Assembly: GCA_039714595.1 (NCBI GenBank)
Contig: JBDLJA010000003.1
Location: 64,312-128,311 of the forward strand
DNA from: Thermodesulfobacteriota bacterium
GTDB lineage: Bacteria; Desulfobacterota; Desulfobulbia; Desulfobulbales; SURF-16
Length of the DNA stretch: 64,000 bases
Reading direction: 5' to 3'
In this document: one piece after another, positions 1 through 64,000 of the stretch
How positions within the stretch are numbered: the stretch's first letter is position 1
Layout of the letters: each line of letters starts with the position of its first letter
Notes under the pieces: model-generated
What the model was told of the DNA's origin: nothing
Database searches by the model: none
Seen by the model: only the letters and a program-made list of their open reading frames with translations
Made by a program: the position numbers and the translations under genes

Positions 1-1
1 T

Positions 2-3000
2 ACCGTTATCGTGGTGGGGCCGCACCTGCGTCTCCATCAGTGTGGTCTGCCCAAGAAGATGGCCCTGGAGCTCTTCAAGCCGTTTATCTATAACAAGCTG
101 GAGATGCATGGGCATGTGACCACCATCAAGAGCGCCCGTAAGATGGTGGAGAAGGGCTCCAAGGAGGTGTGGGACGTCCTGGACGATATCGTCCGGGAGT
201 ACCCCATTATCCTCAACCGCGCCCCCACCCTCCATCGCCTGGGTATGCAGGCCTTTGAGCCGGTACTCATCGAGGGTAAGGCGATCCAGCTCCACCCCTT
301 AGTCTGTGCCGCCTTTAACGCCGACTTTGACGGCGACCAGATGGCGGTCCATGTGCCGCTGACCGTGGAGGCGCAGATGGAGGCGCGGGTGTTGATGATG
401 TCCACCAACAACATCCTCTCGCCGGCCAACGGCGAGCCGATCATCGTGCCCAGTCAGGATATTGTCATCGGTCTCTACTACATGACCCGTGAGCGCCCCT
501 TTGTGAAGGGCCACGGCAAGGTGTTTGCCTCGGCGGACGAGGCGCGGATGGCCTATGATTATGAGACCATCGACCTCCAGGCCAAGATCAAGGTGCGGAT
601 GACGGTGGAGGAGGATGGTGAGGCCAAGAGCAAGCTGGTGGATACCACCATGGGCCGTATCCTGGTGGGTCAGCTCCTGCCGGCCTCCATCCCCTTTGCT
701 GAGGTGAATAAGGTCCTGACCAAGAAGGCGCTGGCCAAGCTCATTGACTTTACCTATCGTCATGCTGGCACCAAAGACACGGTCATCCTGGCCGATCGCC
801 TCAAGGATATGGGTTATGAGTTCGCCACCCGGGCCTCGGTATCGATCTGCATCAATGATATGGCCATTCCTTTAACCAAGGAGGAGGTCATTGGTAAGTC
901 AGAGACCGAGGTCCTGGACGTTGAGGACCAGTATGCCAATGGTCTGATTACCGCCGGTGAGAAGTATAACAAGGTGGTGGATATCTGGTCCAAGACCACG
1001 GACACGGTGGCTCAGGATATGATGGATGAGCTCAAGGTGGATTTCCTCCGCGACCCGGAGACGGGTAAGATGGTGGAGTCGCCTTCCTTCAACTCCATCT
1101 TCATGATGGCCGATTCCGGGGCCCGTGGCTCCAAGGATCAGATTCGTCAGCTGGCCGGCATGCGTGGTCTCATGGCCAAGCCGTCTGGCGCCATCATCGA
1201 GTCACCCATTAAGGCCAACTTCCGTGAGGGCTTATCGGTTCTTGAGTACTTCATCTCCACCCATGGTGCTCGCAAGGGTCTGGCCGATACGGCGCTCAAG
1301 ACCGCTAACTCCGGTTACCTCACCCGCCGTCTGGTGGATGTGGCCCAGGACTCCACCATCGTCGAGATCGATTGTAATACCCTGGACGGCATCCTGGCCG
1401 AGCCGCTGGTTGAGGGCGGTGAGATCATCCAGAAGATGGGTGAGCGTATCTTAGGCCGGGTGGCTCTGGATGATGTGGTGGACCCCTACTCCGGCGAGGT
1501 GCTGGTGGGGGCCAATGAGGAGTTCACCGAGGAGAAGGTGGCCATCATTGAAGAGGCGGGTATCGACCGGGTGATGATGCGTTCCGTTCTCACCTGCCGG
1601 GCCAAGCGCGGTGTCTGCGTTAAATGTTATGGCCGTGACCTGGGTCGGGGCCATATGGTTAATATCGGTGAGTCTGTGGGTATCATCGCCGCCCAGTCCA
1701 TTGGTGAGCCGGGCACCCAGCTGACCATGCGGACCTTCCATATCGGTGGTACGGCGTCGCGGAGTGTTGAACAGGCCGAGGTTCGGACCCAGAACGGTGG
1801 TTTCCTCAAGTCCAGTGATATCCACACCGTTACCAACGCCGAAGGCCATCAGGTGGTAATGAACCGTAACTCCGATATCTCCGTGGTGGGGCCCAAGGGC
1901 CGCGAGCGGGAGCGTTATCCGGTGCCCTACGGTTCGGTCCTCTACTTCAACGATGGGGATGAGATGGGCAAGGGCGATCTTATCGCTGATTGGGACCCCT
2001 ACACCATTCCCATCGTTACCGAGATTGAGGGTGTGGCCCGCTGGGAGGACATTAAAGAGGGTGCCTCCATGCAGGAGAAGGTTGACCCGGTGACCGGCAA
2101 GTCCAGTTTCGTGGTTATCGCCTCCAAGATTGGCCAGCTTAACCCGATGATCGCCCTGAAGACCGAAAAGGGCAAGCCGGTTAAACTGCCCCAGACCGGC
2201 ACCCCGGCCCGCTACTCACTGCCGGTGGGCGCGGTAATCGTGGTTGAAGACGGGGTGGAGGTGCAGGCGGGTACGGTCCTGGGCAAGATTCCGCGGGAGA
2301 CCACCAAGACCAAGGACATCACCGGTGGTCTGCCCCGGGTGGCCGAGCTCTTCGAGGTTAGAAAACCGAAGGAACTGGCGGTCATCTCCGAGATCGACGG
2401 CCGGGTGAGCTTTGGTAAGGAGCTCAAGGGCAAGCGCCGCCTGGTGGTTACCCCGGAACTTGGACAGCCTCGGGAGTATCTTATTCCTAAGGGCAAGCAT
2501 ATCGCTGTCCATGAGGGTGACTATGTGAAGGCGGGTGAGGCGATGATGGACGGGTCTCCTGATCCCAACGATATCCTGCGCGTCATGGGGGTTAAGGAGT
2601 TGGCCAAGTTTATGGTCAACGAGATCCAGGAGGTGTACCGTCTCCAGGGTGTTAAGATCAACGATAAGCATATTGAGACCATTGTCCGCCAGATGCTGCG
2701 CCGGGTCCAGATAACCGGGGTGGGTGATACCACCTTCATGCTGGGTGAGCAGGTGGAGTGGTGGCAGTTCCATGAGGAGAATGAGAAGGTCCTGCGTGAG
2801 GGAGGCAGGCCCGCTCAGGCGGAGCCGCTGCTCCTTGGTGTCACCAAGGCGTCGCTCTCCACCGACTCGTTCATCTCGGCCGCCTCTTTCCAGGAGACCA
2901 CCAAGGTGCTCACCAATGCGGCCATGGCCGGTCGTGTTGATGATCTCAGTGGCCTCAAGGAGAATGTCATCATGGGTCGGCTGGTGCCGGCCGGTACCGG

Positions 3001-3025
3001 GCTGAAGCGTTATCAGATGGGTTGA
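2..3025 (+). CDS. rpoC: DNA-directed RNA polymerase subunit beta' (C-terminal ~1004 aa; 5' end outside window)
   Basis: Reading frame open from the window edge. Contains the catalytic [12 protein letters not shown] motif. Followed by rpsL-rpsG-fusA-tuf as in the conserved rpoBC/str arrangement. Confidence 0.98.
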
Positions 3026-3041
3026 TGAGTTTTTTTCATCC

Positions 3042-3072
3042 TTGACATCGCCCCGGTGTTCGGCTATATAAT
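3042..3072 (+). promoter_or_regulatory. sigma70-type promoter candidate for rpsL-rpsG
   Basis: TTGACA at 3042-3047, a 17-nt spacer, then TATATA at 3065-3070 (overlapping TATAAT at 3067-3072). Lies about 50 nt upstream of the rpsL ATG. Confidence 0.5.
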
Positions 3073-3121
3073 CTGTTTCTCGAAACCAAGTAGGTCGTAA
3101 ATTTTATAAGGAGCTTTAGCA

Positions 3122-3493
3122 ATGCCCACCATCAATCAATTGGTCCGGCAAGGCCGTAAAAAATCGGTAAAGCGGACAAATACGCCCGCCCTCCAGGCAT
3201 GTCCCCAACGACGTGGGGTGTGCACCAGGGTCTATACAACTACCCCCAAGAAGCCCAACTCGGCCTTGCGTAAGGTAGCCAGGGTTCGCCTGACCAATGG
3301 AATTGAGGTTACCTCCTATATTCCTGGTATCGGCCACAACCTGCAGGAACACTCCGTTGTTCTTATCCGTGGCGGTCGTGTAAAGGATCTTCCCGGTGTC
3401 CGCTACCATATTATCAGGGGTACCTTGGACACCTTAGGTGTATCCGACCGTCGTCAGGGTCGTTCTAAATATGGGGCCAAACGGCCTAAATAA
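3122..3493 (+). CDS. rpsL: 30S ribosomal protein S12
   Basis: 123 aa with the canonical [15 protein letters not shown]-terminus. AAGGAG RBS upstream. Confidence 0.98.
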
Positions 3494-3507
3494 GAGGATA
3501 ATTTAAC

Positions 3508-3981
3508 ATGCCGAGACGTAGATTAGTCGCTAAGCGTCAGATTGAGCCCGATGCTCGCTATAATTCCGTTCTGGTCTCCAAGTTCATCAATTGCCTGATG
3601 AGCCAGGGTAAGAAGAGTGCGGCCCGTAAGATTTTCTATGATGCCATGGAGATCGTTGATAATCGTGTCACAGAAGATGAGCCTTTTACCGTTTTCGAGA
3701 AGGCCATGGAAAACGTCCGGCCCCGGGTTGAGGTTAAGTCCCGTCGGGTTGGTGGTGCCACCTATCAGGTGCCCAACGAGGTGCGTCCTGAGCGTCGTAA
3801 CGCCTTGGCCATGCGCTGGCTGGTTAGCATGGCCCGGGCCCGTCACGGTCGTTCCATGGCGGAAAAGCTGGCCGCTGAGTTTTCTGATGCGTACAACGGC
3901 CGTGGCGCCGCTGTAAAGAAACGTGAGGACACCCACCGTATGGCTGAGGCCAATAAGGCCTTTGCCCACTATCGCTGGTAG
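3508..3981 (+). CDS. rpsG: 30S ribosomal protein S7
   Basis: 157 aa starting MPRRR, ending HYRW. Conserved str-operon position. Confidence 0.98.
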
Positions 3982-4018
3982 GCCCTTACCGGCCTCAGAC
4001 AGCGGGTGGATGGAGTTG

Positions 4019-4054
4019 ATATCGGCTTTGCCTCGGCAAGGCCGATATTTTTTT
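4019..4054 (+). terminator. Rho-independent terminator/attenuator-like hairpin after rpsG
   Basis: 14-nt arms ATATCGGCTTTGCC / GGCAAGGCCGATAT with one mismatch, followed by a T7 run. Confidence 0.5.
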
Positions 4055-4063
4055 GGGAATTCG

Positions 4064-4092
4064 TTGACAAGGGCCCCCATTTTCGTTATAAA
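4064..4092 (+). promoter_or_regulatory. sigma70-type promoter candidate for fusA-tuf
   Basis: TTGACA at 4064-4069, an exact 17-nt spacer, then TATAAA at 4087-4092. Lies about 70 nt upstream of the fusA ATG. Confidence 0.5.
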
Positions 4093-4160
4093 CTCATCTT
4101 TTCTTGTACCGGTGATCTGTTGACCTGTTGCTGGTTCAGGGGTGTTGAGGACTGATATTT

Positions 4161-6242
4161 ATGGCAGGCAACATCTCCCTGGCCCGCATACGCAATATGG
4201 GAATAATGGCCCATATAGACGCGGGAAAGACCACAACCACCGAGCGCATACTGTATTACACCGGTCGTTCCCATAAGATCGGCGAGGTTCATGATGGTGC
4301 CGCCATCATGGACTGGATGGAGCAGGAGCAGGAGCGGGGGATAACCATTACCTCTGCTGCCACTACCTGCCAGTGGCAAGGACATCAGATAAATATTATC
4401 GATACCCCCGGGCATGTGGATTTTACCCTGGAGGTTGAAAGATGTCTGCGGGTGTTGGATGGGGTTGTCGCTGTCTTTTGTGCGGTGGGTGGTGTTGAGC
4501 CCCAGTCAGAGACGGTGTGGCGCCAGGCTGATCATTACGCCATTCCCCGCATAGCCTTTGTGAACAAGATGGATCGCGTCGGCGCCGATTTTGGCCGCTG
4601 CGTGACCATGATGGCGGAAAGACTGGGGGCTAACCCCGTGCCCATCCAGATACCGGTGGGTGCTGAAGAAAATTTCCGCGGCGTCATCGACCTGGTCAGC
4701 GCCAAGATGCTGACCTTTGATGAGGCCACTCAGGGATCGGAAGTTCTCTCCCAAGAGATCCCGGATGAATTCCTAGAAGAGTTCACGGCTGCACGTATGA
4801 CACTCCTGGAGAAGTTGGCCGACTTCGATGAGGATGTCATGGAAAAATACCTCGAAGAGGAACCGATCGGTGAGGCAGAGATTATCTCGGCCGTCCGGTC
4901 TGCGACAATAAACCAGGAGATAATCCCGGTTTTATGTGGCTCAGCCTTTAAAAATAAGGGGGTCCAACCCCTGCTTGATGCCGTGGTCGCCTATCTGCCA
5001 TCCCCCAAGGATGTCCATGATGTGGAGGGCCATGACAAAAAGGGTGAGACCATTACCCGGCCCACGGGTGCCAGCGAGAAGTTCTGTGGCCTGGCCTTTA
5101 AGCTTGTAGCTGACCCCTTTGTGGGTATTCTGGCTTTCTTAAGGGTCTACACAGGCAAGCTTAAGACTGGCGACAAGGTCTTCAACCCGCTGCAGGGCAA
5201 GCAGGAGAAGATTGGCCGTATCCTTAAGCTGCACGCCAATAAGCGTGAAGAGGTTAAGGAGCTGGGTCCCGGTGATATCGGTGCAGTGGTTGGTCTCCGC
5301 TATACCACCACCGGAGAGACCTTGTGCGCCACCGGGGACTATATTGTTCTCGATCAGATGGATTTTCCGGAACCGGTTATCTCCATCGCCATTGAGCCCA
5401 AGGGTAAGGCGGACGAGGAAAAGCTTTTTGCCAGCCTTGATAAACTTGCCCTGGAAGATCCATCCTTCCGGGTGAGTAACGACCCGGAGACAGGTCAGAT
5501 GTTGATCTCAGGGATGGGCGAACTGCACCTGGAGGTCATTGTTGACCGTCTCCTGCGGGAGTTCAAGGTGGGGGCGAATGTTGGTAAGCCCCAGGTCGCC
5601 TACCAAGAGACCATTACCGCTGAGGGGCGAGGCGAGAATGAATTTGTCCAGCAGACGGGACAGAGTCAATTCGCCCATGTGACCCTGCAGGTTGCCCCGG
5701 GAGCAGCGGGGAGTGGTCGAGAGTTTATTAATGATGTGGCGGAGGATACTATCCCGCCCCAATTCATTGAAGCGGTTGAGAGAGGCGTTCACTCCGCCCT
5801 TGATTCCGGGGTGTTGCTGGGCTTTCCGGTGACCGATGTCCAGGTTAACCTGGTGGGTGGATCCTATGACGAAGAGGATTCAACTGAACAGGCATTTGGC
5901 GTGGCCACGGCCATGGCCCTGCGCGAGGCGATGCTGGGCGCTGAACCAGTTCTCTTGGAACCTTTAATGGCCCTGGAGGTCTTAGTTCCGGAGAACCATG
6001 TGGGCGAGGTGATCTCTGATCTCAACGCCCGCCGGGCCAGGATCAACGGCATGGATAGTCGTGATAACAGTATCCAGGCCATTGATGCCGAGGCACCGCT
6101 TGCCGAGATGTTTGGTTATTCCACTGATTTGCGATCAGCCAGTCAGGGGCGGGCCAACTTTACCATGCAGTTTGCCCGTTATGCCCGGGTGCCTGAGAAG
6201 ATCGCCACTAAGATCATTCAAAAGGTAAAAGGCTTAATTTAA
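4161..6242 (+). CDS. fusA: Elongation factor G
   Basis: 693 aa with G motifs [17 protein letters not shown] and NKMD. Sits between rpsG and tuf. Confidence 0.96.
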
Positions 6243-6335
6243 ATAGGTGTGCCCCATCTGTTCCTGGGGGTTGTGACATATTAAAGTGATTGCCCCGCAA
6301 CCAGGGCTCTAACGATCTTAAAAAGAGGCAAGGAT

Positions 6336-7526
<1,191 letters not shown>

Positions 7527-7530
7527 CTTA

Positions 7531-7570
7531 GAAGTAAAGAAGGTAGAGGAAGGTAGACGAAGGTAGAGAA
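7531..7570 (+). repeat. Tandem 10-nt repeat array (4 units) in the tuf-rpsJ spacer
   Basis: GAAGTAAAGA AGGTAGAGGA AGGTAGACGA AGGTAGAGAA in exact 10-nt register, starting immediately after the tuf stop. Confidence 0.7.
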
Positions 7571-7633
7571 GTTGGTCGCATGGCTTCTTTACATTCTGCA
7601 ACTTCCTCTCCATTCTAAATAATAGGAATCCCC

Positions 7634-7945
7634 ATGATTCAGACACAGAAAATTCGTATCAGGTTGAAGGCGTACGATCATAAATTACTTGATCAGTCCA
7701 CCTTGGAGATCGTCGATACCGCCAAGCGTACCGGCGCTGCCATTGCCGGCCCCATCCCCCTGCCTACCTCTATAAATAAGGTATGTGTTTTGCGCTCGCC
7801 CCACGTAGACAAGAAGTCACGGGAGCAGTTCGAGATGAGAACACATCGCAGGTTGTTGGATATTCTCGAGCCCACCCAGCAGACCATTGATTCCTTGATG
7901 AAACTGGAACTCTCTGCTGGTGTTGATGTTGAAATCAAGCTCTAG
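7634..7945 (+). CDS. rpsJ: 30S ribosomal protein S10
   Basis: 103 aa, [16 protein letters not shown]. First gene of the S10 operon. Confidence 0.98.
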
Positions 7946-7997
7946 AACGGTCCTGTTTTCAGGAGACCATTTAAGAGCTTAGGATGAAGTGATTACT

Positions 7998-8627
7998 ATG
8001 CCACAGACAATTGGAATATTAGGAAAAAAGGTCGGCATGACCAGGATGTACTCTGAAAACGGCAGCGCCATGGGTGTTACCGTTGTTGAGGCCGGCCCCT
8101 GTTATGTCCTGCAGAAGAAGAGCGTCGCCAAGGAGGGTTACAATGCCATCCAGGTGGGCTTTAGTGAGAAGAAGGAGAGCCGGGTGAATAAGCCGGCAGC
8201 CGGCCATTTTAAGAGTGGTGGCCAGGGTTCCTTTTACCACGTAAAGGAGTTCCGCGTTGCCGATCCGGAGGAGTATGAGCTGGGTCAAAAGATCCTGGCC
8301 TCTGATCTCTTTAAGGTCGGTGACCTGGTTGATGTGACCGGAACTACAAAAGGAAAGGGCTTCCAGGGTGTTGTTCGCCGTTATGGTTTTGCCGGCGGCC
8401 CTAAGACCCATGGCTCCATGTTCCATCGTCGTCCAGGTTCCATCGGCTGCTCCGCTTGGCCTGGTCGTGTTGTGAAGGGTAAGAAGTTGCCGGGTCGTAT
8501 GGGTGGCAAGGTGGTAACCAAGAAGAACCTGACTATTATTGATATACGCGAAGACGCAAATGTCATTGTTCTCAAAGGTTCACTACCTGGCGCCGATTCC
8601 GGTGTTGTTCAGGTTTACACTAAATAA
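7998..8627 (+). CDS. rplC: 50S ribosomal protein L3
   Basis: GILGKKVGMTRMY motif. I prefer the ATG at 7998 over the GTG at 7989 given by the ORF track. Confidence 0.95.
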   Translation: MPQTIGILGKKVGMTRMYSENGSAMGVTVVEAGPCYVLQKKSVAKEGYNAIQVGFSEKKESRVNKPAAGHFKSGGQGSFYHVKEFRVADPEEYELGQKILASDLFKVGDLVDVTGTTKGKGFQGVVRRYGFAGGPKTHGSMFHRRPGSIGCSAWPGRVVKGKKLPGRMGGKVVTKKNLTIIDIREDANVIVLKGSLPGADSGVVQVYTK

Positions 8628-8677
8628 TTCGGCTGGCTGGAAATCAGAGTCAGGTAAACTGTAAGGGAGCCGCGAAA

Positions 8678-9301
8678 ATGGCCGAAGCTCAAGTATATAA
8701 TACAGAAAATAAGGTAGTGGGGGACATCACGTTAAATGATGATCTCTTCGCTGTTGATGTTAAGACCCATATCCTGCATGATATTGTCCGCATGCAACGG
8801 GCCAATCGTCGTTCCGGTAATGCCAGCACCAAGACCCGCGTCGAGGTGGCAGGATCCGGAGCTAAGCCCTGGCGTCAGAAGGGCACAGGACGGGCCAGGG
8901 CCGGTAACAGGCGCTCACCCATCTGGCGTGGTGGCGGTATCACTTTTGGACCGAAACCCCGTGATTACAGCTATAAGCTGCCCAAGAAGGTTCGCCGTCA
9001 GGGCCTGAAGATGGCCCTGTCAACCCGTCTGGCTGAAGAGAAACTGGTTGTTCTTGACGCCTTTGAGTTGTCCGGGATTAAGACCAAGGATTTTCAAAAG
9101 GTTATTGACAGCCTCAGCGTTGATAATGGTCTGATCATTATTGCCGACCATGATGAGGTGCTGGAAAAATCATCCCGCAATATTCCTAATGTCAAGGTTC
9201 TGCCGGTTGCTGGCTTGAATGTTTATGATATTCTCCTTCATAAAAAACTCATTGTAGTTCAGTCCAGTATTGCCAAACTTGAGGAGAGATTATTGTCATG
9301 A
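8678..9301 (+). CDS. rplD: 50S ribosomal protein L4
   Basis: 207 aa, GSGAKPWRQKGTGRARAG motif. Confidence 0.97.
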   Translation: MAEAQVYNTENKVVGDITLNDDLFAVDVKTHILHDIVRMQRANRRSGNASTKTRVEVAGSGAKPWRQKGTGRARAGNRRSPIWRGGGITFGPKPRDYSYKLPKKVRRQGLKMALSTRLAEEKLVVLDAFELSGIKTKDFQKVIDSLSVDNGLIIIADHDEVLEKSSRNIPNVKVLPVAGLNVYDILLHKKLIVVQSSIAKLEERLLS

Positions 9302-9588
9302 GTAACGTATATACCGTAATTAAAAAGGCATGCCTCACTGAGAAGGGCATGACTCTCCAGGAAATGGACAATCAGATCACCTTCAAGGTAGATTCCCAGG
9401 CAAATAAGATGGAAATCAAAACTGCCGTGGAGAAATTGTTCAATGTGCAAGTTACCAAGGTCAGGACTGCCAATATGACCGGTAAGAAGAAGAGAATGGG
9501 CAAGCATGCCGGTCAGCGTTCTGACTGGAAAAAGGCTGTCGTCTCTCTTGCCGAGGGTAACTCCATAGATTTCCTTGACGAACTTTAA
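9298..9588 (+). CDS. rplW: 50S ribosomal protein L23
   Basis: 96 aa. ATGA overlap with rplD. Conserved order. Confidence 0.96.
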   Translation: MSNVYTVIKKACLTEKGMTLQEMDNQITFKVDSQANKMEIKTAVEKLFNVQVTKVRTANMTGKKKRMGKHAGQRSDWKKAVVSLAEGNSIDFLDEL

Positions 9589-9723
9589 ACCGCGTTCCAT
9601 CGCCAGTTCTACAGTTCATTAAGATGATAATGCTTCTCTAGCCCCAATGGCACTAACACCCCCGGCATTTTTCGCCTGCCAGTTAGAGCCAGACGTGAAG
9701 CAAAATAAATATTGGGATAAAAA

Positions 9724-10548
9724 ATGGCTACTTTAAAGACCTATAAACCTACATCCCCAGGTAAAAGGAATTACATCTCCATCCTTGACCCGGAACTCTC
9801 AAAGAATGGACCCGAAAAGAGTCTGCTTCGCGCCAAGAAGAGCTCCGGAGGTCGGAATAACTATGGTCGGGTAACGGCCCGCCATAAGGGTGGTGGTCAC
9901 AAGCGTAAGTATCGCGTTATTGATTTTAAGCGTGATAAGGTTGATATCCCCGCCCGGGTTGCCAGTATAGAGTATGACCCCAACCGCACCGCTAATATTG
10001 CCCTGCTGTTCTACAAGGATGGTGAGAAGCGCTACATCCTCTCCCCCCACGGCATTAAGGTTGGTGATACTGTTGAGGCCGGTGACTCGGTGGATATCAA
10101 GCATGGCAACTGCCTGCCCATGGCCAATATTCCCTTAGGTACTATTATTCATAATGTTGAGATGAAGATAGGCAAGGGTGCCCAGCTGGTGCGCAGTGCC
10201 GGTACCGCAGCTCAGTTGATGGCCAAGGAAGGTGAGTATGTCCTGGTCAAGCTGCCCTCTGGCGAGGTTCGCAAATTTCATAAGAAATGCCGGGCCTGTA
10301 TCGGCCAGATAGGAAATATCCTCCACGACAGCCAGAAGCTTGGCAAGGCGGGCCGCAGTCGCTGGAAGGGACGTCGTCCCAAGGTGCGTGGTGTGGCGAT
10401 GAATCCCCATGACCATCCCATGGGCGGTGGTGAGGGCAAGAGTTCCGGTGGCCGTCATCCCTGTACTCCTTGGGGTGTTCCCACCAAGGGCTACAAGACC
10501 AGAACCAACAAGTCTTCTGACAAATATATCGTTAAGAAACGTTCATAA
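9724..10548 (+). CDS. rplB: 50S ribosomal protein L2
   Basis: 274 aa, [10 protein letters not shown] and GGGEGK motifs. Confidence 0.98.
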
Positions 10549-10562
10549 ATGGTGATTAGCTA

Positions 10563-10841
10563 ATGTCTCGTTCAATCAAAAAGGGGCCTTTTATCGATGG
10601 CCATTTAATGAAGAAGGTTCAGAGTGCTATTGAAACTGAATCCCGGAAGGTAATCAAAACTTGGTCACGTCGTTCAGCTATCTTTCCAGAGATGGTTGGC
10701 CTGACCATCGCGGTTCATAACGGCCGCAAGTTTATTCCGGTTTTTATATCTGAGAATATGGTGGGCCAGAAACTGGGAGAGTTTTCTCCCACCCGCACCT
10801 ATTACGGTCACACATCCGATAGAAAGGGTAGTCGTTTATAG
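10563..10841 (+). CDS. rpsS: 30S ribosomal protein S19
   Basis: 92 aa, [12 protein letters not shown]. Confidence 0.98.
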
Positions 10842-10960
10842 TCCCCCCCCTTGGCCCAATTTGCTGTTTAACGGGTTGGTTGATGATTAAGTAGTGGTTG
10901 GTTTGATAAAACAAGTGATTTGCCTTGGAATAGCCAGGGAATATTGCTGGAGATATTGAT

Positions 10961-11293
10961 ATGGAAGCAAAGGCCAGAGCCAGATTTATCCGGATTTCGC
11001 CCCAGAAGGCCCGTCTAGTTGCCGACATGATCCGTGGCAAGCAGGTGGAGGAGGCGGTTACCACCCTCAGGTTCACTCCTAAGAAGGGGGCCCGGGTCCT
11101 GCGTAAGGTCCTGGAGTCCGCCATCGCCAATGCCAGTCAGAATGATGCCATTGATGTGGATAACCTGTTTGTTAAGACTATTTTTGTTGATGGCGGTCCC
11201 ATGTTAAAGAGGATACGTCCTCGGGCCATGGGCCGGGCAACTAAAATTTTGAAGAGAACAAGTCACATTACCATTGTGCTTGATGAGCAATAG
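10961..11293 (+). CDS. rplV: 50S ribosomal protein L22
   Basis: 110 aa, [16 protein letters not shown]. Confidence 0.97.
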
Positions 11294-11335
11294 AAATCAT
11301 GGTCTGCAGCGCATGCTGCGGTATGGAGGAATGTT

Positions 11336-11983
11336 TTGGGCCAAAAAGTTAATCCCATAGGTCTACGACTGAATATCACCCGGTCCTGGGAATCAAATTG
11401 GTATGCAGACAAGGATTATGCCAGCAATCTGATCGAAGATCAGAAGCTCCGCAAGTTTCTTAAAAAGCGGCTCTATCATGCTGGTATTTCCAAGATGCAC
11501 ATAGCCCGTACCGGTGACAAGGTACGCATAACCCTGCATACTGCCCGTCCCGGTATTGTTATCGGCAAGAAGGGTGTGGAGATCGAGGCCCTGAAGCGTG
11601 ACCTTGAGCGGTTGGTCAAAAAGCCGTGCCTGGTCGACATCCAGGAGGTCAGGCGTCCTGAGGCCGATGCCCAGCTGGTGGCGGAGAATATCGCCCTCCA
11701 GCTTGAGCGGAGGGTGGCTTTTCGCCGGGCAATGAAAAAGGCTGTAAATATCGGCTTGAAGTTCGGGGCCAAAGGTATTAAAATAGCCTGCTCTGGTCGC
11801 CTGGGTGGCGCTGAAATGGCTCGCCGTGAGTGGGTTCGTGAGGGACGTGTACCCCTCCATACCCTGCGCGCCGATATTGATTATGGTTTTGCCGAGGCAG
11901 CCACCACCTACGGAATCATTGGCGTCAAGGTCTGGATTTTCAATGGTGAGGTCTTGAAAGAAACTGATTATGTCGAAGAGTAG
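11336..11983 (+). CDS. rpsC: 30S ribosomal protein S3
   Basis: 215 aa, [14 protein letters not shown] start. Confidence 0.97.
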
Positions 11984-12072
11984 AGACTGCTCTTTTTAAT
12001 AAAGCGATCACTCCATTGCCGGATTGGTACAGATAACAAGGACACAGATCTTTGTGACGTGCAGGTGATTAA

Positions 12073-12492
12073 ATGCTGAGTCCCAAGAAAGTAAAACATA
12101 GAAAAGTGATGAAGGGCCGTCTGCGTGGTGAAGCGCAACGTGGCTCTAAAATCAGCTTTGGCGATTTTGCCCTCAAGGCCCAGGCCCGGGGTAAGATGAC
12201 CGCCCGTCAGATCGAGGCTGCCCGTATTACCATTAATCGGACCATGAAGAGAACGGGTCAGATGTGGATCAGGGTATTCCCCGACAAGCCGATTACCAAA
12301 AAACCGGCTGAAACTCGGATGGGTAAGGGTAAAGGTAGTCCTGAATATTGGGTGGCCCAGGTTAAACCAGGTCGCATCCTCTATGAAGTTCATGGTGTTG
12401 ATGAAGAACTGGCCCGTAAGGCCCTGCGTCTGGCCGGCAACAAACTGCCCTTTGCCACTAAGGTAATTTCCAAAAGGGAAACATTGATATGA
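12073..12492 (+). CDS. rplP: 50S ribosomal protein L16
   Basis: 139 aa, [11 protein letters not shown]. Confidence 0.98.
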
Positions 12493-12683
12493 AAACCTCT
12501 GAAATCCGTGATCTGAGCATTGACGACCTGCGCGCCAAGTCTCTGGAGATCTCTGAGGAACTGTGCAAGCTGAAGATTCAGCATTCCATTCGTCCCCTGG
12601 AGAATCCGGCCCGTCTGAAGCAGTTGCGTAAGAATGTGGCAAGATTACAAACTATAATTACTGAAAAACAGCAAGCTAGCTGA
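12489..12683 (+). CDS. rpmC: 50S ribosomal protein L29
   Basis: 64 aa. ATGA overlap with rplP. Conserved order. Confidence 0.95.
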
Positions 12684-12727
12684 TATTTGCGGAGACCTCC
12701 CTCATAGGTAACAGGGTAAGGAATATT

Positions 12728-12988
12728 ATGTCTGAGACTAAATCTAATAAGAAGACCCTCATCGGCACTGTTGTCAGCGATAAAATGGACAAGACGGTTG
12801 TGGTTCGTACCGAGCGGCAATTCAAGCATAAGCTTTATGGTAAGTATATGCGGCGTAACAGTCAGTATATGGCCCACGACCCTTCTGAAAGTGCCGCTAT
12901 TGGCGATCGCATCCTGATTCAGGAATGTCGGCCGCTCAGCAAGCATAAACGCTGGCGGGTTGTCAAAGTTGTTGAGAAGGCAGTCTAA
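12728..12988 (+). CDS. rpsQ: 30S ribosomal protein S17
   Basis: 86 aa, LIGTVVSDKMDKTVVV. Confidence 0.97.
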   Translation: MSETKSNKKTLIGTVVSDKMDKTVVVRTERQFKHKLYGKYMRRNSQYMAHDPSESAAIGDRILIQECRPLSKHKRWRVVKVVEKAV

Positions 12989-13057
12989 ACTGTCTTTTCT
13001 CTCCTCGATCTTCAGGTCCATATCCTCCCCCTGATGAGATAAAGAGTTGGTGAAATC

Positions 13058-13426
13058 ATGATTCAAACTGAAAGCAGACTTAATGTAGCTGACAATTCCG
13101 GCGCCAAAAAAGTGCTGTGTATCCGAGTACTTGGTGGTACGCGGAAACGTTACGCCAAGGTCGGTGATGTTATAGTAGTGACAGTCAAGGAAGCGATCCC
13201 AAACGCCAAGGTCAAGAAGGGCGACGTCATGCGCGCCGTGATTGTTCGGACCTCTAAGGAGTTGAAGCGTATGGATGACACCTCTGTCCGTTTTGATGAA
13301 AATGCCGCGGTTCTGTTGAGTAGTTCAGGTGAACCTGTTGGGACCAGGATCTTTGGTCCGGTGGCTAGGGAACTACGGGCAGAAGGGTATATGAAGATCA
13401 TATCCCTCGCCCCTGAGGTTCTGTAA
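13058..13426 (+). CDS. rplN: 50S ribosomal protein L14
   Basis: 122 aa, [17 protein letters not shown]. Confidence 0.98.
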
Positions 13427-13483
13427 ATTAGATACTGATATCAGGGTGTTAGTCCTTGATTTCCTCATAGGTGAGGCTAGCAG

Positions 13484-13813
13484 ATGCAGATGAAAAAAAA
13501 TTACCTGCGCGTAAATGACCAAGTTGAGGTCATTGCCGGCAAAGATAAAGGTCGGGTGGGCAAGATTACTAAGCTTCTGCCCAAGGTACAAAAGGCGGTG
13601 GTGGAAAAGATCAATATCGCCAAACGTCATACCAAACCCAGCATGACCAATCAGGAGGGTGGCATCATCGATTTGGAGGCGCCAATACACGTCTCTAACC
13701 TGATGCTTATCTGCGAGAAATGCGCAGGTCCTGTTCGGATAAAGAAGAGTACGCTTGAGGATGGCACGAAGGTACGCGCTTGTAAAAAATGCGGCGAGTC
13801 CATCGGCGACTAG
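13484..13813 (+). CDS. rplX: 50S ribosomal protein L24
   Basis: 109 aa with a KOW motif ([13 protein letters not shown]). The start could instead be the ATG at 13490. Confidence 0.95.
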
Positions 13814-13836
13814 CCAATCGTGCCCAGGAGGCAATC

Positions 13837-14376
13837 ATGTCAGAACTTAAAGAATATTATAAAGATAAAATCGTTGCCGAACTGATGAAGGAATTCAGTT
13901 ACGACAACGTCATGCAGGTGCCCACCCTCGAGAAGGTAACCCTCAATATGGGGCTAGGTGAGGCGGTTCGCAACCCGAAGATTGTTGAGGGCGCTGCCAA
14001 TGAGCTGACCCAGATAGCGGGGCAGAAATGTCAGGTGACAAAGGCGCGTAAGTCCATTGCCGGCTTTAAACTGCGGGAAGGCATGCCCATCGGGGCCATG
14101 GTAACCCTGCGCGGCGAGCGGATGTATCTGTTTCTCAGTAAGTTAATAAACATTGCCCTGCCCCGGGTTCGCGACTTTCGTGGCATTAAATCAAAGGGTT
14201 TTGATGGCCGGGGTAACTACTCCTTCGGCATCAAAGAGCATATTATCTTTCCTGAGATCGATTACGACAAGATCGATAAGATCAAAGGCTTAAATATAAC
14301 AATAACCACCAGTGCCGGCACCAACGAGGAAGGCCACTTCCTCCTTAAGGCGCTAGGTATGCCATTTGCTAAATAG
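13837..14376 (+). CDS. rplE: 50S ribosomal protein L5
   Basis: [14 protein letters not shown]-terminus. AGGAGG RBS at 13826-13831. The ORF-track start at 13789 would overlap rplX and lacks an RBS. Confidence 0.96.
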
Positions 14377-14396
14377 GGCAGTGGGAGGACCGAGAC

Positions 14397-14582
14397 TTGG
14401 CTAAGAAATCAATAATCGCTAAAAGTCAGCGTACACCAAAGTTTAAAGTTCGTGCATACAATCGCTGTCCCTTGTGTGGACGACCGCGTGCCTTTCTGCG
14501 TAAATTTGGCATGTGCAGGCTCTGTTTTCGTGATCTGGCATCTCGTGGAGAGATTACCGGCGTAACGAAATCAAGCTGGTAG
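14397..14582 (+). CDS. rpsN: 30S ribosomal protein S14, zinc-binding type Z
   Basis: 61 aa with CPLC...CRLC zinc-ribbon cysteines. TTG start. Confidence 0.96.
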
Positions 14583-14614
14583 AAGCTACTACAATAGATG
14601 AAGAGGATAAACTG

Positions 14615-15013
14615 ATGTCAATGAGTGATCCCTTGGCTGATATGCTCACCCGTATTCGTAACGCGAATATGGCCAAGCATCCCACAGTCCAGATACCATA
14701 TTCCAATGTTAAGAGTCACATTGCCGAAAATTTCAAGAAGGAAGGTTATATAACCGACTTTGCAGTCCGCAAGGATGATAAGCAGGGCACCCTTGAAATT
14801 ACTCTCAAGTATGACCCGAACAATAACGGAGTTATTACTGGATTGAAGAGGGTCAGCAAGCCAGGTTGCCGTGTCTATGTTCAGACCAATAACATCCCCA
14901 AGGTTATGAGCGGTCTGGGTGTGGCGATTCTTTCAACATCCAAGGGTGTACTTACTGATAAGGAGGCGCGTCAGCAGAAAGTTGGCGGAGAGCTCCTCTG
15001 TGAGATCTGGTAA
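14615..15013 (+). CDS. rpsH: 30S ribosomal protein S8
   Basis: 132 aa, [14 protein letters not shown]. Confidence 0.98.
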
Positions 15014-15042
15014 CATACCTGTCAACATGAGTGGAGTATAGA

Positions 15043-15579
15043 ATGTCCAGGATAGGAAATAAACCCATTGATGTCCCTGCCGGTATCGAGGTGGCAATCT
15101 CGGGTAATAATATAACTGTCAAGGGTAAGAACGGCAGCCTGCAGCGTGATTTCCGGCCGGAGATCGGCTTTGAGCAGGAAGGTGATACCATCAACGTAAT
15201 CTGCCGGGATAACAGCAAGCGCACCAGGGCCTTCAGCGGTCTTTCCCGCACCCTTCTGAACAATATGATTCTCGGTTTGACCGGCGGCTTCTCCAAGAAG
15301 CTGGTGATTGAGGGTGTTGGTTATCGGGCCGATCTCAAGGGCAAGGTGATCAATCTCTCCGTTGGTTACTCCCATCCGGTTCTCTTTGAGCTGCCCGAGG
15401 GCGTTAACGCCAAGGTTGATCGTACTGAGATTACCTTAGATTCCATTGACAAAGAACTGCTTGGTCAGACCGCCGCCAGTATCCGTGAGATACGCAAACC
15501 TGAGCCGTATAAGGGCAAGGGAATTCGCTATGCTGACGAGAGAATCGTCCGCAAGGCGGGTAAGTCAGCTGCTAAGTAG
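15043..15579 (+). CDS. rplF: 50S ribosomal protein L6
   Basis: MSRIGNKPI N-terminus. ATG at 15043 preferred over 15031. Confidence 0.96.
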   Translation: MSRIGNKPIDVPAGIEVAISGNNITVKGKNGSLQRDFRPEIGFEQEGDTINVICRDNSKRTRAFSGLSRTLLNNMILGLTGGFSKKLVIEGVGYRADLKGKVINLSVGYSHPVLFELPEGVNAKVDRTEITLDSIDKELLGQTAASIREIRKPEPYKGKGIRYADERIVRKAGKSAAK

Positions 15580-15619
15580 TAAACAATAATTAACCCCTCC
15601 AGGGTATTGGTACAGTACG

Positions 15620-15982
15620 ATGGCCAGAACAAATAAAAAATATGTAGCCAAGCAGAAGCGTATCCGCAGGGTCAGGAAGAAGATCTTCGGCACCCCGGAA
15701 AAACCGCGGATGCGTGTCTTTCGCAGTCTCAATCACATATACGCGCAGATCATTGATGACACCAATGGTGTTACCATGGTTGCCACTTCAACGCTGGAAA
15801 AGTCCCTGAAAGGTGAGACTGGTTCCAAGGTTGAAAAGGCCCAGAAGGTTGGTGAAATACTTGCTGAAAAGGCTAAGGCCCTTGGTATAAGCCAGGTTGT
15901 CTTTGACCGTGGCGGCAATATTTATCATGGCCGGGTTCGGGCCCTGTCTGAAGGGGCTCGCTCTGGCGGGCTGGATTTCTAA
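15620..15982 (+). CDS. rplR: 50S ribosomal protein L18
   Basis: 120 aa. Ends [17 protein letters not shown]. Confidence 0.97.
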
Positions 15983-16015
15983 TATATCTAGATTATCAAA
16001 TCAGGGAGCAAGACC

Positions 16016-16519
16016 TTGGCTGATTTAAGAAATGATAAGAACGACGATTTAATTGAAAAGATTGTCTATATTAATCGTGTTGCCAAAGTAGTAAAGGGCG
16101 GCCGCCGTTTTAGCTTCAGTGCCATTGTTGTAGTCGGCGATGGCAGAGGCAACGTGGGCTATGGCCTGGGCAAGGCAAACCAGGTTCCTGAGGCGATCCG
16201 TAAGGGTGTTGAGCGGGCGCGCAAGGATATGAGCCGTGTCTCCCTGCAGGACACCACCATCCCCCATGAGATTCATGGCAAGTATGGCGCCGGCTGTGTA
16301 ATGCTTAAGCCTGCTGCCGAGGGTACCGGCGTTATTGCTGGTGGAGCGGTTCGTGCCGTACTGGAGGCCGCAGGTGTACATAACATTCTCACCAAATGTA
16401 TCGGCTCCCACAACCCCCATAATCTGGTAAAGGCAACCATTGACGGCCTGCGGCGTCTGCGCAGCGAGAAACAGATTGCGGCTATTCGTGGTCTGGATCC
16501 GGCAAATATCCGCGCCTGA
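16016..16519 (+). CDS. rpsE: 30S ribosomal protein S5
   Basis: 167 aa, [19 protein letters not shown] start. Confidence 0.97.
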
Positions 16520-16566
16520 TCGACCTGCTGTCAACATCACTTGGCAGCGCTGATCAACCAGTAAGA

Positions 16567-16603
16567 ACTCCCTCACCTTTTTTTTGGTGCGGGAGTGTTT
16601 TTG
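16567..16603 (+). terminator. Terminator-like hairpin inside the spc cluster (rpsE-rpmD spacer)
   Basis: ACTCCCTCACC - T8 loop - GGTGCGGGAGT with one mismatch, followed by GTTTTTG. Confidence 0.4.
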
Positions 16604-16684
16604 TAAGTTAAAGATCAAATCAGCAGCTTAATATTCCCTTTTTGCTGTTGCTTTTATAGAGATAAACCAAACGAGGCTATCATC

Positions 16685-16867
16685 ATGGCTGGTGATCTTA
16701 AGATAACCCTGAAAAAGAGCGTTATAGGCAGCACCAAGAAGATTCGTGCTACTGTGGTCGGCCTTGGCCTGACCAAGACCAATAAGTCCATTCTGCGCAA
16801 GGACACCCCCGAGATTCGCGGGATGATCAATAAAGTTGAGCATCTTGTCGCAGTGGAGGAAGTATAA
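16685..16867 (+). CDS. rpmD: 50S ribosomal protein L30
   Basis: 60 aa, [11 protein letters not shown]. Conserved order. Confidence 0.95.
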
Positions 16868-17307
16868 TGATTAATTTAAGCAACCTCTCTCCCCAGCCTG
16901 GCTCCCGCAAACAGAAGAAACGCCTTGGTCGTGGTCATGGTTCCGGCCATGGAAAGACCTCTGGCCGTGGTCACAAGGGTTATAAGGCCCGTTCCGGTTC
17001 CGGTATCAAGCCCGGCTTTGAGGGTGGTCAGATGCCCATCCAGCGCCGCCTGCCCAAACGGGGTTTTAACAATATCTTCCGCAAGGAATATGCCATTGTT
17101 AATGTTGGCGCCCTGGAGGCCTTTGCTGCCGGTGACACCATCGACCGGGATAGTCTGGCTGCCGCCGGTCTCATCAAGAAGGGTGACACTTTAGTGAAGA
17201 TCCTCGGTGATGGCGAGCTGAGTAAGTCGGTTACAGTTAATGTTGATAAGGTCTCCAAAGGAGCCGTGGCAAAGATTGAAGCCGCTGGCGGTTCAGTAAA
17301 TGGTTGA
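16867..17307 (+). CDS. rplO: 50S ribosomal protein L15
   Basis: 146 aa with a Gly/Arg-rich N-terminus (RLGRGHGSGHGKTSGRGHKG). Confidence 0.97.
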   Translation: MINLSNLSPQPGSRKQKKRLGRGHGSGHGKTSGRGHKGYKARSGSGIKPGFEGGQMPIQRRLPKRGFNNIFRKEYAIVNVGALEAFAAGDTIDRDSLAAAGLIKKGDTLVKILGDGELSKSVTVNVDKVSKGAVAKIEAAGGSVNG

Positions 17308-17451
17308 TTGCCCTTTAAGCTGACCTCCTGAGGAGTAAAGGCGCAACGTTCCCTTAGTTATTAGTAGTGATAATAACTTGGCGGCACTTGCGCCTTTGTG
17401 GTTTGAAATGCAGCAACTTGCCTAACTTTAAAAAATTAGGGTGGTATAACA

Positions 17452-18780
17452 ATGGCATTGCCGGTGCAAGCGAATAGCGGCAAGCTCGATGAGCTGCGGA
17501 AAAAGATAATTTTTACCCTTTTGATGCTGGCGGTTTACCGTATTGGCGTCCAGATACCCACCCCCGGTATCAACGCTGAGGCCCTCGCGTCATTTTTTGC
17601 CAAGAATTCTCAGACCATTTTCGGCATGGTCAATATGTTTTCCGGTGGCGCCCTGGAGAAGTTTTCCATCTTCGCCCTGGGAATCATGCCCTACATCTCC
17701 GCATCCATTATCTTTCAGCTCCTCACTGTTGTTGTGCCCCAGCTTGAGGCCCTCTCCAAGGAGGGCGAGTCTGGCCGCCGGAAGATTACCCAGTACACCC
17801 GTTATGCCACGGTGGGCCTTAGTATTGTCCAGTCGCTGTTTATCAGCATTGGCCTGGAAGGTATGAGTGCCGGCGGTGGTTCAGCCGAGATGATTGTCAT
17901 CAATCCCGGCTGGTCTTTCAGGATTATGACCGTGCTTACCCTGACCTCGGGTACCGCCTTTATAATGTGGCTGGGTGAGCAGATGACCGAACGGGGTATC
18001 GGCAACGGTATCTCCCTGATCATCTTTGCCGGTATTGTGGCCCGGACCCCGGCCGCCATAGTCAATACTATCAAGATGGTCAGCTCCGGTCAGATGATGG
18101 CAGTTTTTCTGCCCCTCCTCCTGGCCATGATGGTCCTGGTTGTCGGTGTGATAATTTACTTCGAAACGGCCCAACGGCGGATTCCCATTCAATATGCCAA
18201 GCGGATGGTGGGCCGGCAGCTCATGGGTGGCCAACAGACTCATCTTCCCCTGAAGATAAATATGGCGGGCGTTATCCCCCCCATCTTTGCCTCCTCGATT
18301 ATGATGTTCCCCGGCACCATTGGCCAGTTTGTTCAGATAGATGCCGTGCAGCGCGTTTCGGCCCTTTTTGCCTGGGGAACGCCGCTCTATACCGTTCTCT
18401 ATGTGGCGATGATCGTTTTCTTCTGCTTTTTCTATACGGCGGTTACCTTTAACCCCAATGATATAGCTGATAACCTGAAGAAAAATGGCGGGTTTGTACC
18501 GGGCATCAGGCCGGGCAAGCGTACGGCTGAGTTTATTGACAAGCTCACTGTCCGCCTCACCGTCATCGGCGCGGCCTATGTCAGCATTGTCTGTATCCTG
18601 CCGGAACTTTTGATTAAGCAGGCGAATATGCCCTTTTACTTTGGCGGTACGGCCCTGCTTATTGTTGTCGGTGTTTCCATAGATACCATGTCAAAGATCG
18701 AGTCGTACACGGTCCAGCAGAACTACGATGGCTTTGTCAAGAGTCAGCGCATGCGGAGGAACAGATCCTTCAATGGCTAA
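17452..18780 (+). CDS. secY: Preprotein translocase subunit SecY
   Basis: 442 aa, ten predicted TM segments. Conserved position after rplO. Confidence 0.97.
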   Translation: MALPVQANSGKLDELRKKIIFTLLMLAVYRIGVQIPTPGINAEALASFFAKNSQTIFGMVNMFSGGALEKFSIFALGIMPYISASIIFQLLTVVVPQLEALSKEGESGRRKITQYTRYATVGLSIVQSLFISIGLEGMSAGGGSAEMIVINPGWSFRIMTVLTLTSGTAFIMWLGEQMTERGIGNGISLIIFAGIVARTPAAIVNTIKMVSSGQMMAVFLPLLLAMMVLVVGVIIYFETAQRRIPIQYAKRMVGRQLMGGQQTHLPLKINMAGVIPPIFASSIMMFPGTIGQFVQIDAVQRVSALFAWGTPLYTVLYVAMIVFFCFFYTAVTFNPNDIADNLKKNGGFVPGIRPGKRTAEFIDKLTVRLTVIGAAYVSIVCILPELLIKQANMPFYFGGTALLIVVGVSIDTMSKIESYTVQQNYDGFVKSQRMRRNRSFNG

Positions 18781-19561
18781 GACGATAGTCATTAAGTCTG
18801 ACTCAGAGATCGAAAAGATGTTTGCGGCCAACCAGATTGTCGCCGCTACCCTTTCCATGCTCCAGGAGAGAATGGAACCTGGTCTGTCAACCTGGCAGAT
18901 GGACCGCTGGGCGGAAAAGTATTGTCGTCGCCATGGGGCCGTACCCGCGTTCAAGGGTTACCGGGGCTTTCCCGGCAGCCTCTGTGTCTCCATCAATGAG
19001 CAGGTTGTCCATGGTATACCTTCTAAGAAGGTTAAAGTTCGCGAGGGCGATGTCATCTCCATAGATTTTGGGGTGCGAATCGGTGGTTTTTATGGCGATT
19101 CCGCCATAACTCTGCCGGTGGGGAAGGTTGAGCCAGAGATAGAGCAGCTCCTTGCCGAGACCCAGCAATCTCTCTACCGGGCCATTTCCCAGGCGGTGAG
19201 CGGCAACCGGGTTGACGATGTCTCCTCCGCGGTTGAGAGTCACGTTGAGCAATTTGGCTATGGCATTGTCCGTCAGTTTGTCGGCCACGGAATAGGTAAG
19301 GAACTGCATGAACCGCCGGAGATCCCTAATTATCACCGTGATGGAGTAACTCCCAAGTTGCTGCCAGGTATGACCCTGGCCATCGAGCCGATGATTAACC
19401 TAGGCACCGGCGAGGTTCAGGTCCTAAAGGATGGCTGGACAGTAATAACCAGGGATAGAAAATACTCGGCCCATTTCGAGCACTCCGTTGCGGTCACCCA
19501 AGGCAAGGCCCTTATTCTCAGCCGCCGTGAAGATGAGGCCCTTCCCGCCTTTCTGACCTAG
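18773..19561 (+). CDS. map: Type I methionine aminopeptidase
   Basis: MAKTIVIKSDSEIEKM N-terminus with metal ligands in the D..D...H..E..E pattern. The ATG at 18773 overlaps the secY stop by 8 nt. The ORF-track start at 18728 lies inside secY. Confidence 0.93.
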   Translation: MAKTIVIKSDSEIEKMFAANQIVAATLSMLQERMEPGLSTWQMDRWAEKYCRRHGAVPAFKGYRGFPGSLCVSINEQVVHGIPSKKVKVREGDVISIDFGVRIGGFYGDSAITLPVGKVEPEIEQLLAETQQSLYRAISQAVSGNRVDDVSSAVESHVEQFGYGIVRQFVGHGIGKELHEPPEIPNYHRDGVTPKLLPGMTLAIEPMINLGTGEVQVLKDGWTVITRDRKYSAHFEHSVAVTQGKALILSRREDEALPAFLT

Positions 19562-19783
19562 GTTGCCGGCCAACTTTTTTCCTTTGGGGTTCTAGGACAG
19601 AGTCTGGCTGTGAGTTGAAGTGTTTGTTTTGTGTAAACAGATAGTTACAAAGACAGTGTTTGCGTTGAGCCCTACGAACATTAATTTTCAGGGCAAACAA
19701 AAAAATAATACGGGCAAAAATAGTTAAATGGAGTATATTCTCTCCTTTTTCGTGTTCTGCTATTTTGCTGTTAAGGAAAGGTT

Positions 19784-20017
19784 ATGCCAAAAGAAGAGGC
19801 AATTCAGGTAGAAGGAACTATTGTCGAGCCCCTGCCCAACGCCATGTTTCGCGTTGAGCTGGACAACGGCCATAAGGTTCTTGCTCATATTTCTGGTAAA
19901 ATGCGCATGCATTTTATTAAGATACTTCCCGGGGATCGGGTGACCGTTGAACTGTCTCCTTATGATCTCACCAGGGGACGTGTAACCTTCCGTTCCAAGG
20001 GCGGCAAAAAGAAATAA
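19784..20017 (+). CDS. infA: Translation initiation factor IF-1
   Basis: 77 aa, S1-like ([32 protein letters not shown]). Confidence 0.97.
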
Positions 20018-20066
20018 GCTAGAGAGGGGTGACATCGTCCCCTTCCATATCAATAGAGGTTAAGTC

Positions 20067-20180
20067 ATGAAGGTCCGTTCATCGGTTAAAAAGATATGTG
20101 CAGACTGCCGCGTCTTTAAAAGAAATGGCGTTATCCGGGTGGATTGCAAGGTTAAGAAGCATAAGCAACGCCAGGGATAG
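20067..20180 (+). CDS. rpmJ: 50S ribosomal protein L36
   Basis: 37-aa ORF absent from the ORF track: [37 protein letters not shown]. Canonical L36 with zinc-ribbon Cys/His. Confidence 0.93.
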
Positions 20181-20267
20181 GTATCCTGGCCATTTGTCGT
20201 ATATACCTGTTAACTTCTGCCACAGGCAGCTTGACAGAAAGATAATAAATTTCCGGAGGATATTCCG

Positions 20268-20636
20268 TTGGCTCGTATAGCAGGCGTTGATTTGCCCAAA
20301 AATAAGCACATGGTTATTGCCCTGACCTATATTCATGGCATTGGCCGTACCAGTTCCAAGGAGATACTCGATAAGGTTGGGCTGGACCATACCTTTAACA
20401 GTGACGACCTCAGTGATGCCGAGGTGGCCAATATCCGCAAGGTTATCGAGGATGATTATGTAGTTGAGGGTGATCGTCGTCGTGAGGTGGCCATGGATAT
20501 CAAGCGTCTCATTGACCTTGGCTGCTACCGTGGTATCCGCCATCGTCGTGGCCTCCCTGTTCGCGGCCAGCGGACCAAGACAAACGCCCGGACCCGTAAA
20601 GGCCCACGGCGTGGTCCGGCAGTTAAAAAGAAATAA
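20268..20636 (+). CDS. rpsM: 30S ribosomal protein S13
   Basis: 122 aa, [13 protein letters not shown] start. Confidence 0.97.
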
Positions 20637-20709
20637 CTAAGCAGATAATTATGAAAAGGGGAAACAGCTAATTACTGGCTGTTTTTTCCTTAATATATGG
20701 AGTTGAAAG

Positions 20710-21102
20710 ATGGCGAGTCCTAAACGACGTACTGGGAAAAAGCGCGTTAAAAAGAATGTGCCGGAAGGCATAGCGCATATTAAATCAACCTTTAACAATA
20801 CCCAGGTAACACTGTCAGATACCCAGGGTAATGTTATAGCCTGGTGCAGTTCCGGCGTTCTCGGCTTTAAAGGGTCTCGCAAATCCACTCCTTTCGCGGC
20901 TCAGAATAATGTGGAGACCGCGGCTAAGGTTGCTAAAGAGCATGGGATGAAAAAGGTTGAGGTTCGCGTCAAAGGGCCTGGTCCTGGACGTGAGTCCGCC
21001 ATCCGCGCCCTGCAGAATGTCGGTTTTGAGGTTAGTCGCATTATCGACGTTACCCCTCTGCCTCACAATGGCTGTAAGCCTCCCAAGCGGAGAAGGGTTT
21101 AG
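20710..21102 (+). CDS. rpsK: 30S ribosomal protein S11
   Basis: 130 aa, [17 protein letters not shown]. Confidence 0.97.
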
Positions 21103-21287
21103 TTTAGGCCCCTGGTGCATGCTGTTAGAGGTGGCGGATGCTACTTCTTGAACCTTGCAACCTGGGTCATGAAAGAAGCGAAGGATGAAGGGTTTTCAAT
21201 TACCCGTAAACTTCACAACATATAATGTAAACAGCAGATGGAACGATACCTGTTTCATCGCTGAGTTTTGAAAATTGGAGAAATATC

Positions 21288-21917
21288 GTGGCTAGATATC
21301 GTGGAGCATCATGTCGTCTCTGTCGGCGCGAAAAACTTAAGTTATTTCTGAAGGGCGAGCGTTGCTTTTCAGACAAATGTGCCTTTGAACGTCGTTCCTA
21401 CGGCCCTGGTCAGCATGGTCAGGCCAGGATGCGTAAGGTTTCCGATTATGCCCTGCAGCTCAGGGAGAAACAGAAGGTTCGGCGGATCTACGGCATTCTT
21501 GAAGATCAGTTCCGCCGTTACTTTTCCATGGCCGATCAGGCCAAGGGAGTAACGGGCGAGAATCTTCTTCAGCTTCTCGAGCGGCGTCTGGATAACACCA
21601 TTTATCGTCTCGGCTTTGCCAATTCCCGCAATCAGGCCCGGCAACTTGTCCGCCATAACCACATCAGGGTAAATGGCGGCAAGGTGAACATTCCCTCCTT
21701 CCTGGTCAAGGTGGATGATGTGATCACTGTGGTGGACAAGAGCAAGAATAATGGCGCGATCTCCGAGGCAGTGGAGTCAGTGGCCCGTCGCGGCATTCCT
21801 TCCTGGTTGAGTGTTGATCATCCTAATTTCAAGGGAACCGTCAAGACATTACCGGTACGTGAAGAGTTGACCCTGCCCATCCAGGAACAACTTATCGTCG
21901 AACTTTACTCCAAGTAA
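21288..21917 (+). CDS. rpsD: 30S ribosomal protein S4
   Basis: 209 aa, [18 protein letters not shown] start. Confidence 0.97.
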
Positions 21918-22007
21918 AGGGATGAGGCTGGCCTGGTTTATTGGCCCCACTCGTCCGGACCTAGCAAATATGCTTTTCTTAACGTCAGATTTTCAGACAG
22001 GAATATT

Positions 22008-23060
22008 ATGACAGAAAACGAAGAAAGCGTTGTGGAAGAAACTGCGCCCTTTTATCGCAATTGGCGTGATCTGATTAAATCAAATATCGAGGTTGCCCAG
22101 GAGACCCATAGCAAGAGCTATGGTAAGTTTACCTGCCAGCCCCTTGAGCGCGGATTTGCCACCACCATCGGTAACTCCCTACGCCGGGTGTTGCTCTCAT
22201 CTGTTCAGGGTGCGGCCATCACCGCCGTCAGGATAGAAGATGCGTTGCACGAGTATTCCACCTTGCCGGGCATTGTTGAGGATGTAACTGAGATCATCCT
22301 CAACCTTAAAGAGATCAGGTTCAAGCTCCATGCCGGTGGTGAGAAGGTTATCCGGATAGAGAAGACCGACTCTGGTGAGGTAACGGCAGCAGATCTGATC
22401 TGTGATCATACCGTTGAGGTTATGAACCCTGATAAGTATATCTGCACCCTAACCGGTGAAGGTAAGCTTGTTGGCGAGTTCGTTGTTACCCTTGGCAAGG
22501 GCTACAGCCCGGCCGAGAATAACAAGTCCGAAGATCTGCCGGTTGATTTTATCGCCATTGATTCCACCTTTACTCCCATCACAAACGTTAAGTTCAACGT
22601 GAATCAGGCCCGGGTGGGTCAGCAGACTGATTACGATAAGCTTACCTTAGAGATTGCCACCGACGGCTCTGTGACCCCTGAGGACTCCCTGGCCTACGCC
22701 GCGAAGATCATTAAGGAGCAGATGACAATCTTCATCAACTTTGATGAAGAAAATGTCGAGCCGGCCGAGGACGAGGTTGCCGATGAGGCCGTTGATGAAG
22801 ATTACAATGAGAATCTGAACCGGCCAGTGGAAGATCTTGAGCTATCTGTCCGTTCTTCTAACTGCCTCCGTAATGCCAATATCACCTTTATCGGTGAGCT
22901 GGTGCAGAAGACCGAGGCTGAGATGCTGAAGACGAAGAACTTCGGCCGTAAATCTCTTAACGAGATCAAGCAGCTCTTGTCTGAGATGGAGTTGAACCTG
23001 GGGCTGGTGCTGGATAACTGGCAGCCACCCGCGGCAGCGCCGGAAGAAGAGCAAGAATAA
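22008..23060 (+). CDS. rpoA: DNA-directed RNA polymerase subunit alpha
   Basis: 350 aa, [11 protein letters not shown] motif, acidic linker, C-terminal domain ([16 protein letters not shown]). Confidence 0.97.
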
Positions 23061-23102
23061 CAACGTTGAATTATCCGTTTCATCCATATAGAGGAAGTAG
23101 CT

Positions 23103-23498
23103 ATGAGGCATAGAAGAGCAGGCAGACGTTTGGGCCGGACAACTCCCCATCGTCGTGCCATGGAAAGAAATATGGTAACATCCGTTCTGGATCATGAGCG
23201 CATTGTTACCACCGTTCAAAAGGCCAAAGAGGTTCGTAAGGCCGTGGACAAGATGATCACCCTTGGTAAACGTGGTGATCTCCACGCCCGCCGTCAGGCC
23301 CTTTCCTTTATTCAGGATAAGGACGTTGTCGCCAAGCTTTTCAATGAGTTGGGACCTGAATATGAAGAGCGTAACGGTGGTTATACCCGGATAATCCGCA
23401 CCGGTAACCGTGAGGGTGATAACGCCTCCATGGCCATCCTGGAACTGGTAAATTACAGTGAAAAGATGGGTGGTCAGGAAGAAGAGGCGGATAACTAG
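23103..23498 (+). CDS. rplQ: 50S ribosomal protein L17
   Basis: 131 aa, [20 protein letters not shown]. Confidence 0.97.
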
Positions 23499-23526
23499 CC
23501 CTCCACCTCCTGTTATTATTTGCGAA

Positions 23527-23563
23527 AGCCCCGATCCTCTTAAGAGGATCGGGGCTTTTTTTA
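23527..23563. terminator. Rho-independent terminator closing the ribosomal cluster (between convergent rplQ and batD)
   Basis: Perfect palindrome AGCCCCGATCCTCTT/AAGAGGATCGGGGCT followed by a T8 run. Confidence 0.8.
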
Positions 23564-23603
23564 TTTTGAGGGAGAGGCTGGACCCTGCACCAGGGCAGGG
23601 TGC

Positions 23604-24926
23604 CTAGACGGGGTTTATGGTGGGCAGGTCATGACTTTGGGCTGATTTACCTCGTGATCCTGCCCTTTGCCCCTTGCGGAGAGCGGCAACGGTCCGGGCC
23701 AGCTGCCTTCCTGACCATGCTCCGTCCTCACTCCTCTGAGCGAAAAGCTCTTTTTCCAGGGACTCCAGTTGCGCTGCGAGCTGCGGCTTGGCGGCCAGAG
23801 TGGCAAACTTCTCAAGGCTTGCCGGTTTGCCGGCCGCACCTGTATGGTCAAGCCATCTCATCAAGGTTGCCAGGGTCGCGGCCTGGTCGCCGGCCGCGGC
23901 ATACCTTTGGAAATCTGCGAAGAGTTTTTTCTCGCTGGCCCTTCCAGTTGTTGACTTAGCCAGCCGTTTCCTGTGGCTGATGTATAGTCCCATCAGAACC
24001 CCGGCCAGAATGAGAGAGGCGATGAGGGTGGTGGCTAGCCAGGGAGACATGGCACCCTGGTTCTGTTGTCCACCATTTTCGCCTGACTCCTGGGCGGACA
24101 GGGGACTTGCCGCCACCCTTAAGGGATGCGCTGGCAGCTCTATTTTGAGAAGTTTCTCTTCATCCGGCCGCCACCAGTGGATGATCTGGGCCGGGATTAC
24201 CACCTCGCCCTCCTCCTCGCATTGATAGGTGATGATCTGCTGGCGTTGCCCCAGGAACTCGCCCCGTTCCATCACCGTGTTCACCTCGGCCTGGCCGGGA
24301 TAGATCCCCAGACCAGTAATTTCCGGTAGGGAAAGGGGCGGCAGGGCCATGCCGGGCAGGTCCCTGGCCTGGATTTTTATGGTGCGCTCCACGGCGTCTC
24401 CCACCCGCACCTCCTTTGTTTCAGGCTGCCACTGGTCTGTGACCTCTAAATCGCTACTGGTTATTGCCACCGCTCCAGGACTCAGGTTTGGTATGGCGCC
24501 GACGGTGAGGGAGAATTCCTGGGTAGCACCCCGTGTCCGGACCTCTTTACCCTTGGCGTCGCGATAACCGAAGGAGACGGATATGGGGGGTACAGTTATG
24601 GGTCCAGAGTGTAGGGGAAATAGAAATATCTCATATTGCTTGGAGATCAGGGGCTCGCCCTCCACCACCTTGGAGCCCAGCAAAGGCCGGTCTTCGTTGG
24701 TCATGAACAGGAGACCTGGAACCTCTGGCAGCTCAAAACGGGTGGGGCCGGTAAAGGAGGAGGCGGTGAACAGGGTAACCTCAAAGATGAGACGCTGGCC
24801 CTGCCATATTTTTTCTTGGTGGCGCAGCTCGCCCCGGACAATGGCGGCCCCGCTTGCCGCGTTTGCCCAGGGCACCCAACAGAGGAGCAGCAGAAAGTAA
24901 GCAATAAGGCGCGGCAACCGTTTCAT
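23604..24926 (-). CDS. batD: BatD-like oxygen-tolerance family protein
   Basis: 440 aa with a signal peptide (…CWVPWANA) and one C-proximal TM helix. Last gene of the MoxR/vWA operon. 4-nt overlap with the upstream TPR gene. Confidence 0.7.
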   Translation of the reverse strand: MKRLPRLIAYFLLLLCWVPWANAASGAAIVRGELRHQEKIWQGQRLIFEVTLFTASSFTGPTRFELPEVPGLLFMTNEDRPLLGSKVVEGEPLISKQYEIFLFPLHSGPITVPPISVSFGYRDAKGKEVRTRGATQEFSLTVGAIPNLSPGAVAITSSDLEVTDQWQPETKEVRVGDAVERTIKIQARDLPGMALPPLSLPEITGLGIYPGQAEVNTVMERGEFLGQRQQIITYQCEEEGEVVIPAQIIHWWRPDEEKLLKIELPAHPLRVAASPLSAQESGENGGQQNQGAMSPWLATTLIASLILAGVLMGLYISHRKRLAKSTTGRASEKKLFADFQRYAAAGDQAATLATLMRWLDHTGAAGKPASLEKFATLAAKPQLAAQLESLEKELFAQRSEDGAWSGRQLARTVAALRKGQRAGSRGKSAQSHDLPTINPV

Positions 24927-25588
24927 CTCTGCGACTCCTGCCCCTTCCTGGCAGCCTGCTGGGCGAATTTCGCCCGGAGAAAATCGGCTGGCCTGGTCTG
25001 CACCCGCCGGAGCCAGAGGGCCCGCATCTCTTCATCGCTGATCTCCGCCCCACCGGTCACGCTCTCCTTATTCTGGCTGGAGTTTTGCTGGGCTCGTTTG
25101 TCATAGACAACCTCATCGGCGGCCAGCTTGCCGCCGGTTCCCCCCGCATCATCATCCGGCCCCTTCATCTTTTCTTTGCGGGCTCGGGCAATTTCCAGGT
25201 TGTCCCTGGCCCCACGCCACTGTGGCTCTTGGGCCAGGGCCTGTTCATATGACTTGATGGCAGCACCATATTTACCGGCCATGAGCAGGGCGTTGCCCCG
25301 GTTGAATAACCCCTCAGGCGAGTTGTCCCGGCCAAAGGCGGCGGCCGCCTCCTTGAAGTCGCCGGCCCGGTAGAGGGCGGTGCCCCGGCGGCGGGGATCA
25401 CTAAAGCGTTGGGCGGCGGCGTCATACTCCTCATTTTTCAGTAGCAGGCTGCCCTGTTGATCCGGAGTGAGGAAGAGGTCCTGCCATGACCAGTTCGTGG
25501 CGGCCAGGGCCAGGAGGAAGGCTGCACTGCTGATGAGGGCCAGGAAGACTGGTCCGGCCAATTTCTTTATGTTGGTTGGCCTAGCCAT
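24923..25588 (-). CDS. batC: Membrane-anchored TPR protein (BatC-like)
   Basis: 221 aa with an N-terminal TM anchor followed by TPR repeats (YRAGDFKEAAAAF, GNALLMAGKYGAAIKSYEQAL). Overlaps both neighbouring genes. Confidence 0.65.
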   Translation of the reverse strand: MARPTNIKKLAGPVFLALISSAAFLLALAATNWSWQDLFLTPDQQGSLLLKNEEYDAAAQRFSDPRRRGTALYRAGDFKEAAAAFGRDNSPEGLFNRGNALLMAGKYGAAIKSYEQALAQEPQWRGARDNLEIARARKEKMKGPDDDAGGTGGKLAADEVVYDKRAQQNSSQNKESVTGGAEISDEEMRALWLRRVQTRPADFLRAKFAQQAARKGQESQR

Positions 25589-26546
25589 GGGTGACTGTCA
25601 CTCCTCGGCGAAAGAAGAAGAGTGCCAACGGTAAGAGCAGGGGCAGGAGCAGGTAGCCGCCATCCTGCCACTGCTCTCCCTCGCTCATCTCGGCCTGGCG
25701 CAAACTGCTTTTGATCTGGCCGGCGAGTTTTCTGACGTCTCGGTCATCGGGGCTGACCACGATAAGACTCGCGTCGAGGGCAGCCGCCCCCTTGTTCAGC
25801 CCTGTCAGGTCCAGGGGCGGGGCAGGGGGGCTGTCCGCCGGGACATGGGAATCCCGGTCGCCAGCCACGGCCAGGATATGGATTGAGACATCATTTTTCT
25901 GGCTAAATTCCGCCAGGCCGGTGAGCTCATCTTCTCTGATCTCATCCACGAGCAGGAGGATGGAGCCACTCAGCCCTGAACCGCTTAGTTGCGAGCCGGC
26001 CAGGGCCAGGGCCTCTGGTAGTCCCCCGCCTTCTTGCGGCATGATCTCCGGGCTCAGGGCCTGGGCGAACATGGTGATGATCGCCGGGTCATGGGTCAAG
26101 GGCATAACCAGGTGGGCGCTGCCCCGGTAGGCGATGAGGGCTGTCTTACCCCCCGCCCGCAGCGCCATGAGATCTTGAATCTTCTGGACAGAGCGGGCCA
26201 GGCGGGAGGGCTGGACATCTCGGGCCAGCATGGAGGGCGTCACCTTGAGGACAATGACAAGCCCTTCCCCCTCCTGGCTAAAGGGGGAAGGGGCCCTTTG
26301 CCAGCTGGGCCCGGCCCCGGCGATAATTGCCAGCAGCCAGAGGGCGGCCAGGAGGTAGAGGGGCCCAAATAAGCCCTGTTTGCCCCGGCCCATTAAGAGA
26401 TGGTTCAGGAGGTGGGGGGCGATGATATTCTCCATCTCGTGGCGGCTCTTTTCTTTCCTGTGGAGAAAGAAGAAAAGTAGCCCGGCCGGGAGGCTGAGGA
26501 GGAGCCACCAGGGGCGCAAGAAATGAAAGTTGCTTAAAATATCCAT
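25581..26546 (-). CDS. batB: vWA-domain membrane protein (BatB-like)
   Basis: 321 aa with two N-terminal TM helices and a vWA fold. The MIDAS position reads LKVTPSM rather than DxSxS. Confidence 0.75.
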   Translation of the reverse strand: MDILSNFHFLRPWWLLLSLPAGLLFFFLHRKEKSRHEMENIIAPHLLNHLLMGRGKQGLFGPLYLLAALWLLAIIAGAGPSWQRAPSPFSQEGEGLVIVLKVTPSMLARDVQPSRLARSVQKIQDLMALRAGGKTALIAYRGSAHLVMPLTHDPAIITMFAQALSPEIMPQEGGGLPEALALAGSQLSGSGLSGSILLLVDEIREDELTGLAEFSQKNDVSIHILAVAGDRDSHVPADSPPAPPLDLTGLNKGAAALDASLIVVSPDDRDVRKLAGQIKSSLRQAEMSEGEQWQDGGYLLLPLLLPLALFFFRRGVTVTHG

Positions 26547-26549
26547 GGT

Positions 26550-27527
26550 CTATGCTTTCCGCCTTCCCTGGCCCAGCAGCCTGGAGAGGGGCAGGGCCAT
26601 GCTTAAAAGAAGGGCTAGAGCCAGGGGCCAGTGAAAGAGGTCCCGGCGGGGGCGAAAGCTGATGGAGTCAACCTTGTGGGGGTGGAGATCATCTATCCGC
26701 TGGTAAATCTCGGCCAGATCTTGCCGGTCCCCGGCCCAGTAGTAGCGGCCGCTGGTGGTGGCGGCGATTCTTTCCATGCTCTCTTCATCCAGCTTCTCCT
26801 CACCGGCCGCTTCCGGGTCGCCCACCCCCACCGGATAGATGGTGATCCCCCTGTCGTGGGCGATGCTGGCCGCCTCCTCCGGCTCCACCTTGGAGCCGGA
26901 GTCGTTGCCGTCGGTGAGGAGGATCATTGTCTTGGCCTCCACCTCAGATTCCTTGAACATGTTGACGGCCAGGCCGATGGTGTCGCCCAGCATGGTCTTG
27001 GGGCCGGCCATCCCCACCTGGGCCTCGGCCAGCAGGGCGCGGCAGGTGGCGAGATCCTCGGTGAAGGGGGCCTGGATAAAGGGGGCGGAGCCAAAGAAGA
27101 TTAAAGCCACCCGGTCGCCTTGGCGGCGGCTGAGAAATTCATCCAGCACCTCCTTCACCGCTGCCAGCCGGTTAATTTTTTCTCCATCTTGGCCGGCAAA
27201 ATCCCTGGTCTCCATGGAGGCGGAGAGGTCCACGGCCAGCAGCAGGTCCCGGGCGGGACTCTCTTTGACAACTGGCTCTTCCAGCCATTGGGGCCGGGCC
27301 AGGGCGCTCAGGAGCAGGAGCCAGCAGAGTGTTACCATGACCTGTCGCGAAAGCGTCTGCCTGGGGGTAACCGCGCCGTGGCTCGCCTCCCCGCCACTTA
27401 GCTCAATCAGCTCATTGAAAAAGGGGGTTCGCACCGCCTGACCTTGTTGTTGGAGGGGCGGCAACAGGCGGACCAGCAACGGCAGGGGCAGGAGGAGCAG
27501 AACCCATATGTGGCTGAAGGTGAGCAT
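26550..27527 (-). CDS. batA: vWA-domain membrane protein (BatA-like)
   Basis: 325 aa with an N-terminal TM helix, an intact MIDAS (VDLSASM) and a C-terminal TM helix. Confidence 0.8.
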   Translation of the reverse strand: MLTFSHIWVLLLLPLPLLVRLLPPLQQQGQAVRTPFFNELIELSGGEASHGAVTPRQTLSRQVMVTLCWLLLLSALARPQWLEEPVVKESPARDLLLAVDLSASMETRDFAGQDGEKINRLAAVKEVLDEFLSRRQGDRVALIFFGSAPFIQAPFTEDLATCRALLAEAQVGMAGPKTMLGDTIGLAVNMFKESEVEAKTMILLTDGNDSGSKVEPEEAASIAHDRGITIYPVGVGDPEAAGEEKLDEESMERIAATTSGRYYWAGDRQDLAEIYQRIDDLHPHKVDSISFRPRRDLFHWPLALALLLSMALPLSRLLGQGRRKA

Positions 27528-27532
27528 TTTTT

Positions 27533-28045
27533 TTACTGGCGACCATTTTCTTCTGGTCGGTGCCGACGTATCCAGTGGCGGACAGCAACACAGAGATCCT
27601 GGATCTCGGCCGGGCTTAACTGCTGCAGGGTTTTGCCCGGCCCATAGGAGCAGGCCATAAGGGTCCTGGCCACCCTTGGCGAAAAATTATTGCGGCCCCT
27701 TACGGACTGGTTGAGAAAGGCGAGCCACTGATTGCCTATGAGGGAGGCGGTGGCTTGCCGCCCGTAGGCGGCCAGGGCCACCCGTTTCAGCAGGGGAGGC
27801 AGCTGGACCAAGGCCGTCTCAAGGCTGTCCGGCCGGCTCAGCTCCTGCTCCAGCTCTTTTAGTTCCGTAAGGGCGGCGCGGCGGTAACGGTTGCGGCGCC
27901 AGCGGCTGATGGCCAGCAGGGCGGACCAGGCCAGGGCCAACAGCAGGGAAAGGGCCAGGGCGTACCAGCCGGGCGCCGGCGGCAGCCAGGGGACAGGGTC
28001 CAGGGGGATAATGTCGTGGAGATCTTTTAAGCTGGTCGAAACCAT
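27533..28045 (-). CDS. DUF4381-like single-pass membrane protein
   Basis: 170 aa with a Pro-rich N-terminus followed by a TM helix. Occupies the conserved slot between DUF58 and BatA. Confidence 0.6.
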   Translation of the reverse strand: MVSTSLKDLHDIIPLDPVPWLPPAPGWYALALSLLLALAWSALLAISRWRRNRYRRAALTELKELEQELSRPDSLETALVQLPPLLKRVALAAYGRQATASLIGNQWLAFLNQSVRGRNNFSPRVARTLMACSYGPGKTLQQLSPAEIQDLCVAVRHWIRRHRPEENGRQ

Positions 28046-28048
28046 GGT

Positions 28049-29062
28049 TCACCGCACGCCCTGGAGGACCACCATGGCCCGGGGATCCAGGCCCGGCCTC
28101 TGGCCCAGGATTTCTCTTACCTGGCCAGCCACCGGCTCCGCCGTATGGAGGGGCAGGATGGGAACCCCGAACTTTGCCAGCTCTCTGGTGAGACGGTCCA
28201 GACGGCCGCGGAGCAGCTCGGGGAAGCGGCGGCGAAATGATGGCTCCCTGCTGTCCAGGCGCAGCTGTCTGCTGCCGTCGCTCACCGTGAGCTGGCCCTG
28301 CTCCGGCAGCTGGCCGGCCAGGGGGTCATAGACCGGGAGCAGGAGCAGGTCGTTATGTCTTGAGAGGAGCTTGGCCTGGTGGATGGTTTCATGGTCCAGG
28401 CCGAAGAAGTCACTGATGAGGCAGATCAGGTAGTCGTGGCCGGCCAGGTTGTTGGCCCGTTTCATGGCCCTGTTCAGCATCTCCGCCCGGGAACTGCCTG
28501 CCCCATCTACCCGCAGTTCATTGTTCTGCGCCACCAGGGTGCGGAGGATGTGGAGCACCGATTTGGCGGAGCGCTGGGGCCTGATCTCCCTGATCTCTTT
28601 GTCGTTGAAACAGATGGCGCCCACCCGGTCGCCGCTGGCCACCACCCGCCAGGCGGCCAGGGCCGCGGCTTGGGCCGCGGTGACCGATTTCATCTGCAGC
28701 TGGGAGCCGAAAAACATGGAGAGGCGTTGGTCCACCAGGAGGAGGACCGGCCGTTCCTTTTCCTCGGTATAGAGGCGGACATGGGGCTTGCCGGTCCGCC
28801 TGGTCGCCTTCCAGTCCATGGTGCGGATATCATCGCCCGGTCGGTAGCGCCGCAGTTCGGCAAAGTCCAACCCCCGGCCGCGCAGCCGGGAGTTGTGGCG
28901 GCCGGCTAGCAAGCTCTGGATCGGCTGGCCGGGCAGGAAAGAAAAACCGGCCGCCTGATGCTGCAGTTTGATCAGCTCGGCCAGGCTTACATAGACCCCG
29001 GAATCTTTCTTATCCGCTCTGCTCTTTGCCTTTGCCATAATAAATGGTCTAGAGTGGGCCAA
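28049..29062 (-). CDS. DUF58 (vWA-like) protein
   Basis: 337 aa immediately downstream of MoxR, as in MoxR-DUF58 operons. The start could instead be the internal MAKAKS. Confidence 0.75.
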   Translation of the reverse strand: MAHSRPFIMAKAKSRADKKDSGVYVSLAELIKLQHQAAGFSFLPGQPIQSLLAGRHNSRLRGRGLDFAELRRYRPGDDIRTMDWKATRRTGKPHVRLYTEEKERPVLLLVDQRLSMFFGSQLQMKSVTAAQAAALAAWRVVASGDRVGAICFNDKEIREIRPQRSAKSVLHILRTLVAQNNELRVDGAGSSRAEMLNRAMKRANNLAGHDYLICLISDFFGLDHETIHQAKLLSRHNDLLLLPVYDPLAGQLPEQGQLTVSDGSRQLRLDSREPSFRRRFPELLRGRLDRLTRELAKFGVPILPLHTAEPVAGQVREILGQRPGLDPRAMVVLQGVR

Positions 29063-29070
29063 AAATAAAA

Positions 29071-30039
29071 CTAGGCCACCGCCACCAGCCTGACAATTTC
29101 GTCAATGACCTGATCCACGCTGATCCGCTCGCCGCTGGCCTCGTAGCTCAAGATTAGCCGGTGGCGCAGACAGTCGTGGACCACTGCCCGCACATCGTCC
29201 GGTCCCACATGATCGCGCCCTCTTAGCCAGGCGTGGACCCGGGAGCAGCGGTCCAGGGCCAGACTGCCCCGGGGGCTGGCCCCCACCTCGAGCCAGGCGG
29301 CCAGCTTATCGTCATACTTTGCCGGCTTACGGCTGGCAGCCACCAGGCCCACAATGTAGCGTTCAATATTTTCCGAGGAGTGGATTTTGCTGATCTCCTG
29401 GCGGGCGGCAAAGATAATCTCCTGGGCAATACCCTCTCCCTTATCCTCCTTACCATTACTTTCTAATTCGGAGCGGACCAGCCGCAGGACCTCAAGCTCC
29501 TCGTCGCTGCTCGGGTAGTCCACCTTGACATGCATGAGGAAGCGGTCCATCTGCGCCTCGGGCAGGGGGTAGGTCCCCTCCTGCTCAATGGGGTTCTGGG
29601 TGGCCAGGACCATGAAGAGCGGCTCCATCTTGTGGGTCTTGCCGGCCACTGTTACCTGGCGCTCCTCCATGGCCTCAAGGAGGGCAGCCTGGACCTTGGC
29701 CGGGGCTCGGTTTATCTCGTCGGCCAGGACCAGGTTGCTGAAGATGGGGCCGGGTTGAAACTGGAGGAGATCCTTGCCGCCGCTGGTATGAAAGACCTCG
29801 GTGCCGGTGATGTCGGATGGTAAAAGGTCAGGGGTGAACTGGATTCGGGAGAGCCCCGCGTCCAGGTGGGTGGCCAGGCTCTTCACCGCCCTGGTCTTGG
29901 CCAGGCCGGGCAGGCCTTCCAGCAACAGGTTGCCGTTGGCCAAGAGACCCACGAGGAGCCGTTCCACCACCTTCTCCTGGCCGATGATGTCCTGGCCCAT
30001 GCGCGTCTTGAGTTCATTGATTGTCGCCAGGCTACTCAT
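29071..30039 (-). CDS. moxR: MoxR-family AAA+ ATPase
   Basis: 322 aa with Walker A GLPGLAKT and Walker B LVLADEINR. Confidence 0.92.
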   Translation of the reverse strand: MSSLATINELKTRMGQDIIGQEKVVERLLVGLLANGNLLLEGLPGLAKTRAVKSLATHLDAGLSRIQFTPDLLPSDITGTEVFHTSGGKDLLQFQPGPIFSNLVLADEINRAPAKVQAALLEAMEERQVTVAGKTHKMEPLFMVLATQNPIEQEGTYPLPEAQMDRFLMHVKVDYPSSDEELEVLRLVRSELESNGKEDKGEGIAQEIIFAARQEISKIHSSENIERYIVGLVAASRKPAKYDDKLAAWLEVGASPRGSLALDRCSRVHAWLRGRDHVGPDDVRAVVHDCLRHRLILSYEASGERISVDQVIDEIVRLVAVA

Positions 30040-30042
30040 GAT

Positions 30043-30152
30043 TTATTATTCGCAGAAGGTTTTACCTGTGAGTTGAAACTGCTGGCTAGGCCAGCGGATA
30101 ACTGCTCATAGAAACTCTCCACGCGTTTTACGCGTGGAGAGTTTACTCCGGC
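30043..30152 (+). repeat. Intergenic structured repeat, copy A
   Basis: About 78% identical over about 80 nt to 63829-63908: TTATTCGCAG..TTTTACCTGT..GTTGAAAC, an 8-bp hairpin, then ACTGCTCAT. A palindrome CTCTCCACGCG/CGCGTGGAGAG follows. Confidence 0.75.
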
Positions 30153-30156
30153 CTAA

Positions 30157-30207
30157 AAGACAAACACCATGCCCGGTCTTATGACGGCCTGACATGGTGT
30201 TTGTCTT
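30157..30207 (-). terminator. Long hairpin downstream of the sulfatase gene (candidate terminator)
   Basis: Perfect 15-bp stem AAGACAAACACCATG / CATGGTGTTTGTCTT with a 21-nt loop. Short U run on the minus-strand transcript. Confidence 0.4.
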
Positions 30208-30242
30208 GAGCTAAGAGAAGGCAAGCCCTCTCTGTTCAGGCC

Positions 30243-31793
30243 TTAATGGGCATTGGGCTGCTGCAGCTTTTCCAGCACCCTGTCCAGGGAGAAGGATGCC
30301 GCCTTTTGCCGCGGCGGAAACTCCTTGAAGGTTCCCAGGAACTGGCCCACATATTGCTGGGCCGGAACCAGGAGGAAGACATGATCCAGCCACCAGTCGT
30401 TATAGGTGTTGGAGGTTACCTGGGCCCGCTCATACGGGTCGCGGCGCAGGTTGAAGATCATGGGCACCCGCAGAGGGGTGAAGGGGTTGGTCCAGGCCCT
30501 GAAGGTGGCCTCCACCCGCTGCTCCATGAAGATAGCCTTCCAGTCTTGATAGCGTAGGGCGGTGAGGTCGCCGTCGTCGGAGAAGTAGAAGATCTCTTTG
30601 CGGGGGCTCTCCTTGGCCTGGCCGGTGAGATAGGGCAGGAAGTTGTAGCCGTCCAGGTGAACCTTGTATTTACGGCCGATGGCCTTGACCTTGCCCTTCT
30701 TCAGATTCGCTTTGATGTTGGGCTCGCCGGCAGCGGCCAGAAAGGTGGGCAGCCAGTCCATGTGGTGCATGATCTCGTTGGACCAGGTGTCTGGCTTGAT
30801 CTTCCCGGGCCAGCGGACCATGGCCGGTACCCGCCAGCCGCCCTCCCAGTTGGTGTTCTTCTCACCCCGGAAGGGAGTCATGGCCGCGTCGGGCCAGGTG
30901 TTCATGTGGGGACCGTTGTCGGTGGAGTAGAAGACGATGGTGTTGTCGGCGATCTTCAGATCGTCCAGGGTCTTGAGGATCTTGCCCACATGGCGGTCAT
31001 GCTCCACCATACCGTCGGAGTACTCGTCCTGGCCGGAGATGCCGCGTAGCTCGTCTTTTACGTGGGTCCGAAAGTGCATCCGGGTGCCGTTCCACCAGCA
31101 GAAGAACGGCTTGCCCGCCTTGGTCTGGCGCTCGATGAAGTCGATGGCGGCGTTCACCGTCTCGTCATCCACCGTCTCCATCCTCTTCTTGGTCAGGGGC
31201 CCGGTGTCCTCGATCTTGCCGTCGGCCGAGGATTTGATTACCCCGCGGGGGCCGAACTTCTTGCGGAACTCGGGGTCCTTGGGATAGTCGGGCAGCTCCG
31301 GCTCCTCTTCGGCATTCAGGTGGTAGAGGTTGCCGTAGAACTCGTCAAAACCGTGGTTGGAGGGCAGCATCTCGTCCCGGTCGCCCAGGTGGTTCTTGCC
31401 GAACTGACCGGTGGCGTAGCCCTGGCCCTTAAGGAGCCCGGCAATGGTGGGATCTTTTACGTTCATCCCTTCCTTGGCCCCCGGTAACCCCACCTTGGAG
31501 AGGCCGGTGCGGAAGACCGACTGGCCCATGATGAAGGAGGAACGGCCGGCGGTGCACGACTGCTCACCGTAATAATCGGTGAAGGTCATGCCCTCCTGGG
31601 CGATGCGGTCGATGTTGGGGGTCTGGTAGCCCATCATGCCGTGGGTGTAGCGGCTGATGTTTGAGCGGCCGATATCATCGCCCCAGATAACCAGGATGTT
31701 AGGTTTTTTTCCTTTGGCGGCCAGGGCTGGATCACCCCCGGCTGTCATCACAAGTGCCGCTGCGACAAGACCAAATACGAGCTGTTTTTTCAT
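30243..31793 (-). CDS. Secreted Cys-type sulfatase (arylsulfatase family)
   Basis: 516 aa with a signal peptide and the sulfatase signature SCTAGRSSFIMGQ (C-x-A-x-R). N-terminal DDIG metal-site motif. Confidence 0.88.
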   Translation of the reverse strand: MKKQLVFGLVAAALVMTAGGDPALAAKGKKPNILVIWGDDIGRSNISRYTHGMMGYQTPNIDRIAQEGMTFTDYYGEQSCTAGRSSFIMGQSVFRTGLSKVGLPGAKEGMNVKDPTIAGLLKGQGYATGQFGKNHLGDRDEMLPSNHGFDEFYGNLYHLNAEEEPELPDYPKDPEFRKKFGPRGVIKSSADGKIEDTGPLTKKRMETVDDETVNAAIDFIERQTKAGKPFFCWWNGTRMHFRTHVKDELRGISGQDEYSDGMVEHDRHVGKILKTLDDLKIADNTIVFYSTDNGPHMNTWPDAAMTPFRGEKNTNWEGGWRVPAMVRWPGKIKPDTWSNEIMHHMDWLPTFLAAAGEPNIKANLKKGKVKAIGRKYKVHLDGYNFLPYLTGQAKESPRKEIFYFSDDGDLTALRYQDWKAIFMEQRVEATFRAWTNPFTPLRVPMIFNLRRDPYERAQVTSNTYNDWWLDHVFLLVPAQQYVGQFLGTFKEFPPRQKAASFSLDRVLEKLQQPNAH

Positions 31794-31872
31794 GACTCCC
31801 TCTTTTGTTGTAGGGGTGAGGTAAAATTGGTTAAACTAGGAACTAACTATTTGTTTCTTTTAGTTAATATGA

Positions 31873-31900
31873 TTGCCCCCCACTCTTTACCTGTGATAAT
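31873..31900 (+). promoter_or_regulatory. Candidate extended -10 promoter for the cytochrome b operon
   Basis: TTGCCC at 31873-31878, a 16-nt spacer, then TGTGATAAT at 31892-31900. Confidence 0.3.
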
Positions 31901-32031
31901 TTATCTGTCAGGCCTTGTTATACGTGAGATTGCCACCCCTCAGGGCGCTGGGCTAACTAATAAAAAGCCTAGCATTGGGGGAGGGCATGGTCAAAGAAAA
32001 GTGGTCATAGTAATCGTTATAAATTGAAAAG

Positions 32032-33063
32032 ATGAATAGTTCTCTACTCTTGCATTTTCGGCCCCGCCGGCTGCCGGAACCGGCCCTGAGATTTAGCCTG
32101 ACCTTTGGCCTGGGCGGCACGGCCACCCTGCTTATCATGGTCCAGTTCTTCACCGGGCTGCTCCTCCGTTTTGCTTACGAGCCGCGGCCGGTGGCGGCCT
32201 TCCATTCTGTCCAGCATATCAGCAGCGAGATGTTCTTCGGGCCCCTGATCCGCAACCTGCACCATTGGGCCGGCCATCTGCTCATTGTCGTCATCATCTG
32301 CCATTTTCTCCGGATCTTTTACCAGGGGGCTTACACAGGAAAGCGGTGGGGCAACTGGTTGGTGGGGCTGGGGCTGGGTATCCTTGTCTGTCTGGCCAAC
32401 TTCAGCGGCTACCTGCTGCCCTGGGACCAGCTCTCCTACTGGGCCGTAACCATCGCCACTAACATGCTGGCCTATCTCCCCTTTGTCGGGCCGGCCCTGC
32501 ACGACTCCATCCTGGCCGGGGCCAAGGTGGACGGCGCAACCCTCCTGCTCTTTTACAACTTCCACACCGCCATCCTGCCCCTGCTGCTTCTGGTGGCCAT
32601 GGCCTACCATTTCTGGCTGGTGCGCAAGGCGGGCGGGGTCTCTGTCGGTGAGAGGAGTGAAGGGGGCGGGCCAAAGGTTCCGGCCGGGCCGCACCTCTTC
32701 ACCCGGGAGCTGGCCATGGCGGCCCTTGTCCTGGCCCTGCTCATGCTCGGCGCCATACTGCTGGACGCCCCGCTTTTGGCCATGGCCAACCCGGAGCTAA
32801 CCCCGGAAATCATTCGGGCCCCCTGGTACTTTGTTGGCTTCCAGGAACTCCTCCTCCATATCCCCCCGGCTGCGGCCTGGGTTTTGTTAATTGGCGTAAC
32901 TGTCTTCTGCGCGGCCCTGCCGTTTATGGTGGTTGAGCAAAAAAAATCTCCCAAGGTAATTCGCCTGCTCATGGGACTGCTGCTCCTCTCCTACGGTTTA
33001 TTGACCCTGCTCGGCTGTTTTCTCCGCGGGCCGGGCATGACCCTAATCCTTCCCTGGCATTGA
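32032..33063 (+). CDS. Cytochrome b (fused b6-like N-domain + subunit-IV-like C-domain)
   Basis: 343 aa. The helix-B His pair (RNLH...CH) has 13 intervening residues. The helix-D His pair (NFH...YH) has 14 intervening residues, which is the b6-type spacing. The Qo-site motif reads APWYF where PEWY is expected. Confidence 0.88.
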   Translation: MNSSLLLHFRPRRLPEPALRFSLTFGLGGTATLLIMVQFFTGLLLRFAYEPRPVAAFHSVQHISSEMFFGPLIRNLHHWAGHLLIVVIICHFLRIFYQGAYTGKRWGNWLVGLGLGILVCLANFSGYLLPWDQLSYWAVTIATNMLAYLPFVGPALHDSILAGAKVDGATLLLFYNFHTAILPLLLLVAMAYHFWLVRKAGGVSVGERSEGGGPKVPAGPHLFTRELAMAALVLALLMLGAILLDAPLLAMANPELTPEIIRAPWYFVGFQELLLHIPPAAAWVLLIGVTVFCAALPFMVVEQKKSPKVIRLLMGLLLLSYGLLTLLGCFLRGPGMTLILPWH

Positions 33064-33560
33064 TAATGGTTGAAGAAAGTAAGATTAAAAGGCGCGACGT
33101 GCTCACCACCCTCTGGCGGATTCTTGGTGGCGCCGCCCTGTTTGGTTTTCTTGGCTCCGGTCTCTTTTTCTTCAAGGAGCGGGGCCGCAAATCTGGCCCT
33201 GATCCTTCCCGGGAGCTGGTGGCCGGGCCGGAAGGAGATTTCCCCCCCGCCTCTGTTACCAGGCTTTCGGGCGGCTGCTTTCTCTCCCGCCTGGAGGACG
33301 GCGGCATTCTGGCCCTCTCCATGCTCTGTTCCCACCTGGGCTGCGCCATCAGCTGGGACAAGGGCAATGAGCGTTTTATCTGTCCCTGTCACGGCTCAAC
33401 CTTTGACCGGCGTGGTGATGTGATTGTCGCCCCGGCCCCCCGGGCCCTGGCTTACTTCCCCGTGCGGCTCAAGGAGGGCGTGATTATCGTTGATCTTGGC
33501 CGGCCGGTTAAGCGGGCCGCCTTTGCTCCGGATCAGCCCGTCTATGTGGAGAAGGGCTGA
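33060..33560 (+). CDS. Rieske [2Fe-2S] protein with Tat-type signal anchor
   Basis: 166 aa with KRRDVL twin-arginine followed by a TM helix. Cluster boxes CSHLGC and CPCHGS. The start (TTG 33060 or ATG 33066) overlaps or abuts the cyt b stop. Confidence 0.9.
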   Translation: MIMVEESKIKRRDVLTTLWRILGGAALFGFLGSGLFFFKERGRKSGPDPSRELVAGPEGDFPPASVTRLSGGCFLSRLEDGGILALSMLCSHLGCAISWDKGNERFICPCHGSTFDRRGDVIVAPAPRALAYFPVRLKEGVIIVDLGRPVKRAAFAPDQPVYVEKG

Positions 33561-33562
33561 GG

Positions 33563-35857
33563 ATGAGGGGCTGGCGACTCACGGGCCTTACGGCCACCCT
33601 GGTTATTGTCCTCTCTTTTCCCCTCTATATGGCGAAGCGCTGGAGTGAACAGGGGGATGACGCCTCAGGGGATGATGTGGTAGCTCCCCACTTTGTCGGC
33701 AGTGCTTCTTGCCGGAAATGTCATCAGAAGGAGTATGGTGAGTGGTCCGGCTCCCACCACCAGCTGGCCATGGCCGTGGCGGATGAGAAGACGGTGCTGG
33801 GCGATTTCAGCGACGCGCTCTTCAGCCACCAGGGGGTGACCACAAAATTCTATCGGCGGGATGGCAGGTTCTTTGTCCATACTAAAGGGGCGGCTGGCGA
33901 GATGGCCGAGTTTGAGATCAGCCACACCTTTGGCTGGTTCCCCCTCCAGCAGTACCTGGTGCCTTTCCCCGGCGGCCGTCTCCAGTGTCTGCCCCTGGCC
34001 TGGGACAGCCGGGAGAAGAGGTGGTTCCACCTCTACGGCGACGAAAAGATTGCGGCTGATGAGTGGCGTTACTGGACCAACCAGGGCCAGACCTGGAACG
34101 GGATGTGCGCCGACTGCCACTCCACCGGCCTTGAAAAAAAGTATGATCTGCAGACGGATAGTTACAATACCCAGTTCGCCGAGATAAGCGTGGGCTGCGA
34201 GGCGTGTCACGGGCCAGGCTCTGACCATCTTGCCTGGGCCCAGCTGCCGGCCGCCGCCCGCAGCGCCGATGGCGGTCTCCTTGGTGCCAGGGGGAAGATG
34301 GACAGCCGGCAGCAGGCGGAGTCGTGCGCCCTCTGCCATTCCCGGCGCACGGTGACCGGTGACTTTCACTTCGGCCGGGCTGATCTCCTCGACTCCCTCA
34401 CCCCCCGGCTTCTCTCCGAGGGGCTCTACTTCCCAGGCGGTCAGATCCTCGATGAGGTGTATGTCTACGGCTCCTTTGTCCAGTCGCAGATGTACCAGAA
34501 CGGGGTCAAGTGCAGCGACTGCCACAATATCCACAGCCTGAAACCGCACAAAGAGGGGAACGGGCTCTGCCTCCAGTGCCATGAGGCGCGCTACTATGAC
34601 ACCAAGGAGCATCACTTCCATAAACTGCCCGGGGAGAAGGGTGAGCCCATCCGCTCCCGGGAAGGGGAGGTTCTCTTTGATGTGGGAACCGGGGCCAACT
34701 GCGTCACCTGCCACATGCCGGCCCGGGTTTACATGGGTAACGACCGCCGGCCAGACCACAGCCTGCGGGTGCCCCGGCCCGATCTGACCGCTAGTGGGGC
34801 CGGGCCCAACAGCTGTAACGATTGTCACAGCGACAAAGACGCTGGCTGGTCCGCCGGTTTTACTAAGAAGTGGTATGGTGAAAAAAAACGGTCCCACCAT
34901 GGCGAAACCTTTGCCCGGGCCCGGGCTAACGAGCAGGGGGCCGGCGAAGAGTTGCTCGCGATCTACCGGGACAGCCAGCTGCCCCTCATCGTTCGGGCCA
35001 CGGCCCTCTCCCTGCTGGGCCGTTACGATGGCGCGGGGACGGCGGCCGCCTTCAGCGAGGCCCTGAACTCCCCCGACTCCCTGCTGCGCCACAGCGCCAT
35101 CCTCTCCCTGCCGCAGCAGATGGAACCCCAGCGGCGTGTTGCCCTGCTGGCCCCCCTGCTGGATGACCCGGTGAAGGTAGTGCGGATGGAGGCGGCCAGG
35201 AGTTTGGCCTTGCTGCCGGACCAGGTGTTGCCGGACCAGGTGAAAGAATCGCGCTTTGGTGAGGTCATTGCTGAGTTGCGTGAAACCCTGGCCTATGCCG
35301 GCGATTTTGCCGAGGCGCGCCTTGGTCTGGGTGTCCTGGCCAGCCTCCAGGGTGACATGAATGGGGCCGAAGGCCACCTGCGCCAGGCCGTGGAGATTGA
35401 TCCCTATCTGGAGGCGGCCTACAACAATCTGGCCATCCTTTACGCCAGACAGGGGAAAACAGCCCGGGCCAAGGAGGTTTTGGCCCAGGGGGTGGCGGTT
35501 AATGGTGACCACTTTGGCCTCCACTACTCCCTGGCCCTGCTCCTGGCCGAGGAGAAGGAGTATCCCGCGGCCGTGGCCTCATTTAAGCAGGCCGCCCGGG
35601 GAATGGCTGACAATGGCCGGCTCTTTTATAATCTGGGCCAGCTCCAGGCCTTTCTCCAGGATGGGGCGGGGGCCTTAGTCTCTCTAAAGCGGGCAACGGC
35701 CATTGAGCCGGAAAACGTCCAATACCTGACCTCTCTCCTCCAATTTCAGCTGGTCAACGAGGATATGGCAACCGCCGTGATCACGGCAAAAAAGATCCTC
35801 CGCCTTGCCCCGGACCACCAGGCCGCCCGTCAGGTAGTGCGCCTCTCGGAGAGATGA
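33563..35857 (+). CDS. Membrane-anchored octahaem c-type cytochrome with C-terminal HEAT/TPR repeats
   Basis: 764 aa with an N-terminal TM anchor. Eight CxxCH motifs: CRKCH, CADCH, CEACH, CALCH, CSDCH, CLQCH, CVTCH, CNDCH. The C-terminal ~300 aa are helical repeats. Starts 2 nt after the Rieske stop. Confidence 0.88.
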   Translation: MRGWRLTGLTATLVIVLSFPLYMAKRWSEQGDDASGDDVVAPHFVGSASCRKCHQKEYGEWSGSHHQLAMAVADEKTVLGDFSDALFSHQGVTTKFYRRDGRFFVHTKGAAGEMAEFEISHTFGWFPLQQYLVPFPGGRLQCLPLAWDSREKRWFHLYGDEKIAADEWRYWTNQGQTWNGMCADCHSTGLEKKYDLQTDSYNTQFAEISVGCEACHGPGSDHLAWAQLPAAARSADGGLLGARGKMDSRQQAESCALCHSRRTVTGDFHFGRADLLDSLTPRLLSEGLYFPGGQILDEVYVYGSFVQSQMYQNGVKCSDCHNIHSLKPHKEGNGLCLQCHEARYYDTKEHHFHKLPGEKGEPIRSREGEVLFDVGTGANCVTCHMPARVYMGNDRRPDHSLRVPRPDLTASGAGPNSCNDCHSDKDAGWSAGFTKKWYGEKKRSHHGETFARARANEQGAGEELLAIYRDSQLPLIVRATALSLLGRYDGAGTAAAFSEALNSPDSLLRHSAILSLPQQMEPQRRVALLAPLLDDPVKVVRMEAARSLALLPDQVLPDQVKESRFGEVIAELRETLAYAGDFAEARLGLGVLASLQGDMNGAEGHLRQAVEIDPYLEAAYNNLAILYARQGKTARAKEVLAQGVAVNGDHFGLHYSLALLLAEEKEYPAAVASFKQAARGMADNGRLFYNLGQLQAFLQDGAGALVSLKRATAIEPENVQYLTSLLQFQLVNEDMATAVITAKKILRLAPDHQAARQVVRLSER

Positions 35858-36234
35858 ATTTTTTTACTGGTCTGGCCCATAAATAGTCACCCTGTGTCCC
35901 CCCTCGTTGCCTGCCTTGGCCGGGCAGGATCTTCCCTTAGCGCCAATCCTTACCGCCAAGAGCAAATAGTGCCATAAGGAGCGAAGGCCTGGGGTGTTGT
36001 CTCCTCCGCCCCATGGTGAAAAGCTGGGACCCCTGGTTGGACTTTCAAAATCTATACTGTTAACATGTTAGGAGTTTTGCGGTAGCGCTCTTAAGAAAAA
36101 CTTCAGGGGGAAAATGTGGCCAGCCAGGAAGGAAAAACGGGAGAAGATCGGCCTGGCTCAGCACGTCCAGGGGCTGCCTCCACCTTCCTGAGCGGTCAAC
36201 CCGTGCCGTCCTGCTCACCTCCGGAGGATGGTCC

Positions 36235-38046
36235 ATGAGCACCCTCCTGACTGAGCTCTTTGCCAACGATGAGTTTTGCTGCTCCCTGGCGCTATGTCCG
36301 GAGGAGCGGCAGAGACTGATCCGCCTGTTGGAAGAGGAATTTCTGGCCGATCACCTGCGTGATCTCATCAACGAGACCGAGGCCATTCTGGCCATTGATC
36401 CCAGTCTGAGCCGGCGCCAGATCCTGGAGACGGCGGCCGGCAAGATCATGGCGGGCCTGAACGCGGCCGCCGCCTCCATCCGAATATTTGACGCCCGATC
36501 GTTCAAGATGCTCAACTATGGGGCGGCCGGCATCTCCGAGTGCCAGTGGCAGCCGGTTTTGCCGGTTAATCGCTCCATTGCCGGGCGGGTGGTGGCGGAA
36601 AACCGCTCCATCCTCGTGGCCAGCCTGGCCCGCGACCCGATGTTCTCCGAGAAGGAGATCTCCGATCGCCTCGGCTTTCACTCTCTCTTGGCCGTGCCCC
36701 TGCGCATGCCCAACTTTGTCGGCTCCAGTGCCGATATCCTCGGCTCCCTGCAGATCTATTTTCATGAGGACGATCGGGACTTCAGCCGCCTGGAAATCCT
36801 CCGGGCCGAGATGCTGGCCAGGCGGGTGAGCTATGTCATGGCCAAAAAGAGGATTCTGGACATGAAGGCCTTAAGCGACAAGAAGGAGCGGATCAGTGAC
36901 ATGATCTATGAGCGGCTCAGCAATCAGCAGGGGATCAAGCTCAAGGATTTTTTCCGCCTCATCCTGCCGGAACTGGACAGCATGATCACCCTGCACAGCT
37001 GGTCGCTTTTTACCTTAAGCGCCGATCAAGGCAAGATCCATCAGGAGGCCAGTCATCCGGAGGGATCTTCTTACTATGAGGATGGCTATCTCTATACGGT
37101 GGAGCACCATGACCACTTCTGGACCACGGTGCACGGTACCCAGGAGGGGGCGGAGATGGCCCACGAGAGGGTGGATCCTTCCTACGTCTTGATTAAGGAT
37201 CCCCGCAACAGTGACCTGGTGAGCGATGGCCTGCGCCAATATACCATTGACCAGGATATCAACTCCATCCTCTTCGTGCCCCTGCGGATCGACGGCGTCA
37301 CCCGCCACATCCTCCTCTTCTTTGCCACCCAGCAGCGCCAATACTTTACCGCCGATGAGATAGATCTCCTCACCTTTGTCGGCAAGGAGATCATGAAGGC
37401 GGTGCGGTTGGAGTTCCTCGGCGACATGCTCCACGACTTTAAGAATCCGGCCGTGGCCGTGGCCGGCCTGGCGGCCCGGGCCTGCCAGATGTTGGCGGAG
37501 GACGATTTGCAAGAGGCGGCGCCCCGTCTCAAAAAATATCTGGAGGTGGTGGCCCGGGAGACGGCCCGTCTTCAGGATCTGGCCCTTACCATGACCGGTG
37601 AGGGGAGGGAGGAGCTCATTGATCTGGGCCAGCTGGCCCTGGAGCGATTTGCCCTTAATAACCACGTCATTGCCGAGACCAGGGAGGGCATAGAGGTGCG
37701 GGAGCCCGATTGCCAGTCGGGCCTCATGGTGCGCTGCTCCAGTTTCGGGCTGGAGCGGGTCTTAGACAACCTCCTCCATAACGCCACCAAGGCCATTCCC
37801 TGTGGTGGCGGCTTTATCACCCTCCACTGTCAGCGCAGTGGCGACATGGCCTCTCTGACCATAGAAAACTCCGGGGCCATGGAGGCGGAGGATATCCGCC
37901 AGTTGGAGAGCGGGGTGAGCCAGGGGAGGGGACTCAATATAATCTCCCGTTTTGTCAGCAAGAATCATGGCGAACTAAATGTCACCAGCTCGGATTCAAC
38001 CACCTCTTTTACCATAAAATTGCCCCTGGCCGCTGGCGGCAGCTAA
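36235..38046 (+). CDS. Soluble GAF-domain sensor histidine kinase (orphan)
   Basis: 603 aa with no TM segment. GAF-like regions, H-box LHDFKNPAVAV, N-box LLHNATKAI, and a C-terminal ATPase domain. No response regulator is adjacent. Confidence 0.85.
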   Translation: MSTLLTELFANDEFCCSLALCPEERQRLIRLLEEEFLADHLRDLINETEAILAIDPSLSRRQILETAAGKIMAGLNAAAASIRIFDARSFKMLNYGAAGISECQWQPVLPVNRSIAGRVVAENRSILVASLARDPMFSEKEISDRLGFHSLLAVPLRMPNFVGSSADILGSLQIYFHEDDRDFSRLEILRAEMLARRVSYVMAKKRILDMKALSDKKERISDMIYERLSNQQGIKLKDFFRLILPELDSMITLHSWSLFTLSADQGKIHQEASHPEGSSYYEDGYLYTVEHHDHFWTTVHGTQEGAEMAHERVDPSYVLIKDPRNSDLVSDGLRQYTIDQDINSILFVPLRIDGVTRHILLFFATQQRQYFTADEIDLLTFVGKEIMKAVRLEFLGDMLHDFKNPAVAVAGLAARACQMLAEDDLQEAAPRLKKYLEVVARETARLQDLALTMTGEGREELIDLGQLALERFALNNHVIAETREGIEVREPDCQSGLMVRCSSFGLERVLDNLLHNATKAIPCGGGFITLHCQRSGDMASLTIENSGAMEAEDIRQLESGVSQGRGLNIISRFVSKNHGELNVTSSDSTTSFTIKLPLAAGGS

Positions 38047-38121
38047 CCCTTGCTTTTGTCCTGAAATCTCTTATTATCAGCTGAACATTGTTAGCTGACT
38101 TTCTATTGGTAACGGATTCAG

Positions 38122-38568
38122 GTGGTAGCCGTGGTAAAATATGTTGTTATTCTTGCCCTGTTCCTGGGGGCCTGTTCCGGGCCCCCGGAGGAAGAGCTGG
38201 CGCGGGTTGGCAGAGGCCAATCCGCCGGCGCCAGGGTTCCCTTTAACTCCATCTCCGCTGTAACCGCCTGGGAGTTGATGCAGACCAACCCGGAGTTGGT
38301 CATTCTCGATACCCGGACCAGGGGGGAGATCTTACGCCATGGCACCCTGGTCGGGGCCAGGCCCACCTCCCTCTCCTCTGTCTTTAAAAATCAGCTGGAC
38401 GTGGCCCATGAAGCACCCGTACTGCTCATGTGTGCCGTGGGGGGGCGCAGTTATGCAGCTGGTCAGTTTATGGCCAGACATGGCTATCGCCAGGTGTATA
38501 ATCTCAGAGGCGGTTTGGCGGAGTGGAAGGGGGCAGGGCTGCCGGTGATTTTTCCCCAGGCCAGATAG
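38122..38568 (+). CDS. Rhodanese-domain lipoprotein
   Basis: 148 aa with lipobox LGAC and active-site loop CAVGGRS. GTG start. Confidence 0.8.
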   Translation: MVAVVKYVVILALFLGACSGPPEEELARVGRGQSAGARVPFNSISAVTAWELMQTNPELVILDTRTRGEILRHGTLVGARPTSLSSVFKNQLDVAHEAPVLLMCAVGGRSYAAGQFMARHGYRQVYNLRGGLAEWKGAGLPVIFPQAR

Positions 38569-38586
38569 AGGGGGCCTCGTTGGGGC

Positions 38587-38626
38587 AAAAAAAAAAGGCC
38601 GCCAGCAAAGAGCATTGCTGGCGGCC
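38587..38626 (-). terminator. Rho-independent terminator of ftsB
   Basis: Perfect 12-bp stem GGCCGCCAGCAA/TTGCTGGCGGCC. It is preceded on the + strand by an A10 run, which gives a U10 run on the minus-strand transcript. Confidence 0.75.
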
Positions 38627-38672
38627 AATAACTGTCAGGGCTGGCAGGGTTCCCTGCTAGCTGGTTGGGGCG

Positions 38673-38975
38673 CTAGTTGAAGACAAAGACCATCTCGTCG
38701 CGCTTGAGGAGCCCTCTTTCCCGGGCTACCTCCTCAAGATAGTCGGAATCGGTCTTGAGGCGGGCGATCTCCTGGCGCAGAGTATCATTTTCAGTGCGCA
38801 GGGTGCTGTTTTCCGTCTCAATGGTGGAGAGTTCCTTGTTCACGGCCAGGAATTTCAGGCTGCCAACGGGCGAGAAGATGAGCCACGCCAGAAGCAGGGC
38901 CAGGATCACGGAGGAAAAAATGAAAATTCTCTTTTTTTCCTGATGGTTAAGCTGTTGAGTGATGGTTGCAGGCAT
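38673..38975 (-). CDS. ftsB: Septum formation initiator (FtsB/DivIC family)
   Basis: 100 aa with an N-terminal TM helix and a coiled coil (ENSTLRTENDTLRQEIARLK). Confidence 0.8.
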   Translation of the reverse strand: MPATITQQLNHQEKKRIFIFSSVILALLLAWLIFSPVGSLKFLAVNKELSTIETENSTLRTENDTLRQEIARLKTDSDYLEEVARERGLLKRDEMVFVFN

Positions 38976-39185
38976 AACACTGACTCTTCTTTTAATTTTT
39001 TTAACTTATTTTCTCGCCAGACTTCAAAAAAAACTTTTTTACCCCTCTCTTCAAGCTTTAATTACCCAATTTAGTGGGAAAGGTAAACGGAAATTTAGAA
39101 AATAAACAAAACGGCTAGATGGGGAAATTACGTCGAAAATTAACCGTATAGCAGGGAAATTTCGATATGAAAGTAAGTGGTTGTT

Positions 39186-39593
39186 ATGGTTTATCTCGTC
39201 TCTAGTTGTCTCATGGGGCTGGTTACCCGGTACGATGGTCAGCCCAGGCCGTCCCAGGAATGTCAACAATTTCTGGCGGATAAGGTGTGGATTCCCATCT
39301 GTCCGGAGCAGTTGGGCGGCTTAGCCACCCCCCGGCCCGCCGCGGAGATAAGCCTGGGGGACGGGCGGGATGTCCTGACTGGTGTTGCCCGGGTGGTGAC
39401 CGGTCAGGGCGATGTCACTGACGCCTTTATCCTCGGGGCCCGTCAGGTCCTGGCCGTGGCCCTGGCCCAGAGAGGGGGGATCGCCGGGGTCTGTCTCAAG
39501 GGTGGCAGCCCCTCCTGCGGGGTGAACCGGGTGCTGGGGGTCTGCGCCGCTCTCCTGGCGCAACACGGCTTTCAGCTCCATGAGTTTGACTAA
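39186..39593 (+). CDS. DUF523 family protein (TudS-like)
   Basis: N-terminus VYLVSSCLMGLVTRYDG plus CPE and SPSCG motifs typical of DUF523. ATG at 39186 preferred over GTG at 39177. Confidence 0.7.
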   Translation: MVYLVSSCLMGLVTRYDGQPRPSQECQQFLADKVWIPICPEQLGGLATPRPAAEISLGDGRDVLTGVARVVTGQGDVTDAFILGARQVLAVALAQRGGIAGVCLKGGSPSCGVNRVLGVCAALLAQHGFQLHEFD

Positions 39594-39618
39594 AGGGGTC
39601 TTCTCCTGGGCCGGTTCC

Positions 39619-39807
39619 TTAAGATTCTGACCGCTGCTCCTTGCGCGCCTGCCGCTCTTCCTCCAACCGCTGGATCTTCTTTTCCAACTCTTCACTCAAG
39701 GCCACCCGCCCTTCCAGGACGCAGCCGGGGCGCCCCATTATGCATTCACTGTGCAGTTTCATGCACTGGTCGGTTTTAATCTCCAGGTTTTTACAATAAA
39801 AAGTCAT
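39619..39807 (-). CDS. Small 4-Cys protein with charged coiled-coil tail (unknown function)
   Basis: 62 aa with Cys at positions 5, 15, 22 and 29. AAGGAAG RBS 5 nt upstream. Starts 16 nt after the tatC stop. Confidence 0.55.
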   Translation of the reverse strand: MTFYCKNLEIKTDQCMKLHSECIMGRPGCVLEGRVALSEELEKKIQRLEEERQARKEQRSES

Positions 39808-39823
39808 TTTGGCTTCCTTGAAA

Positions 39824-40579
39824 TTAGGGGATGCGCAGGATGGCGAGAATCATGATGCCCGCCTCAAAGAGCAGATAAAGGGGGCCGCCCATGAGGAGCA
39901 TGTTGACGATGTCCGGGGTTGGCGTCAGGAGGGCGGCGACAATGGCAATGATAAGGAGCGCGTAACGGCGGTTCTTGGCAAAGGTGGCCCGGGGAACCAG
40001 GCCAACCTTGCCGGCAAAGACCATGAAGATGGGCAGCTCAAAGATGAGGCCGAAGGCGAGGATGAAGATGGTGACAAAGGTGACGAAACGGCCCACCGAT
40101 ATAACCGAGTTGAGCTGTTCTGATTCAAAACCGAGGAGGAAATTAACGCCAAAGGGCAGGGTGATGAAGTAGCAGAAGAGTGAGCCGCTGTAGAAGAGGA
40201 CGATGGTGGTGCTGATAAAGGAGAATTGACTCAGGCCGCTTAACTTGAAGGGCCTGGCCAGGCCGCGCCAGAAACAGATGGTGAAGACGGGCAGCAGGCT
40301 GTAGATGGTGGCCACCAGGGCCAGCTTGACATGGGCCAGGAACGGCTCACTCACCGTGAAGAAGGAGAGCTTCTGGTTAAGGTGGCCCTGGATCAGGGCA
40401 AAGAGCTGGGGCGAGTAGAAGTAAAAGGCCAGGGTGCCCAGGGCCAGGAGAGCGGCGAGCCAGAGCAGAGAGGTGCGCAGCTCCATGAAGGTGGCTACTA
40501 TCTTTTTGGCCCCACTGCTGGCCTCAAAGTCTGGGGCGGCTTTGGCGCTGCTGGACTGGCTGGTCATCATCACTGGCAA
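39824..40579 (-). CDS. tatC: Twin-arginine translocase subunit TatC
   Basis: 251 aa with six TM segments and the HL.ELR-type N-terminal region (FMELRTSLLW). Confidence 0.9.
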   Translation of the reverse strand: MPVMMTSQSSSAKAAPDFEASSGAKKIVATFMELRTSLLWLAALLALGTLAFYFYSPQLFALIQGHLNQKLSFFTVSEPFLAHVKLALVATIYSLLPVFTICFWRGLARPFKLSGLSQFSFISTTIVLFYSGSLFCYFITLPFGVNFLLGFESEQLNSVISVGRFVTFVTIFILAFGLIFELPIFMVFAGKVGLVPRATFAKNRRYALLIIAIVAALLTPTPDIVNMLLMGGPLYLLFEAGIMILAILRIP

Positions 40580-40737
40580 GAGAGAGGCAATATTAAAATG
40601 CCGCGGGCCTAAGGGGGTGAATAGGTGGCGGGGAAGACAAGTTTCTTGGCCCTTTTACCATAACGGGGGCCAAAATACATGGCCATCATGAATAATTGCT
40701 TTTTTGCCCGATGGCGGCGTCACAGCAAAAACTAAAA

Positions 40738-40885
40738 ATGCTCATTTATGCCCTTGGGGTACATATCACGAATATGCGAAGTTTATCCCCGCATGGGGGC
40801 TTTTTCTTTGCACTGTTCCTGGCCCTCGAACAGGTAAGCACCCTAAAGGGCATAAACGAGTTTAAGAGACTCCGAAACATCTAAT
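40738..40885. repeat. Intergenic structured repeat, copy E (internally inverted)
   Basis: 40831-40860 is the reverse complement of 51482-51511 at 29/30 nt. The flanking GAGACTCCG is the reverse complement of CGGAGTCTC. A degenerate inverted partner lies at 40741-40762. Confidence 0.8.
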
Positions 40886-40925
40886 TATTCAAGACACCCA
40901 CATGTCTGAAAGTGGTGGGTCTTGC

Positions 40926-41609
40926 CTAGATATCCATCTCGCCCTGGAGCCGTTTGAAAAAAATTGTCATGAAGTCGTGGCGCTCCTGGGCCAGTTGCTG
41001 GCCAAGGGGGGTGAGCATTCTCTCCTTCACCTTGCTCAGCTTCACCGTGAACTCGCGGAAGGCGGTGTCATCCATGCTGTACGCCTTGGTCCCGCTGGCA
41101 TCGTTATTTTCGTTGTGGAGCCGGGCGCCGATCTGGCCGGCAAAGAGGAAGGCGCGGCCAATGCCGATGGCGCCGATGGAGTCCAGCTTGTCGGCGTCAA
41201 AGAGGATCTTCTCCTCCAGGCTCACGGGGATATTGGTGCCCCGGAAACGGTGGCAGCGGATGGCCCGGCAGATCATCTCGATAAGGGCTGGGGCCAGGCC
41301 GAAATCGGCCAGGATGGCGGCAGCCATCTCCGCCCCCTGCTCGGCGTGGCAGATCTGGCCGCGGCTGGCGGTCTCGGCCTGGCGCCCGATGTCGTGGAGG
41401 ATGGCGGCCGGGGCCAGGATATCGGCCCTACCCCCCATCTGTCGGGCCATGGCCAGGGCGCTTCTTTCCACCCGGACACCATGATCGGGACCGTGGCAGC
41501 CGCCCTGGCTGTCACAGTGGGCCGCGGCCAGGGCGCGCAGCTCTCCCAGCATGGCGGGATCAAGCTGGCCAGGGAGCGTGGTGGTTGGCGGGGCGGCAAT
41601 GATGGTCAT
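40926..41609 (-). CDS. HD-domain phosphohydrolase
   Basis: 227 aa with H...HD motifs (HGPDH, AAILHDIGR). Confidence 0.75.
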   Translation of the reverse strand: MTIIAAPPTTTLPGQLDPAMLGELRALAAAHCDSQGGCHGPDHGVRVERSALAMARQMGGRADILAPAAILHDIGRQAETASRGQICHAEQGAEMAAAILADFGLAPALIEMICRAIRCHRFRGTNIPVSLEEKILFDADKLDSIGAIGIGRAFLFAGQIGARLHNENNDASGTKAYSMDDTAFREFTVKLSKVKERMLTPLGQQLAQERHDFMTIFFKRLQGEMDI

Positions 41610-41630
41610 GGGCGCGGGAGAATGGCCAGA

Positions 41631-42332
41631 TTAAAATTTGAAAAAGCCGAAGATCTGCAAGCGCAGCCAGTTGATGGCAGCCAGGAGCATCTCCTCGTCG
41701 CTGAGTTCTGCGGCCTGCTCCACCCGGCCCTGGCCCCGGAAGTCGTCCAGGTCGTAGAGGCAGGTGAGAAAGAGCTGGCGCTGCTCAGGCTTAGGTTGCA
41801 TGCCGCGGCCCAGGTCCGGGTGCTGGAGGATGGCCAGCATGGCGTCGTTGTGGCGGTTGTACTCCGTCAGCCCCTGGCCCGCGGTCCAGCTGGCAATGGT
41901 CTGGGGAACGTCTTCACTGAAGCCGTGGCAGTGCTCTTCTTTAATGATGACGTGGAAGGAGTCTGGCCTGCCGTCCGGACCATGGAAGGCGGCCCGGCCC
42001 AGGGGATAGGTGCGGCAGGGGGCGGGCCGGTGGGGGTAGACGGAGCAGCCGTCAGCTGAGACAAAGGGGCAGCTGGCCCGGCCGTCATCCACCATGGCCA
42101 GATAGACCCGGGGGAAGGGGGACTGGTCATCATCTTCCACCACCGCGTACTGCTCCAGGAACTGGCCGGTGGTTATCCCTAAGTGGCGGCAGAGCCGGAG
42201 GACATCGTAGGGGGTCAGGGCCAGTTCCAGCTCCCGGCAGCACTGGTTGAAACAGGGTACGCCGGGGTGACAGGCAAAGCTGAACTCTTCGTCATCGGCT
42301 AGTTGCCGAACATTTTCAGGTAGTTGGGTCAT
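41631..42332 (-). CDS. YkgJ-family Cys-cluster (Fe-S/Zn) protein
   Basis: 233 aa with the N-terminal cluster FACHPGVPCFNQCCRE plus downstream Cys residues. Confidence 0.7.
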   Translation of the reverse strand: MTQLPENVRQLADDEEFSFACHPGVPCFNQCCRELELALTPYDVLRLCRHLGITTGQFLEQYAVVEDDDQSPFPRVYLAMVDDGRASCPFVSADGCSVYPHRPAPCRTYPLGRAAFHGPDGRPDSFHVIIKEEHCHGFSEDVPQTIASWTAGQGLTEYNRHNDAMLAILQHPDLGRGMQPKPEQRQLFLTCLYDLDDFRGQGRVEQAAELSDEEMLLAAINWLRLQIFGFFKF

Positions 42333-42397
42333 CTTCAGGCAACATTTTTTTACTGGTTCTGTTCAGGTTTAAATGAAGAAAAGTAGCTTCCTTCGAT

Positions 42398-44977
42398 TTA
42401 CCTCTCCTTTGCTGTTCCCCTAGGCGACTGTTTTTTGCGCCACAGGTAGAGGAGGGGGCTGGCCACGAAGATCGACGAGTAGGTGCCCACGCCGATGCCG
42501 GCCAGGAGGGCAAAGGAGAAGTCGTGGATCACCGAGCCGCCCAGGGTGAAGAGGGCCATCAGGACCAGGGCCGAGGTGAGCGAGGTGACAAAGGTTCGGC
42601 TCAACACCTCATTGATGGAGAGGTTGATGAGGGCCCCAAAGTCGCCCTTGCCGTCCTTCTTGCGCATGTTCTCCCTGATCCGGTCGAAGACCACCACCGA
42701 GTCGTTGAGGGAGTAGCCGGCCAGGGTGAGAAGGGCCGTGACGATGAGCAGGGTTATCTCCAGCTGAAAGAGATAGCAGATGCCCAGGACAGCCAGCACG
42801 TCGTGGAAGGTGGCAATGGCCGCGGCAAAGCCGAAGCGCAGGTCAAAGCGCAGGGCCAGGTAGCAGATAACGCCGATTAGCGAGATGAGAATGGCCTGGA
42901 TCGCCTTGTTGCGCAGCATGGAGCTCACCGAGGAGCCGATCTCGGTCTGGCTCTCCAGGGAAAAGTTGGTGTCCGGCATCTTCTCGGCCAGCAGGGAGGA
43001 GACAATGGTGGCGTCGTCGCCCACCACCGCCTCTGATTTCTTGATCTTGACGATGAGGCGGTTCTCGCCGGAGATCGGCTGTAGATCATAATCACTCAAC
43101 ACCTTACGCACGTCGGCCAGCTGGAATTCCTTGTCCGCCTTATACTGGAGCATGGCCCCGCCGGCGAAATCCACCCCCAGGTTGCCCTGGCCCCGGCCGA
43201 TCTGGACCATGGCGATTAAGCCCAGGCAGACCATGACGCCGGAGATGGCAAAGGTGACCTTGCGGACGGCCATATAATCTATGCTGGGCCGCTTGAACAC
43301 CTGCATGAAGGCGATGGGCTTAAGTTTGCGCCGGTCGTAGAGGACATCGTAGACCAACCGGGTGGCAAAGAGGGTGGTGAACAGGTTGAAGGTGACACCC
43401 AGAGACAAGGTCACGGCAAAGCCCTTGATGGGGCCGGTGCCGAAGAGGAAGAGGGCCAGGGCGGTGATAAGCGTCGTTACCTGGGAGTCGACAATGGTCC
43501 AGAACGCCTTGCTGTAACCACCCTCCACCGCCGAGCGCGTCGATTTGCCTAAGCCGAACTCCTCGCGCATCCTCTCAAAGATCAAGACGTTGGAGTCCAC
43601 CGCCATGCCGATGGAGAGGATGATGCCGGCGATGCCGGGCAGGGTCAGGGTGGCCTGGAGTACGGCCAGGCCGGTGAAGACAAAGAGGATATTTAAGAGC
43701 AGGGCGGCCACGGCGATGACGCCGGAGAGGCGGTAGTAGACGATCATGAAGAGCAGGACCAGGGCCGTGCCCAGCAGGCCGGAGGAGACGCCCTTCTGGA
43801 TGGAGTCTTTGCCTAAGGAGGCGCCCACGTTCATCTCCTGGACGATGTCCACCGGGGCGGGCAGGGCGCCCACCCGCAGGACAATGGCCAGGTCGTTGGC
43901 GTCCTCATAGGTGAAGCTGCCGGTGATCATGGCGCTGCCGCCGAGGATCTTCGACTGGATATTGGGGGCGGAACGGACCACGTTGTCCAGGACAATGGCC
44001 AGCCGCTCGTTGATATGCTTGCCGGTGATGTCGCCGAACACCTTGGCGCCGCGGCCGGTGAGGTCCAGGCTGACGTACGGCTCGTTGAAGTTGCCGCCGA
44101 TGCGCACCGAGGCGTCCTTGACCATCTCGCCGGTCATCAGGATCTGTTTGTGGAGGAGCAGGGGGATGAGGCGCTCGGCCCCGGTCTCGCTGTCCACCTC
44201 CTTTTCAAAGTAGACCTCGGTCTCGGCCGGCAGCTGACGGGCCAGCAGTTCGTTGAGCTGCTGCCGGTCACCGCTCTCCATGTCATACTTGCCGCTGGCC
44301 ACCAATTGGTCGATGAGGCCGGGGAGGGCGCTTGTGCCAGGGCCATCCACCAGCTTGAACTCCAGCTGGGCCGTCTTGCCGATGAGCCCCTTGGCCCGGG
44401 CGGGGTCTTCAATCCCGGGGAGCTGGACGATCACCTCGTCGGTCCCCTGGCGGATGATCACCGGTTCGGTGACGCCAAACTGGTCAATGCGGTTACGGAT
44501 GATCTCCAACGACTGGTTTACCGCGTTGTCATTAATGAAGTCTATTCGTTCCTGGCTCAAGGTGAGGAAGAGGCGGGGGAAGTCGCCCTCTGCCTCGCTT
44601 TGCAGGCGCAGGTTGGGGAAATCCTCCTTGACGATATCCTCAATGGCGGTCAGGGAACCCTTGTTGGGCAGGGTGAAGAGGACCTTGTGATTGTCGCCCG
44701 AATCCATCTTCACCACGGTGATCTTATCGTCCCGTAGCTGATTTTTCAGGTCGTCGGTGGCAAAGGTCAGCGAGTTCTCAATGGCCTTGTCCAGGTTGAC
44801 CTTGAGGACCACGTGCATGCCGCCCTGGAGATCAAGGCCCTTATGCAGTCCCTCAGGGGCCAGATACTTCTTCCACCAGCCCGGGACCCCGGCGTAAAGG
44901 GACGGCATCAGGGTGATGCCGGCATAGGCGATGAGGGCGGCGAGGAAGACGATCTTCCACTTAAGAGTCTTGTTCAT
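42398..44977 (-). CDS. secDF: Protein translocase subunit SecDF (fused)
   Basis: 859 aa. One TM helix, a large periplasmic domain and 5 TM helices (SecD), followed by a second 6-TM SecF-like unit. Confidence 0.9.
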   Translation of the reverse strand: MNKTLKWKIVFLAALIAYAGITLMPSLYAGVPGWWKKYLAPEGLHKGLDLQGGMHVVLKVNLDKAIENSLTFATDDLKNQLRDDKITVVKMDSGDNHKVLFTLPNKGSLTAIEDIVKEDFPNLRLQSEAEGDFPRLFLTLSQERIDFINDNAVNQSLEIIRNRIDQFGVTEPVIIRQGTDEVIVQLPGIEDPARAKGLIGKTAQLEFKLVDGPGTSALPGLIDQLVASGKYDMESGDRQQLNELLARQLPAETEVYFEKEVDSETGAERLIPLLLHKQILMTGEMVKDASVRIGGNFNEPYVSLDLTGRGAKVFGDITGKHINERLAIVLDNVVRSAPNIQSKILGGSAMITGSFTYEDANDLAIVLRVGALPAPVDIVQEMNVGASLGKDSIQKGVSSGLLGTALVLLFMIVYYRLSGVIAVAALLLNILFVFTGLAVLQATLTLPGIAGIILSIGMAVDSNVLIFERMREEFGLGKSTRSAVEGGYSKAFWTIVDSQVTTLITALALFLFGTGPIKGFAVTLSLGVTFNLFTTLFATRLVYDVLYDRRKLKPIAFMQVFKRPSIDYMAVRKVTFAISGVMVCLGLIAMVQIGRGQGNLGVDFAGGAMLQYKADKEFQLADVRKVLSDYDLQPISGENRLIVKIKKSEAVVGDDATIVSSLLAEKMPDTNFSLESQTEIGSSVSSMLRNKAIQAILISLIGVICYLALRFDLRFGFAAAIATFHDVLAVLGICYLFQLEITLLIVTALLTLAGYSLNDSVVVFDRIRENMRKKDGKGDFGALINLSINEVLSRTFVTSLTSALVLMALFTLGGSVIHDFSFALLAGIGVGTYSSIFVASPLLYLWRKKQSPRGTAKER

Positions 44978-45236
44978 ATCAGCAGACCTTGAGAATAATT
45001 TTCAAAAGCGGCGGGCAGACGGGAGTAAGGGAGTAGATTAAGGAAAAAAGTCGCGAAATTATACTCGAAAGAGCGGGGATGTCAAACTAACTTCCATCTA
45101 TAGATGGGGAAGCGGTAAGCGCCAGGGGTAAATATTTTCGGGGCCAGGGGCGGCTAGATCATCTTTTTTGCGGACCCATTCGCCCTGTGGCCCTACATCC
45201 CTTTATTTTTAAGGGATTCCTGTTATAGTTTTTTCT

Positions 45237-46916
45237 ATGGGAGAAGAGTGGAGCTATAGTGAGCTGATCGACCTGGAGTATTTCCTGGCCTTGGACCGCG
45301 ATGATGATCCTGCCCACCAGGCCCAGCTGCGCCGGCGGGACCGGGACTTTTTTCTGGCCAATTTCCCTGACCCGGACAGCTCGCCGCCGGGCCGGCCTGT
45401 TCCTACTCGGCCAGAGGCGTCCCCCGCCGGAGACGATCAGAGACACTGCCCCGGGCCGGAGGAGCAAAAAATTCTCAAGGGCTGGCTTGGTTTTCGCGCC
45501 GGTGAGGAGTTACGGGACGGCAACATCCTGCCCGGCCGCCTCTTCGCCGAGGTTTACCGCCTGGCCCTCTTTGCCGCCCTGCTTGCCGGCGGCCTGAGCG
45601 GGATTGTCATGGCCGCGGCCCTCCTCAGCTACAGCGGCATCCGGCCGGTTAATGTCTTTGTCTATCTCTTCTGCTTTGTGATCTTGCAGCTCTTTCTCCT
45701 CCTTCTTCTCCCCCTCTCCCTGGCCCATGCCAACTGGTCAGGCCCTTCTGGGCTGAAGAGGCACCCCTTTCCCCTCTTAAGCGGTCTCTTCGCCTCCCTC
45801 CTGCTGAAACTGTTCAGGCGGGGCTGCCGCAGCTTTAAGGGCTCCTTCTCTGGCAGCCGGCGCCAGAGCCTGGAGGAGATTATCGGCCTGCTCAAGGGGG
45901 CTAACCGGGTGTATGGCCGGCTTTTTATCTGGCCCGCGGTTATCATCGGCCAGCTCTTCGGCCTGATGTTTCAGCTGGGGGTCATCCTGGCCACCCTCTT
46001 TCAGGTCTTGACCCGGGACCTTGCCTTTGGCTGGCAGTCCACCCTGCAACTAAGCGATGCGGCGGTTTTCAGCTTTGTCAGGGGGGTGGCCCTCCCCTGG
46101 TCCTGGCTCTTCGGGCCGGGTAGCGGTTATCCTGATCTTGGCCAGGTCACGGGCAGCAGGATTGTCTTGAAAGACGGGATCGCCGGTCTCCTCACCGCCG
46201 ATCTCTCCGCCTGGTGGCCCTTTCTCTGCCTCACTGTTTTTTTCTACGCCCTTCTGCCCCGTATCCTGCTCCTGGCCGGGAGCAGGTTTTTCGAGCAGGG
46301 CGACCTGCGGGGCCTGCGCTTGAACCATGGCAAGGTGGCATCCCTGCTGCAACGGATGCGCACCCCCCGGCTGGCCACGGCGGGCCGCGGGCCAGGGAGG
46401 GGGAAGGCGGAGAGGCTGGAGCCGGCCGGGCCGGAGCCGCTGCCAGAAGAGGCCGCCCCGCCGGCGGATAGTGGCCCGGCGGCGGCCGGGGTCACGGTGC
46501 TGATCCCCGACGATCTCTTTAAGCAGTGCCGCGGCCCAGCCTATGACCATTTTCTTGAGATTATCACCGGGAGCCTGGAGAAAAATCGCCACCGTTTTGG
46601 GGTTGACCTGGACAGTGACGCCAGGCTCATTGCCCAGCTGCGGGAAGAGGGGGTGTCCGGCCAGCCCGGGGTGGTGATCCTGGCCGAGGCCTGGCTGCCG
46701 CCCATCACCGACACCCTGGACTTCCTGGGCCGGCTGCGGCAGGCCCTGGGGGATGGGGTGGCGCTGCTGGTGGGTCTGGTGGGCAAACCGGAAGAGACGA
46801 TTTTCACACCACCGGCGGCCACGGATCTGGCAATCTGGCGCCGGAGACTGAACAGTCTGGCTGATCCCTGGCTGCGGGTGGAACCGTTCCCGGCCGAAGA
46901 GACGGAGGAAAAGTGA
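45237..46916 (+). CDS. DUF2868-like polytopic membrane protein
   Basis: 559 aa with several TM helices, a Pro/Gly/Arg-rich linker and a C-terminal soluble domain. Stop overlaps the start of the GTPase gene. Confidence 0.6.
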   Translation: MGEEWSYSELIDLEYFLALDRDDDPAHQAQLRRRDRDFFLANFPDPDSSPPGRPVPTRPEASPAGDDQRHCPGPEEQKILKGWLGFRAGEELRDGNILPGRLFAEVYRLALFAALLAGGLSGIVMAAALLSYSGIRPVNVFVYLFCFVILQLFLLLLLPLSLAHANWSGPSGLKRHPFPLLSGLFASLLLKLFRRGCRSFKGSFSGSRRQSLEEIIGLLKGANRVYGRLFIWPAVIIGQLFGLMFQLGVILATLFQVLTRDLAFGWQSTLQLSDAAVFSFVRGVALPWSWLFGPGSGYPDLGQVTGSRIVLKDGIAGLLTADLSAWWPFLCLTVFFYALLPRILLLAGSRFFEQGDLRGLRLNHGKVASLLQRMRTPRLATAGRGPGRGKAERLEPAGPEPLPEEAAPPADSGPAAAGVTVLIPDDLFKQCRGPAYDHFLEIITGSLEKNRHRFGVDLDSDARLIAQLREEGVSGQPGVVILAEAWLPPITDTLDFLGRLRQALGDGVALLVGLVGKPEETIFTPPAATDLAIWRRRLNSLADPWLRVEPFPAEETEEK

Positions 46917-48322
46917 TGGTGCCAGAATTCGCGGTGGTGGGCCACCCCAACGAGGGCAAGTCTTCGGTTCTCTCTACTCTGGCCGAGGATGATTCGGTGC
47001 GGGTCAGTCCCTTGCCTGGCGAGACCGTGGAGTGTCGGCCTTTTCCGGTGGTGATCGACGGGCGGGAGGTGATTCGTTTCACCGATACGCCGGGCTTTCA
47101 AAATCCGCGTAAGGTCCTGCAGATCCTTGAGGGTTATGGGGGGGGGCAACCCTTCGGTCGTCTGCTGGCGGAGCATGGCCACGACCCCGCCCTCCAGGAT
47201 GACTGTGAGCTCCTCGCCCCCCTGGTGGCCGGGGCCGGGATCATCTATGTGGTGGACGGCTCCCGGCCCATCCGTAACGTGGACCGGGCGGAGATGGAGA
47301 TCCTGCGCCTCACCGGCCGGCCGCGGCTGGCGATCATCAACGCCAAGGATGATCGCCACGACTTTTCCCACCAGTGGCGCGACGAGTTCCGGCGCAGCTT
47401 TAATTCGGTGCGCATCTTTAACGCCCACCGGGCCACCTACCGGGAGCGCATTGAGCTGCTCCAGGCCTTAAAACATATCGAGCAGGATTGGCTGGTCCCC
47501 CTGGAGTCGGTGATCGCGGCCTTTGAGGAGGAGTGGCACTATCGCAGCGAACAGGTGGTGGAGATCATCTCCTCCCTGCTCCGTCACTGCCTGGCCTACC
47601 GGCTTGGCGCCACCCCGGAGCCGGGTAGTGATGAGCAGGCCCTGCGGAAAAAATTGGCCGCCAGGTATAACCGTCATATCTCCCAAAAGGAGAAAGAGGC
47701 CCACAGCCAGATCAGGCGTCTCCATAAGCATAATATCTTCCAGCTCAGCCTGCCGCCCGCCTCCATCCTGGAGCATGATCTGTTCAATGAAAGGACCTGG
47801 CAGTTTCTGGGGCTGGACAAGGGGCAACTGGTGGTGGCCGGGGGCTTGAGCGGGGCCGCCATCGGGGCCGGGCTGGACCTTGCCGCGGGCGGGGTCAGCT
47901 TCGGACTCTTTTCCGCCCTGGGCGGCCTGGCCGGGATGGCGGCCACCGGTCTTGGCGGCCGGGAACTGCTGAGGGGACGCAGGGTTCTGGGAATGAGGCT
48001 GGACGGAGAGGAGATCCGGGTGGGGCCCCACGCCAATCCCCAGTTTCTCTTCATCCTCCTGGATCGGGCCCTGCTCTACTACGAACATGTGGTCAACTGG
48101 GCCCATGGCCGGCGGGAGCAGGCGCCTTCCCCCGATGAGAGCGGCCTGGCGGACGGTTATACCAGGCACTGGCCGGCCGGGCGGCGGGAGCTGTGCGCCC
48201 GCTATTTTCGGGAGGTGACTAAGGGCGGGGCGGCGGAACTAAAGACCGATCAGCAGATGCGTGACCTGCTCCGCCAGGAGCTGGCCGCCATATCGAACCA
48301 GGAGTACCGGGGGATAAGATGA
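46913..48322 (+). CDS. GTPase with DUF3482-like C-terminal region and Gly-zipper membrane hairpin
   Basis: 469 aa with G1 GHPNEGKS, G3 DTPG and G4-like NAKD. C-terminal Gly-rich hydrophobic hairpin (GGLSGAAIGAGLDLAAGGVSFGLFSALGGLAGMAATGLGG). Confidence 0.7.
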   Translation: MMVPEFAVVGHPNEGKSSVLSTLAEDDSVRVSPLPGETVECRPFPVVIDGREVIRFTDTPGFQNPRKVLQILEGYGGGQPFGRLLAEHGHDPALQDDCELLAPLVAGAGIIYVVDGSRPIRNVDRAEMEILRLTGRPRLAIINAKDDRHDFSHQWRDEFRRSFNSVRIFNAHRATYRERIELLQALKHIEQDWLVPLESVIAAFEEEWHYRSEQVVEIISSLLRHCLAYRLGATPEPGSDEQALRKKLAARYNRHISQKEKEAHSQIRRLHKHNIFQLSLPPASILEHDLFNERTWQFLGLDKGQLVVAGGLSGAAIGAGLDLAAGGVSFGLFSALGGLAGMAATGLGGRELLRGRRVLGMRLDGEEIRVGPHANPQFLFILLDRALLYYEHVVNWAHGRREQAPSPDESGLADGYTRHWPAGRRELCARYFREVTKGGAAELKTDQQMRDLLRQELAAISNQEYRGIR

Positions 48323-48655
48323 GGAGGCTAGCCTGGCCAGGGGGGGCAAAAAGGGGCGCGAAGCGATCTTTTTGCGTGGACGGACAGGGGAAAATTGGCT
48401 AATAACAATTCTTTCTGGGGGGGGGCTTTGCGCCTTTGCGCTAGCCTTTTAGCGGATCTGCAGTTGGCAAAGTTATTCTCTACAAGGCACCCCTCAAGTT
48501 TCAGCCAGTGAAAGCAGGTAGTAGCTCTGCTGATGCTGGGCCATTCAGGTAATTAATAGAGGCGGCAACTCTCCGAATTGCTTTTGTCTCCGGTTGTGCG
48601 GCAGGCCGGATGAAGATTTGTGCTAATCATAAAAAAAAGATAAGGGTCATAAGGT

Positions 48656-49249
48656 ATGCGGGATCAAACAGAAAATATCGGCGATTGCCAGCTCCACTTC
48701 CTCCAGGACGGGGGTAAAGGCAAGGCGGATCTGCTTTTCCTCCATGGCATGAAGTTTCAGGCCGCCACCTGGTCAGAGCTTGGCACCCTGGCCAAGATGG
48801 CGGCCGAGGGTTACCGGGCCACGGCCCTGGACCTCCCCGGTTTCGGCCTGTCACCGGCGGCCGAGGCGGACCCTCTGGAGGTGGTAAGGAACTTTATTGA
48901 TAGTCAGGGGCTGGAGAAGACGATCCTGGTGGGACCCTCCATGGGGGGGCGGGTGGCCCTGGAGTTTGCCCTGGCAAACCCCGGTCTCCTGGCCGGCCTG
49001 GTCCTGGTGGGGGCTGTGGGGGTGGAGGAGAACCGCCAGCGCCTGGCCGAGATCAAGGTGCCCACCCTGATAATCTGGGGCGGCGAAGACGCCATCTCCC
49101 CGGTCAGCAATGGTCACCTGCTGGATAAAGAGATCGAGAACAGCCAGCTGCTCATCATCGACTCCGCCCCCCATCCCTGTTACCTGGAAGAGCCGGATAT
49201 CTTTCACTGGGAGTTGACCAATTTTCTGGCCGAGAACTTCGGGATCTGA
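48656..49249 (+). CDS. Alpha/beta-fold hydrolase
   Basis: 197 aa with an HG oxyanion motif and the nucleophile elbow GPSMGG. Confidence 0.75.
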   Translation: MRDQTENIGDCQLHFLQDGGKGKADLLFLHGMKFQAATWSELGTLAKMAAEGYRATALDLPGFGLSPAAEADPLEVVRNFIDSQGLEKTILVGPSMGGRVALEFALANPGLLAGLVLVGAVGVEENRQRLAEIKVPTLIIWGGEDAISPVSNGHLLDKEIENSQLLIIDSAPHPCYLEEPDIFHWELTNFLAENFGI

Positions 49250-49443
49250 GATTTCCCTTATCACCTGAAAAAAATGGTCTGTTAACCCTAATTGCAGTAC
49301 ACTTCCAGGTAATCGTGGGCCCGCGGGCTGACAGGGGGCCGGTTGTCTCTGCCCCCTGAACTGATAAGGGGCTGCCCCCTCGGTCCCCCCCAATAATAAG
49401 TGCCCTGGGCCCTGTTAAGATCAAATCTAACCCCGCCAATACT

Positions 49444-49821
49444 ATGCGCTCTGTCCACAGTTCCCTGGATGATATGTCCAGCCTGGAAAAGGCCCGCCTC
49501 CTCAGTCGGACCGCCCTGGCCGCCAAGGCCGAGGAGTTGGTCATCCTCGATGTCCGGCAGCTCTCTTCCTTTGCCGATTATTTTGTTATCATGAGCGGCC
49601 GCTCCACCCGCCATGTCCAGGGTCTGGCCGAGGCCGTGGGCCAGACGGTGCGCCACAAGCGCTTGACCGGCAATAACTGCGAGGGCTTGAGTGAGGGCCA
49701 CTGGGTGCTCCTTGACTACGATGATGTGGTGGTCCATATCTTCTACCATGAGTCGCGGGGCTTCTATGACCTGGAAGGGTTGTGGCACGATGCCCCCCGG
49801 GTAGAGGTGGGGCATGAGTGA
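49444..49821 (+). CDS. rsfS: Ribosomal silencing factor RsfS
   Basis: 125 aa, ILDVRQLSSFADYFVIMSGRSTRHVQ. The start could instead be the internal ATG at MSSLEKA. Confidence 0.85.
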   Translation: MRSVHSSLDDMSSLEKARLLSRTALAAKAEELVILDVRQLSSFADYFVIMSGRSTRHVQGLAEAVGQTVRHKRLTGNNCEGLSEGHWVLLDYDDVVVHIFYHESRGFYDLEGLWHDAPRVEVGHE

Positions 49822-51364
49822 GAAGAAGGGGCCGCTCCTGCTAGCCATCCTCGATGGCTGGGGGGTGGGGGAGGCCACCCCCACCAACGCCGTTTTTCAG
49901 GCCAAGACCCCCAATATGGACAGGTGGCAGCGTGACTACCCAGCCACCACCCTGCTGGCCCACAATGGCGCCGTGGGGCTGCCGGAGGGGCAGATGGGCA
50001 ACTCTGAGGTGGGGCACCTCAATATCGGCGCCGGCCGGGTGGTCCACCAGGACTTCAGCCGGATAAACCGGGCCGTGGCTGCCGGTGAGCTGGGCGAAAA
50101 TCCTGAATTAAAAGATCTCCTCGCCGCCCTTAAGGCCAGCGGCGGCGCCCTCCATCTGCTGGGGTTGCTCTCCGATGGTGGGGTGCACAGCCATCTGGAT
50201 CATCTCCTGGCCCTGGTCCGCGCCGCCGTGGCCTCTGGCCTCAGCCGGATCTTTATCCACGCCTTCATGGATGGCCGCGACACCCCGCCCGTAAGCGGCG
50301 CCGGTTACATGGCCCAGCTTGAAGAGGCCCTGGCCGAGATAGGCTGCGGCCAGGTGGCCACCATCTCCGGGCGCTACTGGGCCATGGATCGTGATAACCG
50401 CTGGGAGCGGGTGGCCCAGGCGTGGGAGGCGATGGTGGATGGCGAGGGCGTATTGACCAGCCTTACCCCGGGGGCGGCCGTGGCCGCGGCCCATGGGGCA
50501 GGGGAGAACGATGAGTTTATCAAGCCCATGGTCCTCTGCCAGCAGGGGGACGAGCCGCTGGCCACCATTAATGATGGCGACGGGATTATCTTCTTTAACT
50601 TCCGGGCCGACCGGGCCCGGGAGCTGACCAAGGCGTTCACCGCCCCCGACTTCAGCGGCTTTACTCCGCGCCGGCGGCCCAAACTGGCCCATTTCCTGAC
50701 CATGACCCAGTATGACGCCACCTTTGCCCTGCCCGCCCTCTTCCCGCCCCTGACTCTGGAGCGCATCCTGGGGGAGGAGATAAGCCACCACGGCTTGGCC
50801 CAGTTGCGCATTGCCGAGACAGAGAAGTACGCCCATGTCACCTTTTTCTTCAACGGCGGCCGGGAGGAACCCTTTGGAGGGGAAGAGCGGATCCTCATCG
50901 AGTCACCCCGGGAGGTGGCCACCTATGACGAGAAGCCGGAGATGTCGGCCCCTGAAGTTACCCAGCGTCTCTTGGAGACGTTGGCGGAGGGGCGGCACGA
51001 CTTCATCGTCCTCAACTTTGCCAATGCCGATATGGTGGGCCACACCGGAGATCTTACGGCCGCCATTGCCGCCTGCGAGACGGTGGACCAATGCCTGGGT
51101 CAGCTGGTGGCCAGGGTGCAGGAGTTGGCCGGCACGGTCTTGATCACCGCCGACCATGGCAACTCCGACATCATGTATGACGAGGAGCATGATCAACCCT
51201 TCACGGCCCATACGGTGAACCCGGTACCATTTATCCTTCTGGCCGAGGGGTTCCAGGGCCAGAAGCTGCGCAGCGGCGGGGCCCTGAAGGACATCGCCCC
51301 CACCGTCCTCAACCTCCTTGATCTGCCGGTGCCGGCTGAGATGGAAGGAGAGTGTTTGTATTAA
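49814..51364 (+). CDS. gpmI: 2,3-bisphosphoglycerate-independent phosphoglycerate mutase
   Basis: 516 aa, LAILDGWG and GNSEVGHLNIGAGR motifs. Confidence 0.95.
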   Translation: MSEKKGPLLLAILDGWGVGEATPTNAVFQAKTPNMDRWQRDYPATTLLAHNGAVGLPEGQMGNSEVGHLNIGAGRVVHQDFSRINRAVAAGELGENPELKDLLAALKASGGALHLLGLLSDGGVHSHLDHLLALVRAAVASGLSRIFIHAFMDGRDTPPVSGAGYMAQLEEALAEIGCGQVATISGRYWAMDRDNRWERVAQAWEAMVDGEGVLTSLTPGAAVAAAHGAGENDEFIKPMVLCQQGDEPLATINDGDGIIFFNFRADRARELTKAFTAPDFSGFTPRRRPKLAHFLTMTQYDATFALPALFPPLTLERILGEEISHHGLAQLRIAETEKYAHVTFFFNGGREEPFGGEERILIESPREVATYDEKPEMSAPEVTQRLLETLAEGRHDFIVLNFANADMVGHTGDLTAAIAACETVDQCLGQLVARVQELAGTVLITADHGNSDIMYDEEHDQPFTAHTVNPVPFILLAEGFQGQKLRSGGALKDIAPTVLNLLDLPVPAEMEGECLY

Positions 51365-51542
51365 ACAGCGAATAACGAATGTCGAACAAGAAATGTCGAA
51401 TGATGAAGGTAAGTACCCTGTGGCCTCCTTCATTGCTGGGATTTAGATTTTTTCTACTTCGACATTCCGGAGTCTCGCAGGCTCGTTTATGCCCTCTAGG
51501 GTGCTTACCTGCGGTTCGTTTTTAAAAACAAGGCAATAAATA
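51365..51542 (-). repeat. Intergenic structured repeat, copy B (fills the whole gpmI-thrC spacer)
   Basis: Shares CGGAGTCTCGC, a 30-mer (29/30 identical with copy E) and GCGGTT(C)GTTTTTAA..AACA.G..AATA with copies C and E. Nested inverted repeats AATGTCGAA/TTCGACATT and ATGAAGG/CCTTCAT. Confidence 0.8.
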
Positions 51543-51546
51543 GCAA

Positions 51547-52944
51547 ATGAAATACATAAGTACCCGGGGCGGCATTGCCCCTATTCCTTTCAGTGAGGCG
51601 GTGATGATGGGCCTGGCCACCGATGGCGGCCTTCTTCTGCCCGAGAGTCTGCCGGAGATTTCGGCGGCCGAGCTTAATCGCTGGCGCAAGCTCTCTTACC
51701 CGGAGCTGGCCTTTGCCGTGCTCAGCCTCTTTGCCACCGATATTCCGGCGGCCGATCTTAAGGATCTGGTCAACCGCTCCTATGGCACCTTTGATCACCC
51801 CGAGGTAACGCCTCTGGTCAAGCAGGGCGATCTCCACATCCTGGAGCTGTTCCACGGCCCCACCCTGGCCTTCAAGGATGTGGCCCTGCAGTTTCTCGGT
51901 AACGTCTTCGAGTATCTCCTGGAGAGAGATGACAGCCACCTCAATATCCTGGGGGCCACCAGCGGCGATACCGGCTCGGCGGCCATCTATGGCGTGCGCG
52001 GCAAGGAGAGGATCAACATCTTCATCCTCCACCCGCACAAACGGGTGAGCCGCGTCCAGGAGCTGCAGATGACCACGGTCCTCGATGATAATGTCCATAA
52101 CCTGGCCATCCGCGGTACCTTTGATGATGGCCAGGCCATAGTGAAGGGTATCTTTAACGATCTGGACTTCAAGGAGCGTTACCACCTGGGCGCCATCAAC
52201 TCCATCAACTGGGCCCGGATCGTGGCCCAGGTGGTCTACTATGTCTATGCTGCCTTACAGCTCAGCGATGAGGGTGAGGGGCAGCCGGTGGATTTTGCCG
52301 TGCCCACCGGTAATTTCGGCGACATTTTCGCCGGCTTCATGGCCCGCCGTCTGCTCCCCGGCCAGATCCGCCAGCTGATCCTGGCCACCAATGAAAATGA
52401 TCTGCTCACCCGTTTTGTCAATGAGGGCGACTACTCCCTGGGGAAGGTGGTCCAGACCTCCAGTCCCTCCATGGATATCCAGGTGGCCAGCAACTTTGAG
52501 CGTTTTCTCTACTTTCTCTATGACCAGGACGCGGCCCGGACCCGCGGCGCCATGGAGCAGTTTGGCGCCAGCGGCGCCTTAAGTTTTTCGGGCCAGGAGC
52601 AGGAGGTTATCCGCCAGCAGTTTCAGGCCCGGCAGGTGAGTGAGGCTGAGACCTCGGAGACCATTGCCGACTTTTACAAGGCCCATGATTATATCCTCGA
52701 CCCCCATACGGCGGTGGGGGTGCGGGCGGCCCAGGAGTTGGGCCAGCCAGGGGCGGCGGCCATGGTCTGCCTGGCCACGGCCCATCCGGCCAAGTTTGGC
52801 ACGGCGGTGGCGGCGGCCATTGGCCGGGAGCCGGATATGCCCGCCTCTTTCCGTGATCTGGAAGAGCGGGAGAGCCGCTGCCAGGTGGAGGAGGCGGATC
52901 CTGAACGGATCAAGGCCATCATCAGCGAAAACGGCTTGATTTGA
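51547..52944 (+). CDS. thrC: Threonine synthase
   Basis: 465 aa with the PLP-lysine motif PTLAFKDVALQ. Confidence 0.93.
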   Translation: MKYISTRGGIAPIPFSEAVMMGLATDGGLLLPESLPEISAAELNRWRKLSYPELAFAVLSLFATDIPAADLKDLVNRSYGTFDHPEVTPLVKQGDLHILELFHGPTLAFKDVALQFLGNVFEYLLERDDSHLNILGATSGDTGSAAIYGVRGKERINIFILHPHKRVSRVQELQMTTVLDDNVHNLAIRGTFDDGQAIVKGIFNDLDFKERYHLGAINSINWARIVAQVVYYVYAALQLSDEGEGQPVDFAVPTGNFGDIFAGFMARRLLPGQIRQLILATNENDLLTRFVNEGDYSLGKVVQTSSPSMDIQVASNFERFLYFLYDQDAARTRGAMEQFGASGALSFSGQEQEVIRQQFQARQVSEAETSETIADFYKAHDYILDPHTAVGVRAAQELGQPGAAAMVCLATAHPAKFGTAVAAAIGREPDMPASFRDLEERESRCQVEEADPERIKAIISENGLI

Positions 52945-53065
52945 GACAAGAGTATTGTAGAATGCTCAAGGATATTCTAAACTTATATAGATGTTAGGCG
53001 AAATTAACAATGTTGGCGTCCCGCCTCTGAGTGCGGGAGTAATAAGGAAGGAGGAGAAGAAAAAA

Positions 53066-53728
53066 ATGTTGATTCAAGACTGGATGGCCAAAGATGTGTT
53101 GACCGTTGACGAGAACACCTCTTTGATGCGGGCTACCAGGATTATGAAAGAGAATGGTATCCGCCGTCTACCGGTGGTGGGCCATGGTAAGTTGACCGGC
53201 ATCGTCACGGACCGTGACGTCAAGGATGCCTCCCCTTCAAAGAACACCTCATTGGACGTGCATGAGCTTTACTATCTGCTCAGCGAGATGAAGGTCAAGG
53301 AGGTTATGACCCCCAGTCCCGTCATCCTCCGGGGCCACGATTCGTTGGAGAAGGCGGCGGTTATCATGCTGGAGAAGAAGATCTCCGGTGTACCCATTGT
53401 CGCCACCGATGACACCCTTGAGGGTCTGCTCAGTGAGACCGATGTCCTGCGCGGCTTCATCCACTCCACCGGCATTAAGGATGGGGCAATTCAGTTTGTC
53501 TTTGACCTCGACGACAGGCCTGGCTCCGTCACCGAGGTGATCCAGAATATCCGGGAGATGAAGGCCCAGATTATCAGCGTGCTCACCTCCTTTGAGGATG
53601 GCGCTGAAGGTCTGAAACGGGTGGGTATCAGGGTCATGCCCGAGGATGGCTGCAACTGTGAGGAGCTGACTAAGCATCTCACCGATAACTTCAGCGTGGT
53701 TTATCACGGGATGGATGATCTGGCCTGA
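53066..53728 (+). CDS. CBS-pair protein with C-terminal ACT-like domain (AcuB-like)
   Basis: 220 aa from the ATG at 53066, preceded by a GGAGGAG RBS. Two CBS motifs. The ORF-track start at 52991 lacks an RBS. Confidence 0.8.
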   Translation: MLIQDWMAKDVLTVDENTSLMRATRIMKENGIRRLPVVGHGKLTGIVTDRDVKDASPSKNTSLDVHELYYLLSEMKVKEVMTPSPVILRGHDSLEKAAVIMLEKKISGVPIVATDDTLEGLLSETDVLRGFIHSTGIKDGAIQFVFDLDDRPGSVTEVIQNIREMKAQIISVLTSFEDGAEGLKRVGIRVMPEDGCNCEELTKHLTDNFSVVYHGMDDLA

Positions 53729-53749
53729 TGCCTTAGGATAATCCCGCAA

Positions 53750-53816
53750 GGGCCCCCCATAAAAAAATCCCCGCTACCTGTCTTAAGAGGTGGCGGGGAT
53801 TTTTTTATGGGGGCCC
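53750..53816. terminator. Bidirectional Rho-independent terminator (convergent CBS gene / PBP1A)
   Basis: About 27-bp imperfect stem. The inner stem ATCCCCGC.ACC/GGTGGCGGGGAT is flanked by A7 and T7. The outer stem is GGGCCCCCAT/ATGGGGGCCC. Confidence 0.8.
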
Positions 53817-53831
53817 TTGGGGGAAATGTCT

Positions 53832-55871
53832 CTAGTTGTTCAGCCCGAAACTCCCATGGTCCTTGGCGGCCATGATCTTGTCACGTCTGCTGATCTCGGC
53901 CCAGCGGCTGGCCCAGAAGGGCAGCCAGCGGTTGCGGTCCCTCTGGCTGGGGTCCAGGCCGCCGCTTTTCCGGTCTATGGGTTGAAAGACAATGCCTGGG
54001 GGCACCGCAAAGGTGGAGGGCTGGACCCCGGCCGTGACATGGCGCATGTAATCGAGCCAGATGGGGGCGCACGCCTTGCCGCCGGTCTCTTTCTGGCCCA
54101 GGGGTTTTTTGAGGTCAAAACCCATCCAGACGCCGGTGGACAGCTCCGGGGTGTAGCCCACGAACCAGGCGTCCATATTGGAGTCGGTGGTGCCGGTCTT
54201 GCCGGCGGAATGACCAGGCAGTCCCCCTGCCATTTTGCCTGTGCCCTGGCGGATAACGTCCTGCAGCATTCTTGTCACCTGAAAGGCGGCCCGGGGGTCC
54301 AGGACCTGTTTGGCCTGGGGCTGCTGCGCCTCCATGACCTGGCCGTGCTGGTTAAGGATTCGGTTGATGAAGATCGGTTCATGGTAGCGGCCGGCGGCGG
54401 CGAAAACGGTGTAGGCCGAGGTTAGTTCCAGCAGGGAGACCTCCGAGGCGCCCAGGGCCAGGGAGAGGTTGGGGTGGAGGTTTGAGTTGATCCCCATCTC
54501 CTGGGCCAGGTTAATGACATTATCGATCCCCACCTTCTGGAGAAGCTTGATGGCCACCACGTTACGGGATTTGACCAGGGCGGTGGAGAGGGTGGTGGGG
54601 CCGAAATAGTGGCCGGAAAAGTTGCGCGGCCTCCAGGTGTTTTGCTTGCGGGGTCCCAGGATTTTCAGGGGCTCGTCGTTGATAATGGAGGCGGGTGAAA
54701 ATGAGGTGGAAAAGGCCTGGGCGAAGACCAGGGGCTTAAAGGCGGAACCGGGTTGGCGGCGGGCCTGGTAAGCCCGGTTGAATTGGCTCTGGTAGAAGTG
54801 GACCCCGCCGGTGAGCGCCCGCACCTTGCCGCTGCTGTTCTCGATGGTGACCAGGGCGGCCTGGGGTGGGCGGCGGCGCCCCTTACCGCTGCGCAGGGCC
54901 CAGGATGCCACGCCCTTCTCCACGGCCAGGGCGGCCTCGCGCTGGAAGGCGGGGTCAAGGGTGGTCTCCACGGTGAACCCGGCTGTCTCTACCTGGGCCC
55001 GGCCATAGCGGCGGAAGAGGTGGTTGCGGACATATTGGAGGAAGTAGCGGGCCTGGACAAAATCTTGCCGGCGCGGGGCCCAGAGCAGGGGCTGGTCAAA
55101 GGTCTTGCGGGCGGCGCTGGAGCTGATATAGCCTTCCGCGGCCATGCGGTTTAGGACGTAACGCTGCCGTTTCTTGGCCGCGGCGTAGTTGCGAAAGGGG
55201 GAGTAGCGGCTGGGGGCCTGGGGCAGTCCGGCCAGCAGGCTCATCTCGGCCAGGTTCAGCTCATTCGCCTCCTTGCCGAAATAGGTCTGGGCCGCGGCCC
55301 CAACCCCGTGCGCCTTCTCCCCCAGGTATATCTGGTTAAGGTAGATGTGGAGGATCTCCTCCTTACTCAGCACCTTGTCGATACGGTAGGCCAGGATGGC
55401 CTCTTTGATCTTGCGCAGATATGTCTTCTCCCGGGTAAGGAGCAGGGAGCGGGCCACCTGCTGGGTAATGGTTGAGCCGCCCTGGCCCCGTCCCCCCCGA
55501 CGGACATTGTTGATTATGGCCCGCAGGACAGATATGGAGTCCACCCCCACGTGATCGAAAAATCTGGCATCTTCAGCCGCCACGAAGGCCTTGGGCAACA
55601 GCTCCGGCATGGCGCCCAGGTCAACGACCATCCTGTTTTCCAGATAGATGCGGTCGATTATGTGACCATAGCGGTCCTTGATGATGGTGGTCTGGGGGGG
55701 CTGGTAGGAGGTAAGGCTGTTTATGGCCGGGATGTCGAGGGCGACAAAGGCGAAGAGCAGAGCGGCGATGAGCCCGGTGAGCAGCATGGCCATGGAGATA
55801 AAAAAAAGGCCCAGATGATTCTGGTTCCATTGGAGACGGATGGAGAGGGGCTTTTTTTTCTTGGCTGACAT
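53832..55871 (-). CDS. mrcA: Penicillin-binding protein 1A (bifunctional glycosyltransferase/transpeptidase)
   Basis: Glycosyltransferase motifs (EDARFFDH, GGSTITQQ) and transpeptidase motifs (SAFKP, KTGTT). ATG at 55871 preferred, because the 55940 extension would run through the upstream terminator hairpin. Confidence 0.9.
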   Translation of the reverse strand: MSAKKKKPLSIRLQWNQNHLGLFFISMAMLLTGLIAALLFAFVALDIPAINSLTSYQPPQTTIIKDRYGHIIDRIYLENRMVVDLGAMPELLPKAFVAAEDARFFDHVGVDSISVLRAIINNVRRGGRGQGGSTITQQVARSLLLTREKTYLRKIKEAILAYRIDKVLSKEEILHIYLNQIYLGEKAHGVGAAAQTYFGKEANELNLAEMSLLAGLPQAPSRYSPFRNYAAAKKRQRYVLNRMAAEGYISSSAARKTFDQPLLWAPRRQDFVQARYFLQYVRNHLFRRYGRAQVETAGFTVETTLDPAFQREAALAVEKGVASWALRSGKGRRRPPQAALVTIENSSGKVRALTGGVHFYQSQFNRAYQARRQPGSAFKPLVFAQAFSTSFSPASIINDEPLKILGPRKQNTWRPRNFSGHYFGPTTLSTALVKSRNVVAIKLLQKVGIDNVINLAQEMGINSNLHPNLSLALGASEVSLLELTSAYTVFAAAGRYHEPIFINRILNQHGQVMEAQQPQAKQVLDPRAAFQVTRMLQDVIRQGTGKMAGGLPGHSAGKTGTTDSNMDAWFVGYTPELSTGVWMGFDLKKPLGQKETGGKACAPIWLDYMRHVTAGVQPSTFAVPPGIVFQPIDRKSGGLDPSQRDRNRWLPFWASRWAEISRRDKIMAAKDHGSFGLNN

Positions 55872-55898
55872 GGGGTGCGGCGGACTGAGCGACAAATG

Positions 55899-55935
55899 AA
55901 AAAAGGCCGCTCGTAAAGGCGAGCGGCCTTTTTTT
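55899..55935 (-). terminator. Rho-independent terminator of the cytochrome c7 gene
   Basis: Stem GGCCGCTCG/CGAGCGGCC with loop TAAAGG, flanked by A6 and T7. Confidence 0.75.
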
Positions 55936-55998
55936 AACAAACGCCAGAGCTGTTAGAGATCTGGCTATTCATCATAAAATAAAAACTCAGGCTGAAGC

Positions 55999-56331
55999 TT
56001 AGCAGCCTTCAATGGCCTTTTTCTTTTTGGGATGGCAGGTGTTGCACTTGGCCGGGGCGCCCATGGTCTTGTGACAGTTCTTGCAACCCTCTTTGTGGGC
56101 GTAATTCTTGTCGGTGGCCATCTTCTTGACGTCAAGCTCCTTGTGGCAGTTGTCACAGGTGATCTTGCCGCCTTCCTGGTGCTTGGCATGGGGGAATGCG
56201 GCTGGCTTCTTGCCGGCTGCGGTCTTCAGGGTAATTTCCGCCGGGCCTTTATCTTCGGCCATGGCGCCGGTAACGGTGAAGCTGAACAGCATAGCAAAGG
56301 CGGCAGCAGTACAGATGAATGTCTTTTTCAT
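55999..56331 (-). CDS. Periplasmic trihaem cytochrome c7 (PpcA-like)
   Basis: 110 aa with a signal peptide (…TGAMA). Three CxxCH motifs (CDNCH, CKNCH, CNTCH) and an FPHAKHQ box like the FPHKAHQ of Geobacter PpcA. Confidence 0.85.
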   Translation of the reverse strand: MKKTFICTAAAFAMLFSFTVTGAMAEDKGPAEITLKTAAGKKPAAFPHAKHQEGGKITCDNCHKELDVKKMATDKNYAHKEGCKNCHKTMGAPAKCNTCHPKKKKAIEGC

Positions 56332-56449
56332 TTTCTCTATATCCCCTTAACTAAATGGTTGCTCCGTGCAAAAAAAACACGAAGATGTGAAAATCGCCAG
56401 ATCTATAACTGTTTAGATCTGCTTTTCTTTTTTACCTAACTAGGTTGTA

Positions 56450-56478
56450 TAAATATTCCCTTGCCCCCCCTTTGTCAA
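56450..56478 (-). promoter_or_regulatory. sigma70-type promoter candidate for the cytochrome c7 gene
   Basis: On the minus strand: TTGACA (56478-56473), a 17-nt spacer, then TATTTA (56455-56450). Confidence 0.45.
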
Positions 56479-56532
56479 GAATAAACAAAAGTGGCTTGGC
56501 CCTTTGGAGGGGGAGATGTCGGCAGAAAAAAA

Positions 56533-57357
56533 CTAGCTGGAGCCGTAGCTGTGCAGGCCTGAGAGGAGGTAGTTCACGCCGTAGTAGGTGAAGGCAACGC
56601 AGAGGAAACCGACAATGGCCAGCCAGGCGATGGTCTTTCCCTGCCAGCCCCGGGTGAGGCGGGCATGGAGGATGGCGGCGTAGAAGAACCAGGTGATCAG
56701 CGACCAGGTCTCCTTGGGGTCCCAGCTCCAATAGGTGCCCCAGGCCGAGTTGGCCCAGATGGCCCCGGTGATGATGCCGGCGGTGAGCCAGAGAAAACCG
56801 AAGATCATGGTCTTGTGGTTCATGTCATCGATGGTCTGCGGGGCTGGCAGCCGGCTTTTCTCCTTCTCCGGCTTGCGGAGAAGGTACATGATGCCCAGGC
56901 CGCAGGCCACGGCAAAGGCGGCGTAGCCGATGAAGCAGGTAACGACATGGGCGATGAGCCAGTTTGACTGCAGGGCCGGGACCAGAGGATTGATCTGCTG
57001 ATTGAAGCCGCCGTAGTTGGCGTAGGCCATGGCGAAGGCGGCAAAGGGCATGGCAAAGGCGCCAATGGTCCTGTTCTTGAACTTCCATTCCATCAGCAGG
57101 TAAAGGGCGGCAATGGACCAGGAGAAGAAGACCAGGGACTCAAACATATTGGTCAGCGGCGCGTGGCCGGCCCCTATCTGGTACGACTCCTGCCAGCGTA
57201 GCCCCAAGGCCACGGTCTGCAAGATCAGGGTGAGGCTGGTGACAATGGTGCCGGAGATGGCAGCCTTGTCCCAGCGGAAAAGCAGGGCGGCGATGTAGAT
57301 TGCCGAGGCCAGAAGATAGCCGAATATGGAGATACCCAGGAGCTGTGAACTGTCCAT
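56533..57357 (-). CDS. ccsA: System II cytochrome c biogenesis protein CcsA/ResC
   Basis: 274 aa, polytopic, with the Trp-rich haem-handling motif WANSAWGTYWSWDPKETW. Confidence 0.9.
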   Translation of the reverse strand: MDSSQLLGISIFGYLLASAIYIAALLFRWDKAAISGTIVTSLTLILQTVALGLRWQESYQIGAGHAPLTNMFESLVFFSWSIAALYLLMEWKFKNRTIGAFAMPFAAFAMAYANYGGFNQQINPLVPALQSNWLIAHVVTCFIGYAAFAVACGLGIMYLLRKPEKEKSRLPAPQTIDDMNHKTMIFGFLWLTAGIITGAIWANSAWGTYWSWDPKETWSLITWFFYAAILHARLTRGWQGKTIAWLAIVGFLCVAFTYYGVNYLLSGLHSYGSS

Positions 57358-58721
57358 TAAAGCGCCTCGAATTGTTTGCTGAGCTTTCCGGTTAATTTAT
57401 TGAATTTGTTTTCAAAGCCAATTTTGTTCTTGTGGCTGGTACCGCTAATGATGAACTTGTCGTCACTGACTATGAGCCAGATGCGTTGGTGGGACATAAA
57501 AAAGGCGATGGTCAGGCCCACGAGCATCATGGCGCAGCCCAGATAGACCCACCAGACCCCGGGGTCTTTGGAGACCTGGAGGCCGGTGGAGTAGAACTCC
57601 TTGACGTGGAAGGTGTAGCCATCCTTCTGGTCCGTACCAATCTGGCCCTGGCTGTTATCATCCAAGAGCAGGCTGTTCTGGCCACCAGGCCCTGAGATCA
57701 GCAGGCGATAGCGGTACACCTGATTGGTGTCGGTGGCCAGGACCTCCTTGATACCAAAGAGCAGCCCCTCCGCCTGCCAGCGCATGGGCTCCTTGGGGGT
57801 GGTAAGGAAACGTTCCTTACTGCCGGTCTGTTTGTTGGTAACGGTGACCATAATCTTGTTATGGGGCTCATAGCTGGACTGATAGAAGGTCCAGCCCTTA
57901 TAGGTGAGGGGATCATTCACCTCAATTACCTTGCGGGCGACCTCCTGGCCCTCTTCGATGACGACCAGCTCGGACTGATACTCCTTGGGGGCGCCGTTGG
58001 GGTAGCGGCTCAGGCTGAACCAGTCGCAGCGCACCGTAAAACCTAAGTCCACCGGGCGGCCATCCTCGAACAGGTAGATCTTGTCGCTGTCCAGGGTTTC
58101 GGGGATGTTGACTCCACCGCTGAAACCGAGGTAGGAGCCGATCATCGCCCCGACGATGATGACCAGGATGGAGAGGTGGACCACATAGACCCCCAGCCGG
58201 GCCCAGGGCGCCTTTTGGCTGAAGAGGATGGTGCTCTCCTCTCCGGTTCTGGCGGCCACGCGCCAGCCCGCCGTGGCCAGGCTCTCTTTGAGCAAGTCAA
58301 CGGTCTCGGCCATATTGCCCCTGCCGCTAAATTCCCGCTTAAAGGGCATCTTGCTGATTTTACCCTGGGCCAGGGACAGGTTGTCCATGGAGACCATGAG
58401 CCAGACCGCCGGCAGCCGGTCAATGGAGCAGACGATGAGGTTAACGGCCAGCAGGCCGATGAGGGTCTGGAACCAGAGGGCGTGGTACATGTTGTCCAGG
58501 CCAAGGAGCATGGTGACCCGGGTAAGAATATTGGCCAGCTCCCCGGGGTCGGCCATTAAGGCGGCCAGTTTGCTGCCGTAGAAGGCGGCGTAGAGGGTGG
58601 GGCCCTTACCTTGGGGGATGAGGGTCCCCAGGATGGAGGAGGCGGCCAGGAGGAAGAGGACGAAGAGGGCCAGCTTGACTGAGGCCAGAAACTGCCATAA
58701 ACTGTTTTTTTTATACGTCAT
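57357..58721 (-). CDS. resB: System II cytochrome c biogenesis protein ResB/Ccs1
   Basis: 454 aa with N-terminal TM helices, a large periplasmic domain and a C-terminal TM helix. 1-nt overlap with ccsA. Confidence 0.85.
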   Translation of the reverse strand: MTYKKNSLWQFLASVKLALFVLFLLAASSILGTLIPQGKGPTLYAAFYGSKLAALMADPGELANILTRVTMLLGLDNMYHALWFQTLIGLLAVNLIVCSIDRLPAVWLMVSMDNLSLAQGKISKMPFKREFSGRGNMAETVDLLKESLATAGWRVAARTGEESTILFSQKAPWARLGVYVVHLSILVIIVGAMIGSYLGFSGGVNIPETLDSDKIYLFEDGRPVDLGFTVRCDWFSLSRYPNGAPKEYQSELVVIEEGQEVARKVIEVNDPLTYKGWTFYQSSYEPHNKIMVTVTNKQTGSKERFLTTPKEPMRWQAEGLLFGIKEVLATDTNQVYRYRLLISGPGGQNSLLLDDNSQGQIGTDQKDGYTFHVKEFYSTGLQVSKDPGVWWVYLGCAMMLVGLTIAFFMSHQRIWLIVSDDKFIISGTSHKNKIGFENKFNKLTGKLSKQFEAL

Positions 58722-58919
58722 ATTAAGGTTGCAGTGTGGTTAAGGGGAAAAGAGGATTTTTTTTACCATGCTGCTGCTGGCGGTGTCAATTTAATTGCAA
58801 ATCACTCCTAATAAGATTACCGATATTCTATTGAAATTTCAGTTTTCCCCTGGTGTTTCAGCGGGCAGGATCGGTTAAATTGTTGCTGGCGCCTGAGCCT
58901 GGCCGGCAGGAGAAAATGC

Positions 58920-58948
58920 TTGCCAAAGATGGGGCGAGTAGGTATATA
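58920..58948 (+). promoter_or_regulatory. sigma70-type promoter candidate upstream of rpmB
   Basis: TTGCCA at 58920-58925, a 17-nt spacer, then TATATA at 58943-58948. Confidence 0.4.
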
Positions 58949-59024
58949 AGAACGTTTTTGTTCCTCCTTAAGGGAGGTTGCCCGGCAAAGGGCTATAAAC
59001 CACGATTTTGAATTGAACCGGCAG

Positions 59025-59061
59025 GCAGTGGCGGCCCCATGGCGGCCACTGCGGGTTTTTT
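59025..59061 (+). terminator. Intrinsic-terminator-like hairpin in the rpmB 5' leader (attenuator or sRNA 3' end)
   Basis: 12-bp stem GCAGTGGCGGCC/GGCGGCCACTGC with one mismatch and loop CCAT, followed by GGG and a T6 run. Ends 20 nt before the rpmB ATG. Confidence 0.55.
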
Positions 59062-59080
59062 GAGAATAGGAGAAAAGCAA

Positions 59081-59281
59081 ATGGCTCGTGAATGTGAGAT
59101 CTGCGGCAAGAAACCCGTGACCGGCAACAATGTCAGTCATGCCCATAACAAAACCAGGCGGCGCTGGTTGCCAAACCTGCAGAAGGTTCGGGTGGCAACA
59201 AGCGGCGGCAACGCCAAGCGGATGCGGGTCTGTACCCGTTGTCTGCGCTCTGGTGCCGTCCAGAAGCCCCGGGCGGTATAA
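59081..59281 (+). CDS. rpmB: 50S ribosomal protein L28
   Basis: 66 aa, [34 protein letters not shown], with an AGGAG RBS. The ORF-track start at 59039 lies inside the hairpin. Confidence 0.95.
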
Positions 59282-59361
59282 CCGCTCCTCCGGGCCAAGC
59301 GACTCCGGTACCCCCCATATAGTTCACCTTTCCTCAGTTTTTTAAGGCGGGAAGGTGAAAT

Positions 59362-59398
59362 AAAAAAAGCCTGACGGTATTACCGTCAGGCTTTTTTT
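59362..59398. terminator. Bidirectional Rho-independent terminator (convergent rpmB / copZ)
   Basis: Stem AGCCTGACGGTA/TACCGTCAGGCT flanked by A7 and T7. Confidence 0.8.
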
Positions 59399-59421
59399 AG
59401 TTGTTTGCTGCCCTGATCTGG

Positions 59422-59622
59422 TTAGTCGCCCGGTTCAAAACCGGTCTTGCTTATGGCCTGGCGGATGGTTTGGCGCTCCACCGAGCCATCGTTTTTAAAG
59501 GTGGCCTCGCCCTTGTCCAGGTCCACGGCGACCTCGCTTAGCCCCGGCAGAGCACTAAGGGCCTTGGTGACGGAAGCGGAGCAGTGGCCACAGCTCATAC
59601 CGGCTATCTTTATATTTTCCAT
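59422..59622 (-). CDS. copZ: Copper chaperone CopZ (HMA domain)
   Basis: 66 aa with the GMSCGHC metal-binding motif. Confidence 0.9.
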   Translation of the reverse strand: MENIKIAGMSCGHCSASVTKALSALPGLSEVAVDLDKGEATFKNDGSVERQTIRQAISKTGFEPGD

Positions 59623-59651
59623 GGGGAACCACCCTCCTGGTGGATAATGAT

Positions 59652-59770
59652 GTTTATTGTTTTTTGTTCAAGGTTAAAACCGCCGCCTTTCGGAGTCTCG
59701 CCTGCGGCTCGCTTACCGGGCGGACAGCTCTCAGCTGGCGGTTGTTTTTAACAGCGAATATCGAAACACC
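59652..59770. repeat. Intergenic structured repeat, copy C (both terminal arms present)
   Basis: Left arm TTTATTG..GTTAAAACCGCC (59653-59684) is inverted relative to the right arm GGCGGTTGTTTTTAACAGCGAATA (59737-59760). The core contains CGGAGTCTCGC. Confidence 0.75.
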
Positions 59771-59868
59771 GCGGTTTGTCGTTTAAGGGAAACCGGCTTG
59801 CTAGCCGCTGGTTGTCTAGTTCCTGATTAGGCTGGTTTTGCCAGAGCGAAAAATTACCACTGGCACCG

Positions 59869-62391
59869 GTGTCTGTCATCCGAAAATTTGAGGTGAATGA
59901 AGTGACGCGTCAGCAGATAGAGGCCAAGGTTAAAGGCATGCACTGTGCTGCCTGTTCCAGCCGGATAGAAAGGGTGGTGGGGGACATGGCCGGGGTGACT
60001 AAGGTCTCGGTTAACCTGGCAACGGAGACCATCTCCCTGGCCTTTAATGACGAGGAGACGACTCTGGCCCAGATCGCCGCGGCCATCGCCGATCTGGGCT
60101 TTGAGTTGCAGGAGGAGGAAGAGGCCCTCCGCCAGCTGGAGCTTGCCATCGGCGGCATGCACTGCGCCGCCTGTTCCGCCCGGATCGAAAGGGTAGTGGG
60201 GGGGATGGCAGGGGTTGCCAGCTGCCGGGTTAACCTGGCCGCGGAGAGTTGTCAGCTCAGTTTCAATCCCCGCCAGGTTACCCTGCGCCAGATCAAGGAG
60301 GCGATCAGTGGCTTAGGTTTCTCGGCCAGCCTGGCCGCCACCACCAGCCAGGCCGATCTCACGGCCCGTGAGGCTGAGCGGCGTTCCGCCCTGCTGGCCA
60401 TGCGCCGCCGTCTCCTGCCATCTTTCATCCTGGCCATGCTCATCATGGTTCTCTCCATGGGGGAGATGGTGGGACTGCGCCTGCCCACGGCAATAGCGCC
60501 GGACCAGAACCCCCTGGCCTTTGCCACCCTCCAGTTTATCCTCGTCCTGCCGGTCCTCTGGCTGGGCCGCTCATTTTACCGGCTTGGCATCCCGGCCCTG
60601 CTGCGGAGGGTGCCCACCATGGATTCCCTCATCGCCGTGGGGACCGGGGCCGCCTTTGTCTACTCAAGCTGGAATCTGGTGGAGATTTACTTAGGTCTAG
60701 ATCCGCTGGCCCGGGCCCATGACCTTTACTTTGAATCGGCCGCCATGCTCATTGCTCTGGTCTCCCTGGGTAAGTATCTGGAGGCCCGGGCCAAGGCCCG
60801 GACCTCGGAGGCCATCAGCCAGCTCATGGAGCTGGCCCCTGAGGAGGCGATACTGCTCACTAAAGGGGGGCAGGAGAAGATCCTGGTGGCGGATATCCTG
60901 GCCGGCGACCGGATCCTGGTGCGGCCGGGGGAGCGGATCCCGGTGGATGGCGTGGTCCAGGACGGCTCCTCCCGGGTGGACGAGTCGATGCTCACCGGGG
61001 AGAGTAAGGCCGCGCGTAAGGGGGTGGGGGACCCTCTGTTCAGCGGCACCCTGAACGGTCATGGCGCCCTCACCCTGAGGGCTGAGCAGGTGGGGCAAGA
61101 CACCATGCTGGCCCGGATCATAAAGCTGGTCCAGCAGGCCCAGGGCTCCAAGGCGCCCATCGCCAATCTGGCCGACCGCATCAGCCTCTACTTCGTGCCC
61201 ACGGTGATGATCATCGCCGCGGTGGCCGGGCTCTCCTGGTATTTTATTGGCGGGGCCCAGTTCAGCTTCGCCCTGCGGATATTTATCGCCGTGCTGGTCA
61301 TTGCCTGCCCCTGCGCCATGGGACTGGCCACCCCCACCTCCATCATGGTGGGCACGGGGCGCGGGGCCCAGCTCGGGGTGCTGATCAAGAACGGCGAGGT
61401 GCTGCAAAAGGCGGGGGGGGTGGACACCATGGTCTTTGATAAGACCGGCACCCTCACCCATGGTAAGCCCCGCCTCAGCGATTTTTTACCCCAGGGGGGC
61501 GGGATGGGACGGAGTGAGCTGCTGGCCCTGGTGGCCGGGGCAGAGGCCTCTTCCGAGCATCCCCTGGCCGAGGCCATTGTCCGCTCCGTGACGGAGGAGG
61601 GCATTGAATTCGCCGAGGTCCGGGAGTTTGTCGCCCTGCCCGGCCAGGGGATCAGGGCCAGGATGGCAGGCGACAGGCCGTTGCTCCTGGGTAATAAACA
61701 ACTCATGGAGGAGGAGCAGATAGACGGGCTGAGCTCTGCCAGTCTGGCCCGGGCCGATGAACTGGCCGGTCAGGGGAAGACCGCCCTCTTCCTGGCCGTG
61801 AATGGTGCGCTCCAGGCCATCCTGGGGGTGGCTGACACGGTGAAGGATGAGTCCGCCGCCACCATCAAGAGCTTGCAGACCATGGGTATTGAGGTGATTA
61901 TGCTCACCGGTGACAATGAACAGACGGCCCGGACCATTGGTGAGCAGATTGGTATTGACCAGGTCCTGGCTCAGATCCTGCCGGCGGATAAGGAGAGGGA
62001 GGTGGCCCGGCTCCAGGAGGAGAAGGGAAGGGTGGTGGCCATGGTGGGGGATGGCATCAACGATGCCCCGGCCCTGGCCCGGGCCGACGTGGGTATTGCC
62101 ATGGGCACCGGCATTGACGTGGCCATCGAGTCGGGGGACATGGTCCTCATGGCCGGGAAACTTGACGGGGTGATCACCGCCATTTCCTTAAGTCGGGCCA
62201 CCATGACCAATATCAAACAGAATCTCTTCTGGGCCTTTGCCTATAACGTGGTGGGTATTCCGGTGGCGGCCGGTCTGCTCTACATCTTTGGCGGGCCCAC
62301 CTTGAACCCGATGATCGGCGGGGCGGCCATGGCGCTAAGCTCGGTGTCGGTGGTCTCTAACGCCCTGCGACTCCGTTTCTTTAACGTCTAG
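59869..62391 (+). CDS. copA: Cu(I)-translocating P1B-type ATPase
   Basis: Two N-terminal HMA domains (GMHCAACS twice), CPC motif (ACPCAMG), DKTGT and GDGINDAP. The start is uncertain: GTG 59869, or GTG 59902 preceded by GAGG. Confidence 0.93.
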   Translation: MSVIRKFEVNEVTRQQIEAKVKGMHCAACSSRIERVVGDMAGVTKVSVNLATETISLAFNDEETTLAQIAAAIADLGFELQEEEEALRQLELAIGGMHCAACSARIERVVGGMAGVASCRVNLAAESCQLSFNPRQVTLRQIKEAISGLGFSASLAATTSQADLTAREAERRSALLAMRRRLLPSFILAMLIMVLSMGEMVGLRLPTAIAPDQNPLAFATLQFILVLPVLWLGRSFYRLGIPALLRRVPTMDSLIAVGTGAAFVYSSWNLVEIYLGLDPLARAHDLYFESAAMLIALVSLGKYLEARAKARTSEAISQLMELAPEEAILLTKGGQEKILVADILAGDRILVRPGERIPVDGVVQDGSSRVDESMLTGESKAARKGVGDPLFSGTLNGHGALTLRAEQVGQDTMLARIIKLVQQAQGSKAPIANLADRISLYFVPTVMIIAAVAGLSWYFIGGAQFSFALRIFIAVLVIACPCAMGLATPTSIMVGTGRGAQLGVLIKNGEVLQKAGGVDTMVFDKTGTLTHGKPRLSDFLPQGGGMGRSELLALVAGAEASSEHPLAEAIVRSVTEEGIEFAEVREFVALPGQGIRARMAGDRPLLLGNKQLMEEEQIDGLSSASLARADELAGQGKTALFLAVNGALQAILGVADTVKDESAATIKSLQTMGIEVIMLTGDNEQTARTIGEQIGIDQVLAQILPADKEREVARLQEEKGRVVAMVGDGINDAPALARADVGIAMGTGIDVAIESGDMVLMAGKLDGVITAISLSRATMTNIKQNLFWAFAYNVVGIPVAAGLLYIFGGPTLNPMIGGAAMALSSVSVVSNALRLRFFNV

Positions 62392-62770
62392 GGGCGTTTT
62401 TGATGGCGAGGAGCTCCTCTTTGCTGACGTTCTTTAAAAAGGTGAGGCCCAGGCGGAAGGGGAAGATTTCATCGTCCAGCTCTTTATTATACCAGCTCAT
62501 CCGGCAGGGGACGACGATGCTCTTCTCTTCGCCCACAGGCAACTCCAGCTGCAGGGTGAGATCCTTCTCGTCATCGGCGGCGTAGGCCAGGTGGGTCCGG
62601 TCCAGGAGGATGGCCCCCAGGCTGACGCCGGCGCTGGCCAGGCTGATATCCTGGAGGCGGCCGGAAAGGATGGAGGAGGTCGGGGTGGTATCTGTTCTCC
62701 TGGAGAGATACAGGCTGCAATTGCCCCGGCACTTATGCCGTTTGTGTTGACGCCGTTCTTCGAAATTCAA
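62381..62770 (-). CDS. PilZ-domain protein
   Basis: 129 aa with an N-terminal RRxxxR-type box (EERRQHKRH) and a D-x-S-x-x-G box (QDISLASAG). The TTG start overlaps the upstream stop (TTGA). Confidence 0.65.
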   Translation of the reverse strand: MNFEERRQHKRHKCRGNCSLYLSRRTDTTPTSSILSGRLQDISLASAGVSLGAILLDRTHLAYAADDEKDLTLQLELPVGEEKSIVVPCRMSWYNKELDDEIFPFRLGLTFLKNVSKEELLAIKNAPRR

Positions 62771-63696
62771 TCGATTAGCCTCAGCTTTTTGGTGAGGACC
62801 TGGGCCACCAGTGGGGCCACGGAATAGATGTCGAGGAGATCATCACTGACCCGGTCCGGGTAGGTGTCGGTGCCAATTACCTTTTTGATGCCATTTTCTT
62901 CCATCTTCTGCCGACAGTCACCCGACAGGACCAGGTGGGTGGCCATGAGGATGGTGTCGCGGGCCCCGGCGTCCAGGCAGCGCTGGGCCGTCTGGATAAT
63001 GGAGCCGCCGGTGCGGATCATGTCGTCGCAGATTATGGCCGTCTTGCCGGCCACCACCCCCGCCACCTGGCCCACCATGGTCTTATCCTGGGCGAAACGG
63101 TCCTTGTCGGCGGCGGTGTGCGCCACCCCCAGCAGGCCGGCCAGCCGCGCCACCCACTTGGAGCGGCCATAGTCGGGGGAGACCAGGGCAAAGTCCTTGA
63201 GATTCAGGGAGTTTATCTTGTTTACCAACAGCTCATCCGTCTGGATGTGGAGGGAGTGGATGGAGCCGTCATGGGCGTGGAGTACCGCCTCGGAGTGGAG
63301 GTCGATGAAGGCGGTGAGGTCCGGGCGGGCCCGGAATATCTGTCTGGTCCGGGTGATGCCCTTGGGGATCTCGGTCAGCTCCGGCTTGGCCTGCTCCATG
63401 GTGGAGTAGCCCAGGTAGGGGATGACGAGATTTATGGTGTTGGCCAGGTAGTAGTGGCAGCCGCCAATGAGGTCCAGCAGTTCCTGCTGGGAGGCATCGT
63501 CATGGGTGGCGGCGACGATGATGATGTCGCGGCCGCCCAGATCGTCGCTGAAGCTGTGGTGGATCTCGCCGTCGCTGAAGCGCTGGCGGACAACCGCGCT
63601 GAAGGGCGAGGCCAATTCGCGGGCCACGGCCCGGCCCAGGGACTCTGAGGCGCTATTGGCAATGATAATGAGGTCTTGGCGGCTGGTCCGTTTCAT
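62767..63696 (-). CDS. Divergent ribose-phosphate pyrophosphokinase (PRPP synthetase)-like protein
   Basis: 309 aa with RFSDGE and PRTase-type CDDMIRTGGS motifs. The canonical YARQDRK region reads YSTMEQAKP. Confidence 0.7.
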   Translation of the reverse strand: MKRTSRQDLIIIANSASESLGRAVARELASPFSAVVRQRFSDGEIHHSFSDDLGGRDIIIVAATHDDASQQELLDLIGGCHYYLANTINLVIPYLGYSTMEQAKPELTEIPKGITRTRQIFRARPDLTAFIDLHSEAVLHAHDGSIHSLHIQTDELLVNKINSLNLKDFALVSPDYGRSKWVARLAGLLGVAHTAADKDRFAQDKTMVGQVAGVVAGKTAIICDDMIRTGGSIIQTAQRCLDAGARDTILMATHLVLSGDCRQKMEENGIKKVIGTDTYPDRVSDDLLDIYSVAPLVAQVLTKKLRLID

Positions 63697-63827
63697 AACA
63701 TGTTGTTTTGGCGGGGAGTTTGTTCCCGTGGCAGGAAAAGGGGAGCCTTAATGTCTTAAAAAGGCAGTATTGCCGCCCCGGTACCTATTTTTTAACCGTA
63801 AAATAGGTTAATACGCAAAGTTTTTTT

Positions 63828-63985
63828 GTTATTCGCAGTTGCTTTTACCTGTTGTTAAAACCGCAGGCAATGCCTGCGGATAGCTAACTGCTCATTGAAG
63901 CTCGCCACCTGCTACGCACTTTTCATCTCCCGGCAGAGCAAGGGCGACAAAAGCCCCGCGTCTGACGGGTGGTCGTTTACTCTAA
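63828..63985 (+). repeat. Intergenic structured repeat, copy D
   Basis: About 78% identical to copy A over about 80 nt. The 8-bp hairpin CCGCAGGC-AAT-GCCTGCGG carries compensatory substitutions relative to copy A. May continue past the window end. Confidence 0.75.
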
Positions 63986-64000
63986 GGGCTTATCCTGGCG

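What the first reader, a model, noticed from the sequence alone, without database searches (positions are those of the whole stretch)
45237..48322. Translationally coupled DUF2868-like polytopic membrane protein and GTPase with a Gly-zipper membrane hairpin
Seen in the sequence: the stop of the 559-aa membrane protein overlaps the start of the GTPase (GTGATG at 46913-46918).

The GTPase has an Era/EngA-type G domain (GHPNEGKS, DTPG, NAKD), then a helical region, then two Gly-rich hydrophobic segments (GGLSGAAIGAGLDLAAGGVSFGLFSALGGLAGMAATGLGG).

The partner has about 6-8 TM helices, a Pro/Gly/Arg-rich low-complexity linker (…ATAGRGPGRGKAERLEPAGPEPLPEEAAPPADSGP…) and a C-terminal soluble domain.

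Established knowledge: as far as I recall, DUF2868 and GTPase/DUF3482 genes co-occur as neighbours in many Proteobacteria and have no assigned function.

Inference: a G domain combined with a membrane-inserting hairpin is reminiscent of membrane-remodelling GTPases (bacterial dynamin-like or mitofusin-like). The pair may form a nucleotide-gated membrane complex.
Basis: partly seen in the sequence, partly recalled or inferred. Interest (0 to 1): 0.6.

Follow-up and report, generated by a model that had tools for sequence, protein, structure and literature searches.

The report
Conserved membrane-protein plus GTPase gene pair
Two overlapping genes encode a four-helix inner-membrane protein and a membrane-anchored GTPase that occur together in every genome sampled from two phyla and probably form one GTP-switched membrane machine of unknown job; this copy is an ordinary member of a catalogued, unstudied pair.

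Summary
ORF A (45237-46916, 559 aa) is a DUF2868 protein. ORF B (46913/46916-48322, 469/468 aa) is an MMR_HSR1 GTPase with DUF3482. They overlap at GTGATG.

The pairing is very strongly conserved:
- In 452 sampled genomes of two phyla, 31 carry DUF3482. The same 31 carry DUF2868, always adjacent, on the same strand and in the same order.
- 80 of 80 fetched loci show the pair, and 63 of these allow a 4-nt or 1-nt stop/start overlap.
- No third gene is conserved next to it.

- The partner has four transmembrane helices, not 6-8.
- The pair is not confined to Proteobacteria.
- The G domain is of the potassium-activated Era/EngA/MnmE/FeoB type, with a P-loop Asn and a Phe after DTPG. It is not a dynamin.
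- The guanine-reading Asp/Glu of G4 is kept in only 36 of 139 family representatives.

The Gly-zipper stretch is a fixed 21+22-residue hairpin. It is almost free of charge, has one nearly invariant Asp and has basic flanks.

Neither protein has a solved relative beyond the G domain, and I found no functional study. My best reading is an obligate GTP-switched inner-membrane complex. Its output could be gating or transport, membrane remodelling, or sensing, and this is unresolved.

This scan has already flagged the same pair 72 times in at least 66 other genomes.

The parts
45237..46916 (+). Gene A: DUF2868 inner-membrane protein, 559 aa
   Evidence: ORF. Pfam PF11067 E 4.3e-61, 207.6 bits against a cut-off of 26.8. 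AlphaFold mean pLDDT 82.7, pTM 0.81.
45237..45530 (+). Cytoplasmic N-terminal helical region (aa 1-98) with conserved DLEYF, RDR and WL motifs
   Evidence: D12, R36, W83 and L84 are invariant in 43 sequences that include Myxococcota and Thiodictyon. Helices 7-19, 25-42 and 74-93.
45531..45737 (+). TM1 (aa 99-130) and TM2 (aa 140-167), joined by the short PVNV turn
   Evidence: Hydropathy maxima 2.17 and 2.97. Model helices 99-130 and 140-167. N139 and Q151 are invariant.
45918..46013 (+). TM3 (aa about 228-259) with conserved polar residues Q239 and N246
   Evidence: Hydropathy 2.11. Part of the long helix 206-259. Q239 43/43, N246 42/43, G248 43/43.
46014..46211 (+). Most conserved block: an aromatic-rich loop (aa 260-325), inferred to face the periplasm (D-x-AFGWQ, LPW, GS..L..G)
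   Evidence: D261, A263, F264, W266, P287, P299 and L318 are invariant. The loop has 4 K+R and 8 aromatics, against 11 K+R in the TM2-TM3 loop, which fits the positive-inside rule.
46212..46310 (+). TM4 (aa 326-358), WWPFL...Y...LLPR
   Evidence: Hydropathy 2.19. Helix 326-358. W326, F329, L330, Y337 and R342 are invariant.
46362..46490 (+). Low-complexity Pro/Gly/Ala/Arg linker (aa 376-418), variable in length
   Evidence: pLDDT below 50 at 389-406 and 408-414. Large length variation in alignment A4.
46491..46889 (+). Cytoplasmic C-terminal five-stranded alpha/beta domain (aa 419-551), generic flavodoxin-like
   Evidence: Strands 419-424, 448-454, 478-484, 509-515 and 546-551 alternate with helices. 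Only weak, generic fold matches, E at least 0.028. E484, W486, P489, G516 and W534 are conserved. Not homologous to the G domain (hhalign probability 1.2%).
46904..46918 (+). Coupling junction: GGAGG (46904-46908), GTG 46913, TGA stop 46914-46916, ATG 46916
   Evidence: Sequence. 63 of 80 related loci allow a 4-nt or 1-nt overlap. The same is seen in Anaeromyxobacter oryzae, a myxococcal MAG and Thiodictyon.
46913..48322 (+). Gene B: GTPase with DUF3482, 469 aa from GTG (468 aa from ATG 46916)
   Evidence: ORF. PF11981 E 2.6e-66 and PF01926 E 8.9e-12. AlphaFold mean pLDDT 77.5, pTM 0.76.
46913..47422 (+). G domain (aa 1-170): G1 GHPNEGKS, G2 T38, G3 DTPG-F62, G4 N143-A-K-D146. Three extra helices (aa 65-105) sit after switch II.
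   Evidence: Family-wide counts: N13 135/139, T38 138/139, F62 136/139, N143 137/139, and D/E at N+3 in only 36/139.
47438..47812 (+). Helical stalk (aa 176-300) with two long helices, 191-228 and 241-270
   Evidence: E260 and H273 are conserved. No solved relative by sequence.
47825..47959 (+). Gly-zipper hydrophobic hairpin (aa 305-349), two arms of about 21 and 22 residues around a GG turn, with near-invariant D322
   Evidence: G314 135/139, G318 134, D322 128, G327 124, G337 134, G341 127. The median is one charged residue in 44, where 11.5 are expected. Flanks have net positive charge. Caveats: pLDDT is below 50 and Kyte-Doolittle hydropathy reaches only 1.6.
48014..48298 (+). C-terminal helical region (aa 368-462) with the LLDR...H(A/G)RR motif
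   Evidence: Helices 377-397, 422-437 and 441-462. R385 134/139 and H398 138/139.

Best explanation
The two genes encode the two subunits of one inner-membrane complex, made in matched amounts through translational coupling.

Subunit A (DUF2868) is a four-helix scaffold with both ends in the cytoplasm. It has conserved polar residues inside its helices, a strongly conserved aromatic loop on the periplasmic side, and a cytoplasmic alpha/beta domain on a floppy linker.

Subunit B is a small GTPase of the potassium-activated type, in which a hydrophobic residue replaces the catalytic Gln (the Era/EngA/MnmE/FeoB class). It carries a helical stalk and a Gly-zipper hairpin. I infer that the hairpin inserts beside the partner's helices, giving a six-helix membrane unit.

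Inferred mechanism: GTP and K+ drive G-domain dimerisation, as in MnmE and FeoB-type enzymes. The stalk passes this movement to the hairpin and to the partner's helices. Hydrolysis resets the complex.

Inferred output, my single best guess: FeoB-style gating or energising of passage of a small solute or lipid-linked molecule along the conserved polar residues (N139, Q151, Q239, N246, D261 and R342 in A; D322 in B).

What is shown: the gene pairing, the domain anatomy, the motif type and the conservation. What is inferred: physical contact, dimerisation, membrane insertion of the hairpin and the output.
For: - Strict co-occurrence and fixed order: 19 of 301 Thermodesulfobacteriota genomes and 12 of 151 Myxococcota genomes carry DUF3482 above the cut-off. 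The same genomes carry DUF2868. All are adjacent, on the same strand, with DUF2868 first, and no genome has one gene alone.
- 80 of 80 loci have the pair, and 63 of 80 allow a 4-nt or 1-nt overlap. The pair also overlaps in A. oryzae, a myxococcal MAG and Thiodictyon. No other neighbour is conserved.
- G-domain type: P-loop Asn at K-3 in 135 of 139 representatives and Phe after DTPG in 136 of 139. That Asn coordinates the activating K+ in MnmE-type NTPases (PMC6310460). The best sequence and fold matches are EngA/Der, Era, MnmE, EngB and FeoB G domains.
- FeoB_N gives a sub-threshold hit in the query and is recorded for many homologues.
- Hairpin: fixed arm lengths, one charged residue in 44 where 11.5 are expected, basic flanks and an aromatic belt.
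- Partner: four TM helices by hydropathy and AlphaFold, a positive-inside pattern, invariant polar residues within the helices, and the highest conservation in the loop inferred to face the periplasm.
Against: - No direct evidence of contact, because a complex model could not be run.
- The hairpin has pLDDT below 50 and only borderline hydropathy. DeepTMHMM and CCTOP called no TM helix in the P. aeruginosa orthologue (PMC12864544).
- There is no similarity to any transporter fold or family. FeoB_C and Gate domains are absent. Fold search of the partner found nothing with E below 0.028.
- The G-helical-hairpin-helical order equally fits a mitofusin/atlastin-like layout.
- No substrate clue comes from the neighbourhood, which varies between lineages.
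- Confidence 0.4 refers to the gating/transport output. I would put the generic claim of an obligate GTP-switched membrane complex at about 0.85.
Confidence: 0.4

Rival explanations
1. Mitofusin/atlastin/bacterial-dynamin-like membrane remodelling. The hairpin anchors the GTPase. GTP-dependent G-domain dimerisation in trans or cis tethers, fuses, divides or repairs the inner membrane, and DUF2868 acts as a receptor or regulator.
For: - The domain order matches: G domain, helical bundle, hydrophobic hairpin, C-terminal helices.
- Weak matches to LeoA (E 5.7e-5, G1-G3 only) and LeoBC (E 0.025) in PADLOC.
- IniA and the IRG and GIMAP GTPases appear among the fold hits at E about 3e-4.
- One homologue carries a precomputed Dynamin_N hit (P0281).
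Against: - The G domain is small (about 170 aa) and of Era type.
- The P-loop has Asn, where dynamins have Ser.
- The query has no Dynamin_N match.
- IniA reaches TM-score 0.23 at rmsd about 31 Å.
- A strongly conserved loop on the periplasmic side and polar residues inside the partner's helices are not expected for a purely cytoplasmic-face remodeller.
Confidence: 0.2
2. Trans-membrane sensor with a GTPase output. The conserved periplasmic-side loop of DUF2868 senses an envelope cue. It switches the nucleotide state of the GTPase, with its C-terminal alpha/beta domain acting as GAP, GEF or effector. The Gly-rich stretch is merely a docking or peripheral element.
For: - The strongest conservation in DUF2868 lies in the loop inferred to face the periplasm.
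- The cytoplasmic alpha/beta domain on a flexible linker gives faint receiver-like hits (2j48 E 0.029; 4xlt TMt 0.50).
- TM predictors found no helix in the P. aeruginosa GTPase.
Against: - No downstream effector or regulator gene is conserved nearby.
- The receiver-like similarity is not significant.
- Conservation of the hairpin (fixed length, no charges) is stronger than expected for a simple docking loop.
Confidence: 0.15
3. Membrane-tethered assembly or ribosome-associated GTPase. Like Era, EngA and EngB, the G domain acts on ribosomes or on the biogenesis of a membrane complex, and DUF2868 only localises it.
For: The closest sequence and fold relatives of the G domain are the ribosome-assembly GTPases Der/EngA, Era and EngB. 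The secDF gene lies divergently upstream in this window.
Against: - Scores are far below every NCBIfam equivalog cut-off, for example Der 41 bits against 307.
- There is no KH or other RNA-binding domain.
- The secDF neighbourhood is not conserved.
- The family is patchy: about 6-8% of the genomes sampled in two phyla carry it, so it is not a core function.
Confidence: 0.1

Closest known systems
Pfam DUF2868 (PF11067) + MMR_HSR1/DUF3482 (PF01926 + PF11981) gene pair, named by NCBI 'DUF2868 domain-containing protein' and 'GTPase/DUF3482 domain-containing protein'
   Same: Both proteins score far above the Pfam cut-offs. The gene order, adjacency and overlap are those of the family.
   Different: Nothing distinguishes this copy. 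It is about 55% identical to Desulfobulbaceae homologues, with a best hit of 66%.
FeoB (ferrous iron transporter with an N-terminal K+-activated G domain and helical domain)
   Same: Both have the K+-type P-loop Asn, a hydrophobic residue in place of the catalytic Gln, and a G domain followed by a helical domain coupled to a polytopic membrane part. FeoB_N gives a sub-threshold hit, and NFeoB appears among the fold hits.
   Different: The system here is split into two proteins with only 4+2 membrane helices. There are no FeoB_C or Gate domains. FeoB_N scores 23.9 bits, below the cut-off of 27. No iron-related neighbours were seen.
Dynamin superfamily membrane GTPases with hairpin anchors (mitofusin/Fzo1, atlastin/Sey1, BDLP, IniA, LeoA/LeoBC)
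   Same: The linear layout is the same: G domain, helical bundle, membrane hairpin, C-terminal helices. Activation by dimerisation is also likely.
   Different: The G domain is Era-like and has no dynamin insertions. It has the P-loop Asn rather than Ser and no Dynamin_N hit. Global fold similarity is poor (IniA TM-score 0.23). It also needs a dedicated four-helix partner.
Era/EngA(Der)/EngB/MnmE G domains
   Same: These are the best sequence matches in the PDB (EngA 1mky E 5e-18) and the best fold matches (Era 3iev E 1.8e-5). The G1-G3 signature is shared.
   Different: The match covers the G domain only. There are no KH, MnmE N-terminal or tandem G domains. The scores are far below the equivalog cut-offs. 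G4 is degenerate across the family.
Glycine-zipper two-helix membrane hairpins (my recollection: Kim et al. 2005 on transmembrane glycine zippers; Pfam Gly-zipper families)
   Same: Repeated small-xxx-small spacing (G310-G314-G318-D322-G326, and G337-G341) occurs in two arms of about 22 residues.
   Different: No Pfam Gly-zipper family matched the segment, even at E up to 10. Here the hairpin is embedded in a 469-aa GTPase.

Membership tests
Pfam DUF2868 (PF11067) | HMM score above the gathering cut-off | tested here: met
   207.6 bits against 26.8, E 4.3e-61, profile positions 10-314 of 315
Pfam DUF3482 (PF11981) with MMR_HSR1 (PF01926) | Both HMMs above their gathering cut-offs in one protein | tested here: met
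   DUF3482 224.4 bits against 29.2; MMR_HSR1 45.6 bits against 21.9
DUF2868/DUF3482 two-gene module | Genes adjacent, on the same strand, DUF2868 upstream, and co-occurring in genomes | tested here: met
   Window; 31 of 31 positive genomes among 452; 80 of 80 loci
K+-activated, hydrophobic-substituted TRAFAC GTPases (Era/EngA/MnmE/FeoB class) | Asn at position K-3 of the P-loop (GxxNxGKS) | tested here: met
   N13 is present in the window and in 135 of 139 representatives. Its role is described in PMC6310460.
K+-activated, hydrophobic-substituted TRAFAC GTPases (Era/EngA/MnmE/FeoB class) | Hydrophobic residue in place of the catalytic Gln after DxxG | tested here: met
   F62 in 136 of 139 representatives
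K+-activated, hydrophobic-substituted TRAFAC GTPases (Era/EngA/MnmE/FeoB class) | K+-stimulated GTP hydrolysis and nucleotide-dependent dimerisation | not testable with these tools
   Needs biochemistry
Dynamin superfamily (BDLP, IniA, LeoA, mitofusin, atlastin) | Dynamin-type G domain (Pfam Dynamin_N; P-loop Ser in place of the K+-type Asn) | tested here: not met
   No Dynamin_N hit at E up to 0.01. The P-loop has Asn, whereas dynamins have Ser.
Dynamin superfamily (BDLP, IniA, LeoA, mitofusin, atlastin) | Global fold similarity to a solved dynamin-like protein | tested here: not met
   IniA 6j72 gives E 2.4e-4 but TM-score 0.23 and rmsd 31.5 Å. The top hits are Era and EngB G domains.
Dynamin superfamily (BDLP, IniA, LeoA, mitofusin, atlastin) | GTP-driven membrane fusion, fission or tubulation | not testable with these tools
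   Needs liposome assays
FeoB | FeoB_N above cut-off plus FeoB_C/Gate membrane domains in one polypeptide | tested here: not met
   FeoB_N scores 23.9 bits against a cut-off of 27. No FeoB_C or Gate domain. TIGR00437 scores 17 bits against 316.
Era, Der/EngA, EngB, MnmE, HydF (NCBIfam equivalogs) | Score above the equivalog cut-off | tested here: not met
   The best is Der at 41.3 bits against 306.7. All hits cover only about aa 3-75.
LeoABC-type anti-phage dynamins (PADLOC) | Full-length match to the LeoA or LeoBC models | tested here: not met
   LeoA E 5.7e-5 over aa 7-63 only. LeoBC E 0.025 with no stretch passing.
Pfam glycine-zipper families | HMM match to the hairpin segment | tested here: not met
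   Only DUF3482 matched aa 301-369 at E up to 10

The most novel reading that the evidence does not exclude
The DUF2868/DUF3482 pair is a separate class of GTP-driven inner-membrane machine. It would be a K+-activated Era-type G domain that works through its own Gly-zipper hairpin and a dedicated four-helix partner. It would be mechanistically distinct from both dynamins and FeoB, with relaxed base specificity in most members because the G4 Asp is missing.
Probability: 0.45. Interest if true: 0.7.

Novelty: new member of a known kind. Interest (0 to 1): 0.4.

Why it matters
The pair is a widespread, strictly co-inherited membrane GTPase module with no known job. I saw it in sulfate reducers, cable bacteria, Geobacter relatives, Anaeromyxobacter and a purple sulfur bacterium. 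A paper reports it in Pseudomonas aeruginosa. The GTPase alone was also seen in a planctomycete.

Working out its function would fill a real gap in the catalogue of bacterial GTPases. It would also show whether Era-type G domains can drive membrane events. This window adds no special feature to that question, because it is a typical copy among housekeeping genes.

Tried and rejected
- Gene fusion as evidence of contact. P0184 (984 aa, DUF2868 + GTPase) has an Arg-rich, out-of-frame-looking stretch at aa 400-487, so it is most likely a frameshift artefact. The 928-aa frame in L065 is a read-through from an upstream chorismate synthase gene. Neither is counted.
- DUF2868 C-terminal domain as a degenerate G domain. 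hhalign probability is 1.2%, so this is rejected.
- Horizontal transfer or a mobile element. The pair's GC of 64% lies within the range of neighbouring coding regions. Only one plasmid hit was found, a 485-kb Thiodictyon megaplasmid.
- Anti-phage defence system. PADLOC gives only weak hits confined to the G domain, and the neighbours are housekeeping genes: secDF, rsfS, gpmI.
- A conserved third gene. None was found in 80 loci.
- Solved relatives of DUF3482 or DUF2868 by sequence. None beyond the G domain.
- Literature. Searches by DUF names, Pfam and InterPro accessions found four papers, none functional. A search for an undescribed dynamin-like GTPase found nothing.
- A promoter for the pair. 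None was found by the consensus scan. The only perfect sigma-70 site points to secDF.


Full report
**What is in the window**

Two ORFs lie on the plus strand. One runs 45237-46916 (559 aa) and the other 46913-48322 (469 aa). At 46913-46918 the sequence reads GTGATG. TGA (46914-46916) ends the first gene. GTG 46913 and ATG 46916 are both in frame for the second gene.

A GGAGG sequence at 46904-46908 sits 7 nt before the ATG. The database copy of the protein is 468 aa (P0001). ATG 46916, with a 1-nt overlap, is therefore the likelier start.

NCBIfam gives only weak, N-terminal matches to Der, Era, EngB and MnmE, far below their cut-offs. Each family occurs once in the 2.76-Mb genome.

The neighbours are housekeeping genes: a fused secDF transcribed divergently upstream, then an alpha/beta hydrolase, rsfS and gpmI downstream. 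The pair's GC content (64%) is like that of neighbouring coding DNA.

**Is the pairing more than chance?**

Yes. In an even sample of 301 genomes of the window's phylum, 19 carry DUF3482 above the cut-off. The same 19 carry DUF2868. In every case the two genes are on one contig, on the same strand, with DUF2868 upstream.

I repeated the test in a second phylum, centred on Anaeromyxobacter oryzae. Of 151 genomes, 12 carry DUF3482, the same 12 carry DUF2868, and the arrangement is the same. No genome has one gene without the other. Related genomes are not independent, so I give these as counts rather than a probability.

All 80 loci fetched from species-representative genomes have DUF2868 directly upstream. 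In 63 of them a start codon overlaps the stop by 4 nt or 1 nt. The same overlap is seen in A. oryzae, a myxococcal MAG and the Thiodictyon syntrophicum megaplasmid. In P. aeruginosa the two genes have consecutive IMG gene identifiers (PMC12864544).

No third gene is conserved beside the pair. The family is patchy: the sister genus in the window's own family lacks both genes (G207). It is also not mobile, with a single plasmid hit.

**Anatomy of DUF2868**

Hydropathy and a confident AlphaFold model (pLDDT 82.7, pTM 0.81) agree on four membrane helices: 99-130, 140-167, about 228-259 and 326-358.

Charge counts place the N-terminus, the TM2-TM3 loop (11 K+R) and the C-terminus in the cytoplasm. 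The 66-residue TM3-TM4 loop (4 K+R, 8 aromatic residues) falls on the periplasmic side.

That loop and the helix ends beside it are the best conserved part of the protein. D261, A263, F264, W266, P287, P299, W326, F329 and L330 are invariant in 43 sequences, including myxococcal and gammaproteobacterial ones. Polar residues inside the helices are also conserved: N139, Q151, Q239, N246 and R342.

After a disordered linker of variable length comes a five-stranded alpha/beta domain (419-551). Fold search found only generic, non-significant matches, with the best at E 0.028. PDB sequence search found nothing useful. The domain is not related to the G domain.

**Anatomy of the GTPase**

The model (pLDDT 77.5, pTM 0.76) contains these parts:
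- a G domain (1-170) with three extra helices after switch II
- two long helices (191-228 and 241-270)
- the Gly-rich stretch, which has low confidence (pLDDT below 50 at 310-364)
- three C-terminal helices

I counted motif conservation in 139 representatives clustered at 50% identity:

| Residue or motif | Conserved in |
|---|---|
| G1 Asn (N13) | 135/139 |
| G2 Thr (T38) | 138/139 |
| DTPG followed by Phe (F62) | 136/139 |
| G4 Asn (N143) | 137/139 |
| Acidic residue three positions after N143 | 36/139 |

The window's own NAKD keeps the acidic residue. The P-loop Asn at K-3 is the residue that binds the activating K+ in MnmE and other K+-dependent NTPases, and dynamins have Ser there (PMC6310460). 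With Phe in place of the catalytic Gln, this is an Era/EngA/MnmE/FeoB-type G domain.

The PDB sequence search (EngA 1mky at E 5e-18, G domain only) and the fold search (Era, EngB, EngA, MnmE and NFeoB at E about 2e-5 to 2e-4) say the same. Dynamin-like IniA appears at E 2.4e-4 but with a TM-score of 0.23. IRG and GIMAP proteins appear at a similar level. Nothing matches the whole protein.

**The hairpin**

Residues 305-349 form two arms of 21 and 22 residues around a GG turn. Across the 139 representatives:
- The arm lengths hardly vary.
- The small-xxx-small spacing is kept (G314, G318, G327, G337, G341).
- One Asp (D322) is present in 128 of 139.
- The median number of charged residues in the 44 positions is one, where 11.5 are expected from whole-protein composition.
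- Both flanks carry net positive charge, and an aromatic pair precedes the C-terminal basic residues.

This is what a cytoplasmically inserted helical hairpin looks like. Three caveats apply. Hydropathy is borderline (1.6). AlphaFold is unsure of the region. Published TM predictors called no helix in the P. aeruginosa orthologue. The stretch might therefore be buried against the partner rather than in lipid.

**How it probably works**

Strict co-inheritance, fixed order and translational coupling argue for an obligate complex of matched stoichiometry. The G-domain type argues for activation by K+ and nucleotide-dependent dimerisation.

The stalk and hairpin would carry that movement into a six-helix membrane unit. 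That unit holds conserved polar residues and a conserved face on the periplasmic side. I rate this generic picture at about 0.85.

For the output I lean towards FeoB-like gating or energising of passage across the inner membrane (0.4). Conserved polar residues inside helices and a conserved outer loop are hard to explain for a machine that only reshapes the membrane from inside. The alternatives are mitofusin-like remodelling (0.2), a trans-membrane sensor with a GTPase output (0.15) and a membrane-tethered assembly GTPase (0.1). None is excluded.

**Comparison with what is known, and novelty**

Both families are catalogued in Pfam. The four papers in the library that name them give no function. 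[quoted passage not shown]

The pair fails the membership tests for dynamins, FeoB, the named Era-class equivalogs and the LeoABC defence dynamins.

This scan has flagged the same pair 72 times in at least 66 other genomes. Earlier follow-ups reached similar conclusions. I treated them as leads and re-derived the counts here. The window's copy is an ordinary member.

**What could not be done**

A model of the complex could not be run. Transposon-fitness data could not be looked up because the locus tags of model-organism orthologues could not be obtained with these tools.

Noticed in passing
window 45058-45085 (minus strand): A perfect sigma-70 consensus promoter (TTGACA, 16 nt, TATAAT; 12 of 12 matches) points towards the divergent fused secDF gene. 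No comparable site was found for the DUF2868-GTPase pair.
   Followed up: no
window 47138-47146 and 48417-48425: There are two runs of nine G. One lies inside the GTPase gene and encodes the GGG of EGYGGGQP, in the variable insertion after switch II. The other lies in the 333-nt spacer downstream, and a G7 run sits at 48340-48346.
   Followed up: no
G207 (same family as the window's genome, 99% complete): The sister genus lacks both DUF2868 and DUF3482, while six of six genomes of a neighbouring family have both. The pair is gained or lost as a unit.
   Followed up: partly
L083 3884-7431 (Thiodictyon syntrophicum plasmid pTs485): The pair sits directly downstream of light-harvesting pufBA genes on a 485-kb megaplasmid. 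Its DUF2868 protein is enlarged (703 aa). [quoted passage not shown]
   Followed up: partly
G178:C100:68373-69225: The GTPase homologue is split across two reading frames (68373-68528 and 68533-69225). This is either a frameshift or an assembly error.
   Followed up: no
P0187 (Candidatus Uabimicrobium amorphum): A 34%-identical GTPase/DUF3482 homologue occurs in this phagocytosis-like planctomycete, so the GTPase family reaches outside the proteobacterial lineages. Its neighbourhood was not checked for DUF2868.
   Followed up: no
L065 3206-5992: In one MAG a truncated chorismate synthase frame runs without a stop into the DUF2868 frame, giving a 928-aa ORF. This is probably a frameshift or an assembly artefact rather than a fusion.
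   Followed up: partly
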